The position numbers and the translations under genes were made by a program. A DNA stretch of 64,000 bases, taken from positions 71,920,001-71,984,000 of the forward strand of contig OX597820.1 in assembly GCA_951406725.2 (NCBI GenBank), written 5' to 3'. Positions 1-64,000 of the stretch are shown here, one piece after another. The DNA is from Octopus vulgaris. Taxonomy: Eukaryota. The stretch's first letter is position 1. Every line of letters begins with the position of its first letter. The notes beneath the pieces were generated by a model. The model saw only the letters and a list, made by a program, of their open reading frames with translations. It did no database searches and was not told where the DNA came from.

Positions 1-170
1 ACACTCAACATCCAAACCCTATCTACCCATCCCTACAAAACACTGAAGAGATGGAGCTAGCATGGAGGATATTGTGACCTCTTGGTAGAAATGGCCATAA
101 GGAACTGATCTTTTAATCTTTTACTCATTTATGTATTGCTATTATTACTATTACTAGTATATATATTTGT

Positions 171-375
171 TATTTCTTTATTGCCCACAAGGGGCTAAAC
201 ATAGAGAGAACCAACAAGGACAGACAAAGGGATTAAGTCGATTAGATCGACCCCAGTGTGTAACTGGAACCTATTTAATCAACCCCGAAAGGATGAAAGG
301 CAAAGTCGACCTCGGTGGAATTTGAACTCAGAACGTAACGGCTGACAAAATACCGCTAAGCATTTCGCCCAGTGT
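171..375 (-). mobile_element. tRNA-derived SINE family B (5'-truncated copy)
   Basis: Reverse complement matches + strand copies at 43182, 43475, 48975 and 60720-61152 (GTTCTGAGTTCAAATTCC box B; core GGTCGACTTTGCCTTTCATCCTTTCGGGG). Confidence 0.85.
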
Positions 376-500
376 AGCACACCGTCTTTGCATGTGCAGC
401 TATTGTTATAATATTCACTTTCGTTTTGGAATAAATAGACATAATAGAATGTCTACAAGCTGATGTATGTCATTCTTGTATCCCCTCCATTTTCTTTTTG

Positions 501-886
501 CAGGAGTGGCTGTGTGGTAAGTAGCTTGTTTACCAACCACATGGTTCCGGGTTCAGTCCCACTGCGTGGCATCTTGGGCAAGTGTCTTCTACTATAGCCT
601 TGGGCCGACCAAAGCCTTGTGAGTGGATTTGGTAGGCGGAAACTGAAAGAAGCCCGTTGTATGTATATATATGTGTGCGTGTATGTTTGTGTTTGTCCCC
701 TTATCATTGCTTGACAACCGATGCTGGTGTGTTTATGTCCCCGTCACTTAGCGATTCAGCAAAAGAGACCGATAGAATAAGTACTGGGCTTACAAAGAAT
801 AAGTCCCGGGGTCGAGTTGCTCGATTAAAGGCGGTGCTCCAGCATGGCCACAGTCAAATGACTGAAACAAGTAAAAGAGTAAAGAG
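501..886 (+). mobile_element. tRNA-derived SINE family A (octopus-type, central microsatellite), near full length
   Basis: Head GGAGTGGCTGTGTGGTAAG...GGTTCAGTCCC, CORE-like CTTGGGCAAGTGTCTT, central TA/TG tract, 3' end GACTGAAACAAGTAAAAGAG; about 20 or more related copies in the window. Confidence 0.9.
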
Positions 887-914
887 ATTATACGTGTGTG
901 TGTGTGTGTGTATG

Positions 915-1140
915 AATGTGTGTTTTTTTTGTCTTGCCATCATGTGATAGTTGTAAATGAGCATCATACAAACTGTCATTCATTTCTAACATTCTGTGCA
1001 AATATTTCTGGCCATTGAAAAATATTACAGGTGGGAATTTTTGACAGGAATGGCATCTGGTCATAAAAGATTTGTCTCAATAAAGCCATCCAACCCATGC
1101 AAGTGGCAATGTTTGTACATTAAAACAGTGATAATGATGA
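915..1140 (+). mobile_element. SINE-like family C module with RTE-type 3' tail (degraded)
   Basis: Similar to 7860-8105, 11035-11185, 20865-21290 and the reverse of 44252-44470; ends in a CCCATGCAAG...(GAT)n-like tail. Confidence 0.6.
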
Positions 1141-1665
1141 TCATCATCATTATATCCTACACTATTGATCTTTTACTCTTGAGAACTTCAAGCTTTCACT
1201 ATCAATTATCTCAAAACAAACTCAACTAAGGTGTTAGAATTTAAATTCAATTATTGTGTTGAAGTCTCATTATTGCATTAAATAATATTTGATTTCAGTA
1301 GGTAAACAGCTGGTTATTTCATTAAATTTTGTGTAATATTTTATTATTTTAGCTGCTAAAACACAGAGATTATGATCATTTTATAAATATAGTTACAAAT
1401 GGGTGAAATGCAAATAAAGTTACTGCTTTTGACACATGACAAACTTATGAATATTGCTGTTTATTTATTGGCACCCCCTAAATTTGAAACAACTTTTATC
1501 TGCATTATATGTTACTTGGCTTGTCACTTTAGAGCTTCTCTGTTAAAGCATGTACATTCTGAAGTACCATAGAGCTCAGTCATCTCTCATTTAATATTCA
1601 TCCTTTTGTATATTAATTTTCCTTTCACAGCTAACATTTCATTTGTGATGACAAATGTTTATAGA

Positions 1666-1734
1666 AAATCTTCCAGCAATTCCTTATACGAAATCTTCCA
1701 GCAATTCCTTATACGAAATCTTCCAGCAACTCCT
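1666..1734. repeat. 25-bp tandem repeat, ~2.8 copies (AAATCTTCCAGCAATTCCTTATACG)
   Basis: Direct repeats start at 1666, 1691 and 1716. Confidence 0.9.
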
Positions 1735-1894
1735 CACATTTCTAATACATCACAAACATTGGTTTTGTCATGATCATACAGTAAACATGGTGCAAATACT
1801 TCAAATATCACAATATCGACCGGGCCATCAGATGTTATTATACACTGCTGGTCACAATGCACTCCCAAGTCTGTCTTGATTGTGCCATTTTTTT

Positions 1895-2038
1895 CTAGCT
1901 TGACTCAGACCTTCCAAGTAGCCTTTTCTGATCTCTTGTATACCACTTCACAACTGCATGGGTCCACCTGTTGTCTATGAACATTGCAACATGTCTGGCC
2001 CAACAGAGCTTGAACTTTTGGTACTTTGTGATCACATT
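1895..2038 (-). mobile_element. RTE-clade LINE C-terminal coding fragment (degenerate)
   Basis: Translates to NVITKYQKFKLCWARHVAMFIDNRWTHAVVKWYTRDQKRLLGRS, matching the RTE W-A-G-H-V-x-R..D-N-R-W..W-x-P..K-R..G-R motif. Confidence 0.75.
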
Positions 2039-2159
2039 CTAACAAAATTATTTAAGAATTTTTCAGTTCAAATTACTTCTATGTAATTAATCCTTCATTT
2101 AATGTGTTTCTGGTAAGTGACAATCAGATTTGTAAATAATAAAAATAGTTATATATGGA

Positions 2160-2475
2160 GTAAAGAACCACTTTGGTCGTGAGTGACCATGAGATTGTAT
2201 CTAGAAAGTTATCCTCCAAGGCACAAGTCCAGGCAAGATCATTTATGGAAGACCAGCAGTAGGCCATGCATGCCATCAATCTTCTCGAAGGGATATGTAA
2301 CGGCCGATGCAGTTTGGCACCAGTGATGTCAACTAATTTCATCAGTTGAGTGAACTGGAAGAATGTGAAATAAAGTGTCTTGCTCAAGAACACACACAAC
2401 CCAATCTGGGAATCAAACTCACTACCTCGCGATTGTTAGCCCAATACTCTAACCACCAAGCCATATGCCTTCACA
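2160..2475 (-). mobile_element. tRNA-derived SINE family D
   Basis: Colinear with 13333-13662 and 29451-29793; tRNA-like head at the right end and CORE-like TTGAGCAAGACACTTTATTTCAC on the minus strand. Confidence 0.85.
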
Positions 2476-2919
2476 GTTATATATAATACACATTATATAT
2501 GGTGTTGGGTGATATGATACCTGTAATGTTGATGTCATGATTGTCATCCTCATCATCATTTTACATCCACTTTCCATGCCTTGGATGATTTATTATAGTT
2601 CAAGCTGGTTCCCATTTAGTGTTACTATTCTCCTATGCAGTTTGAAGGAATCATCTCACTTTGTATGTTCTATCTAGGGCATGATTTCTATGGCTAGATG
2701 CCCTTTCTGATACCAACCACTTTAAAAAGTGTACTGGATTTATTTTCTCATCACTTCAACACAAAAGATGCAATCATGGCCCAGACTAAAAGTCCCTACC
2801 TTGTCTCTACTCATTTAATAACCACTTTACAAAGTGCACAAGAATGGAAAATATTTGAGAGATAATTGCATAGAATTTCTTTTCACTCTTCTTTAATTTT
2901 ATTTAACCTATCTTTGCAG

Positions 2920-3031
2920 ACTTGGAATTCCAGAAAATCAGCTGATTCCTGTTACTGAAGCTGACATTGCTAAAGCAAAGTCCTTAAAAAACAGATTATT
3001 TGTTAAAAGTAACAGACTTTGGCTTCAAGAG
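2920..3031 (+). CDS. SPO11: Internal coding exon of meiotic double-strand-break protein SPO11 (penultimate coding segment)
   Basis: Pyrimidine-rich acceptor ...tctttgcag|, donor GAG|gttagt, 112 nt = 1 + 37 codons. Peptide LGIPENQLIPVTEADIAKAKSLKNRLFVKSNRLWLQE aligns without gaps to human SPO11 LNVPKDSLIPLTKRDQMKLDSILRRPYVTCQPFWRKE (13/37 identities; human sequence recalled from memory). Confidence 0.8.
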
Positions 3032-4174
3032 GTTAGTTATCAGATATACATACAGTTTTTGTTTCCTGTCTTTTTTATATCACTTAGAGAAGAAAATAAC
3101 AGCACCCATGACCATTTTCAGAGCACCACTGAAAGTGAGAAAATTATCCTCAAACCAAAACCCAGGTCCAAAAAACAGGTACTTTGTGGAGTACAGATAC
3201 CTAAGAACACCTGGGTACCATTGTAGATACCAAAGTATCTGGTTGTTGTATCATTTTACTTCAAGTAATGTCATTTATATTCTGATACCTACACTACAGA
3301 AGAAAAAATTACTGTTTCTTGTTTTGTGTTTTTCTAAAGAATCATTAAGAATAATATTGGTGTTGATATTGAAAATCAGTTTAAAACTATTTCAATATAA
3401 GAAACACCATCATTCATTGATAAGGGAAGTGGATATTATGATTGATCTTGTAATGACTTAGATACATGCTGTTTCATAAAATAATCCAACTCTGATAGAT
3501 TTCTTTTTTTATATCTTGTATGGTTGTTAATTGATTAATTGAAAACTATTCCTTTAAAATTATTTCCTTTCTGAAAATCTATTTTCTTTGTTCATTTTTT
3601 AAGTAGGCAGCTTCAGTGTTGATTAATGTATGTATGGATGTGTGTGTGTGTGTGTGTGTGTGTGCGCATGTGTGTGTTTGTGAGGATGTGTGTATATGCG
3701 GAGTGTGTGGTGCTATCTCGTTTGTGTAGATTTCTTTTTCCATTTTGTCAGAGAATATGTAAATGATGCAAGAGTCTCTAATGGATTTATGTAGTCATTT
3801 AATAGGCTTAGCAAGCTACTGTTATAACATCTATATCTTACTTTTCTTATCAGGTTGATGAGTCAATTCCAAAGATTTTAAGTCTTTTAGAATTTAGCAA
3901 AAGATTCATTGCTATTCAGTGATATTACTTTCATTTCATAGTGATTCCTGGGTTGAAAATAGAGATTGGGAATATGTTGACATCTGTGAAGCACAGGCAT
4001 GGCTGTTTCATTAAGACATTTATTTCATTATCTAGGTCTTATATTTGGTCCTATTGTGTTCCCTTTGAGGTAGGTTTCTTCCATTATAGCAATCCTGGAC
4101 CAACCAGTGAATTTAGTAGCCCCTTGTGTAGTTATATGTCTGTATGTATATATGTGTGTGTGTGTGTATATATA

Positions 4175-4652
<478 letters not shown>

Positions 4653-4822
4653 AATAGATGTGTGTATTTTTCCCTTGTTAACAATTAACAGGGAAAAAAT
4701 ATAAATAGTTACCAGGGTAGCAAAAAATCATACAAGTAAAAAGGTTGTAACTCCATATTTTTAAAGGTAGAAAGTTCAGGTTTACGTGAAACATTTTGTA
4801 TAAATATATATATATATAAATA

Positions 4823-4880
4823 AATGGAGTTAAATGCAGGTGTTATTCAAATTTGAATAGCACCTGCGTTTAACTCCATT
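4823..4880. repeat. 58-bp near-perfect palindrome between TA-rich tracts
   Basis: AATGGAGTTAAATGCAGGTGTTATTCAAA|TTTGAATAGCACCTGCGTTTAACTCCATT; two T/C differences between arms. Confidence 0.9.
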
Positions 4881-4964
4881 CATATGTGTGTGTTTGTGTG
4901 TCTGTGTATATATTCATATATATATATATATTTATATATTTTTATATATATATATATATATATA

Positions 4965-6933
4965 TAAAGTGTTCTATTCTTATGCAAATAAGCATAGAAC
5001 CACTGTCTCACCCATTGGGCCATTGATTGATGATAACGGCTTTCCCCAACACGATGCTAAAGAAATGGCAGAAATACTGCAGAAACAATACTGCTCTGTC
5101 TTCAGTGTCCCCACTGATATTGACGTGAAGGAAACGAACGAAGTTGACTCCCAACACAAAATCGCAGACATAACCTTCACTGCCACCGACATCGTAGCAG
5201 CAATAAATGAGGTCAAACATTACTCTGCTGTAGGCCCTGATAGATTTCCCGCTAGTCTCCTGAAGGAATGTAGATATCAACTTGCAGTCCCTCTGACCAA
5301 CCTCTGGAGAAACTCGTTAGACGCAGGTTATATACCGAAACAGTTTCTATCCCAGTCGGTCATCCCGGTTTTCAAACAGGGAAACAGATCCCTCGCAGTC
5401 AACTATCGCCCAATCTTACTCACCTCCCACATCATTAAAGTGTTTGAAAGAGTGTTAAGATCAAGGATAGCTGACTTCCTGGAGACCCACAAACTCCTAA
5501 ATTCAAATCAGCATGGCTTTCGCTGTGGCAGGGACTGTCTAACACAGCTCTTACACCACATTGAAGATGTACTCAAAGCCTTGGGAACAGGTTCGAACTC
5601 TGACGTCATATATCTTGACTTCAGTAAAGCATTCGACAGGGTAGACCATAACATCCTACTCTCGAAATTGGCAAATGTTGGAATCCGTGGAAAAGTTCTA
5701 CACTGGATTAAGTATTTCCTGGTGAATAGAACGCAACATGTTGTAGTTGATGGAGTCCACTCAAACCCAGCAAAAGTCACCAGCGGTGTTCCCCAGGGAA
5801 CTGTTTTGGGTCCGCTACTCTTCATAATTTACGTAAACGACCTTTCCAGTGTCGTACATCACTGCAAAGTGAAAATATTCGCTGATGACACTAAGCTCCA
5901 GCAAATCGTCAATGAAGAAGCAGACCGAACTCAACTCCAGTCTGATCTATATGCTGTGAGTCAATGGGCAGACAGAAACAAAATGCAACTGAATGAGGGA
6001 AAATTTGAGCTGATGCATTTTGGAAGAAATTCCTCACTAAAACAACCATACTCTCTTCCTTCAGGGGAACCGCTCACAGCCTCTAACAATATCAGAGACC
6101 TGGGTGTAATTGTTGATGACGATCTCAGTTGGAGTGCACACATCAACAAGAAGGTTGATATAGCTCGTAGGATGAGTTCCTGGATCTTAAGAACTTTCCG
6201 GTCCAGAGAACAAGGTGTCATCATACCACTTTTTTCCTCCTTTGTACGGCCACACCTTGAATACTGCTGCCCACTGTGGTCTCCTCACACAAGACAAAAC
6301 ATCTCCAGAATTGAGTCACCCCAGAGGGCTCTCACTAAACAAATTGAAGGCATGGCTGCTCTCGATTATTGGGATCACCTTAAAACCTTGAAACTTTACT
6401 CCCTCCAGCGTCGCCGTGAGCGGTACATCATTTGTACGATGTGGAAAATATACCGCCAACTTTGCCTAAACGACCTAAACATTAGCTTCAAGGTCCATCC
6501 AAGACTTGGACCACGGGCTATACGTCCCCTGCCAAATTCAAGATCACAATATACATGTACACTGCAACATAATTTCTTTTCCTCAACAGGCCCTGCCCTA
6601 TTTAACATTGTCCCAAGGGAGATCAAAGAGGAAAAGGATCCCATCAACTTTAAACAGAGTCTGGATAGATTCCTTCAAAGAATACCAGATAAGCCACCCA
6701 TAATTGGATACATCTCACCCAACAAGAACTCACTACTTGAACAAAACTGGATACACCTCACCCAACAAGAACTCACTACTTGAACAAAACTGGATACAAC
6801 TCACCCAACAAGAACTCACTACTTGAACAAAACTTGACTTAAACAGGATTCGAATAATCCTATCAGGTGGTGCTATTAAGTTAGACATGGCCTGGACCAA
6901 TCTCTGGTCGAAACATATCTAGGTTTTATCTAA

Positions 6934-6938
<5 letters not shown>
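4965..6938 (+). mobile_element. 5'-truncated non-LTR retrotransposon (CR1/L2-type) with open reverse transcriptase frame
   Basis: About 605 stop-free codons with QHGFR, YLDFSKAFDRVDH, SGVPQGTVLGPLLF, FADD, RDLGV and VRPHLEYC motifs; no endonuclease domain; short 3' UTR and ATCTA(G/A)GTTTT x2 tail; (TA)n on both sides. The N-terminus of the listed ORF (4888-4965) is microsatellite. Confidence 0.92.
6705..6833 (+). repeat. 43-bp unit x3 at the end of the LINE ORF
   Basis: TGGATACA(T/C/A)CTCACCCAACAAGAACTCACTACTTGAACAAAAC at 6705, 6748 and 6791. Confidence 0.95.
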
Positions 6939-6970
<32 letters not shown>

Positions 6971-7053
6971 TTATATATATTATATATATATATATATATC
7001 GATATCTAAATATCGAAATTATATTTATATATATATTTATATATATTTTCTAT

Positions 7054-7121
<68 letters not shown>

Positions 7122-7125
<4 letters not shown>

Positions 7126-7550
7126 GGGAACTCAAAATTTATCCACACTTTCACCCTAACATATCTTTATTATTGTCACACTGCCTTCTGCGCATTCGTG
7201 CTTATAGTTGGTACTATTGTGGTCATGTGATCGAAGTTTGAGCCCGACCATGCCACTTTTTCTTCTAGCTTTACAGTGTAAGCATGGCCACTCCAGTAAC
7301 AATGTGCACCAAAGAAGGACAAAGAGCAGTGATCCGATTTCTCTGGTTGGAAGGAGTGTCAAGTGCTGAAATTCATTGGAAGCTTTTAGCACAATACGGA
7401 GACAGTACACTACCACATAGAAGTGTGTATGAGTGGATTGAGAAGTTTGAAAGTGACTGGATAAGTGTGATGCATGAAGAAGGAGCAGGACGCCTGTCAA
7501 CTTCCACACTGGCAAGAAGATTCAGCAAGCTCAAGAGATGGTAATGGTGA
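7122..7550 (+). mobile_element. mariner-like transposon 5' fragment (N-terminal HTH)
   Basis: ORF 7284-7544 contains QRAVIRFLWLEGVSSAEIH..QYGD...VYEWIEKF....GRLSTST, typical of the mariner HTH region. Confidence 0.8.
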
Positions 7551-9162
7551 ACCAGTTCATTACTACCATCTCTCGGATCACTGTTCTTTGTTCTTCTCTG
7601 GTGCACATTGCTAGTGAGAAGTTTTCTTGTTAAGTGTGAGTGAGATACCCAGCACTTCTAAACTCAATTTCACTGACGTGGGCTGGTTTTCTCAAGAACC
7701 TCATATCACCAGACATCTTGGTCCATTGTCATTTCCTCCATGAAGCCCAACATCCTGAGATCGGTCCTTACTACTTCATCTGTCTTCCTAGGTCTCCCTC
7801 TTCCACATGGAAGGCAGACATTAAGCGATGATGATGATGATGATACACACACATTATGCATGTATCTGTGTTATTATTTTTTTGCCTTGATATCATGTGA
7901 TAATTGTAAATGAATGCCACCATCAAACAAGTGGTGTTATCTGTGTCTGTAAAAAGTTGCTTTGTCATGAGAAAGTATTATCATACTTGGAAAAAGTTGA
8001 GTGTTAATGACATGAGGGGCATCCAGCCATAGAAAATTCCTCTCAACAAATTTCATCTGACACATGTGAGCATGGAAAAGTAGTCGTTAAAATGATGATG
8101 ATAATGTATTGCTCTCTCTTTCTCTCTCTCTATTCTCATTCTACCCCTTAGTCACTGAAAGAGATGTACATGCTCTAGGCTATTGAGTACTCTCTTCACT
8201 TACACTTTTACCCCTACCTCTCAACTACTTTTTGCAGGTCTTTCTGCTATCATTCCTCCTCTTATTTTTCTCCTCATTCTATACCCTTTCAAGTCACTCA
8301 GTACTCTTTATATTTACTATGAATAAGGCAGCCTTCCATTTGTGCTGGTGTCATGGTGTAACAACCCCACCAACCCCTATCGTGCTACTTTTACATGTGA
8401 CCAGGGCCCAATATACATGTGACTAGGCACCACATGTGAACTTGTATTCCCATTGAAATTCTGAACATGAACTCTACACCTCCACAGCAAATGTGACCTG
8501 TGACTATGGCACCTGCAATATCCAGCATGCTTGCTCTTCCACTGTGACATTTACCAAATTTACAAACTGGAATTTTGGGTTGTGGGCAGAAGTACTACTT
8601 TACTGGAACATTGGGATCCATTACAACCTTGACTGTGGCCGATTGTTAGATGTGGTCAGCATTCGTGAGGGACATTGTGAACCTGCTGGTCAGAGCTGGC
8701 TCAACCCACTACAATTGAATACTACCACAAGTATAGGTGATTTCTGAATGCAGCTACCTCCCTAGTGCCACTTATGTATCCAATACTCATTGTAAACTGG
8801 TTGGTAAATGAACAAAAAGCCATAGAATTTTGAGGTTTCATTAATCTGGTCTTCCCGAGGACTGCCCAGCCTATCTAGTGTTGGTGCTATTAGAAGATTC
8901 ATCAAGTACCCTCTGTAAGGTGGTTAGCAATAGGAAAGGTATCCATCCATAGAGCTCAAGTCAAAATAGTATGTACAAGCACCAGTTTATGAGAGCAGTG
9001 GCTCCCAATAAGCAATGACTCAGACCATTATGACCTATCCATCCCCTACCAGCTTGTAAAGCAGACATGCAGTAATAATGGTGACCATGATGATATATAA
9101 GCACATACATATATACATACACAAATACATATGTATACACACATATACATAATACATTACGT

Positions 9163-9510
9163 AGGGGCATGTGGTAAGAAATTTGCTTCCCAACCATATG
9201 GTTCCAGGTTCAGTCCCACTTTGTGGCACCTCAAGCAGGTGTCTTCTACTATGGTCTTGGGCTGGCCAAAGCCTTATGAGTGTATCTGGTAGACAGAAAC
9301 TGAAAGAAGCCAGCTGTGTGTGTGTTTGTCCTCCACCACTGCTAGACAACTGGTGTTGGTTTGTTTATATCCTTCTTACTTAGTAGTTTGGCAAAAACAC
9401 TATATTTTAAAAAATAAATCCTGAGGTTGATTTATTCGACTACAAATTCTTCAAGGAGATGCTCCAGTATGGGTGCAGTCTAATGCAAGTAAAAAATAAA
9501 AGATAAAAGA
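9163..9510 (+). mobile_element. SINE family A (diverged)
   Basis: Colinear with 501-886. Confidence 0.8.
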
Positions 9511-10368
9511 TATGTGTGCGTGTACATTTATACATATGCATGTATTTATAAACATGTGTGTGGGTGCATATATATTTATATATATATATACACACATGTA
9601 TGCATATTTGTATAAACATATGTGTAGTGATTCTGTATGTATCTGTGCAGTTTATTAAACTATTTAAATATAGGGCAACAAACAACAGAAGTAGTGCAAG
9701 AAAAGAATCTTTTTAAATCCTGACTCAAAAGTGCAGTAGTTGACCTGAATAGAAGAAACAATACTTTACCCACATCAGCACACAAGGCGACCTCCCCTAA
9801 TAAATCCATTGTTAGTGCCCCACATCCTACTTCCTCACATATATCAAAGTTTTTTACTTATAAATACCAGGTCTGTTAACAAATGTGTAAATGGTGCATA
9901 ATCCCTGATGTGAGGTATATGATACAGAATAACACATGTTGAAAAACATGTTCTATTTTGTTTTGACGGGGAAAGAAGAAAGAAATGTTGGTGAAGAATT
10001 TATATACATACACCATTAGTTTTGCTGTGAGACATTGAATCTGTATTTGACACTCCAAAAGTACATAAAAAAATGTCATCATAAAATGTACAACATATTA
10101 ACTACCAGATGTGCAAATTGTAGCACAAATTTTGACCAAAGTTTCATTATGAAGGAAATGATTTTAACCCCTGACTCAGTTTCACTAGAGTATAATTGTG
10201 TCAGGCACAGACGTGGTTGTGTGGCTAAGAAGCTTGCCTCCTAACCATGTGGTTTTAGGTTCAGTTCTGCTGCACAGCACTGTGGGTAAGTGTCTTTCTA
10301 CTATAATCCCAGGCTCACCAAAGTTTTGTGAGTAGATTTAATTGACTGGAACTAAAAGCAGCCTGTCT

Positions 10369-10421
<53 letters not shown>

Positions 10422-10761
10422 GTATGTGTATATATGTATATATAAGACAAGGTATTACTAATAGGCTTTACATATTTTTTCATTCTTGCAAAAAAGCTGT
10501 TAGTTGAATTTATAAGAATAAAGAAATATGTAAAGACCATTATTTATACCTTGTCTTGTATATGACTGCATAAACAACAGTTTTTAACTGGGAATACAAC
10601 CATGGATTTACAGTAGAGAATGGTGATGAACTATAACCTTGGACCCTGCCATAAGCATATACAGAGTTCTTTACTAATCTAAAACATTTTGTTAGCCTTG
10701 TGTATTTGTATTAACACAGAGCTTATAAAGTATTTGATAATCCCTTATTAATAACTGTTTA

Positions 10762-10954
10762 TATATATAATATATAATGAAATGATTGTATACAGTGCTC
10801 AGGTGCACCACAACTCGTCAATAGTACGTATAAAGCATATGCAGCAATGTACAAATATCTGGGAAGTGAACAGTGTATGAGTCAGATACATGCTTGCATG
10901 TGTATGGAGGGGAGAAAATCAGATGGAGTGTTGGCAAATCTCAGGAAGCATGGG
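10762..10954 (-). mobile_element. Probable LINE 3'-end fragment
   Basis: Minus strand reads ...SMLPEICQH* followed by a short UTR and an ATT-rich tail; family assignment is from memory only. Confidence 0.4.
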
Positions 10955-11824
10955 AGGCACCCAAAGGGCTAGGTTAGGGTTAGTGTTAAACTATAAGTGT
11001 TAAACTATATATGTTATAACATATAAGGTGTTGTGAGAGACGTGTCTAACTATGGGGAAATATTACCTTATTAAGAAACTGGTGAAAGTTTTCAACAGGA
11101 AGGGCTACAGAAAATCTACCTCAGCAAATTCCACCTGACTCATGCAAGCATGGAAAAGGGGGAAAATTAAATGACAATAACAGTGAGAATTAGTTTACAG
11201 AACTGTAAGAATATTGGACTGGTTCTTTTGCAGTATATATTGAAATTGTAGTCGTGGCCAGTGCTGCCTGACTGGTACCTATGCTGGTGGCATGAAATAA
11301 GTACCATTCGAGTGTGGGTTGATGCTAATCCTGCCTGACTGGCTCCCTGTGCCTGTGGAATGTAAAAATCACCATCCAAACATTGTTGATGCCAGTGCTC
11401 GCTGACTGGCTCCCATGCCAGTGGCATGTAAAAAGCACCATGTGAACGCATGGCTTACTGGCTCACATGCTGGTGGCACATAAAAAGCACCATCCGGACG
11501 TAGTCAGTGCTAGTGCCTCTTGACTGGCTCTCGTGCTGGTGGCACATAAAAAGCACCCACTACACTCTCTGAGTGGTTGGCATCCAGCTCTAGAAACATT
11601 ACCAGATCAGATTGGAGAATGGCACAGCCTCCTGGATTGCCAGACCTCAGTCAAACTGTCCAACCCATGCCAGCATGGAAAACGGACGTTAAACAACAAT
11701 GATGATGATGATTCCTCTATTTTCTTTTGGTTTTGAGTTCAAATCCTACCATGGCTTGCTTGAGTGGTAGTCTTACTTCATTGTCCAGTTTAACACTAAC
11801 CCTAACCTGGCCCGTTGGGTGCCT
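10955..11824. repeat. 38-bp inverted repeat pair containing TTAGGG motifs
   Basis: 10955-10992 AGGCACCCAAAGGGCTAGGTTAGGGTTAGTGTTAAACT versus the reverse complement of 11787-11824: 36/38 identical. Confidence 0.85.
11240..11712 (+). mobile_element. RTE LINE 3' UTR fragment with internal ~60-bp repeats and (GAT)n tail
   Basis: Repeated GGTGGCA(C/T)(A/G)TAAAAAGCACC motif; tail CCATGCCAGCATGGAAAACGGACGTTAAA; same module adjoins the RTE ORF at 61161-62210. Confidence 0.8.
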
Positions 11825-12095
11825 TTACCAGAATCTATTCTGTTGCAATCATTTGGGTTAGATTTCTGGTCTGAGGTTGCCATCTTCCTGTCACCTCTGA
11901 GTTTTGACAGTTCTGTAATGGATCATGGGCTCCTGACTAAAGAAAATAAAGATTAAAAAGAGAAGTCAGCATGATTAAACAATAAGTAAATTGAGAATGT
12001 ATTGGTGACATTCATTACAGGGGAAGACCCATCTTGCCTGTATAGGCATGGTGAAAACAGGTGTTAGAAATTTGTATACATATGTGTATATATAT

Positions 12096-12530
12096 CTGCT
12101 GGATGGAGGGTGACAGTCTTGCAAAGATAGTTTTCTATGCTGAACTGTGTCAGGGCAAGTGGAACCATGGTGGCCAGAGGTTGCAATACAGAGGTGTGCT
12201 GAAAAAATATATGAAGAACTCCAGGATCTCTCTAGATACCTGAGAGGAGAAGACCCTGCTGCACGATGAATGGTTCCAGTTACTGAAGCTTGTATTTCCA
12301 GCCATTGAAGAGAAACAATAGAGAGAATATGAAAGAGCACATGAGAAGTACAACTTCTCTATTGTATCAAATAACTTCACCCACAGCAACAGATGTCATT
12401 GCTGCTCAGTTCAAAAGCAGGTCTTGTAGCCCACATTTGAGCCTGGCAGAGACGATTACGAAACAAGATCAGTCAACATTAACCTACAATGGACAGCAGC
12501 AGCAGCAGCAGCAGCAGAAGAAGAAGAAGG
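12096..12530 (+). mobile_element. RTE/BovB-like LINE 3' fragment (degenerate)
   Basis: WMEGDSLAKIVFYAELCQGKWNHGGQRLQYRGVLKKYMK resembles the RTE R-M..R-L-P-K..Y-G-E-L..G-K-R..G-G-Q motif; ends in (CAG)n(AAG)n. Confidence 0.72.
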
Positions 12531-13332
12531 GTAAGTGTATAAATGTGTATGAAAGTATATATACATATGATTATGTACATGAGCATATATATACATGTGT
12601 GTGTGTGTTTGTTGCTATGTTTGGTCTCCTTGAAAGCCTCTCACCCCTCTAACTCATCAGTTACTCACTTCTCAAATTAGACATCCTTCTTATAACTGAC
12701 CTGTCTCTCACAAAGCCAAAAAAGAAACTTGCAAGCAAAATGTTGTCCCTTAACCATTATGATGATGATGATATACATACATACATATATATTTATATAT
12801 AATAAAGTAAAAAGTCAAAAGTAAAAGAGTCAAAAGGAAGAGTAACTGCAGTTAGGCAGCTTTTTAATCACTACAAATGTTTCAATACATACAGATCTTC
12901 ATATATACAGGATTTAAAGTTCAGTTTGAATTAAATTATGTAACGATTCACCTGTACAAGATCTATATATATCTTCCCAGGCGATACTCAGTTGCTGTCT
13001 CCGTAAGTAAACTTAGATTTCCATGCTACAACATCCATGGCTTCTTCTTTGAAACTAACAAATGCTGATGATTTCAATTCGCTCGGTATCACATTCAAAA
13101 TGAGCTGCAATGTGCACGTTGTCTGTTTATTTATTCAGTTTCAACATGTTATTCTGCACATGCCAAACTGTACCATTATCCAAAATACATTCATACATCA
13201 GTTCATACTTATACAATCACTTACACACCAATACACCATACATCACTGAGTGTTTCCATACATACACACACACACAGACACCTCAACTGACTATATGTAT
13301 ATATATATATATGTGTGCATATGTGTGTAAAT

Positions 13333-13662
13333 GGTAAAGACCCCCTTCGGTCATAAATGACCATGGGATTGCACCGAAAAAGTAACCCTCCAAGGCACAA
13401 GTCCAGGCAAGGTTGTTTATGGGAGACCAGCAGTCACCCATGCATACCGGCCTCCCCTCTCCATGCCACCAATGTTAACCAAGGGAACGGCAAAGGCCAA
13501 TACAGCTTGGCACCAGTGATGTTGCAACTCATTTCTACAGCTGAGTGAACAGGAGCAATGGGAAATAAAGTGTCTTGCTCAAGAACGCAAAACACAACCT
13601 GGTCCCGGAATCGAACTCACTACCTCATGATTGTGAGCCTGACATTCTAATCACTGCACCAT
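13333..13662 (-). mobile_element. SINE family D
   Basis: Colinear with 29451-29793. Confidence 0.88.
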
Positions 13663-13804
13663 GCTACTGTAAAAGTCACTTCTTCAAGATGCTACACAGT
13701 GAGATAGAACTCAAGATTGCATGGCAACAAAGCGAACACTGTATCCACACAGCCATAGCTCCTGCTACCATACGTTCATCCTTTTATTAAATTATTATAT
13801 ATCA

Positions 13805-14850
13805 TCTTTTAACTTTTACTGGTTTCAATCATTAGACTGTAGCCAGGCTGGGGCACTGCCTCCTCAAACAATTTTAGTTGAACGAATAGCCTCCTAGTAC
13901 TTAATTTTCTTTAAAGCCTGGTACATATTCTATTGGTCACTTTTGCTGAACCGGTAAGTTACAGGGATGTAAACTCACCAACACTGGTTGTCAAGTGGTG
14001 GAGGGGACAAACACAGACTCAAAGCACAAAGAAATCCCCCCTACACACACATACACACACATATACAGTAATCCCTTGACTATTGCAGATGTTATGTTCC
14101 AAAATCCCCTGCGATAGGTGAAAATCCATGAAGTAGAAATAGTTCTGTACTGTAATTTAAAAAAATTATTTTTACAATTTGTATATATTAATCTCCTAAT
14201 ATAATAATGAGCATAGTGCTTTTATATATTTGTATAAAATATATATATATATATATATATATTTGTCCAGAATCACGCCAGATGCAGAGGAGGAGAGAAA
14301 ATAGTAATTCAGTGAAGGAGAAGTAGTGAGAGTAATAGCTGTGACTGAGAATGAGTGAGAGAAAGTAATAGCAATGAGAGAAAGGAAGGGGTGAAAGATG
14401 AATAAGGAAGGAAGGGGGGAAAAGAAAATCAGCATTTCAACTCTGAGCATATGTGTGTACATGTGTGTGTGTACAAGGGAAGTATGTGAATGTTTGCATG
14501 TGTGGTGATTATGTACCTTATTTTGTACCTTATTTACATACAAAATACTACAATTAGTTATCATTTTTGATGGCACAGGGTCAGGTACTTTTATTATAAA
14601 TGCAAAGCAACACCACCGAGAATTAACATAAGCTTAAATCATAAGCCGAGATAGGTGAACTGCGGTAGGTGAACCGTGATATGGCGAGGGATTACTGTAT
14701 ATGCACAACGGGCTTCTTTTGGTTTCCACCTACCAAGGCTTTGGTCAGCCTGAGACTATAGCCATAGACACTTGCCCAAAGTATTGCATAGTTTAAACAG
14801 GATCTATGTAGGTGAGAAGCAAACTTTATATGACACAGCCATGCCTGCAC
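13805..14850 (-). mobile_element. SINE family A split by a MITE insertion
   Basis: 3' half at 13805-14063 and 5' half at 14700-14850. Confidence 0.75.
14066..14697. mobile_element. pogo/Tigger-like MITE with TA target-site duplication
   Basis: TA|CAGTAATCCCT...AGGGATTACTG|TA; shorter related copy at ~20960-21176. Confidence 0.82.
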
Positions 14851-15764
14851 CTATGTGTGTGTATGTGTGTGTGTGTGTGTGCGAGAGAGTAAAATGACAA
14901 TGGAAGATGATGATGAAGAGTTATATGGCTTTTGAAGACACACAGACAAACAGTCACACATACAGACATCTAGGGTGTATAAACCATCAACATCATTGTC
15001 ATTTTACACATATACATGACTGGGTATACATTTTGGAAGTTTGAATACAGGAAAAATTACTCAATACATATCTGTTAGTCAATTTATCATTCGAAGCTGA
15101 TGATTCACTCTTGTTACTACTCAGAGATTTTTGTTATGTGCGATCCCTGAGGCCATTACCCTGTCCAATTAACTATGGCAAATCAAAATTTGTTGTATGG
15201 GTTTCAATTGGCCAAGTGCTTGATATGCATTAGATGATGGATCTGTATATCAGACATAGTAATTCACCAGGCAACATTTATACTACAGGTATTCTTGATT
15301 AGGGCTGATATTGATCTACACAATTACATCAAGCACAGGAATATTATAGCTTGCATTCAGAATCCCAGGACTTCTGGCTTCTTTTCCCGTTTTATATTTT
15401 CCTCATAGTAATTTTCCTAAGCCTGTACATATAAAAGAGAGAGATTGATAGAGGGGCAAAGTGAGAGAGAAATTGATAGAGTGAGAGAGTGAGAGAACTA
15501 TCTTTACTCCCCAGTCTTCATATCTACATGGATAAAGCTCATACTTGTGTATTATTATGTTATCATACAATTATATAAAGATATTTTATACACACATTTA
15601 ATAATTGGATTAACATATAGGAGCAGGCAAGGCTGTGTGACCACAGTGTTCACTTTGTTACAACATGGCTTTGAGTTCTATCTCACTGTGTCGCGTCTTG
15701 AAGAAGTGACTTTTACTGTAGCCTTGGGTTAGAATATCACAAAAACAAAGAAACACATCTTTCA

Positions 15765-16101
15765 TATTTTATCTTTTAACTGTTTTGGTCATTGGACTGC
15801 AGCCATAGTCTTATCAAACAGATTGATCCCTGGATTTATACTGTTGGCCTCTTTTGCTAAACTGTTAAGTTACAGACATAAATAAATCTACACCAATTGT
15901 CAAGCCATGGTGGGAGACAAACACAAACACTCATAAATACACACACACATACATTGGGCTTCTTTTAGTTTCTGTCTACCAAATCCACTCACAAGGCTTT
16001 GGTTGGCTGAGTGTATAGTAGAAGACACTTGCCCACTTGTGACTGAACCTGGAACCATGTGGTTGGGAAACAAGATTCTTACCACACAGCCATACCTGCA
16101 C
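15765..16101 (-). mobile_element. SINE family A (diverged)
   Basis: Reverse complement similarity to 501-886. Confidence 0.75.
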
Positions 16102-16110
16102 CTAAATATC

Positions 16111-16221
16111 TCAAAATTTTTACTGGAAAAAACACAGTATTTTAAATGAGGAATCGAAAATTTGCCTTTCCACTGGGCTGCACTCATTGATAACAATGGC
16201 GATTATATTATTGATAAATAG
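16111..16221 (+). mobile_element. mariner transposase C-terminal fragment
   Basis: YFK*GIENLPFHWAALIDNNGDYIID* matches the mariner G-I-x-x-L-P-x-R-W...N-G-x-Y C-terminus. Confidence 0.7.
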
Positions 16222-17149
16222 TATATGATTAAACTTAACCAGCATTCGTTTTTCTCTCCCTTTTACACATACATAATTACTTTCTGAACACCTCAGTGTG
16301 TGTGTGTGTGTGTTTGTTCTAAAGAGGTAACAAGAATGGAGTCAGAAAGTCTCGTTGAGTCAGAATAGGTAAAACCCTGCTTGTCTTCACACTAAGCCAG
16401 CTATCATGAAAAACTAGTGAATTGAACATTCACCAACTTCAAGCATTCTACTCTTAACAAGCTTTCATAAAATTTACTTGAGGGTAGAATTCTTTTTACC
16501 TTACACATTAAATGATAGTAGAAGATGTTAATGTTTTGTCAAAGAAGAAAATATGCTGTTATGACCTTTAAGCCTCATGTGTGGAGGCTAATTTCGAACA
16601 TTCACCCTGTCCACTGAGCAAATGTCATTCAATATAGTGATCAACTGCCTAGAGACATGATCAAAAGCAATCACCTCTATGACAGCTTTAGGTTGCCACA
16701 GACAAAAAAATAATGGTAAAGTTCCTAGACATTATCCTCAAAGACGACATTTAAAAGTCTCTCTTGATGATTTAATACATAGAAATAAAGAGTTAAAAAT
16801 TGATTTATTCAGCTCTGCTATTTTGGTCACCCTTACATTGAATATTTTCAAAACATTACATCACAAAACAGTTTCTTTGAAAAACACATGTAGCATTTTG
16901 GCAGTTTCCTGCACTTGAAACTTAAATGTCAGGACTTCATTCCCTTTTTGGTTGTGAAATTTTCTAAATTTCTGCCTTGTAATTAATGAAGAATTCAATG
17001 ACGATGTACTCCACATTCTCTCTGTCTGTCTGTCTCTCTCTCTTTCTCCCTCTCTCTATTATTGTTATTATTATTACTAGTAGTACTACGTTATATTCCC
17101 CTTGGCACATGACCATTTAAAAAAATATCTGTGAGTGTGATCATATATG

Positions 17150-17169
17150 TTGTGTGTGTGTGTGTAAAC

Positions 17170-17214
<45 letters not shown>

Positions 17215-17460
17215 TATATGTATGCATGTATATATGTATGTATGTATATATATATACATGTGTGCGTGCTTGTATATACATGTGTATATCTATGTGTGTA
17301 TACATACATACATACATACATACATACATACATACATACATACATACATACATACATACATACATACATGCATGCATGCATGCATACATACATGCATACA
17401 TACATACATACATATATATATGTATACATACATACACGCATGCATGTATGTATATATACA
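17150..17460. repeat. Compound (TG)/(TA)/(CATA)n microsatellite
   Basis: Direct inspection; source of several spurious ORFs. Confidence 0.95.
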
Positions 17461-18307
17461 CTCTGTCTCTCTTCAAAAAGTAGTTATTGGTAAATATCAC
17501 CAAAGTGCCTTGGGATGGTGGATCTAGAACGGTTCTTTCATTTCTAAGTGCATCTCTGATAAACTCAAAACAAATTCTGCCCTTTATAACCCTTACAAAG
17601 CCATGCAGAATATAGAATCTCATATACCTCTAAGAGCTTTCTCTCAATCTCCATCATATATATATATACATGCACACATACATACACACACACACTCAGT
17701 CACACACATTTGCATTCCTCTTTTCATGCTAATGAAAGCATACACACAAATGTGCATTTATTCACCTGCAGTTTTTTTTTTTTTCAACTACAGATCCATT
17801 TGTAGTTTTAATTTTCTCTTTTACTCACTTTATCATACTTGTTGGCTTAGAAATAATTGACGGTGTCTCGGTTATTTCCTTTTATGTTGTTATTTGTGTT
17901 GACATCTTCCTCCACACTCTAACCAGCACTTGGTGTGTGGGTCATAAACAAGCCTCTCTACTTTCATTTGCTATGAACAGTATAAGATGATCGGAGTATA
18001 AAACAATTAAAATGAAGTAGAGATAGAACAGGGAAATGAGGTTAAAAGTTGTTTTTTTTTTTTTTAATTCATTCAGCACTTATAGAAAAATGTCATAGAA
18101 TTCTATAATGAAATAGGTTTACGGGTTTGTTTGTTTTTTTTTGTTACCATAAAGACCATCTAAAACTGTCTATAGAAAATGGAATGTGTTTCGAGAAATT
18201 GGTAATTGAATGAGGGTGGGGAGGAATGAATTATTGTGCTAATGATCATCAATATACATCAGTCTTATAAACTAAAATGGGTGCGTTCACATAAACACAC
18301 ACACACA

Positions 18308-18355
<48 letters not shown>

Positions 18356-18381
18356 CATACATATATATACATATATATACA

Positions 18382-18418
<37 letters not shown>

Positions 18419-18423
18419 ACATG

Positions 18424-18458
<35 letters not shown>

Positions 18459-18463
<5 letters not shown>

Positions 18464-19258
18464 GTGGTGGGTAAATTGTTGCCACTTTATATTTTTAATT
18501 TCGCACATTTGCATCATTTGTTTTTGATTTTGTCAACTACACAGTATAGTAGGGTCAGTTGGGCACAATCTGTGAGAAAAACAGCACCAATTCAATCAGC
18601 CAAAAATTTGAAATGATATGCTGTACTTCTTGGCATTCATGCCAGAAGTTCCAATACAAACATTTCAGAGTGTTTGGGTGTCAATCTGAGGAGAGTACAG
18701 TCTAAGGATGTGTACTGTGAGTGATAAAACCAATTAACATCATGGTGTTTGGATTGATCACTAGTGATGGCGACGTTATGCCGCCATTCATCTTCCCATA
18801 TGGTTCCACACACAACACAGAGGCCTACATCAAGTGCCTGGAGGAGGTAGTGCTGCCCTGGGTCAAGAGGATGGCTGCTGGAAGACTCAATATCTGGCAA
18901 CAGGACTCTGCACTATGCCACATAAGCAGGAGAACCCAGTCATGGCTGTCAAAAAATTTCTGTGACCACATCACTCCTAACATCTGGCCACCTAACTCTC
19001 AAGACTGCAACTGCCTTATTATTATGTGTGGGGTGCAGTTGAGCGAGAGACTAACAAAACTACTTGTAACACCAAAGTTGAACTGAAGGCAAGGATTATG
19101 GCAGCATTCACCAACTTAGATAAGGAGACCATACAGAGGAGTTGCAGGAGATGCCAAAGTCGTCTGCAGGCCATGGTTGAAGCCAATGGCAATTTTATTG
19201 AATAAATTTACTCTTTAGTATTTCAAGATATTTTTATGTAATTTTCGTAAATATATAA
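18459..19258 (+). mobile_element. maT-like (DD37D) Tc1/mariner transposon, internally deleted and frameshifted
   Basis: IMVFGLITSDGDVMPPFIF..WQQDSALCH..WPPNSQDCNCL(D)YYVWG..EANGNFIE*; 37 residues between the second D and the reconstructed third D (1-nt deletion near 19018). Confidence 0.8.
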
Positions 19259-19440
19259 GACATTGGCTACATTCAGTTGGTGCTTTTTATGTGCCACAGG
19301 CACGAGAGCCAGTCAGGGGGTACTGACATCGGCCACGTTCAGTTCATGCTTTTTACATGCCACTGGCATGGGAGCCAGTCAGGGAACACTGGTCACAGCT
19401 ACGATATTGGTTTTACTTGACTCAACAGGTCTTCTCAAGC

Positions 19441-19488
<48 letters not shown>

Positions 19489-20605
19489 GCTTGACCCATG
19501 CTAGCATGGAAAACGGATGTTAAACGATGATGATGATGATGTCTGTATATACAGTGAGAGAGATAGAGATGGAGAGGATTTGATTGTTGGAAACAGAAAG
19601 AAGCCCATCATGTGTGAATGTGTGTGTGATTGTGCATTTGTCTGTCCCCCACTACTGCATGACTACTGATGTTGGTATGTTTATGTCTCTGCAACTTAGT
19701 GGTTTTGCGAAAGAGACCAATAGATTAAGTGCCAGGCTTAAAAAATAAAAATAAATACTGGTCTCAATTCATTTGACTAAAAATTCTTCAAGGCAGTGCC
19801 CCAGCATGGCCGCACTCTAATGGGTGAAACAAGTAAAAAATAGAAGGTAAAAGATACATGTACGCACACATTTATCAGTTGTTGTTTGTTTATATTTCAC
19901 TCCTTTTCTTTTTTCCAAAGCATTTGATATTTGTTCATGTTATGTCCCTAAAAATACTTTTTGCTACCCCCAATCTAGGTTTCTCAATGGGTATTTTTTA
20001 AAAATTTTCTTTAAAGCTTGGTTTCAGCAGATTCTTTTCTGTTGTTACATCTCCATGGTAACAAGCATGTAAGGCGAAGATGTTTTTATTTATACACTTT
20101 CCTTCTTTTTTTTTATTTTGCTCAAATCAGAACATGTGGTGTGTGTCTGCGTAAGTGTATGTGTGTGTATGTGTATATGTGCGTATGTGTGTGTGTATTG
20201 TTTTTGTACTTATTTTATCTTTATTGCTTTGTTATTCTAATGGTAGGTTGTCATTGGAGTGGGATTGTTAACCCACTCATATCTCATACTACGTATGTGG
20301 GTGGGTGACTGCTTTCTGTATTTGTCTAGCTTCTGTAATCTGTTGTAAGGTTGGGTCTTTTGGGTATCTAGAAAAAATGTTTACTGCAACATTATATACT
20401 TATATATGTATCTATGTGTATATGTGCGTGTGTGTGTGTGCATGTGTAGGTATGCATGCATGTATGTATGCATGTTATTTACACACAGAAAAAATAAATG
20501 TGTGTGTGTGAGAGAGAGAGAGAGAGCCTATCTTGACAAGTTACCCTCCCTTCAGTGTGCAGCCCATTTATGTAAATCATTTTCATAAAATTCTTAAGAG
20601 ATAAG

Positions 20606-20800
20606 GTACAGACATGGCTGTGTGCTAAGAAATCTGCTTCTCAAACCACAGGTTCAGGTTCACTCCCACTTAACCATGGGAACGTGTCTTCTACTGTAGC
20701 CTTGTGATTGGATCTGTGGAAAATAGAAACTGAAAGAAGGACCATCATGTGTGTGTGTGTGTGTGTGTATGCGTTACTGTAAGGAAACAGCAACACATAT

Positions 20801-20871
<71 letters not shown>

Positions 20872-21295
20872 ATAGTTGTAAGTGAATGTCACTGTCATAC
20901 AACCAGTGTCATTCATTTTCAATTTCTTATGGAAACCTATCTGATCATCTGATCTTAGGGAGTTACATTCGAAAATTGTGGGCGTAACATTTCAAAACCC
21001 CCTGCAATAGGTGAAAATCTGTGAAGTAGAAACAGTACTGTCCTGTATATTTAGTATTATTATAATTTGTATATATCTATTTTATTATAAATGCAAAACA
21101 ACACCACAGCGGAATCGACGTAAGCTTAAATAATAAACTGCAATAGGCGAACCGTGATATGGCAAGGGATTACTGTATAAGGTTATGGTTGAAGACAGGA
21201 AGGGTATCCAGTCATAGAAAATCTGCCTCAACAAATTCCTTCTGACCCATACTAGTATGGAAAAGTGGACGTTAAAACAATGAGAATGAAGATTA
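20606..21295 (+). mobile_element. SINE with family-A head and family-C/RTE-type tail, interrupted by a MITE
   Basis: A-type head at 20606-20750, microsatellite, C module ending GTATGGAAAAGTGGACGTTAAAAC; MITE at ~20960-21176. Confidence 0.65.
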
Positions 21296-22034
21296 AGATT
21301 ATTGTGATCCATGATACATTAGATTGTGTATTGCTTGTACACTCATGTTCTTGTTTCTTTACATGGGCCAAATGTGGTTTCTAAATCTTAATATATGATT
21401 TTCATTTCACTACAATGTCTTCTATGTGTGCTGTTGATCAGTATCACCTTAATGCATTGCAACATTGAGTAGTTACATAGAAGCTTCTCAAATCCAGGGT
21501 CCAGTACTAATCTACGTGTAGCTGTATCTGTATGGACCACAGTGTATTGCTTTACTCTTGGGTCTCTTATCTGTTAAGTCAACCTTGCTGTGAATGTTGT
21601 AGAAGTGTATATCTACAACACATTAAAAATGATGTTCAATCTTGCTTGCTTGCTTACTTGCAATGTTACAGAGCCGAATTTGCACATAATGAGAAAATAC
21701 TTTGAAAGTAAAGTGCCCCTGAAATGTGAATACAAATAGAATAAAACAAGTTTCACATAAATTGCACCAGTGGTTATTGACATATTTGGGGATTTGGGGG
21801 TATAAATACCCAAAACAGTGCATAATGGGAGAATACTCCAAAAATAACTTAACCTTGAAAGGGGAGAAAATCTAACCTTTCCATAAGGCAGATTATGATG
21901 GGCAAACTATTTTTAAGCGAAAATGACTTAAAAAATACAGTAAATATTTTGAAAAAAGGCCTGTTCGTAACCTTGGTGTGAAATTGTTTTTTTCCATAAG
22001 TTTCTTTCAAGTGCATTCAACGTATTTCACCTCC

Positions 22035-22153
22035 AAAGATTTGACTGCTATTTCTAGCATGCCCTGCTACCACGTAACAGCTATTTGCTATAAAAGACCT
22101 GAAATACCTGTTACGTGATAGTAGGGCATACAAGAAATAATAGCCAAATCTTT
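22035..22153. repeat. Imperfect ~52-bp inverted repeat with 15-nt loop
   Basis: 22037-22086 versus the reverse complement of 22102-22151: 42/50 identical. Confidence 0.85.
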
Positions 22154-22605
22154 CCTTTTCTGGGGAAAGGAGCTGTTTACACATGATTTCGATGTCACGT
22201 TCATTGAAAGCATGCAAAAAAACCTGGAAAAGAAAAATAAAAGCCAACGAAACAAAACTCCATTGCTGGGAAACTCAGACTTCCCTGGTGACCCAACAGG
22301 TCATGGGTAGTCTGGTAGTTCTTAATATTCTTGTCTTTTTTATGTCTCATATATTTATGCTGTTGACAATTATAGTTAGCCGTAGTCAATTCTTTCTGTT
22401 TTCTTTTATTGCATGTGGAAAGAGTGACAGTGGATTGGTTGTAGAAATTTTGGAACCATGTCTCTAGTTGGTTCATGCAGCTTTGGAGGTGTATAAATGT
22501 ATGTGATGATAGTGGGAGGATATATGTCATGACACCTCTTTATGAATGTTATGTTTTGTGACTGTCTGGTAATATTCCATTCAGGGAAACTGTAGATTCT
22601 AGAAA

Positions 22606-23109
22606 CAGTGGTTCTCAACTGCAGTCCATACGCAGCTTAGGGATCCATATTAAAATTTGCTGTTAAAATTGATACAATAAATTGGTTATATTTCTGCAAT
22701 ACACAAAATATTTAAACTTTTTCTTTTTTGATACAGAACTGAGAAAGCAATGGTGAGAGAAATGTGTGGGGTGAAGCTGTTTGGTAAGAGGAGGACTGAG
22801 GATTTGATGGGAGTGCTGGGGCGGAGGTATCAGTGGAATGGTTGGCAAGGGTGAATGGAGTGAGGTGGTATGGGCATGTATTGAGGAGGGATGAAAGCAT
22901 GTTCTGAGGAGGGTGATTGCGTTTGAGGTAAATGGAGTACAAAAGTGAGGTAGACCGAGGAAAAGGTAGAGGGAACAAGTGGAAGAGAAGATTGAGAGGG
23001 TTGGTTGAAAAAGGATAATGCCCAAAACCAGACAGGCGAGATGGTGTGATGGTGGTTGCTATGGCATTGAGGTAGATCCAGTTACCCCCGTTAACCCAGA
23101 TTTAAATCA

Positions 23110-23144
<35 letters not shown>

Positions 23145-23272
23145 CAAGTCCTAATAGAATTTAATTATAAAAATATGGTAAGATATTTTAAACATCAAAT
23201 GACTATGAATGTCCAGCCCAATGAAATAGGAATCTAAGAGATCCATAGATAAAATATGGTTAAGAACTACCG
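22606..23272. mobile_element. hAT (Charlie-like) MITE containing a nested RTE fragment
   Basis: Left end CAGTGGTTCTCAAC, right end GGTTAAGAACTACCG, flanked by TTCTAGAA / TTCTAGAG (NTCTAGAN-type target site). Confidence 0.65.
22737..23145 (+). mobile_element. RTE-clade LINE 3' end with (GAT)n tail
   Basis: Frameshifted TEKAMVREMCGVKL..VRWYGHVLRRDE..GRPRK motifs; poly-(GAT) at 23114-23142. Confidence 0.8.
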
Positions 23273-23454
23273 TTCTAGAGGCTTGGTAACATAAGGGATA
23301 GTTTACTAGCTGGCATTTTGTGTTGTTCCTTTCAAAGACATTTAGTATTTTGTGTGTGAGTAGTTGGAGTGTAAGTTTTGCTGACATCACTTATAGTCTG
23401 GATAGAGTCTGTAGAGGTTCTTCAATATGGAACCCATCGTGTACTTGTGTATAG

Positions 23455-23765
23455 TCATCATCATCATCATTTAACGTCCATTGACCATGCTGGTATGGGT
23501 TGAATGGTTTGACCAGAGTTTGTAAGCTGGAAAGCTGCACCAAACTCCAGTCTGATTTAGCATGGTTTTTCTACAGCTGGAAGTCCTTCCTAACACCAAC
23601 CACTGCGAGAGTATAATAGGTGATTTTACGTGCAACCAGCACAGGTGCCATTTATATGACACCAGTATCTGCCACAACTGCAGTTTTGTTCAGCTTGATG
23701 TGTCTTCTTCTCAAGCACGACATAATGCCAAAGGTCTTGGTCATTGCCTCCATGAGGCCTAACAC
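23455..23765 (-). mobile_element. RTE LINE 3' UTR fragment
   Basis: (CAT)n-TTAACGTCC...CCATGCTGGTATGGG start; colinear with 61161-61620. Confidence 0.75.
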
Positions 23766-23957
23766 TTGAAAGGAACTTAGCCACTTTGATTATGAATAAT
23801 GCAGTGGTTTTGTGTAGTGATGTGCATCTATGTTATAAGTTGTAAAGAAGAATCTATAAGCTTGATGATATTAGGGGTGAAACTTACTAAGAGTTTTGTT
23901 TGTATGCACATGAGTGTGATGGATCTGTATGATGCTGCTTCAGTTGAGGTTTTCTCT

Positions 23958-24179
23958 TTTATCTTTTACTTATTTCAATCATTAAATTGTGGCCATACTG
24001 AGGTATCATCTTAAATATTTTTAGTTGAATAAACGATTGCAGTACTTAGTTTTATAAAGCCTGGTATTTATTCTATTGGTTGCTGTTGCTGAACTGCTAT
24101 GCCACAGGAACATAAACACACCAACACTGGTTGTCAAGCAGTGGTGGGGACAAACACAGACATAAAGATACACATGCAT

Positions 24180-24215
<36 letters not shown>

Positions 24216-24385
24216 ATGCAGTCACCCACACACACAACAGGCTTCTTTCAGTTTCCATCAACCAAATCCACTTACAAGGCTTTGGCTGGCCCAAAGCTAT
24301 AGTAGAAGACACTAGCACAAAGTGTCATGCAGTGGCACTGAACCCAAAACCATGTGATTTGGAAGCAAACTTCTTACCACACTTC
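23958..24385 (-). mobile_element. SINE family A
   Basis: Reverse complement similarity to 501-886. Confidence 0.8.
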
Positions 24386-25149
24386 CACATCGGCTCCTTG
24401 TTGAGTTTCTCAACTGTCCATGTTTCCAGATTCTGAACGTCCAGCAGTGTCGATATAATAATTTACATATTTAAATTTGGATTCTATAATTGCTTTCCTG
24501 ATATCTTATAGGAAACAAAAGACTGGTCAAAATTATTATTGCTTAGGTGAGAGATATCTATCTTGTATTTTGTGTTCTGATCTCTGCTAATGGATGTGAG
24601 AGACCAGACCTAGTTGTTTTGAACATAAAACTTGCAGAATGTTTGGGCCAGATATGATCAGTTTAAATGTTAGAGAATTAAAGGCACTTCAGCAACAAAC
24701 CTCTTCATTATTCAATATATGTTCTTGCCTTTTACTAAGACTGTTGAGTGTGATTTGTTGTTAGAAATAATGATGAGACATCTGGATACTAAAAACTTTA
24801 TTCAACAACTAAGCTACAGCTCAACTCTACATGATTCATCATTTGTTAAAGAAGGCAGTATCTCAACAATCACACTCCATTAAGAAAAAAAAAATCCAGC
24901 ATTAAACTTATAAGATTTCATATTAATAAGTCTCAGATGAAATCTTTCTGGTGGCTTGATTATTTTCTTTGAATAGTAAAGTTTCTTAAGAGGAGCGGTG
25001 GGTATGACCAGGATAGGCGAAATAATTTCACTGCCTTTACTATAAAAAAAATGTCTCTCTTGAGAAATAGTATTGTAGTGGAATGACTAATGCAAGTTGG
25101 GAGTGTTGCTGAGATTATGATTTGCTAAGTTCAACTTCAGCAGCTTAAC

Positions 25150-27560
25150 TCTTTTACTTGGAAGTATCAGGCATTATGACAAATCATAAAGGAACAACAG
25201 TGTCTCCACATTACTTTTCTGAACAAAACAAGCTTGTCATTACATTTAATTACTTCAATTTACTCTAAGGTAAGATTGTCTTAGTATGTATGCACACATG
25301 CCTCTTTTTCACAATAACAGGAGGTCAGAAGAAATTAGCCAAGAAAGTAGGGAGACACCAACTGGAATAAGGCACTTAAAAAAGCATAAAACATTCATGA
25401 AATGTTAAATTGGTTACAGTTGAGGTATGAACTGAATGGAATATTCTAAAAACGAACATCCCCTCAATAGGATTCTGGAAGTTTCTTACTCATAGATTGA
25501 TTTCTTATGTACTTTCCAGATTTTTAATTGTAAAATATGCTTTTGCTTTACACAATCCCTTGTTGTTTTAGAAAATTTCTCACTTTTGTAATCATAAATG
25601 GAATGTCTCGATCACTGTGGATATTGCTAGGAATTTCAAATAGAGAAAGTAGCTCTTTGTGGCATTGAACAATAGATTGAAGAATGGTATCTATGCAAGA
25701 AAACACAGATAGCTAACTATCACTAATTGGTATTTGTTTCAAGATGTTAACTATTTACTTCCCATAAAATCCAACGTGATGTGTTCCATAGCATTTAGTA
25801 GATTTTGTGAAAACTTGATCTGTCAAATTGTAAAGTTTGAGTTTTAGTTCAGAACATAATCATGAATCATATCAGACTTTACAAATGTCTTTAATTGTAA
25901 AAGTAGGATTGTTCCTATTACATAATGTAAGTCTTCTTGCATGAAAATGTTGAAGGAATTTATAAATTGACTGAGTAAACTGGCACATTTGAGACAAGGC
26001 ATCAGCATGCCCATTTCTTTTCCACACCAATAAATATTCTCAAAACTACAGGAAAGCAAGTTTTATTCTTCAGCACAATATTTTGTCATTCTTTCTCGTG
26101 CGTATACAGAATTTATAATACATAAGCTGGATGTTCTGTTGGTCTACCCAACATCCTTTACATATTCCCTCAACAATTGCAGCAGCTTCTTAATGGGAGA
26201 TTAGAAACCTTGTGATAGCATTGAAGCAAGAGAAGTGTCTAATGTGTTAGTCTCAACTGTGAATGGGATGGAATTGTCTATTGCATAGAGGCAAACATTT
26301 TGTGTCAACCTTAATATTTTGGGAGTTGTTAATAGTTTAAAGAAAGTGAAAAAATTATACACATCATAATAGGTCTTGAAACAAAAAACATGCTGCCTAT
26401 TTGCAAGTTTCTTTTTAGGAGAAAAAACTTAGGGAGCAGTTGAGTGAATGTATCTTGTCAAAATAAGGAATTATGCAGTGGCCTTGAATGCTGTATCCAA
26501 GGAATTTTATGCTTGTTTTGCTCTCTGATTTCTGTTATAAGCTCCCTTAGAGTTATTGCTTATGATGATGTCATCAAATACAAGTTGGTAGATTTAAGGT
26601 TATTTAGTGAGATTATTTGGGCTTATCTCTCCTTGAAAACACACTACAGCATTTGTAAGATTAAATGAAAGTTTTGTATACTGATAAAATTCTGAAAAAG
26701 CTTAAAAGGCAGTATAACAGTGGTCAATAGTAGCTGATAATAGCCATGTTTTGTAATAATGTTGCTAAAATATGAAAACAAGATATTTATCAATTCATGA
26801 GCGAAAGTTACTGGAAAAACATTAAGAAGAGTATGAATGTTAATAGTGTAGAGAAATCAATGACAAGGTATCATTTGTAACTTGTGTTTAGTGATTTTAT
26901 GACTTAAGCTCTCCACAGTGAATTACTGTCTTCTATGATGTCTTCTTTGGGATGGTAATTTAGTGAGGGGTATAACTTTAGGTTGGCAGAATTTGGCAGC
27001 AGTAGAGGACTTTCCAGACCATGGAACGTAAATGCTAAAGAAGACTAGTGAGGCATGAAAATCTGCCATAGTATCAAACCAGAGCAGAGATTAGGCATAA
27101 CTAATAGCAACTGCTGTTTGTACAACTTCTTAGCACATCTAATATCATTTTCACATATTCCCATGATATAGAAACCATACTCTGTAGACACCACCTCCAT
27201 TTGCCTATCAATAGTCTAATGACTAAATCATTCCACTTAGCAATGAAATTGCCAGTGCTTTTACTGTTAACCAAAGCTTGCATTGATTGATGGTTAATTA
27301 CAACATATATGAGTGCACAAGATGAAAGATGTTCCTATTCCAATAAAGCAGAACTTAAGTTGAAGAAATTAATGAATAGGAAATTAGTTTACCTGGTTAA
27401 TTTGATGTCCTAAGCATTTAACTTGTGATTTATACAATCAAAGATTGCCTTTTTCAACACTTGTGACATGTAGCATTTCTAACTGTGTATTTTTTCTTAC
27501 CTACCCTGTCTATGTTACCCACAAAAAGAAACAAAGTAACCATTTTTTGAAAACAACTGC
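25150..27560 (-). pseudogene. Highly decayed Ty3/Gypsy gag-pol (Zn-knuckle, PR, RT, RH, IN order)
   Basis: Minus-strand remnants in order: NATCHKC (~27465), MQALVNSKSTGNFI (protease-like, 27283), FDDIII (~26575), SIPFTVET..SLASMLSQ (~26260), KNDKIL..SFENIYWCGKE..ADALS (~26000-26090), EHITLDFMG (~25775), LLSLFEIPSNIHSDRD (~25625). No LTRs recognised. Confidence 0.75.
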
Positions 27561-27738
27561 TGAAATAGGTTTTTGCTTGGTGTCATCATTTGGCTGTTAT
27601 GTTTAGCAGATTGAGTGGCTTCATAGAGACTTCTCCATTTACTTGTTAAATTGGGATTGTTATTTTGTTGTTTGATGTAGCTTGATTATAGCCAGAGTTG
27701 TTGGCTATTTGTTTTGTAGTTTATTTTAAACACAAACT

Positions 27739-28065
27739 GTGAAGGCATGTGACTTAGCGGTTAGGGTATTTGGCCCGTGACATTAGGTCACGAGTTCAAT
27801 TCTTGGCAGTGCATTGTGTCCTTAAGCAAGACACTTTATTTCATGTTGCTCCAGTTGAATCAGCTGGCAAAATGAGTAGTACCTATATTTCAAAGGGCCA
27901 GTCTTGTCACGTTCTATATCATGCTGAATCTCCCTCAGAACTACGTTAAGGGTACACATGTCTGTGGAGTACTCAGCCACTTGCACGTTAATTTCACAAG
28001 CAACTGTTCTTTTGATCAAATCAACCATAACCCTTATCATTGCCCCTGACAGAGTACTAGTTACC
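27739..28065 (+). mobile_element. SINE with family-D-type head and a different 3' region
   Basis: GTGAAGGCATGTGACTTAGCGGTTAG...GAGTTCAATTC...AGCAAGACACTTTATTTCATGTTGCTCCAG. Confidence 0.75.
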
Positions 28066-28313
28066 AATTAAGCATAAATGTTTTCCAGATTTCTGCATTT
28101 TTTTTTGCTTTGATTTTTTTTCCTTATTTTCCTGTTTAGCCGCATGAGGTTCAGTTCATTTCTATTGCAAGGTATTCTTTTATTCTATAGGCATAATGTT
28201 TGAGGTTATCCATAGTTTTTCTAAGGTTTATTTCTTTCTCTTGTTTAATTTTCCTTAAAAGATATACTTTTTGGGAGCTTCTGTAACTATTTTGTTAAAT
28301 AAGTTAACTATAA

Positions 28314-28730
28314 GTGCATGCACGGTTGTGTGGTAAGACGTTTACTTTCTAACCATGTGGTTCCAGGTTCAGTCCCACAGCATAGCATCTTAGTGTCTTC
28401 TACTTATATCCTCAAATCAACTAAAGCCTTGTGAGTGGATTTGTTAGATGGAAACTGAAAGAAGCCCATCATATATATGTGTGTGTGTGTTTGTGTCTGT
28501 GTTTTTCCCCCCACTACACCCTATGACAACTGGTGTTGGTGTACTCTTTTACTTGTTTCAGTCATTTGACTGTGGCCATACTGGAGCACTGCCTTTAGTC
28601 GAGCAAATCGACCCTGGGGCTTATTCTTTGTAAGCCCAGTACTTATTCTATCGGTCTCTTTTGCCGAACCGCTAAGTGATGGGGACGTAAACATACCAGC
28701 ATCGGTTGTCCAGCAATGATAGGGGGACAA

Positions 28731-28763
<33 letters not shown>

Positions 28764-29017
28764 CATATATACGACAGGCTTCTTTCAGTTTCTGTCTACC
28801 AAATCCACTCACAAGGCATTGGTCAGCCCGGGGCTATAGCAGAAGACATTTGCCCAAGATGCCACGCAGTTATCCCTGTAAAAAAGACGGATAGAGTAAG
28901 TACCATCCTTAAAAAAATACAAGTGCTGGGGTTGATTCATTTGACTAAAAATTCTTCAAGGCAGTGCTCCAGCATGGCCACAGGCTAATGACTGAAACAA
29001 GTAAAAGATAAAAGATA
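28314..29017 (+). mobile_element. SINE family A (+) interrupted by a younger SINE A on the minus strand (28543-28870)
   Basis: + strand head at 28314-28540, inverted copy, then + strand 3' end resumes at ~28871-29017. Confidence 0.8.
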
Positions 29018-29450
29018 CGTGCTCTTCAGTATCCATGAAGGTGACTGAAGTCAGCAGACCTCAGTTTTCTCTCAGTGAAAGTAATTCCACTGGACACACT
29101 TAATATTTATGAAAGTATTTTTGATTAAGTTAGTAATGGGTAAGTGTTTTGTAACAATGATGCGCAACAAACAGTGAAAATGACATTCGGGTATTGTTTG
29201 CCTTGGGGCTGTGGTAGCCAGGTAAGGTTTGAAGAGGAGTTGCTGTAGTTAACTTGGTGTGTTAATGTAGGGAGTTTAGGGTGCTAATCGAGATTAGTTG
29301 AGATATAAGTTAAGAAGCTCATTTTGCATGTGGTTTCATGTTCTGTCCCACCAAGTGTCACCTTAAGTAAGTGACTTCTGCTATAATCCTGGCTCCACCA
29401 ATGCCTTGTGAGTGAATTTGGCAGATGGAAACTGAGATATTTGCCATATA

Positions 29451-29793
29451 AAGGGTAAAGACCCCCTTCGGTCATGAATGACCATGGGATTGCACCTAGA
29501 AAGTTACCCTCCTAGACACAAGTCTGGGCATGGTCGTTTATGGAAGACCAGCAGTCGCCCATGCATACCGGTCTCCCCTCTCCACGCCACCAGTGTTATC
29601 CAAGGGAAAGACAAAGGTCGATACAGCTTGGCACCTGTGATGTCGCAACTCATTTCTACAGCTGAGTGAACTGGAGCAACGTGAAATAAAGTGCTTTGCT
29701 CAAGAACACAACACGCAGCCCGGTCCGGGATTCGAGCTCACAACCTCACGATCGTAAGCTCGACGCTCTAACCACTGAGCCATGCGCCTTCAC
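29451..29793 (-). mobile_element. SINE family D, full length with 12-bp target-site duplication
   Basis: ATTTGCCATATA at 29439-29450 and 29795-29806; box A TGGCTCAGTGG and box B-like GCTCGAATCC on the minus strand. Confidence 0.9.
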
Positions 29794-31182
29794 CATTTGC
29801 CATATATATATATATGCATACATACATACATACATACATACATACATACATACATGCATGCATGCTTGCCATATATATATATATATATATGCATACATAG
29901 ATACATACATACATACATACATGTATACATACATACATACATGTATGTATGTATGTATGTATGTATGTATATATCTATGTGTGTGTATGTTTGTGTGTGT
30001 CTGTCACCCACCATCAATTGACAATTGGTGGTGGTGTGTTTACGTCTTTGTAACTTAGCAGTTCAGCAAAAGCAACTGATAAAATAAGTACTTGGCTTCA
30101 AAAAATAAGTCCTAGGTACAATTTGTTTGACTAAAACCTTTCAAGGCTGTGCTCCAGCATGGTCATAATCAAATGACCGAAACAAGTAAAAGATAAAAGA
30201 CAAAACCCTTCAAGGTTGTGCCCCAGCATGGCCACAGTCCAATGACTGAAACGAGTAAAATATAAAAGATACCATGGAAACATTTTTACTTTTGTACCCG
30301 CATGTATGCATTGACATCTTCCCAGCAATGGTGCGTGTGAGTATTGTAAGTTGATTAGACAGTTGATGAAATTAATATTAATGTTATTACATAAATGCAT
30401 TTCATGTTAATTGATTAGATGTATGCTATTGGGGTTTCTTCTTGTTTAGCTTGTTCTGCCTTAGTGGAGTGTTTAGGGAATCTGAAATGTCCTGTGTTCG
30501 AAGTGTAGCATTTATTGTTTCTTGCATGATGACAGTGAAAATTTTTTTTGTGATGATGAAATTCTTTAATCTCGTGAAAGATTCCATTCAAAAGGCAAAC
30601 TGTATAGTTTTATATGTGAAAAAAAAATGAAGTTGCATGCTTGTGGTATATCAGCACATAGAATGTGAAAATCTATGCAGACTGGAGAGATATGTGTCAA
30701 ATGCAATCCATTAGTTGCAGAAAGATAACATACTTAAAAGCAAAGTGCAATTGATGCATTAAAGACATCAGCTGATATGTGCAAGGGTGTATCTGTACTA
30801 TTGTACTTGTATAGATTGCGATATGAATGGTTGTTTAACACTTTCTAGTTAAAAGCAAGTGTGATAATCTGATTGCAGATGTTAATCATAGCATAGGGAG
30901 ATCAAAAACATTGGGAAGAAACTGATTTTTTTTTTTTTGATTATCAGAGAATGAGGCATGGTGGCTGTCACTTTTACAAGACACACTAAATGGAAAAGAA
31001 TGATACACCTTGGAAAGTATGGGTAAGGAGGAGAACAGGGATCTAGTCCAAAAGCTTACAATGGAGTGAACTCAGTTATATGCATTCTGGGACCAGACAG
31101 TAGTGTCAAAACTGACAGCATTATCAGGCCTGCCACTCAGCTTATTTAATTCATATATAAGATTAGTTAAACTAAGAGAAAT

Positions 31183-31550
31183 CTTTTATCTGCTTCAGTC
31201 ATTGGGCCATGGGCATGCTGGGGCACCACTTTGATGGGTTTAGTCAAAAAGTATAACCCATTACATTTTTAAGTCTGGTACTTATTTTATCAATCTCTTT
31301 TGCTAAACTACTAAGTTATGGGAATGTTAACAAAACAACATAAGTTGACCAACAGTGGCAGAGGACAAGCACAAAGACACACACACACACAGACAATGGG
31401 TTTCTACACAGTTCCCATCAACCAAATTCACTTGCAGGGCATTAGTTGACTCAAGGTTATAGTAGAAAACACATCTACAAGGTGCCGCATGGTGGGACTG
31501 AACCAGGAACCATGTGGTTGAAAAGTAAGCTTCTTAACCGTACAACCATA
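31183..31550 (-). mobile_element. SINE family A (diverged)
   Basis: Reverse complement similarity to 501-886. Confidence 0.75.
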
Positions 31551-32859
31551 TCAATATTGTTATTCTGTCGACCTAAACAACTCATGCCTGATGAAAAAGT
31601 AAAACAAAAATGTCATGTTTATTGCTGTTCTCATTATTATATAGATTTATCATTTGTATACATAAGTTAATCCTTGACTTCTAGAAAAATATTAAGAATT
31701 TTCCATTAAACCTGGAGATTAAGCTGTATATGCAGCACTCACTGCCTAGTTTTTATTCCGGTGTTTCTGAGACATGATTCTGGCAACTAGGAATTTTTTT
31801 TAATCTTCTTCAAGGATGAAGATATCCACAAATATGTTGCATTTCCCTCTAATGTCATAAAAATTTCTTTTTACATAATTCTAATGATTTATCAATAAAA
31901 CGTTAAGTAACTAGTTCAAGATTAGTCCTTTTATTATTTTACTTTCTTCTACTCATTGGATCTTACATTGATCCCAGCATTTAGTCTGTTACATTTTATT
32001 GATTGACTAGGTTAACCAATTGTTTTTAGAGTGATGTCCCTTAATGCTGTAAATGCCTTGAAAACATTTACACCACTTTACACATGTATACAGAAATGAA
32101 AGTGCACACACATATATGCATGTTTGTATGTATGCTTGTATGTACACAACAGGCTTACACACATTTTCCATCCACTTCATTTCAATATGTATAGGTCAAC
32201 TTGAAAATTTTGTTGAAGTCTTACTCCCAAAGAGCAACACAGAACATTTGAACACAGAACAAGTAATTACAAAGCAAAATTCTAAATTTGACAGCCACAC
32301 CTGAGCCTATAACATTAATAAAAATTTTTAATAAATATTTATATATTTATATAGTCTAATTTCCTCCTATCACAGTCTCAACTTCATTTTGTTGTATAAT
32401 ATAGTTTTATTATCAATTTTTTCTTGGTTTTTTAATTTTTTTTTTGTGGAGAATTCTTCACAATAAACAAGGAAACTATTATTATTTTGTTGTTGCTATT
32501 ATTATACATAAACGATAATTTCTGAAATGTAGCAGCACTAAAATAGATATTGGAATGTCAGTGTCAGAGAAAATTGTACTGCTGTCACTCTATCTTCTAA
32601 AAAGTTACAAAATAGAACATTTATATTCCATGTGCTAGCTCATATAATGATTTACAACAATTTTAAGAGGGAATCAATTTCTCTTGAGATTTATTCATAC
32701 ACTTTCAAGTTTTGATTTCATTTTTTTTTTAATTAAAAATACTTTGCTTTAATCGCTCAGTTTCAAATACACATTGCATAGATTTCTACATTATACTTCA
32801 CTCAAATTATTGACAAATTACTTTCAGCATTCTATAATACGACTTGTGTTGTTGCTCTT

Positions 32860-33085
32860 GTTGCTTATTCCCCAAATTAACCCTGATCAACCAGATTTAT
32901 GATCAATAAGCATTCCAGCCATGCCTATTCCTTCCTTTTTTTTTTTCCTGGATGCTGTGTATCTTGGGTCACATTATCCAATATACCTTCCCCCTTCTTT
33001 TTTGAGACTATAAAATATAATTTGAGTGTGCTTTGGTTGTTATTTCTAGCAGGTTGAGGGAGGCATAGACTCACTCACTGGATTG
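32860..33085. repeat. Old interspersed repeat family F (also ~40790-41000 and ~47968-48365)
   Basis: Shared blocks ..GCATTCCAGCCATG.. and ..TTTGG(C/T)TG(C/T)TATTTCTAGCAGG.. in three diverged copies. Confidence 0.5.
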
Positions 33086-33348
33086 GCAATATATCTTATG
33101 TTCATCTGAGATAAGATTATATTGAAGTTAGAAAGTTTCCATTTAGAAATCTACTTTTAATTTTGAGAGCATAAAATCTATAACATTAAGGTCCTAGATT
33201 ACTCATCATAGAGTCTTTATTGTTGTACCGTGTTTCAAGACAAGGTTCATTCCTTTGCTTGCTAAGAGTCCATATCTACTTCATAATTTAGTAGTTAGCT
33301 ATTGGAAGGTTATCCAGCTATAAAAAGATTTTTCCTAATAATCTGCTT

Positions 33349-33780
33349 GTGAAGACCCATTGAGGCAAGTGAGGATCAGAATCGAAATCGATCAATGGAA
33401 ATCGATCAATGGAAATTGCAGATGTGTTACCAGTGCCGGTGGCATGTAAGAGAACTTTCCGTTTCGCGACCGTTGCCAGCACCGCCCCGTTTCGTGTCCA
33501 TTGCCAGCCTCGCCTGGCCCTCGTGCCGGTGGCACATAAAAAGCACCATCCGTTCGTGGCCGTTTGCCAGCTCTGTCTGGCACCAGTGCGGGTGGCACGT
33601 AAAAAGCACCCACTACACTCACGGAGTGGTTGGCGTTAGGAAGGGCATCCAGCCGTAGAAACACTGCCAGATTTGACTGGGCCTGATGAAGCCTTCTGGC
33701 TTCACAGACCCCAGTAGAACCGTCCAACCCATGCTAGCATGGAAAACGGACGCTAAATGATGATGATGATGATGATGATG
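33349..33780 (+). mobile_element. RTE LINE 3' UTR, young CpG-rich copy with (GAT)n tail
   Basis: Reverse complement of the 61161-61615 module; tail CCATGCTAGCATGGAAAACGGACGCTAAA(TGA)n. Confidence 0.88.
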
Positions 33781-33964
33781 ATATAAATGTTTCAATTTAG
33801 AAAATAATAATGTAATAACATCCCAGCTGTAACTGTTAGATCCTTCCATATACTTTCTGCCAGTTTTTTTTTGTTTTTAAAGTATTATAGTCCCATTCAC
33901 ACACCTCCCAATATATGACAAGTACTTTATATTATCTACCCAAAGAAGATGAAAGATAAATTGT

Positions 33965-34355
33965 AGTCATGGCTGATGCCAGTGTCACATAACTGGCACC
34001 TATGCTGGTGGCACATAAAAAGCACCATTTGAATGTTGGGCCTCACGGAGGTGGTGACAAGTGACCAAGACCTTTTGTGATATACTGTGCTTGAGAAAAC
34101 CTGTCAAGCCATGTGAGATCATAGCCATCGCCAATGCTGGAGTCACGTAACGGACGCCCATACCAGTGGCGTGTATAAAAGCACACACTACACTCTTGGA
34201 GTGATTAGCATCCAGCCATAAAAACCATGCCAAATCAGATTGGAATGTGGTGCAGCTCCCCAGCTTACCAATTTTCAATCAAACTGTCTAATCCATGCCA
34301 TCATGGAAAACAGATGCTAAATGATGATGATAACGATGATGATAATGATGATGAT
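33965..34355 (+). mobile_element. Older RTE 3' UTR-derived fragment
   Basis: Same GGTGGCACATAAAAAGCACC motif and tail. Confidence 0.7.
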
Positions 34356-35285
34356 TGATGGTGAAGTTGCTCTCAGTAGGATTTGAACTCAAGTTTTAAA
34401 AGAACATAACTAAATACTGCAAGACACTCCCTCCGATACTCCAACATTTATTCCCTTTATAGTCTACAGATAAAAAAAGACATATCATCCTTTGGATAGA
34501 CTTCCTTTCAATTATAGGTAACACAGCTCTGCAAGCCAACAAATTAGTCTTCAGTTTCATATTGCTACCACTACCAGCTGAAAGGAAGCATACCATCTTT
34601 CATTATCTACTTGCAGTTAGTTGGACTATGCCATTGAGGGCTAAGTGTCTTTAGTATAAACACATGTCAATGCCAATGACAGTTGTCTGATACACTATCA
34701 ACTTGGCCAGCAATGCTCTCATATCCAATCTCTGATAATATGAAAACATGAATCTGGAAACAGGGAAAAAAAAATGTTTATAGCTTCTGCACTAATATCT
34801 ATTTTCACTAAAATAAACAGAGTTGCAAAACTTTTCTTTTTAGTTAATGCCAACACTACAACACAAATTGCAATATTTACTTTCTTGTGCAGAATCTGAC
34901 AGAAAGCAAAAAACCAAACGAACAAACACTGTATTGGTTAATGGAAAGTATTATGTGTCAACCATGGATATTTTACACTATTTTCACTTACCGTTTCATA
35001 GATACCTGTCACTTCTTCAGTTCTTTTTTTTCTGTTGTTTTTTTTGCTCTGACATTCTCTGATGAAAATGCTCTTACCATGAGAGCCTTCCCTTACACAC
35101 GATTATGGTTATGATTCACATAAGCAAACTTAAATTGCATGAATTTAGTTTATATAGTGCAACCTGACTTTATTTTAGATCTGCAACATATATATGTAAT
35201 GTATGTGTGTGCGTGTGTGTGTGTGATATATGATTAGATATGTATGAATGTATATATACACACACACACAGACACACGCATATAC

Positions 35286-35330
<45 letters not shown>

Positions 35331-36198
35331 CACACACATACATACAGTTATAAATATATATATATATATATATATATAATGTACATATACATATATACAT
35401 GCATACATATGCATACAATCGCACATATGTGTGTATTCTTATATAGGATTAATTACTTATATAGACTATGATCGTTTACAAATGGAACCCAGTCTATCCA
35501 CAGATTAAGTTTATGCACACAGATTATATACAACTCTTCCTTCTCTGTCTGTACAATTCCATACTGTATAATTTTATGTTATGTCATGAATGACACTTAC
35601 TCCAAAGACTAATCTTTGTTTAACAAATTTGAGTATGTTTTTAGTAAATAGGATAAAATATTTGCCTGCTGTGTCAATACATACAGAACATCTAAAATAT
35701 CTTTTATATATTTGCTATGCCATTTGTGTTCAAATTTCTGCGCTCTTTTAGTGTTATAGCCATCTGTGTTGCTAATCATTTCTTTTGTATTAAGAGATTC
35801 TAAGCCAGTTACTCATACAACCTTGATATTTGTCAAGTTGACTTACCTCTTATGCATTTGAGGTTTTTGTTAAAAACTATTATTAATTCATTGCTACATG
35901 CAGGTCCTAATACTATTGTTAAAGCTTCAAATTCTTATTGAAGAAGAGACTTATTGATTAAATCTCTCTATAAATGTTGTTGTTTTTTTTCAATATATTG
36001 CTGTTCTTGGGTATTAGATTTTCTACAACCAACTAACATTCTTTGTTAGAATAGTAATCAGTTTTATTAATACTGTTATTTGTGTATTAAATAAAATATG
36101 CAATGTTGTCTTTCACAAATTTCACATGGAAATTAATTTTATCAAATTTAGAGTTTACTGGAATTACAACTATACAGGATTCTTTTTAATTGGCCTCT

Positions 36199-36633
36199 AT
36201 CTTTTACTTGTTTCAGTCAATTGAGTGTGGCCATGCTGGGGCACTGCCTTGAAGAATTTTTTATTGAATGAATTGACCCCAGCACTTGTTTTTTTTTTTA
36301 AAGATTGTACTTATTTCATCGGTCTCTTTTGCCAAACTGTTAAGTTATGGGCCTGTGGACACACAAACACTGGTTGTCAAGTGGTGATAGGGGAGAAACA
36401 CAGACACAAAGATACATATACGCATGCATGCATGCATGTGCATGTACACACACACACACACACACACAAGCAACAGGCTCTTTTCAGTTTCTGTCTACCA
36501 AATCTGCTCACATGACTTTGTTTGTCCCAATGCTGTAGTAGAAGACATTTGCCCAAGGTGCCACACTCTTGGACTGAACCAGGAACCATGTGATGAGGAA
36601 GCAAACTTCTTGCCACACAGCCATACCTGCACC
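36199..36633 (-). mobile_element. SINE family A
   Basis: Reverse complement similarity to 501-886. Confidence 0.82.
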
Positions 36634-38192
36634 TGTTAGACTTTCCTTACTATAAAACTTGAATTCATATTCCTCTAAATATGTATGGTATGTATACGTG
36701 AATGTGAACTCACATGTCTGTCTGCAATAACACTAGTAATTATGTTTTTATCACACAGTAGATAATTTTGTAAGAAGTAAGAACTTGTGTGTCCCCTCTA
36801 TGTTTAACCCCTTGTGGGCAATAAAGAAATAAGAAGCAAGAACTATGGTTGATTTAATTGACTCCAAAATCTTGCTACCATATTATTTTATCAACTTCAG
36901 AAAAATTAACCACAAAAGCAGTCCATGTAGGATTTAAACTGAAATCTGTTTGTTTCCAAATGAAGCACCATCAAGAATTTTACACACTGTTACTTTCACA
37001 AAAATAGTAGGAACTTATAATAAATATAATCTTAAGTTTAATCCAGAATTTCTTATGCTGTTTTACACCAGACACAGAATTTTATTAAATGAATAAGTGA
37101 CAATTTTTTTTATTCTGTTAAGTATTTAATGATACATTGTCTTAGAAAGAACTTTTAATTGGTATTTTATATACTACACAATCACTATTAGATCTGATTC
37201 TATTTATTCATACTCATCTTCCATCATATTTACTCATGAACAATAGAACTTAATAATAGATAAGCAATTATTTTCCTCATTAAATAGGATGTTCAAGAAT
37301 CATCATCTCTCATCTGGCCAAATAACTCCTCAAACCACCTTTCACAGTCTAAAAAGGCCAAACTGAAACATTGACTATTTCTTTAACTACTCTATAATTA
37401 CATTGTTTTTGTGATTGTTTCCACATGCAGTTAAAGTTGACCTCATTTTCATACATCAGCGTATTTACACTATTTTAAATGTTTAAACATTAGAAACAAT
37501 GCATTAAAGCAAAAAGTATCACATCTTCACTCACCACAGCGTTATGATAACTTCTCTTATATAATATCAATACTTTGCCAAAGATGACATATCAACTTTC
37601 AAAATCTGTAACCTAAAAGTCTACAAAGAATTTAGCAAACTTATCAACATTTACAGTTAACAGGTCTCTTATTTACAAGGTGGCCTTTTTCTGCCAGTAC
37701 GCTATCTTGGACTGTTCTAATCTAAGTTATCTCAATAAAATGTATGAGGAGGAAAACTAAACTATATTTGCTGCACATCAAATGTTGTCTGCAGAACTGC
37801 ATTGACAATATGAGGAAGGGTTGTCTGTAGTAGAACTTTATAGTTAAAACTGGAATTGGAACAATAGGATATATATTAGAGTGGGTTTTAAAACACGATG
37901 CATTGCAGACTGGAGACATTGGAATTTTGAGACAATACAGTTTTAATAGGACCACCATGTACCTAGGTTATTTGAGATATCAGCAACATTACCTTCCTTT
38001 CACATTGCAATATTGTAGGTTATGTCTTAATTTTTCTGCTCTCAGTTTTTTTGGGGGTTTTTTTGGCTTGAGTTATAACCCCAATATTGTATGAGAGAAG
38101 GCCTAGAAATATATGCTTAAGTAATATGAAATCACTTTCTCTTTTTCTATTAAATCACTTACTCTTAAGAATTTTTTATTTGTGCATGCATG

Positions 38193-38231
<39 letters not shown>

Positions 38232-38954
38232 GAACAGAGCATGAAAAGTTAATCCAAAGAAAGACTGAACAAATGAAAGGTGAGATTGATAATCCAGAAA
38301 TCTCAGGCCTTGTAATAGCTCCTTCAAAAATTTAGATTTACAATCCTTTGACATTATTGATAAGAGACACCTTTCTGGAGTAAGGTAACCATAGTTATGT
38401 AATTTTCTACTGTATTTTAACACTTATAATCTTCAGCAGAATAACGTATTCTTTGCATGCCAGATCTTTTCCATTCCATGTGAAGTAGACGTTTCTGAAA
38501 TTCAATTGTCATCATTTATTATTTAAAGATGTTATTATAATGATCGATATCAATTGTTTATATATGGAAACTTCATAATTTTCAATCAGGCACCTACTCC
38601 ATTCTGTATACTTATTCAATGAAGTTGAATAAGTATATTCTTGGGAATATACTTTCTGGGGAAAGCATCTTTTAAATATTTGAAGCCAGCCATAATAAAC
38701 CAATATTGCAATTTTAGACTTACTTTTCAAACAATCAGTGTTATAGTATTAGGAACACTAAATAATTTACTTAGGTTTTTCAGCCAAATGTCCCTTTAGT
38801 AAAGCCTTGCAAGTTCTGTTCATTTCTTTTTTCCTTCATACATTAATCTCATCTTAAAAATACTATTATTTACTTCCTCAACAGATTTTTAAAATTCAAC
38901 AATCCCACTATTCACTTATTGTTTCTGCTTATAGAATTTCTCTTGAAATAACTT

Positions 38955-40270
38955 GACATGCTTATGTTGCCTTTAGTTGATGCCCTATTCTCCAACATCA
39001 ATGATTCTAATCATATTTTCAACCTTTTGACTTCTGTAGCCTCCAAACTTCTCTTCACTATGGATGTAAAATCTTTATCTTCAGTAGCATTGACCTATCA
39101 GCCTTTTAATATTTTGATTGCTCTGTACAGGAAACCATTATAATTATGCTTCTCCAAATAGCCAAATTAATCTTCATTCTTAACTACTTTTTCTTTGATG
39201 ACTTTTATCAGCAGATTTGTGGCATAGGTTTCAAGTTCTTTATATCCTCTTTGTAGCCTGCATAGTGATCCAGATTACTGTTCCCTTCACTGGTCTAACC
39301 CTAGTGCTATACTTCTCCATCAGTGACTGCCTCAACAGTACATAAAATATCAGAAAAGGACTTACACACTTTATCTTAGTTATCAACAACTTTTACTCTG
39401 CAAAATACTTTACTTTCACTGTTGCTGGCTCCTCTGTCAGCTTCCCAGACATCTCTGTCCCTATTGATAACATCTGTATCTCCAATTCCACATTCAGCAA
39501 TACTTATTCCTATCTTGGTTCTTGTAATTCTCATCTCACTCAGTCTAAATCTGCTATTCCATTCTCCCAATTTCTTTGACTCCATCATCTTTTCAGCTGG
39601 GATTCAGTCTTTAAAGTCAAAGAAATACACCTTTTTCCCTTGGCTTATTGTTATTCTCACTCAGCCAATGATGCCGTACTCCACTGAGCCCAAACTATTA
39701 GTAGAACTACATCATTCTTGTTACATGTATTGTATACCAGTAGAACAACAGAGTTCCCTCTATATCACTTTACATTCAGCAATCTTTTTTATGCACTATC
39801 TTATGCAATTTCTGCTATCTACTCAACCCCTGATACTACTCCAAGCTTCACTATAACTTCTTTGCCTCAAGAAAGACAAAATTCTGTGACATTTTGATCA
39901 AGCTCTTCCTTGTCCACTACCACATTCAGCTTGGTTCCTACATTCCAATAATCCTGCTCCAGATGTCCTACTTGTTTCTTTAGCTTTCATGTCACAGTCA
40001 TACACAACTCTAAAAACCTAGTTCCATTTCATTGATTACTGTTTTGATGACTACTTCCAAGAACACCTTGATCTCCAAAGTAATATGCAGATCATCTCTA
40101 AAACCAATATCTGAATTTCAATTTGTCAGGTTACTCTACAGATCATCTCTCAGACTGTGTTGTTATCTTAGGTAACAGATCCTTTCATATGTACAAAGAG
40201 AAAGAAAAACATGTCATCTTTAATCTCAATAATTCTACTAAAATCAACAAATGCTTTTCCTTTTCTTAAT
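38955..40270 (+). pseudogene. Decayed Penelope-like element (RT plus probable GIY-YIG end)
   Basis: Remnants in order: PLVDALFSNINDSNH..KLLFTMDVKSL (38967-39078), FYQQICG (~39205), KSAIPFSQFL*LHH (~39550-39590), KEKHVIFNL...INKCFSF* (~40200-40270), matching Penelope RT and C-terminal motifs. Confidence 0.7.
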
Positions 40271-42504
40271 TCACTCTTTTTCTCTCCTGTAGCCCTCTCC
40301 TCCATTTCTGTTTTTATTAGTTTATATTCTGATGTGTGCACATATGCCTCAAATGTATTTCTGTGCAATATCTTACCACTCTACACCCATGCTTTACCTC
40401 CTTTCCTCTATGTACCCTTTGACCTTCACTAGCTTCTGTTTTCTCTTACTCTTTTCTTCCCATTCCTTGTTTTCTTCCTACATTTTCATATGAATTCCTT
40501 TTCGTGTATCTTGTATTGTATATCAGCATTTGCATCCATGTGTATTCATGTATGAATGAGTACATATGTATATGAGAGCACTTGTGTTTGCTTCTGTGTG
40601 CATGTGTATATGCATAAACCTTGTGAACCATCGATCAAGCATGTATGCAGACAAATATATAACTACTATCATGTATTTTAATCCTTTTAAATCTTTAGTT
40701 TCTCCTCACTTATCTACATGTTTTGCATGTATACGTGTGTATGTGTGTGTGTATGTGTGTGCGCGCTTATGAAATATTTTCTTTTTTTTTTAGCCCTAGA
40801 TCATCTCTGTGTGAACAGACCAATAGACATTCCAGACATGAGACCATCTCATGTCTTTTACAGATACAGCTTATTAGGTCCCCGTTACTCAATGTATCTT
40901 TACTTTTTGTAAGGCAATGGAGGTGGGGGTGATTTGGACGAGATTTGACTGCTATTTTCATCAGGATGAGAAACCACTTAGAGGAATTGTCATTGGTTCT
41001 TATATATTGTCTTCACATGTATGAACAAACAGATTTTCCACACTGCTTTCTTCTCCTTTGATTACCCCCACCCTTTCTATTTCACTTCATTACTTTAGAT
41101 TGGACAGTGAATTATTTCTCAGTTTTTGTTTCTTATACCTTACATCTTTTGATTTCCTTTAGAACCATTTAATATACACTCACTTCCCTTTCACAAAAGA
41201 TTCCTACCTAAAACACTAGCATAACCCCCCTCCCCGCCTTCCCCCATCATCCTGCCCACAGTATACAATGTTATTTTTTACAAATTTTATTTACAGTGTG
41301 TTTCTTTTTTCACTTAGGTCATCACAAATATTCTTAGACTTCACTTTTTTTTATTTGATTTTTTAATACAAAAATAGTTTGATAATATTTTCCTTTTTAT
41401 AGCCAGCTACTGCCAATAGAGTGGTCTGGTCAGCAGGTTTCTGCTAATGCTCTATATCTGTATAAAGGCTGTACCATTATCCTACCTTTTTCTGTGTTTT
41501 CTTCTTATAATAGTACTTTGTGGTAAAAACAATTTGTTCATATCAGACCATTTCTTCTAAATATATTTTGACTCTGTTGAAGAGATGTCTTAACATTTCT
41601 TATTTTCCATGTGTTGTTTGAGTATATTTCTTTGAAATATATTCAATCTATGAAAGAATTATCATTAAACCAAATTTCTATATATCTTTTGAAACACTTA
41701 CGCTAATCAATATTCAAAATAGCTTTTATTGCAACATATTAATTAGAATTCTTATATGATATATTTTTGAAAATAATCAAACAGCCACTCAAGTAATATT
41801 TAACACTGCTAAGTATAAGATAGCAATTGCTTTCAAATCCAATAAATTATATTAAAACAAGAATCATAAATTTTAGATAATTATTATGACTGAGCAAATA
41901 ATAGAATATTTCTCTGGCTTCAGCAAAAGATAATCTAAAAGCTTCAATACTTGCTTATTGAGTATTGGCAAGATTTTTAATAAAATAAATAAAGGCAATG
42001 CATGTACATATTGATGCTTGTAGATTAATTTTAAAAGCTTTTCTTCTTAAAAATAAGGAAATTTCGAGAAATCAAAAATAAGTTGAAAATAAATTTATAA
42101 AGGAAGTGATTCTGAGAGAAAAATCTACAATTAGATCTGCTCTATCATGATGTAACAGTATTCTATTGATTAGAGTATAGGTTTTAACGGTATTGGGTAG
42201 ATTAGCTTCTTGTTTTACTTCTTTCTCCAGAAATAGCAATGGGAATATTGTGTTTAGTGTACTCAGTGGTATATTATAAATATCTGCTGATGAATGTGAC
42301 ACATTATAAGAAATGTTACATAAATTTCATTGACTTAGGCGATGTTTGTAAGATTTACAACTTCCTTCTTCTTCTTCTTCTTCTTCTTCTTCTTCTTCTT
42401 CTTCTTTTTCTCCTCCTCCTCCCTTCATCTTCCCCACTCCCCTCCCTCCTCCTCCTCCCCTTCTTCTAGTCATCATCGTCATCATCATAATCATCACCAT
42501 TATT

Positions 42505-42790
42505 AGATGTAAGGACGAGGTGAAACAATCACCAAAACCCCTACAGCTTAATTCAACATCTTGGTAAAGTTATTGCCTAGATCGATCTGAGTGGCGTAAA
42601 ATGTGTCATGATGCATCTAAACAATTTGAGTTGAAGAAACAGAACCATAAAAGAATTATATCCTGCAATCAACAAACACATTTGTCCAATCCCGTGCAAA
42701 AGCAAAAGCATTATTGTCCCCATTGTGACTTCATAGCAAAATCCATTCCTGGATTCAAATTACATTTATGCATCCACTGCAAACAGATGC
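42505..42790 (+). mobile_element. RTE-clade LINE C-terminal fragment with CxxC..H..H finger
   Basis: ..W*SYCLDRSEWRKMCHDASKQFE..HYCPHCDFIAKSIPGFKLHLCIH. Confidence 0.65.
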
Positions 42791-42888
42791 AGCTTCTTTT
42801 ATTTTTAATCCTTTTTTTTTTCTTTTAAATCTTCTTCAAACACTCATGTCAAAACCGTCAAGAGTGACCATCATGATCATTATTATTA

Positions 42889-42938
<50 letters not shown>

Positions 42939-43181
42939 AATATTTTATGTTTGACTTTTGCTTTACATTTGTACAAGTTGGCTCCAAGTCTCATCCAGAG
43001 ACCTCAAGAGACAACAAGTTGGAAGTTCATGTTGGTGTTATGCCTAGGGTGCCATATATTTGGTTTTGTACATAGTGTTGTTCTAGAGAATGCTTAAGAT
43101 TACAAAGAAAGTATTTTGCATAGGATATGAGCAGTCCCCATGAGCACTATCTTTTGAATTTCTGCCATTTTGGGGTTTCCT

Positions 43182-43414
43182 AAGGCAGCGAGCTGGCAGA
43201 ATCGTTAGCATGCCAGGTGAAATTCTTAGCGGTATTTCATCAGTCGTTATGTTCTGAGTTCAAATTCCGCCGGGATTGACTTTGCCTTTCACCCTTTCAG
43301 GATCAATAAAATAAGTACCATTTGAACACTGGGATCGATGTAATCAACTCATCCCCACCTCCTCCAAGTTGCCTTTGTGGCAAAAATTTGAAATTATTAT
43401 TATCATTATTATTA

Positions 43415-43475
<61 letters not shown>

Positions 43476-43690
43476 GGTAGTGAACTGGTAGAATCATTAG
43501 CACGGTGGGTGAAATGCTTAGCGGTATTTCATAACTCATTATGTTCTGGGTTCAAATTCCACCAAGGTCGACTTTGCCTTTCATCCTTTCAGGGTCGATT
43601 AAATAAATACCAGTTACACACTGGAGTTGATGTAATTGACTTAATCCCTTTCCACAAATTTGAGGCCTTGTGTTTCCAGTGGAAAGTATT
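43182..43690 (+). mobile_element. Two tandem SINE family B copies separated by (ATT)n
   Basis: Heads GGCAGCGAGCTGGCAGAATCGTTAG (43182) and GGTAGTGAACTGGTAGAATCATTAG (43476); (ATT)n at 43393-43473. Confidence 0.85.
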
Positions 43691-44252
43691 ATTATTATTA
43701 TCTTTACTAAATATAATTACTCATTAAAAGAACATTTTTTTCAGAAATAAATTATTTTATATTTTAATTTTTCTTTAACACTTCAAATTATTTTTTTTTA
43801 AAAACTAACAACAAAAACTTAAGCCATATTAAAAGAAATGCTACATTTAGGTTAGACAAGCCTGACTGGTACTTTTAAACAGTATTGATAAGATTTAATG
43901 TATTGAAGATTGTGCTTGAAGGTAAATTTCCAGATTGGATTTACTCCAGTTGCGTGTTGAATTACTAAGAATTTTTTTAAAGATAACGGTTTTTGCCAAT
44001 CATGTGAATTGGTTTGTTTATCCAAAATTAGTTTATATGTAAAGGTTGTGTTACAGAGTTGATTGAATGCATGGTTTATAGGGAGTTAAAAATAGATATT
44101 GCCTGACAGTAAGTCATCATCATCGTCGTCATCATCAGCATCATCACCATCATCATTATCCTCCTCCTCCTCATCATCATCATCATCAATATCATCATCT
44201 TCATCATCACTACCATCATCATCATCATTGTCGTCGTCATTGTCATCATTTA

Positions 44253-44605
44253 ATATTCACTCTTCGATGTTTGCATGATTCAGATTGAGTTTGCTGAGGT
44301 AAATTTTCTATGGCTGGATGCCTTTCCTGTCCCCAATTTTCACCTGTTCTCAAGCAAGGTAATATTTCTTTCTGATCAAATATGTTTTACATGGAAGAAT
44401 GGAAATGAACAACATTATCTGTTTGATGGCGACGCTGATTTACAACCATGATGTGAAGGCAAGACTACACACCTGAATATATATGAGCATGCCAGGCTAA
44501 TAAGGGCCGGTTTACCTGTTTCAATGGTGTATATACTCCCCACCTGGATGGGACACCAGTCTGTTGCAGGATTACTCATTTTGCCAGCTGAGTGGACTGG
44601 AGCAA
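44253..44605. repeat. Donor of local duplication (C-type fragment plus D-like SINE fragment); copy at 45300-45720
   Basis: About 350 bp colinear with roughly a dozen substitutions; (CA)n is expanded in the second copy. Confidence 0.9.
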
Positions 44606-44757
44606 TGTGAAGTGAAGTGTTTTGCTCAAAAACACAATGAGTTACTCAGTCCAGGAATCGAAACTATAATCTTATGATCATGAATCCAGCAGCCTAACCA
44701 CTAAGCCACATGCCTCCACATGCATACATACATGCATATATACATACACACACACAC

Positions 44758-44797
<40 letters not shown>

Positions 44798-44807
44798 CTT
44801 TTATTTT

Positions 44808-45145
44808 TCTTTTACTTGTTTCAGGAATTTGACTGCAGCCATGCTAGAGCACGTTTTAAAGGGTGTTAGTTGAAGAAACGCCCCCCCCCCCCCCGGACTT
44901 AGTCTTTGTAAGCCTAATACTTATTCCATCAGTCTCTTTTGTCAAGTGTTGGCAGGGAGGACAAACACAAACACACACATATATATATATACGATGGGTT
45001 TCTTCCAGTTTCCGCATACCAAATCCCCTCACAAGGCTTTGGGTGGCCCGAGGTTATAGTAGAACACACTTGCCCAAGGTGCCATGCTGTGGGACTGAAT
45101 CCAGAACCATGTGGTTGGGAAGCAAGCTTCTTACCACACAGCCAC

Positions 45146-45147
<2 letters not shown>
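44808..45147 (-). mobile_element. SINE family A
   Basis: Reverse complement similarity to 501-886. Confidence 0.8.
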
Positions 45148-45206
<59 letters not shown>

Positions 45207-45846
45207 TACATGTAAAATGTAGGTTAGTGAGTTTTTTTAGAAATTTCACTATCAGTGGCCTAGCATGTATAAAAAATCAATAGACAACATATTCTCAATA
45301 TATTCACTCTTCCATGTTTGCATGATTCAGATTGAATTTGCTGAGGTAAACTTTCTATGGCTGGATGCTTTTCCTGTCCCCAATTTTCACCTGTTCTCAA
45401 GCAAGGTAATATTTCTTTCTGATCAAATATGTTTTACTTGGAAGAATGGAAATGAACAGCATTATCTGTTTGATGACGATGCTGATTTACAACCATGATG
45501 TGAAGGCAAGACTACACACACACACACACGCACACACTCTTACACACGCACGCACACACACATACACACACACACTCACACACACACCTGAATATATATG
45601 AGCATGCCAGGCTCATAAGGGTCAGTTTACCTGTTTCAATGGTGTATATACTCCCCACCTGGATGGGACACCTGTCCGTTGCAGGATTACTCATTTTGCC
45701 AGCTGAGTGGACTGGAGCAAGAGAAAACTGCCTTCAACAGACAGTTTTTACATGCTAGAAGAAGTAGTCAAAACGACCAAAACCACATTTAAGGGCAATC
45801 TTCAAAAGGAATGAAAAATAAAAACTTATACCTTGTTATTTTATTC

Positions 45847-45919
45847 TGGTCAGACCTAGATTTCAAAATTTTTTTAGCAAATAAAATAATTTGCTAGGCA
45901 AATTTCTCATCAGTAACCA
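45847..45919 (-). ncRNA. Minimal type-I hammerhead ribozyme motif
   Basis: UGGUUA-CUGAUGA-[G AAAUUU..UAGCAAAU uauuuu AUUUGCUA..AAAUUU U]-GAAA-UCUAGG-UC/UGACCA: complete core, helix I UGGUUA:UGACCA, long helix II, near-palindromic helix III AUCUAGGU, GUC cleavage triplet. Confidence 0.75.
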
Positions 45920-46433
45920 CGCCATAACACTAACATATAATTAAGAGACGAATAGCATGTGTCTCATCGTTATTCATTATAATTCTTCAAATTCCCCACG
46001 CAAGTGCAGTTTCAGTCAGTAGTAAATGAATAAATGTCGAACTAATCTTTTAAAAATTGCTAAATGCATATACATAAAATATAAGGTAGTGAGTTTTTTT
46101 TTAAATTTCACTACCAGTGGCCTAGCATGTATAAAAAGTCAATAGACAACATATTCTCAATATAAAATAGTGTACATTTAAACACAAGAGAAAACTGCCT
46201 TCAGCAGGCAGTTTTTACATGCTAGAAGAAGTAGTCAAAATGACCAAAACCACATTTAAGAGCAATCTTCAAAAGGAATGGAAAATAAAATTTTACCTTG
46301 GTATTTTATTTTATTTTATGTATATGTTTTAGCAAATTTTAAAAGATGAGTTCAGCATTTATTCCTTTACTGCCGACTGAAACTGAAGAGACATGTGCTA
46401 GTCGTCTCTTAATTATATGTTAGTGCTATGGTG

Positions 46434-46506
46434 TGGTCACTGATGAGAAATTTGCCTAGCAAATTATTTTATTTGCTAAAAAATTTTGAAATCTAAGTGT
46501 GACTGG
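46434..46506 (+). ncRNA. Second hammerhead copy, probably inactive
   Basis: TGGTCA-CTGATGA-same helix II-GAAA-TCTAAG-TG/TGACT; the triplet reads GUG rather than NUH. Confidence 0.6.
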
Positions 46507-47124
46507 AATAAAATAACAAGGTAAAAGTTTTTTTATTTTTCATTCCTTTTGAAGATTGCTCTTAAATGTGATTTTGGTCATTTTGACTACTTCTTCTAGC
46601 GTATAAAAACTGCCTGTTGAAGGCAGTTTTCTCTTGTGTTTAGATGTACATTATTTTATATATGTATATGTATATGTGTGTGTGTGTATGTATATACATT
46701 TACATATATGCACACACACACACAGATTTATATATTCTATTTCCTTGAAAGAATTTCTCCCAGGCATTAATCATTACAATTCGTCTTGGCCTAACGGTCC
46801 TTAATGTTTGTCTTCGTTGATTTTTTACTCTGTACATCCACTCTGACATTGTTCATTCTTTCCAAGCTCTAACTCTCCATGAAATTTATATTTTTAAAAT
46901 TTCTGGATGCTACTGGGTGATGAAGTTCCCTATATTGTCATTAAAAGCACGAAATAGGAGTAATAAACATTTCAACAACTGATGAGGAGTTACCTTCTTT
47001 TGATATTTTGTCCTGCACTTTTCTCTCATGTTTACGTATTTTTCATTCGTTGGTGATGTCCTGTACACAATGTATATTTTTCCTTATGTTTATTTGTGTG
47101 TGTGTGTGCATGTGTGTGTGTGTG

Positions 47125-47219
<95 letters not shown>

Positions 47220-48080
47220 ATATGTGTGTGTATGTATACACACACACACGGGCTTTCAGTTTCTATCCACCAAATCCATTCACAAGCTCACTGGTTAGCC
47301 GAGGGTTATAACAGAAGACACTTACCCAAGGTATCACACAGTGGTACTGAACCTGATACCACATGTTTGGGAAGCAAGCTTCTCAACCAAACAGCCACAT
47401 CTGCACCTGAATTTCAAATAAATCTGATATGGTTTTGTTAATGATAGGTAACTATAGGATAGCTGACATAATAAAACATTATTCCATATCTAGATCAGTG
47501 TTTAGCTATTATGACTTCAAATATCACTTTGGGTTTACTTTACCTTTCATCCTTTTGAGATCAATAATACACACACTCACATGCACACACACACATAATC
47601 AAAATTATGGAGTGACTTCAATCAGTTACAACTTTTCTACTATAAACTTCATAGCTAGTAATAAAATATTGTCTCGGACACCTGCTGTACAAATTATATA
47701 AAGGTAATATTAGATATAGCATGTGAATGATATCTATGAACTATGACTACAATATGAATATTTGTATGTATTGAGAGTGATTGATTGGTTGGGTTGTTGG
47801 TTGGCTGGTTGGTTGTTGTGTGGTCAAGTACATGAGTATTTGATCAAATAACTTGGTTCAATCCACTGCTTCATATATACGGTCTCTGCCTAGCTGAGGA
47901 TCATGCTTCACATTCCATTATGCAGTGATTCATCATATGAAGTATTACATAACAACTTGTATACATACTGATGTTTAACTCCAGGTCAGCTTTGAATGAG
48001 CATATCTATGACTAAAGGCATTACAACCTTGATTATTTTGTACTTGGGTATATATTGTCCTCTCTATGTCCTTTCCCTTT

Positions 48081-48284
48081 TTAATCCTTTAGCAATTAAA
48101 TCGACCATATCTAGCCCAAATATTCAATCTGTTTTATGTTCCAACTGGCCAAATCTCACACCTATTCTAAAAATAAACAATCTCATCTTTGAAATCAGTT
48201 TCAAAATATTACATAATTAATTTTTTTAAATATAAATAATTAAGCAATACATTTGACAGAGTAATCTGAATGCTTAAGGCTTAA
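48081..48284. mobile_element. TTAA-flanked (piggyBac-like) MITE, diverged
   Basis: TTAA|TCCTTTAGCAATTA...TGAATGCTTAAGGC|TTAA; partial reverse copy at ~24590-24682; interrupts a family F repeat. Confidence 0.55.
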
Positions 48285-48974
48285 GACAGCAAGGTTGATC
48301 TGGAGTAATTTAGCTTCTATTTCTAACAGGTTGAACAATTCAACCTTGTCGAAGTTCCCTCATGAACATATAAGTCTATAGATTGTGTTATTGGACACAA
48401 CAGAGTTGGACTAGGAGGAATCAGTCAGAACATAACAGCTGCTGCTGCTCTGCACTCATCATTAGCGATGTGTATCCCAGTTCAATGTATGGAGCTAATG
48501 AGGCTTCCATGATGATGCTTTTTTTAAAATCCATATATTTTAAGTTGCTTGGACTGGATTGAGGAAATAATGTTTACTTAGTGTTTTTCCTATGGTGTTG
48601 TAGTAATATTCTGGCAGTTTGTTTGTGAGTGATGTGATCCTATATGTAGTGGCAGGGATTGAGACAACCGGAAATTGAGACTTCATGTCTCCAGGGCTTC
48701 TAGCATTTTTAGTATTTTTGTTATGTTGCACAAGTCACCTGTAGATATGGGCTATGAGCAACCTGTCATAATGCAAAGGTGTTGCACTTTTTGTAGTTAA
48801 ATAATGAGTTGTAATGAAAAGATTCATTTGCTCAGGAAGGACTGGCATATCCATGATGGATCTTAAGTATTGTTTATACCCTTATGTTGTTAAATTCTGT
48901 TGACTAAATTTGGACCGTGTTGTGAGTGCTATATATTTGTGTATCATTTTATTTTCATTAGTATAAGTCATAAA

Positions 48975-49400
48975 AGTTGGCGAGCTGGCAGGAACATTAG
49001 CATGCAGGGCAAAATGCATAGCAGTATTTCATCTGTCTTTACGTTCTGAGTTCAAATTCCCCTGAGGTCAACTTTGCCTTTCATCCTTTCATAATAAATA
49101 AATTAAGTACCAGTTGCATACTGGAGTTGATTTAATCGACTGCCCCACCTCTCCCAAAATTTCAGGCCTTGTGCCTAGAGTAGAAAAGATTATTATAAGT
49201 CATAAAGGCAACAAACTGATAGCATCCTTATTGCACCAAACAAAATTGTGAAAGGTTTTTCTTTTGGTTCTTTCTGCCCAAATACTTCCGAGGCTGATTC
49301 TACCTTTCATCCTTGTAGAGTTGATAAAATAAGAATCAGCTGAGCACTAGGGTTGATGTAATCAGCTTTCCCCTCCCCTCAAAGAGTTACTGGCCTTATA
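48975..49400 (+). mobile_element. SINE family B copy followed by a degraded second copy
   Basis: GGCGAGCTGGCAGGAAC...GTTCTGAGTTCAAATTCC...CTTTGCCTTTCATCCTTTC. Confidence 0.78.
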
Positions 49401-50572
49401 TCAGTGTCATACTGAATATAGCAGCAACTCCATCTAAGAATATCTGAAGAAGGAATATTATTCCGAAATATCATATCAGACTATGGATGACTAAATTACA
49501 ATAGGTGTATAGCCCATTGTCTATATTATAGTGCATTGTTGTACCATTCAAAACTTTTTATTCTTTACAAGTAATTCCTAGTATTTTTTTGTTTTTTTTC
49601 TGTGTGTGTGTGTGTGTGTGTGCGCACGTGCATGCGTGTGTGTGTGTATGGTATGTTTATGACATTGGGTATGATGGTTAATTGTATTGAGCAATATCTT
49701 GATGTTTTGCAGCTGCTACTATTTCATTGGAACTAAGTTACCAGGGATTGTATAATAAGTCAGAAAAGATATGCAATGTGTCTGAAGAAAGGTAGCAAAA
49801 ATGTGATTGTAATATCACAAAGTTGTATGTTTATTTAATGGAAGAATGGGACATTTGCAGTTACAGGTTAAAAAGACTACATATCAAGATGAATCTTTGT
49901 GCAAAATTACAGATTTTAGATACATTCTTATATACAACATAGATTTGACAACCCAAGATAGTTTACTATTCAGCATTTTGCATTGTTTCTTAAGTAGGCT
50001 TTGAATAGATTTTGTATAAGAAATAGCATCTATATAGAAGCTTCCTCATTGGCTCAATACATTTTGCATATGTTTGTTTGCTACTGGAGTGTTGCTATGT
50101 TACGTTTAGTTATTTGCAATGTGATGTAGTTGCTGTTGGAGCTGTTGATGCTGTTTATCATTTTATATATTATTTCACTTGTTTTGTTGTCCATTGAAAT
50201 ATTTGTGCTTCCCAATTATGTTTTGAATTATTTTCCTCTTTAGTTGTTTGATAATAAGTTCTACTTCACTTGTATGTAGTTGATATGTTATATCTGAGGT
50301 TTTCCATAATTTTCAAACGGTTGTCTATTTTACTTACATAATTGGAATTGCAATATTTTATGCTACCTTATTTTTGTTTCATTTATATAACTATAGAATC
50401 ATCGGTTAAACATTTCCAGTAGGTCAGTCTGTGGGTCACAACATTTCTGACAGTGACAGTAGCAACTGAGTGTTTATAATTTGGTGAATTTTGCTTCAAG
50501 TGTATTTGGTTTTCATCAGTGTCTACACCTTTCAGTGAGGTATCACAAAATATATAAATATATATACATATA

Positions 50573-50925
50573 GGCACAGAAGTGGCTGTGTGGTAAGTAG
50601 CTTGCTTACCAACCACATGGTTCTAGGTTCAGTCCCACTGCATGGCACCTTGGGCAAGTGGCTTTTAATATAGCCTCCCACTGACCAAAGCCTTGTGAGT
50701 CAACAGAAACTAAAAGAAGCCCATCGTATATGTATATATATATATAATCAAAATAAGCAACAAGGATATCCAGAGGTAATAATGCATTACCTCTGGATAT
50801 CCTTGTGGTTTATTTTGATTATAATCACCTGATTTTAAATAATATGGATAATACCATACTAAATTCTGGTGCCTTCAACTTAAGTACCATATTCATATGA
50901 ATCTAAATTTTACTGAACCTATTTA

Positions 50926-50959
<34 letters not shown>

Positions 50960-51302
50960 CGACAGGCTTCTAATACAGCCTCCTGCTGACCAAAGCCTTG
51001 TTAGTCAGCGGAAACTAAAAGAAGCCCATCGTATGTATATATATATATATACGACGGGCTTCTTTACGTATACATATATATATATATGTGTATGAATGTA
51101 TGTGTGTGTATAAGTTTGTGTGTTTGTTCCCACACTATCGCTTGACAACTAATGCTGGTGTGTTCATGTCCCTGTAAGTTAGTAGTTTAGCAAAAGAGAC
51201 CAATAGAATAAGTACTAGGATTACAAAGAATAAGTTTGGGGTCTATTTTCTCAAATAAATGGCCTCAGTCAAATGACTGAAACAAATAAAAGAATAAAAG
51301 AA
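50573..51302 (+). mobile_element. Rearranged SINE family A with inserted hairpin
   Basis: Head at 50573-50730, hairpin at 50743-50823, duplicated SINE segment at ~50971-51045, 3' half at 51105-51302. Confidence 0.72.
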
Positions 51303-51464
51303 GGAATGGCTGTGTGGTAAGTAGCTTGTTTACCAACCACATGATTCCAGGTTCAGTCCCACTGTGTGGAACCTTAGGCAAGTGTCTTCTACTATAGCCT
51401 CGGGTCGACCAAAGCCTTGTGAGTGGATTTGGTAGATGGAAACTGAAAGAAGCCCGTCGTATAT

Positions 51465-52242
51465 ATCATCATCATCATCCTCATCATCATTTAACGTCCG
51501 CTTTCCATGCTAGCATGGGTTGGACGGTTCAACTGGGGTCTGGGGAGCCCGAAGGCTGCACCAGGCCAGTCAGATCTGGCAGTGTTTCTACAGCTGGATG
51601 CCCTTCCTAACGCCAACCACTCCGAGAGTGTAGTGGGTGATTTTATGTGCCACCGACATAGGTGCCAGACGAGGCTAGCGAATGGCCATGCTCGGATGGT
51701 GTTTTTTTTGTGCCACCGACACAGGTGCCAGATGAGGCTGGCGAACGGCCACGATCGGATGGTGTTTGTTACGTGCCCACAGCACGGAGGCCAGTCAATG
51801 CGGTACTGGCTACGGCCACGTTCGGATGATTTTCTTGTGTGCCACCGGCACTGGTACCACAAAGATACAAATTCCATTGATGTTCATCTATTTTGATTTG
51901 ATTTTCACTTGCCTCAACAGGTCTTCACAAGTGTCACAAGAAGGAAGGTATGCACAGGTGGACTGACTACGTCCCAGGTAGGGCCCACGGGTTATGGCCT
52001 GACTAGTCTTGCCGGGTCTTCGGATGGTGTTTTTATGTGCCACCGACACAGGTGCCAGATGAGGCTGGCGAACGGCCACGATCGGATGGTGTTTGTTACG
52101 TACCCACAGCACGAGGCCAGTCGATGCGATACTGGCTACGGCCACGTTCGGATGGTTTTCTTGTGTGTCACTGGCACTGGTACCACAAAGATACAAATTC
52201 CATTGATGTTCATCTATTTTGATTTGTTTTGATTTTGATTTT
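51465..52242 (-). mobile_element. RTE LINE 3' end with internal direct duplication
   Basis: (CAT)n tail at left; 51692-51900 is repeated at 52020-52226. Confidence 0.85.
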
Positions 52243-52257
52243 GAATATATGTATATA

Positions 52258-52292
<35 letters not shown>

Positions 52293-52295
<3 letters not shown>

Positions 52296-52935
52296 CGCAG
52301 GAGTGGCTGTGTGGTAAGTAGCTTGTTAACCAACTACATGGTTCCGGGTTCAGTCCCACTGCGTGGCATCTTGGGCAAGTGTCTTCTGCTATAGCCCCGG
52401 GCCGACCAATGCCTTGTGAGTGGATTTGGTAGACGGAAACTGAAAGAAGCCTGTCGTATATATGTATATATATATATAAGTGTGTGTGTATATGTTTGTG
52501 TGTCTGTGTTTGTCCCCCTAGCATTGCTTGACAACCGATGCTGGTGTGTTTACGTCCCCGTCACCTAGTGGTTCAGCCAAAGAGACCGATAGAATAAGTA
52601 CTGGGCTTACAAAGAATAAGTCCTGGGGTCGATTTGCTCGACTAAAGGCAGTGCTCCAGCATGGCCGCAGTCAAATGACTGAAACAAGTAAAAGAGTAAA
52701 AAGAGAGTAAAGAGTATGTGTGTGTCTGTGTTCGTCCCCCTAGCATTGCTTGACAACCGATGCTGGTGTGTTTATGTCCCCGTTACTTAGCGGTTCAGCA
52801 AAAAGAGACCGATAGAATAAGTACTGGGCTTACAAAAGAATAAGTCCCGGGGTCGAGTTGCTTGATTAAAAAGTCGGTGCTCCAGCATGGCCGCAGTCAA
52901 ATGACTGAAACAAGTAAAAGAGTAAGAGTAAAGAG
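52293..52935 (+). mobile_element. Young SINE family A with tandemly duplicated 3' half
   Basis: Full copy at 52293-52715 followed by a second 3' half at 52716-52935. Confidence 0.9.
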
Positions 52936-53083
52936 TAAATGTTTGTGTGTGTGTGTGTATTTATATATAAATAGAAGGCAGTGCAGCCTTCTAGCTTGCC
53001 AGCCCTCAGTCAAACCGTCTGACCCACACCAGCATGGAAAGCAGACGTTAAACGATGATAATGATGATGATGATATATATATA

Positions 53084-53130
<47 letters not shown>

Positions 53131-53621
53131 GTATGTATATGTATATATATATATATATATATATCATCGCCATCAGTGTTGTCATCATCATCACCACTAC
53201 CACCACCACCACCACCATTTATCATCCATGTTAAATGCTGGCATGGGTTGGACAGTTTAATGACAAAGATTCAGTGAGTGAAGAACTCCAGTGTCTACTT
53301 AGGCATTGTTTCAACAGCTGATGCCCTTCCAAATGCCAGCCACTTTACTGTGTTTTTCATGTCACTGACACTATTGAGGCCACTGAAGGCAATGAGCTCA
53401 AAAGCAAGATAACACAAATGGGATAAGTTTTAACAAATGTATTAACTGCTTGAAAAGAAGGGAAATAATTTCAGCATAATAGGTTCTAATCTTTCATCAG
53501 AAGAAAGAGAGAATAGAAGATATAAAAGATTGATAAAAAGAGAGGAGGAAGAGGAGTGGTAACCATGAGATATTAGGTGCAGTGTAAGGAGAGGTTCATG
53601 TAAGCGTAAGACACATATATA

Positions 53622-54872
53622 CAGGGGTTGGACAAAATAATGGAAACACCTTAAAATTTCAAAGAAATTTATTTTAATAAGGAGTAGGACCACCTTTGGC
53701 AGTAATTACAGCTTGAATTCTATGAGGTATGGATTCGTACAAACTTTGAATTGTTTCCCAAGGAATTTTTGTCCATTCTTCAGCTAAAACAGTCTCCAGT
53801 TCTTGTAGTGATGATGGGGGATATCGCCTCCATGCTTGTTTTTCTAAAATGCACCATAAATGTTCGATAATATTGAGATCTGGGGACTGTGGTGGCCAGA
53901 TAAAATGTTCAACTTCACTAGACTGTTCCTCGTACCATTCAGTAACAACTTTAGTTGTGTGAATTGGTGCATTATAATCCTGAAAGATTGTGTTTCCCTC
54001 TGGAAACAGTTCTGCAACCATGGGATGAATTTTATCAGATAAAATGCTTAAATAGTCTTGACTATTAATTCTGCCATGAAGGAAAACCATTGGGCCAGCG
54101 AATTTCCAAGATATAGCCTCTCACCAGATCCTCCTCCATGTTTAACAGCTGGAAGAAAGCAGTCTGGGTCAAATGCTTCTTTTGGCTGCCTCCACACATA
54201 TACTCGGCCGGTGGTTGGAAATAAGGTAAAGGATGACTCGTCCAAGAAAATAGCATTCTTCCACTGCTCTAGGGACGAATTCTGTAGGTTTTTACTATAC
54301 TCTAAATGCTTTGCAACATTTGTTTTTGAAAGTAGTGGTTTTCTGATTGAAGCCTTCCTATGAAATCTGGCTTTGTGCAGTTCCCAGCAAACAGTTTTTG
54401 TGGAAACTGGGGTCATTAAACACTGCAGTAATTTTGGGAGCAGTACTGTTGTGATCCTTTCTAACAATCTGCGTAAGAATCTGACGGTCCCTATCTGAAA
54501 GTTTGGGTTTTCTTCTGGAGTTTTGTTTTGACGGGGATGTTTTTCCCTCTTTCTCAAAGGCTGTCCTTATTTTTGAGACAGTACTTCTTGATACACCAAA
54601 CATTTTGGCTGTTTTCATTATGCTAGCACTTGCCATATGAGCACCAACAATTGGACCTCTCTGAAAGTCCAAAAGATCTGTCATTTTAATGAATTTTAAT
54701 TCCTTTTTCTGATGATATCTGAAAAGAAACAGCAATTTTAGCAAAACGTATTAAGCAACACTAATAATAAATCAAAAACAATAAAAATAAACCAGCTTTT
54801 GATGGTTTTACTGATATTTCAAAATTATGGTGCTATGATGCTAGGTGTTTCCATTACTTTCTCCAACCCCTG
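53622..54872 (-). mobile_element. Full-length Tc1-like transposon (1251 bp), frameshifted transposase, apparent DD36E spacing
   Basis: 30-bp TIRs CAGGGGTTGGACAAAATAATGGAAACACCT (28/30 match), TA on the left; MTDLLDFQRGPIVGA.., IFLDESSF, FQDYNAPIH, WPPQSPDLNIIEHLW, AKGGPTPY* spread over three frames. Confidence 0.92.
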
Positions 54873-55065
54873 TTTGTGAAGAAGGCAATGAGCACAAAAA
54901 AGAAGACTTTTGGGGGTCAGGCCATCAGCAACTAAACTGGCAACACCACCAAGCCAGCTTGGTGAGTAGGAGGGTTTGGGACATGCTGCAGGATGAAAAA
55001 CAAGACCTGTCAAAGGACAGATTAACTCAAAAGAGTAAACACCCATTCAATTGCATGATATACAC

Positions 55066-55102
<37 letters not shown>

Positions 55103-55390
55103 TGTGTGAAAACATATAAATTTCTGGTACCCAGGTACACATCTGGCCTACTCCAGTTGGGTTGAACATTAAGCTATAGTGAAAGCAACTAACCCAGAAG
55201 ATGGAGAACTTTAATAGATAATGTGAGGTATGTTGTTCATTGAGTTTATGGAAAACATTTGCACTAACCTTCTGCCATCATCATTTCCAGAAAGTGTGGC
55301 CTCACTCCTGGGAATAAATCATCTGTGTGAGTAGTTTAAACAGCTGTGGCTGTTGCACCCTCAGACATTGAGGTTAATGGGAGAATTTAC

Positions 55391-55424
<34 letters not shown>

Positions 55425-56688
55425 TTAACATCTGTTTTCCATACTCGCACGGGTTGGGTAGTTTGACAAGAACTGACAAGCTGGAAAGCTATACCAGGCT
55501 CCAATTGTCTGTTTTGGCATGTTTCCTACAGCTGAGTTCCCTTCCTAATGCCAACCCCTTTATGGAGTATACTGGGTGCTTCTTACTTGGCACTAGCACA
55601 ATTTTTGTTTTTTACATGGTACTGGCACAAGTGTTTTTTATGTGGCATGGCTTCCACACAATTGTTGTCTACCAAATTAACTCGCAAGACATTGATTGGT
55701 TGATTAATCTGAGACTATGGTAAAAAGGTATTTTCCCAAGATGTAATGCAGAGAAATCAAATCTGAAACCTTGTGGTTGCATTGTGAAATTCATCATCAT
55801 CATCATCACCATTTAACATCCATTGGCCATGCTAGCAAGGGTTGGATGGTTTGACCATGGCTGGTAAGATGAGGGACTGCACCAGACTCCAGTCTGATTT
55901 GGCATGGTTTCTATGGCTGGATACCCTTTCTAATGCCTACAAATCTATACCTGAACCCAGGTCTGTGGTATGTTGTATCTTCATTTGGAAAGTGTTCACA
56001 ACTGTTTGCTTGAATGTATACACTGTAGAATTGATGCTGGCAATCATGATTCTTAAACTGTGAATTGTAATTCTGTCACTAAGCAGATAAGGTTTCTCTG
56101 GAGATTCTTGAAATTTGTGAAAGTGCTTTTGTTTTGTTCACTGATGTGTTATGATAATGTTGGACAGGTGGCCAGGAGAAAGGTGGTGCTTAAACTTTCA
56201 TAGAGTTTCAAGTATTTAGTGCAGAAAGTAATGTCTTCAGAATTCTATAAGTTACCGATTTCATGCTGAGTCATCACATTTAAATTTCTTCTGCATATCA
56301 TGTTAACCTGCAGGTTTCTGTTTGTCAAAACTTCATATTGTAACTGTGTTTATTTTGTGAAATATTACAGGATTATTCAGAAGTTTTTTTAATATCTCAA
56401 TAAGTAATTTTTATCTTTTACTTGGGTCAGTCATTGTACTGTGGCCATGCTGGAGCACTGCCTTCAAGGGCATAGTGGAATAAATTGAGCTGACTACTTA
56501 TTTTTAAAGTCCGGTACTCACTCTATTGGTCTTTTTTGCCAAACTACTAGGTTACAGGAATGTAAACAAACCAGCACAAGTTGACAAGCAGCAAGTGGGG
56601 TGGGAACAAACACAACAGACACACACACATACGTGTGAGTTTGTGTGCACGTGTGTGTGTGCGTGTGTGGATATATATATTTATATGT

Positions 56689-56850
56689 ACAGGAGTCACT
56701 GTGTGGTAAGTAGCTTGCTTACCAACCACATGGTTCCGGGTTCAGTCCCACAGCGTGGCACCTTGGGAAAGTGTCTTCTACTATAGCCCCAGGCCAACCA
56801 AAGCCTTTTGAGTGGATTTGGTAGACGGAAACTGAAAGAAGCTTGTCATA

Positions 56851-56903
<53 letters not shown>

Positions 56904-57107
56904 TTGTGTGTCTGTGTTTGTCCCCCCCCAACATCGCTTGACAACCAATGCTGGTGTATTTACATCCCTGTAACTTAGCAGTTCGGCAAAAGAGACCGAT
57001 AGAATAAGTATTCAACTTACAAAGACTAAGTCCTGGGATCGCTTTCCTCGACTAAAGGTGGTGCTCCAGCATGGCTGCAGTCAAATGACTGAAACAAGTA
57101 AAAGAGT
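56689..57107 (+). mobile_element. SINE family A
   Basis: Colinear with 501-886. Confidence 0.88.
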
Positions 57108-57147
57108 GTATAAACATAGAGTACTCCATCCAGTGAGAGATAAATAG

Positions 57148-57341
57148 CATTTAATTTACACTGTATTAAGATAAGTGCTGCTATGTGTTTCTTGCCATTG
57201 AGACACTTGGCTAGACAGATTTTTATAATGTGCCTTGTGCCTCCAAGTAATCTTGGGCTTTGGGCAGATGGTGCTTAACCATGTGTCTCAATGGCAAGAA
57301 ACTGTTTGTATCTTTTATTTTAATACAGTGTACATTAAATG
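57148..57341. repeat. Imperfect bipartite fold-back (MITE-like)
   Basis: Outer arms CATTTAATTTACACTGTATTAA / TTAATACAGTGTACATTAAATG; inner arms GTTTCTTGCCATTGAGACAC / GTGTCTCAATGGCAAGAAAC. Confidence 0.75.
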
Positions 57342-58309
57342 ATTTGTGTGTGTGTTTGTTTGTGTATATGTGTGTGTGTGTGTGTATGACATTCTTCCCT
57401 ACAGTTTCCATCAACTAAATTCACTCACAATGCATTGGGTTAGCCTGGAGCTACAGCAGAAGACACTTGTTCAAATTACAATGTGGTGTGGCTGAATCCC
57501 AATCTGTACGGCTACAAACTGAACATCTTAACCATACAGTCATGCTTACAATTTTGATTTTATATATATTTCCAACACTGCTGCTGCTATTTTGCTTAAA
57601 ACATTTTTCGATACATATATAGTGTTTTATATATTTTAGAAAACTGTTGTAGTCAAAAGATGAAAGACTATTCATTGCCCTAAAAATGACACGCTATAAT
57701 GGTACTTATTGTCTGAGCATACCTAGTTTGATTACTCAGGTTGATCCAGGCATCTGGTTACTTGAACAGTAGAGCAGTAGCTCAACTATTCTGAAATCCT
57801 TAAGCTGTGGTAATTAACAGGGAGAAATAGAGAATTGGATAGAGAATTAATTAATGCAGTTGGGACATTAGTGGAGGCTGTGATGAAAGGGTGGGAGTTG
57901 TGGGAGGAAAGAGGACAAGATGTACATCAAAGAACTCAACAGATCTTGGCTATCATTGAGTTTATATTAATGCTACAAGGATTTTTTTTTTAATGACACT
58001 ATATTTAGGGCTCTTTTTCTCATATAATTCATCATTTTCAGCATGTAGTTACATGATATTTGTTTGTGTAATGCTTCCTTAGCCAGGTGGAGTAGAGAGA
58101 GGGTTAGAATAAAGCCTTTTGTTAAGTCATGTTTAACTGGATGATTAGAAAATCTAAACAACTTAATGCTTCATTTTTATTTTGCCGTGGTTTTATTTGA
58201 TTAGAACAGAATGAGGCTGTGATACATTTCCTTAAGTAAGGGAAGAATCAAGTTTAACTGAATTGCAGACATCTTCAAAATTGCAGTATTAAAATATTTA
58301 CATGCACAA

Positions 58310-58363
<54 letters not shown>

Positions 58364-58807
58364 ACACACACACACACACACCTGTTAATTATTTAGAAGT
58401 TGTCAAATCTATGCCAAAAATTGATGTATAAACATGTCTGAAGAAAATTAGAAAAATGAAAATCAAGTTTTGAGCATCAATGTTTAACACTTGGAATGTA
58501 GATATTTTGGTGAGTTGGTATGCAATAAAAATATGCTTCAGAAACATGACGCACTTGACAAAAATCTTTAAAAAAAGATAATTATAATTGCCTTTACAAA
58601 ACATGTTTGAAGAAAGCTGCACTGCATTTATTTATGCATCTGCATGCACTCACACACATATACACATATCGTCCAGATAGAGCACCATTGAAGTTTCAAT
58701 GTCAAGTGGAGTATGTAGATCAATAATTCTTAACCAGTTGTGCTCGTTACCACCTTCAGCAACATCTGAATTTTAAAACAGTCTGATACAATTCCCCACA
58801 CCCATCT

Positions 58808-58838
<31 letters not shown>

Positions 58839-59913
58839 AACTACTTAATTGCCTCAAAAACCATCCCCTGAATACAAGCAAGCCAGCCACTGCACAGCAT
58901 GAAAAATTAAAATTCTTCCACAGCAAAGAAAGCAATATCTACTACAACTTCACAAAGTGAAAGCAGCATGTTGTTATCAAAGATTACCATAATGAGCTTC
59001 TTTATTTATCAAATTTTCAGTGAGAAAACTAATTAAACTGATTAAATATTATTAAAGATTAAAATTTTATTGACCAGAAACTTCATTTTTATATTGGTTT
59101 TACTCTCACAGTAAAATTAATGTCATTATCAACTAAATTAGAAGGTAATAAATTTTTAAAATCTGTAACAGGATAAAAGTAAATAATCTTTATCAAGAAG
59201 ATTAATCTAATTTAAAAGTGACTATTTATTTAAGGTAGCTTGTATAAACCTAATTATAAATTTAGTTTCTTAATTGGCAGACCTTAACAATCAAAGCATA
59301 AGAAGTGAAAAGTTATTTTGTTTTTATTTGAACACTTTTGTTTGCTATCGCTCCTTATTGTAATCTGATAAGCTTAAAATCTAATTTTTTTTTTCATTCA
59401 TGTCTTTAGATTTCACATTGATAATGAATGATATTGATTACAATAAATGTCATTGAACTTTCATTAAAAAAGAATAAGTAACAGTCAAGGTGAAATAAAT
59501 GTTTCTATAAGTATTGGTTTGATGTTTCAACACCAGCACCATAACAAAACTTAGATGTTTTTCCAAAGTATAACAGTGAAAAATGCCTTGCGTAATATAA
59601 TATAATGAAAGCATTAAAGAATGAAAAAGTTGAATAATTGTAGTCTTGTGACTCTGTTTATTTCCAAGTAATTAAAAACGTTTATTTTATAAATGTTGAC
59701 CTTTTACACACACCCCATAATCATTTTGATTATACAATGTAAATGATTATTTATACTCGAATTGATATAGAAAAAACATTCCTCAATATAATATTCCATA
59801 TAGCATTAAGTTGAAGTGAAGAGTTTTTTCTTGTGCTAGTCTTTCATTAAGCATAAAAGTATTTTATGCAAATATTGAAGTTATGGTTAGTGCTATGGAA
59901 AGACATGAAAATG

Positions 59914-60577
59914 GAAAGTGTCATCAATACTCCAAGTAAATATTTGAAATATTGAGTTATTTTCATCCATTAATAACGAAGTTACTTAATGTGTTTATTA
60001 TATGAAAATGACTTCAAGAATGATTGATCATTTTAAAACAAAGCTTCTGGATAAAGTACTTCCATGATTTAAATTTTCCATGTTGATCCTATAATAGTCA
60101 ACTAGAAAAAAATTACATGTAGCACATAAATTTCTAAATTAGTCCCTGAATTTGGAATATGTCATACAACTGGTGACACTTTTATTTCTACCAGCTATAT
60201 ATGAAGTTATAAATACTATAATGAGATTTGCTAAAAATAAAATACCCTAAATAATTCTTCTCAGCAGTAGTTCAGTGTCAATAAGAAATGGCAGCTGACA
60301 TAAAAACATAATGACTTTGTAGTGATTTGCAGATTACAAAGTTTTCCTTACAACTCAATGAGACAACTTTACATTACACTAAATCTTTGTCATTGACCTT
60401 TGGACATTATTCAAACACTAATCAAGGAGTTATAGATGTGTTCCTATTTGCAAAACAACTGGAAACTGACACAAAAGTCCTACAACTTATAGAGCAGCTA
60501 TAATGGTAAAAATATTCTTCTTACAAATGTTATTGCATGTGCAGCTGATGGAACATCTACTAAATTTGGTTGCCATT
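59914..60577 (+). pseudogene. Decayed hAT (Buster/Charlie, ZBED5/8-like) transposase
   Basis: Frameshifted remnants KCHQYS..YLKY..MCLL, ISKLVPEFGICHTTGD, EMAADI, LQITKFSLQLNETTL, FLFAKQLETDTK, KNILLTNVIACAADGT. Confidence 0.75.
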
Positions 60578-61152
60578 ATTCTGCTGAGGTCGACTTTGCC
60601 TTTCATCCTTATAGGGTCAATAAAATATGTACCAGTTGTATACTAGGGATGAGCTAATTGACTGGCCCCTTTCCCCAAAATTTCGGGCCTTGCTCCTAGA
60701 GTAGAAAGGAATATTTTTAAGGTGGTGAGCAGGCAGAATTGTTAGCATACTGGGAGAAATGCTTAGTGCTATTTCGTCTGTCACTACTTTCTGAGTTCAA
60801 ATTCCATCTAGATTGACTTTGCCTTTCATCCTTTCAGGGTTGATAAATTAAGTACCAGTGAAACACTGGGATCGATGTATTCGTCTAGTCCCCACTCAAC
60901 AAATTTGAGGCCTTGTGCTTATAGAAGATACGATTATTAAGGTGGCGAGCTGGCATAAATGTTAACAAACCAGGCGAAATGCTTAGCAGTATTTTATCTG
61001 TCTTTATATTCTGAGTTCAAATTTGGCTGAGATCGATTTGCCTTTCATCCTTCCAGGGTCAATAAATTAAGTACCAGTTGCATACTGGGGTCGATCTAAT
61101 CGACTGACCCCTCACCAAAAATTTCAGGCCTTGTGCCTAGAGTAGAAAAGTA
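60578..61152 (+). mobile_element. Head-to-tail array of three SINE family B copies
   Basis: Partial copy at 60578-60712; copies start at 60721 and 60941, each after ..TTAA. Confidence 0.85.
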
Positions 61153-61160
61153 TTGGTCGC

Positions 61161-62210
61161 CATCATCATCATCATCGTTTAACGTCCGTTTTCCATGCTA
61201 GCATGGGTTGGATGGTTCAACTGGGGTCTAGGAAGCCAGAAGGCTGCACCAGGCCCAGTCTGGTCAGGCAGTGTTTCTACAGCTGGATGCCCTTCCTAAC
61301 GCCAACCACTCCATGAGTGTAGTGGGTGCTTTTTACGTGCTACCTGCACAGGTGCCAGACGAGACTGGCAAACGGCCACGATCGGATGGTGCTTTTTACG
61401 TGCCGCTGGCACAGGGTTCAGACAAGGTTGGCAACGGCCACAATCGAATGGTGCTTTTTACATGCCACTGGCACAGAGGCCAGTTGGGGCGGCGCTGGCT
61501 ACGGCCACATTCGGATGGTTCTCTTACGTGCCACCGGCACTGGTATCACAGCTACAATTTCCATTGATGTTGATCGATTTCAATTTTGATTTTCATTTGC
61601 CTCAACAGGTCTTCACAAGTAGGGTTTGTGTCACAAGAAGGAAAGGTATGCATAAGTGGGCTGGCTATGTCCCAGGTAGAGGCCACAGGTTATGGTCTCA
61701 CTTGTCCTGCCGGGTCTTCCCACGCACAGCATACTTCCAAAGGTCTCCGTCTCTGGTCATTTCCTTGGTGAGACCTAAATTTCGAAGGTCGTGCTTCACC
61801 ACCTCGTCCCAGGTTTTCCTGGGTCTACCTCTTCCACAGGTTCCCTCAACTGCTAGGGTATGGCACTTTTTCATACAACTATCTTCATCCATTCTCGCTA
61901 CATGACCATACCAGCGCAAACGTCTCTCTTGCACACCACAACTGATGCTTCTTAGGTCCAACTTTTCTCTCAAGGTACTTACACTCTGTCAAGTATGAAC
62001 ACTAACATTACACATCCATCGGAGCATACTGGCTTCATTTCTTGCGAGCTTATACATATCCTCAGCAGTCACAACTCATGTTTCACTGCCATGTAGCATG
62101 GTTGTTCGTACACATGCGTCATACAGTCTGCCTTTTACTCTGAGCGAGAAGCCTTTTGTCACCAGCAGAGGTAAGAGCTCTCTGAACTTTGCCCAGGCTA
62201 TTCTTACTCT
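61161..62210 (-). mobile_element. 5'-truncated RTE-clade LINE (ORF C-terminus, repeat-containing 3' UTR, (GAT)n tail)
   Basis: RVRIAWAKFRELLPLL..KGRLYDACVRTTMLHGSET..RRLRWYGHVARM..GRGRPRKTW; ORF ends at 61698; in-frame stops upstream. Confidence 0.92.
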
Positions 62211-62389
62211 TAGCCTGGGCAAAGTTCAGAGAGCTCTTACCTCTGCTGGTGACAAAAGGCTTCTCGCTCAGAGTAAAAGGCAGACTGTATGACGCATGTG
62301 TATGAACAACCATGCTACATGGCAGTGAAACATGGGTTGTGACTGCTGAGGATATGTATAAGCTCGCAAGAAATGAAGCCAGTATGCTC
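62022..62389. repeat. 179-bp near-perfect inverted duplication with 10-nt spacer
   Basis: 62022-62200 versus the reverse complement of 62211-62389; two mismatches seen. Confidence 0.95.
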
Positions 62390-63029
62390 AAGCACGTTTA
62401 AATGAAGCAGCTTCAGATATCTTTATGGTTCCCTATATTAGTCATTAACAACACTTAGCTGCAAAACATCTCAGCAAAACATCTCATAAAAATTTATGCA
62501 ATGATATTAAAGCAGTGGATACCTGCATTTATTATACACTGGTCTATTCAGGCTAGTGCCCTCATTTTGGTCTTTAAAGTCACAACATCTCAACCATTGT
62601 AACCTCTATCCTTCTTCAAATGCCTGTTGTATTTGGTAACATCCTCAGAATATCAAAATAAATTCTTTATTGAACCCATGTCAGTAGATTCTTCTCATTG
62701 AGGACCAGGCAAATTTTCCTATCATTTATTGTCCCATTTGTGGTAATGTTTCCTTGTTCTGCTTGAACTAGTGTATATATAATTTGACTGGCCCAGGTGT
62801 TGAACTTATACCCACAAACTAAATTATACACTTAACCTTTGACACATAATCAATACTTATATTCACTATTCCATTGTTCTGTAGGACAATAAGATAATCA
62901 TTATTAGAAGCGTTTAATGTAACTTTTTATTGCCATAGACATAATTAGTTAATCCTTAATTAAAAGCATTCATATGATGTTCTTTTCTAAGCTAGTCTTA
63001 CTGAGGAAAATATCAAAGTCTAGCATATT

Positions 63030-63490
63030 CTTTTATTCTTTTACTTGTTTCAGTCATTTGGCTGCAGCCATGCTGGAGTACCATCTTGAAGGGTTTCAGC
63101 TGAACGAATCAACCCTAGGACTTATTTTTTTAAGCTTAGTACTTATTCTATCTGTCCTTTTTGCTGAACTGCTAAGTTATAAGGATGTAAACATACCTAC
63201 AGTGGGTGTCAAGCTGTGGTGGGGGTGACAATCACAGACACAAGGACATACACACATAGTTATATACATACATATATGTATATAAATGTATATATATATA
63301 TGTGTCTGTATACATATATATATATGCACACACAATAGGCTTCTTTCAGTTTCTGTGTACCAAATCTGCTCACAAGACTTGGGTTAGCCCAAGGCTATAG
63401 CAGAAGACACATGCCCAAAGTGCCGCACAATGGGACTGAATAGAGAATTATATGATTGGGAAGCAAGCTTCTTACCACACAGCCATGCCC
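63030..63490 (-). mobile_element. SINE family A
   Basis: Reverse complement similarity to 501-886. Confidence 0.82.
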
Positions 63491-64000
63491 GTGTTGATTA
63501 TTTCAATCATCTTATCTTCCAGTGTATTGTTTCCCATCTATTATCTTGACTTTGTTTCATGAAGTTTAGCGATTCCCCTTTTCTATCTACAGATTATCAA
63601 GCATGCCAGAATTTTCTGTCTCAGTACAAATTACCCTTTTATGATGTTCTTCTAATCTTACTTAAAGGGGCAACTGGACCACCTTTATAATATCTACCAC
63701 TAAGATAAAATACCTACTGTTCTTAGTCACGATCTCTTCTGATGGAGGCCTTGCTGGAATACAGTCCTGATGTTGTATAAATCTCAAATCTTACTTAGAG
63801 GTATGTTGGGGAAATATTTGCTAATTATACTAAAGGAGTATTAGGTTATATCTGAAAGATGACATAAGCAAAAGAATTGAAAAACACTGATCTAGAGTAT
63901 GTTGTCCTGCCAGAGCACATTTTGTAGATCAAAACAGAATTAAAACTCAACCATGCAAACTGGTTAAATGCTCACCAGTTATAATGAACTTGCATTCATT

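What the first reader, a model, noticed from the sequence alone, without database searches (positions are those of the whole stretch)
45205..46660. Retrozyme-like architecture: ~466-nt hammerhead monomers in tandem, with a copy starting at the cleavage site
Seen: reading the minus strand, the array starts at 46310, equivalent to position 45845 and only 7 nt downstream of the predicted cut (45853/45852). It runs one full monomer through the ribozyme and about half a monomer further to ~45205. An inverted copy diverges from 46312. There is no ORF and both ends are in TA tracts. Known: metazoan non-LTR retrozymes are short hammerhead-containing tandem repeats that yield circular RNAs, and Penelope-like elements leave tandem and inverted partial copies. 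Inference: a non-autonomous self-cleaving retroelement family, possibly undescribed in cephalopods, copied from a ribozyme-processed or circular RNA. Part of the unit resembles old repeat F, hinting at captured host sequence.
Basis: partly seen in the sequence, partly recalled or inferred. Interest (0 to 1): 0.72.

Follow-up and report, generated by a model that had tools for sequence, protein, structure and literature searches.

The report
Old hammerhead mini-retroelement with Penelope footprints
This is one aged copy of a protein-free 467-base jumping repeat, found at many hundreds of places in the genome, that carries a predicted self-cutting RNA and was likely pasted in by a borrowed Penelope-type enzyme; it is a known kind of element, though its copy ends pile up just after the predicted cut, a hint that the ribozyme worked in living cells.

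Summary
Real, but not a tandem array of ribozymes. The locus is one two-armed insertion in a TA tract: a 1.55-unit arm (one hammerhead; interrupted by an unreported 415-nt local duplication) fused head-to-head to a 0.8-unit inverted arm whose hammerhead is likely dead. The 467-nt non-coding unit is dispersed genome-wide (569 exact hits of a 21-mer, control 0) and old (median 9.6% from the majority). Copies show Penelope footprints: 5' truncation, inverted arms, (TA)n targets, and two fixed 3' ends, one per arm in 18 of 24 loci. The type I hammerhead is supported by compensatory changes between subfamilies (stem I C-G to U-A; loop III palindrome CUAG to CAUG). 5' ends are about 3-fold enriched 0-10 nt after the cut (9 vs 3.1 expected), and arms that have already crossed one hammerhead mostly stop there (14 of 20 vs 17 of 62). 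No array of three units, no coding partner and no monomer RNA were found; circularity is unshown. Verdict: new member of a known kind (non-autonomous Penelope-like element / non-LTR retrozyme). This scan already reported similar, younger families on other DNA of this genome.

The parts
46185..46310 (-). 5' part of the main arm: last 128 nt of the unit (unit positions q340-467), starting 7 nt after the predicted cut
   Evidence: 93% identical to 45718-45845
45718..46184 (-). One full 467-nt non-coding unit (q1 = 46184, q467 = 45718), 30% GC, several hairpins
45847..45919 (-). Type I hammerhead: stem I 45919-45914/45852-45847, CUGAUGA 45913-45907, long stem II 45906-45865, GAAA 45864-45861, 2-bp stem III with CUAG loop, GUC, predicted cut 45853/45852
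   Evidence: descriptor and fold; 61-copy alignment and pair counts; cleavage not tested
45303..45717 (+). 415-nt locally templated insert, copy of 44253-44605 with expanded (CA)n, replacing q1-20; 3-5 nt microhomology at both joints; not part of the element
   Evidence: 96% to the local donor, next best 78%
45197..45302 (-). 3' tail of the main arm (q21-124), ending at 3' end B
   Evidence: 89% to 46061-46164; B end shared by other copies
46309..46661 (+). Inverted arm (q101-467 with ~40-nt deletion, then q1-25), ending at 3' end A
   Evidence: 7.3% mismatch to the main arm over 369 columns
46434..46505 (+). Second hammerhead, in the inverted arm; GUG triplet and CUAA loop, likely inactive
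   Evidence: inactivity of N17=G is recalled knowledge
45153..45201 (.). (TA)n target tract at the end of the main arm
46662..46735 (.). TA/TG-rich target tract at the end of the inverted arm

Best explanation
It is an aged copy of a dispersed, protein-free 467-nt repeat with a predicted self-cleaving hammerhead, likely inserted by a Penelope-like (probably Neptune-type) reverse transcriptase/endonuclease acting in trans. Shown: dispersal, no ORF, (TA)n targets, two fixed 3' ends, variable 5' ends, head-to-head arms, conserved and covarying hammerhead. Inferred mechanism: the enzyme cuts both strands of a TA tract and primes reverse transcription from each on more-than-unit RNA of one source, at two internal start points about 92 nt apart (usually one per arm); the two cDNAs meet and are joined through short self-complementary stretches. 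The template is likely a partly processed oligomer whose 5' end is often a hammerhead cut while the next hammerhead stays uncut (2-bp stem III with a palindromic loop is predicted to cleave only as a dimer); circles may contribute but are not needed. This copy was later interrupted by a local templated duplication and is probably inactive.
For: 2,985 first-look candidates, 40 scored, 82-90% identical; 190 and 569 exact pattern hits, reversed controls 0. Of 87 loci, 39 are head-to-head two-armed; classifiable pairs A/B 18 (17 plus the window, reassigned by hand because of its insert), A/A 5, B/B 1, p 0.008 against random pairing; single arms A 31, B 7, other 10. Matches the Penelope signature of partial tandems, inverted 5'-truncated copy and one-sided tail (PMC8557442, passages) and both-strand extension from two internal start sites (PMC11167929, parts 1-2). 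Sister arms closer than arms of other loci (median 9.2% vs 12.3%; closest of all in 7 of 29, and in 7 of 8 overlaps of 190 nt or more). Hammerhead: 91% of cells paired vs 20-43% when slid; stem I pair C-G in 45, U-A in 11; loop III CUAG changes to another palindrome, CAUG, in a subfamily with 56 exact hits. 5' ends: 9 of 55 at risk stop at q333-343, 3.1 expected, p 0.004; second-pass arms stop at q333-370 in 14 of 20 vs 17 of 62 first-pass, p 0.001, window excluded. C-terminal GIY-YIG Penelope-like elements are abundant (16,909 candidates) and end in the same TA tracts.
Against: No coding partner shares the unit: 28 of 30 loci of one Neptune-type family have no similarity and the other two are neighbouring insertions; only that one family was sampled. 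Rfam finds no hammerhead. 46 of 55 arms cross the cut site, so cleavage is not obligatory. The 5'-end list was curated by hand, one unclear arm dropped, two arms of one locus counted apart, and AT-rich self-complementary sequence (q340-349 with q361-370; a near-palindrome around the cut) offers another reason for junctions there; the hairpin at q437-461 also collects ends. Only one both-sided change underlies most of the covariation and it is inherited within a subfamily (pairs with both-sided change 6, reached by 55 of 500 shuffles). About a quarter of copies do not pair at the first stem II pair (16 of 61).
Confidence: 0.78

Rival explanations
1. Classical non-LTR retrozyme cycle: monomer RNA is cut at both ends, ligated to a 467-nt circle, and the circle is copied round by a Penelope enzyme.
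For: Circularly permuted more-than-unit arms; 46 of 55 arms cross the cut site; at least three arms hold a second hammerhead core (L007, L107, L223); strongly folded unit; model in PMC7229834 (sections 14, 17).
Against: Longest arm in 173 loci is 922 nt, under two units, no trimer; no same-strand pair 400-550 nt apart among the 100 listed of 190 hammerhead hits; a circle gives no reason for second-pass arms to stop just after the cut.
Confidence: 0.3
2. The unit is the orphaned terminal repeat plus tail of a coding Penelope element; copies are ordinary 5'-truncated insertions.
For: Same insertion footprint; retrozymes are related to pseudo-LTRs in Xenopus (bioRxiv 10.64898/2026.07.22.740005, parts 1-3).
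Against: Arms long enough always run back into the same unit, never into an ORF; a motif scan of the 700 nt upstream of every arm in 173 loci gave one real hit (L014), separated from the arm by a 250-nt microsatellite and its own 3' end; no 5' flank shared between loci among 59.
Confidence: 0.08
3. The excess of 5' ends near the cut reflects a transcription start, an inherited 5' border of source copies, or microhomology, not ribozyme cleavage.
For: Most ends lie 4-35 nt past the cut; only three arms (L175, both arms of L242) start at it; 2 of the 9 clustered ends pair with a sister end at q361; symmetric junctions at palindromes occur elsewhere (q378, q420, q438). Cleavage was dispensable in vitro for an Anolis Penelope element (PMC11167929).
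Against: Microhomology should act equally on first and second pass, yet stopping differs 2.6-fold; the eleven best 11-nt windows of the scan all lie at q330-350.
Confidence: 0.4
4. Local rearrangement or chance motif.
For: The 415-nt insert is local.
Against: Hundreds of dispersed copies; family also in contigs of four other runs with different organism codes.
Confidence: 0.01

Closest known systems
Metazoan non-LTR retrozymes (Cervera and de la Pena 2020, PMC7229834: passages, sections 14 and 17; Li, Clavereau and Pollet 2026, bioRxiv 10.64898/2026.07.22.740005: parts 1-3 of 5)
   Same: Short AT-rich non-coding unit, type I hammerhead with 1-2 bp stem III and palindromic loop, more-than-unit copies, coexistence with Penelope-like elements.
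   Different: Unit slightly longer than the 150-450 bp described; almost no dimers or multimers; this locus fails the two-complete-hammerheads definition of an active retrozyme; unusually long bulged stem II; no circular RNA shown; family is old.
EN+ Penelope-like elements (structure in Craig et al. 2021, PMC8557442: passages; mechanism in Frangieh et al. 2024, PMC11167929: parts 1-2 of 4)
   Same: Partial tandem, inverted 5'-truncated arm, optional one-sided tail, two internal start points, TA-microsatellite targets, hammerhead upstream of the tail.
   Different: No ORF; tail about 92 nt rather than 30-40; hammerhead is canonical-like rather than minimal; 5' ends are enriched after the cut, whereas cleavage was dispensable in vitro for the Anolis element.
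Non-autonomous Chlamys elements such as MRC1 (PMC8557442, passage)
   Same: Non-coding Penelope-type passengers forming pseudo-LTRs and head-to-tail copies.
   Different: Those share 3' sequence with a coding family and lack canonical hammerheads; no partner found here.
Younger 360-nt and 485-495-nt hammerhead families noted by this scan in the same genome (unchecked notes)
   Same: Two-armed insertions in TA tracts with two fixed ends.
   Different: Those are described as young with multi-unit arrays; look-up by sequence found no look-alike of this unit; relationship untested.

Membership tests
Type I hammerhead ribozyme | Core CUGANGA, GAAA, NUH with stems I-III | tested here: met
   Main arm intact with GUC; 91% of cells paired in 61 copies. 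Inverted arm has GUG.
Type I hammerhead ribozyme | Match to an Rfam hammerhead model | tested here: not met
   No hit at gathering score or E<=10; long stem II may explain it (inference).
Type I hammerhead ribozyme | Self-cleavage | not testable with these tools
   Only indirect: compensatory changes and 5'-end excess.
Non-LTR retrozyme | Short non-coding unit with type I hammerhead, no LTR/ORF | tested here: met
Non-LTR retrozyme | Tandem repeats with at least two complete hammerheads | tested here: inconclusive
   Not met at this locus. In 173 loci two whole tandem hammerheads in L107 and L223, a deleted one in L007, fragments in L002 and L023; automated upper count 10 loci; no trimer.
Non-LTR retrozyme | Dispersed multi-copy family | tested here: met
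Non-LTR retrozyme | Abundant linear and circular monomer RNA | tested here: inconclusive
   Low cover, no pile-up of ends in three RNA runs whose library type may lose circles.
Penelope-like insertion | Partial tandem and inverted 5'-truncated copy | tested here: met
   39 of 87 loci two-armed
Penelope-like insertion | Fixed 3' ends with optional one-sided tail; microsatellite target | tested here: met
Autonomous Penelope-like element | RT and GIY-YIG ORF between the repeats | tested here: not met
Non-autonomous Penelope-like element | Sequence shared with a coding partner | tested here: inconclusive
   None in one Neptune-type family or the element at L254; other families not sampled.

The most novel reading that the evidence does not exclude
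The family spread not as a circle but as a ribozyme-trimmed linear 1.3-1.6-mer: a dimer-dependent hammerhead cuts once to set the RNA's 5' end while the next hammerhead is carried uncut into the new copy, and the wall of 5' ends just after the cut is a genomic record of hammerhead cleavage inside the Penelope transposition cycle in vivo, kept functional through successive subfamilies by compensatory changes including a swap of the dimerisation palindrome.
Probability: 0.35. Interest if true: 0.6.

Novelty: new member of a known kind. Interest (0 to 1): 0.36.

Why it matters
What the hammerhead does in Penelope elements and retrozymes is open: one model needs cleavage and circles (PMC4209133, PMC7229834), while the only in vitro system found cleavage dispensable (PMC11167929). 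A family with hundreds of countable insertion ends lets the question be tested on genome data alone, and the subfamily changes give natural test constructs for dimer-dependent cleavage. The locus itself is a decayed copy, and the class is known.

Tried and rejected
Rfam scans: no hammerhead. RNA: no RNA holder listed (no evidence either way); three raw RNA runs of organism C, 6 in 100 reads read, gave about 0-26-fold summed cover on the unit from mostly under-95% reads in both directions, with no place where many molecules begin or end; the high peak at 45639-45716 belongs to the inserted repeat. Small-share runs not used. Partner search: GIY-YIG fragments beside L014, L016, L041 and the RT-EN element at L247/L254 look like separate or nested insertions in the same TA tracts; a Pfam accession recalled for a Penelope domain is not in the library. 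An early impression of an absolute wall at the cut was dropped: several arms pass it. Twin priming on a single linear RNA fits this locus (the A arm stops near the B start) and L003 but not most pairs. nhmmer envelopes overextend into AT-rich flanks, so its count of tandem hammerheads (10 loci) is an upper bound. In one search the end at q289 of L233 is a stem II insertion variant, not a true end; correcting it does not touch the q333-343 count. Paper searches hammerhead+Penelope+octopus, hammerhead ribozyme+cephalopod and retrozyme+octopus (listings only) showed no description of this family; Repbase/Dfam and bioRxiv supplements could not be checked, so absence from print is not established.

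Full report
Coordinates. Unit position q1 is window 46184 and q467 is 45718, read on the minus strand. The predicted cut lies between q332 and q333 (45853/45852).

Observation. The locus holds a main arm on the minus strand, q340-467 (46310-46185), q1-467 (46184-45718) and q21-124 (45302-45197), and an inverted arm on the plus strand, q101-467 with a deletion of about 40 nt plus q1-25 (46309-46661). Both outer ends run into TA-rich tracts. It is a local templated insertion and was seen in no other copy. Each arm has one hammerhead; a descriptor scan of the 64 kb found just these two. The main one has an intact core, a 6-bp stem I, a long bulged stem II and a 2-bp stem III with a CUAG loop before GUC; the inverted one ends in GUG and is likely dead (recalled rule). 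Rfam finds neither. The unit has no stop-free stretch over 40 codons and folds better than all 100 shuffles.

Family. The unit gave 2,985 candidates, of which 40 were scored at 82-90% identity. Exact patterns gave 190 hits for stem III/I and 569 for the commoner 3' end, controls 0. Thirty-two full-length copies differ from the column majority by 6-20%, median 9.6%, window 9.1%: an old family. Related sequence is in contigs of four further runs with other organism codes. In 173 distinct loci the longest arm is 922 nt; there is no trimer, and two whole tandem hammerheads were seen in L107 and L223 only.

Insertion footprint. 3' ends fall at two places, about q25 (A) and q110-117 (B), followed by (TA)n or related tracts. 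Of 87 loci 39 are head-to-head two-armed. Among 24 pairs with both ends classifiable, 18 are A/B (the window reassigned by hand), 5 A/A and 1 B/B, p 0.008; the other 15 pairs have a broken end. Single arms end at A 31, B 7, elsewhere 10 times. Sister arms are closer to each other than to other loci, though gene conversion or one dominant source could also cause this. These are the published Penelope traits: partial tandem, inverted truncated copy, tail at one end, microsatellite bias (PMC8557442, passages), both-strand extension from two internal start sites (PMC11167929, parts 1-2). I had noted the A and B ends before looking at earlier findings; the pairing and sister-arm tests were prompted by them.

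Hammerhead under selection. In 61 copies 91% of cells pair, against 20-43% for slid controls; stem I pair 11-82 is C-G in 45 and U-A in 11, in the subfamily whose triplet is GUA instead of GUC. A third subfamily (56 exact hits) has a larger stem II and a CAUG loop, so the self-complementary ACCUAGGU becomes ACCAUGGU. This fits dimer-dependent cleavage described for short palindromic stem III (PMC4209133, passages). Each change is one inherited event, so the statistical weight is small (55 of 500 shuffles reach the number of covarying pairs).

Does the copy start at the cut? For this copy alone no case can be made: it starts at +7 and shares TTTTAT with the other arm. For the family I used 83 fetched stretches chosen only by the 3'-end pattern (of 569 hits), called 5' ends by anchored alignment and curated them by hand to 112 trials (duplicates and one unclear arm dropped). 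Nine of 55 at risk stop at q333-343, 3.1 expected, p 0.004; 46 pass. Among arms that had already crossed one hammerhead and reached q370 again, 14 of 20 stop at q333-370, against 17 of 62 on first pass, p 0.001 with the window left out, p 0.004 also leaving out loci found only by the cut-anchored query. In L242 both arms begin at the cut, as does L175. Rivals: self-complementary AT-rich sequence near the cut, a transcription start, or an inherited border of source copies. The first-versus-second-pass difference argues against microhomology alone, not against the other two.

Partner. No arm runs upstream into a Penelope ORF. C-terminal GIY-YIG elements with a cysteine linker (Neptune/Nematis type by the description in PMC8557442) are abundant and end in the same TA tracts, but the one family sampled shares no sequence with the unit, nor does the element nested at L247/L254. 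The mobilising enzyme is inferred from the footprint.

Mechanism. Shown: dispersal, footprint, conserved motif, excess of ends. Inferred: read-through RNA of more than one unit, partly cut by paired hammerheads; a Penelope enzyme cuts a TA tract on both strands, starts at A and B, and the two cDNAs are joined by microhomology. Circles are possible, since most arms cross the cut and a few reach a second hammerhead, but the lack of multimers and the second-pass stop favour linear oligomers. RNA data were uninformative.

Novelty. The class is described in coral, mussel, axolotl (PMC7229834, passages and sections 14, 17) and tied to Penelope repeats in vertebrates (bioRxiv 10.64898/2026.07.22.740005, parts 1-3; supplements closed). 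Three paper searches showed no cephalopod description. This scan has already reported younger families with the same footprint in this genome. New member of a known kind; interest 0.36.

Noticed in passing
window 45303-45717 and 44253-44605: A 415-nt piece of an old repeat was copied from 1 kb upstream into the element, with microhomology at both ends and a grown (CA)n tract: a locally templated insertion of the repair type.
   Followed up: yes
L223, L236, L238, L242, L245, L250 (pattern): Subfamily with a unit of about 510 nt, a stem II enlarged by about 45 nt, CAUG loop, and often CUGACGA in the core.
   Followed up: partly
alignment A1, e.g. L019, L046, L049, L015: A sub-lineage changes both letters of the first stem II pair together, G-U to A-A, a non-standard closing pair.
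   Followed up: no
L254 (G000:C5:5088100-5093100): A 5'-truncated Neptune-type Penelope ORF (about 590 open codons, RT to endonuclease) starts directly behind q69 of a copy, same strand, with a duplicated 27-nt piece at the junction; nested insertion or template switch, single case.
   Followed up: partly
L061-L090: The Neptune-type coding family also has two preferred 3' ends about 50-60 nt apart before TA tracts.
   Followed up: partly
loose ends at 45913 and 46103: Other runs hold abundant relatives that share the hammerhead core/stem II and q20-82 but have a different stem I and flanks: a wider clan of related families.
   Followed up: no
L164, L194, L207, L155: Both arms of a locus often stop at the same self-complementary spot (q420, q438, q378), suggesting that the two cDNAs anneal to each other.
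   Followed up: partly
window 60578-61136: 2.5 copies of a 220-nt repeat unit in tandem; unrelated to the finding.
   Followed up: no
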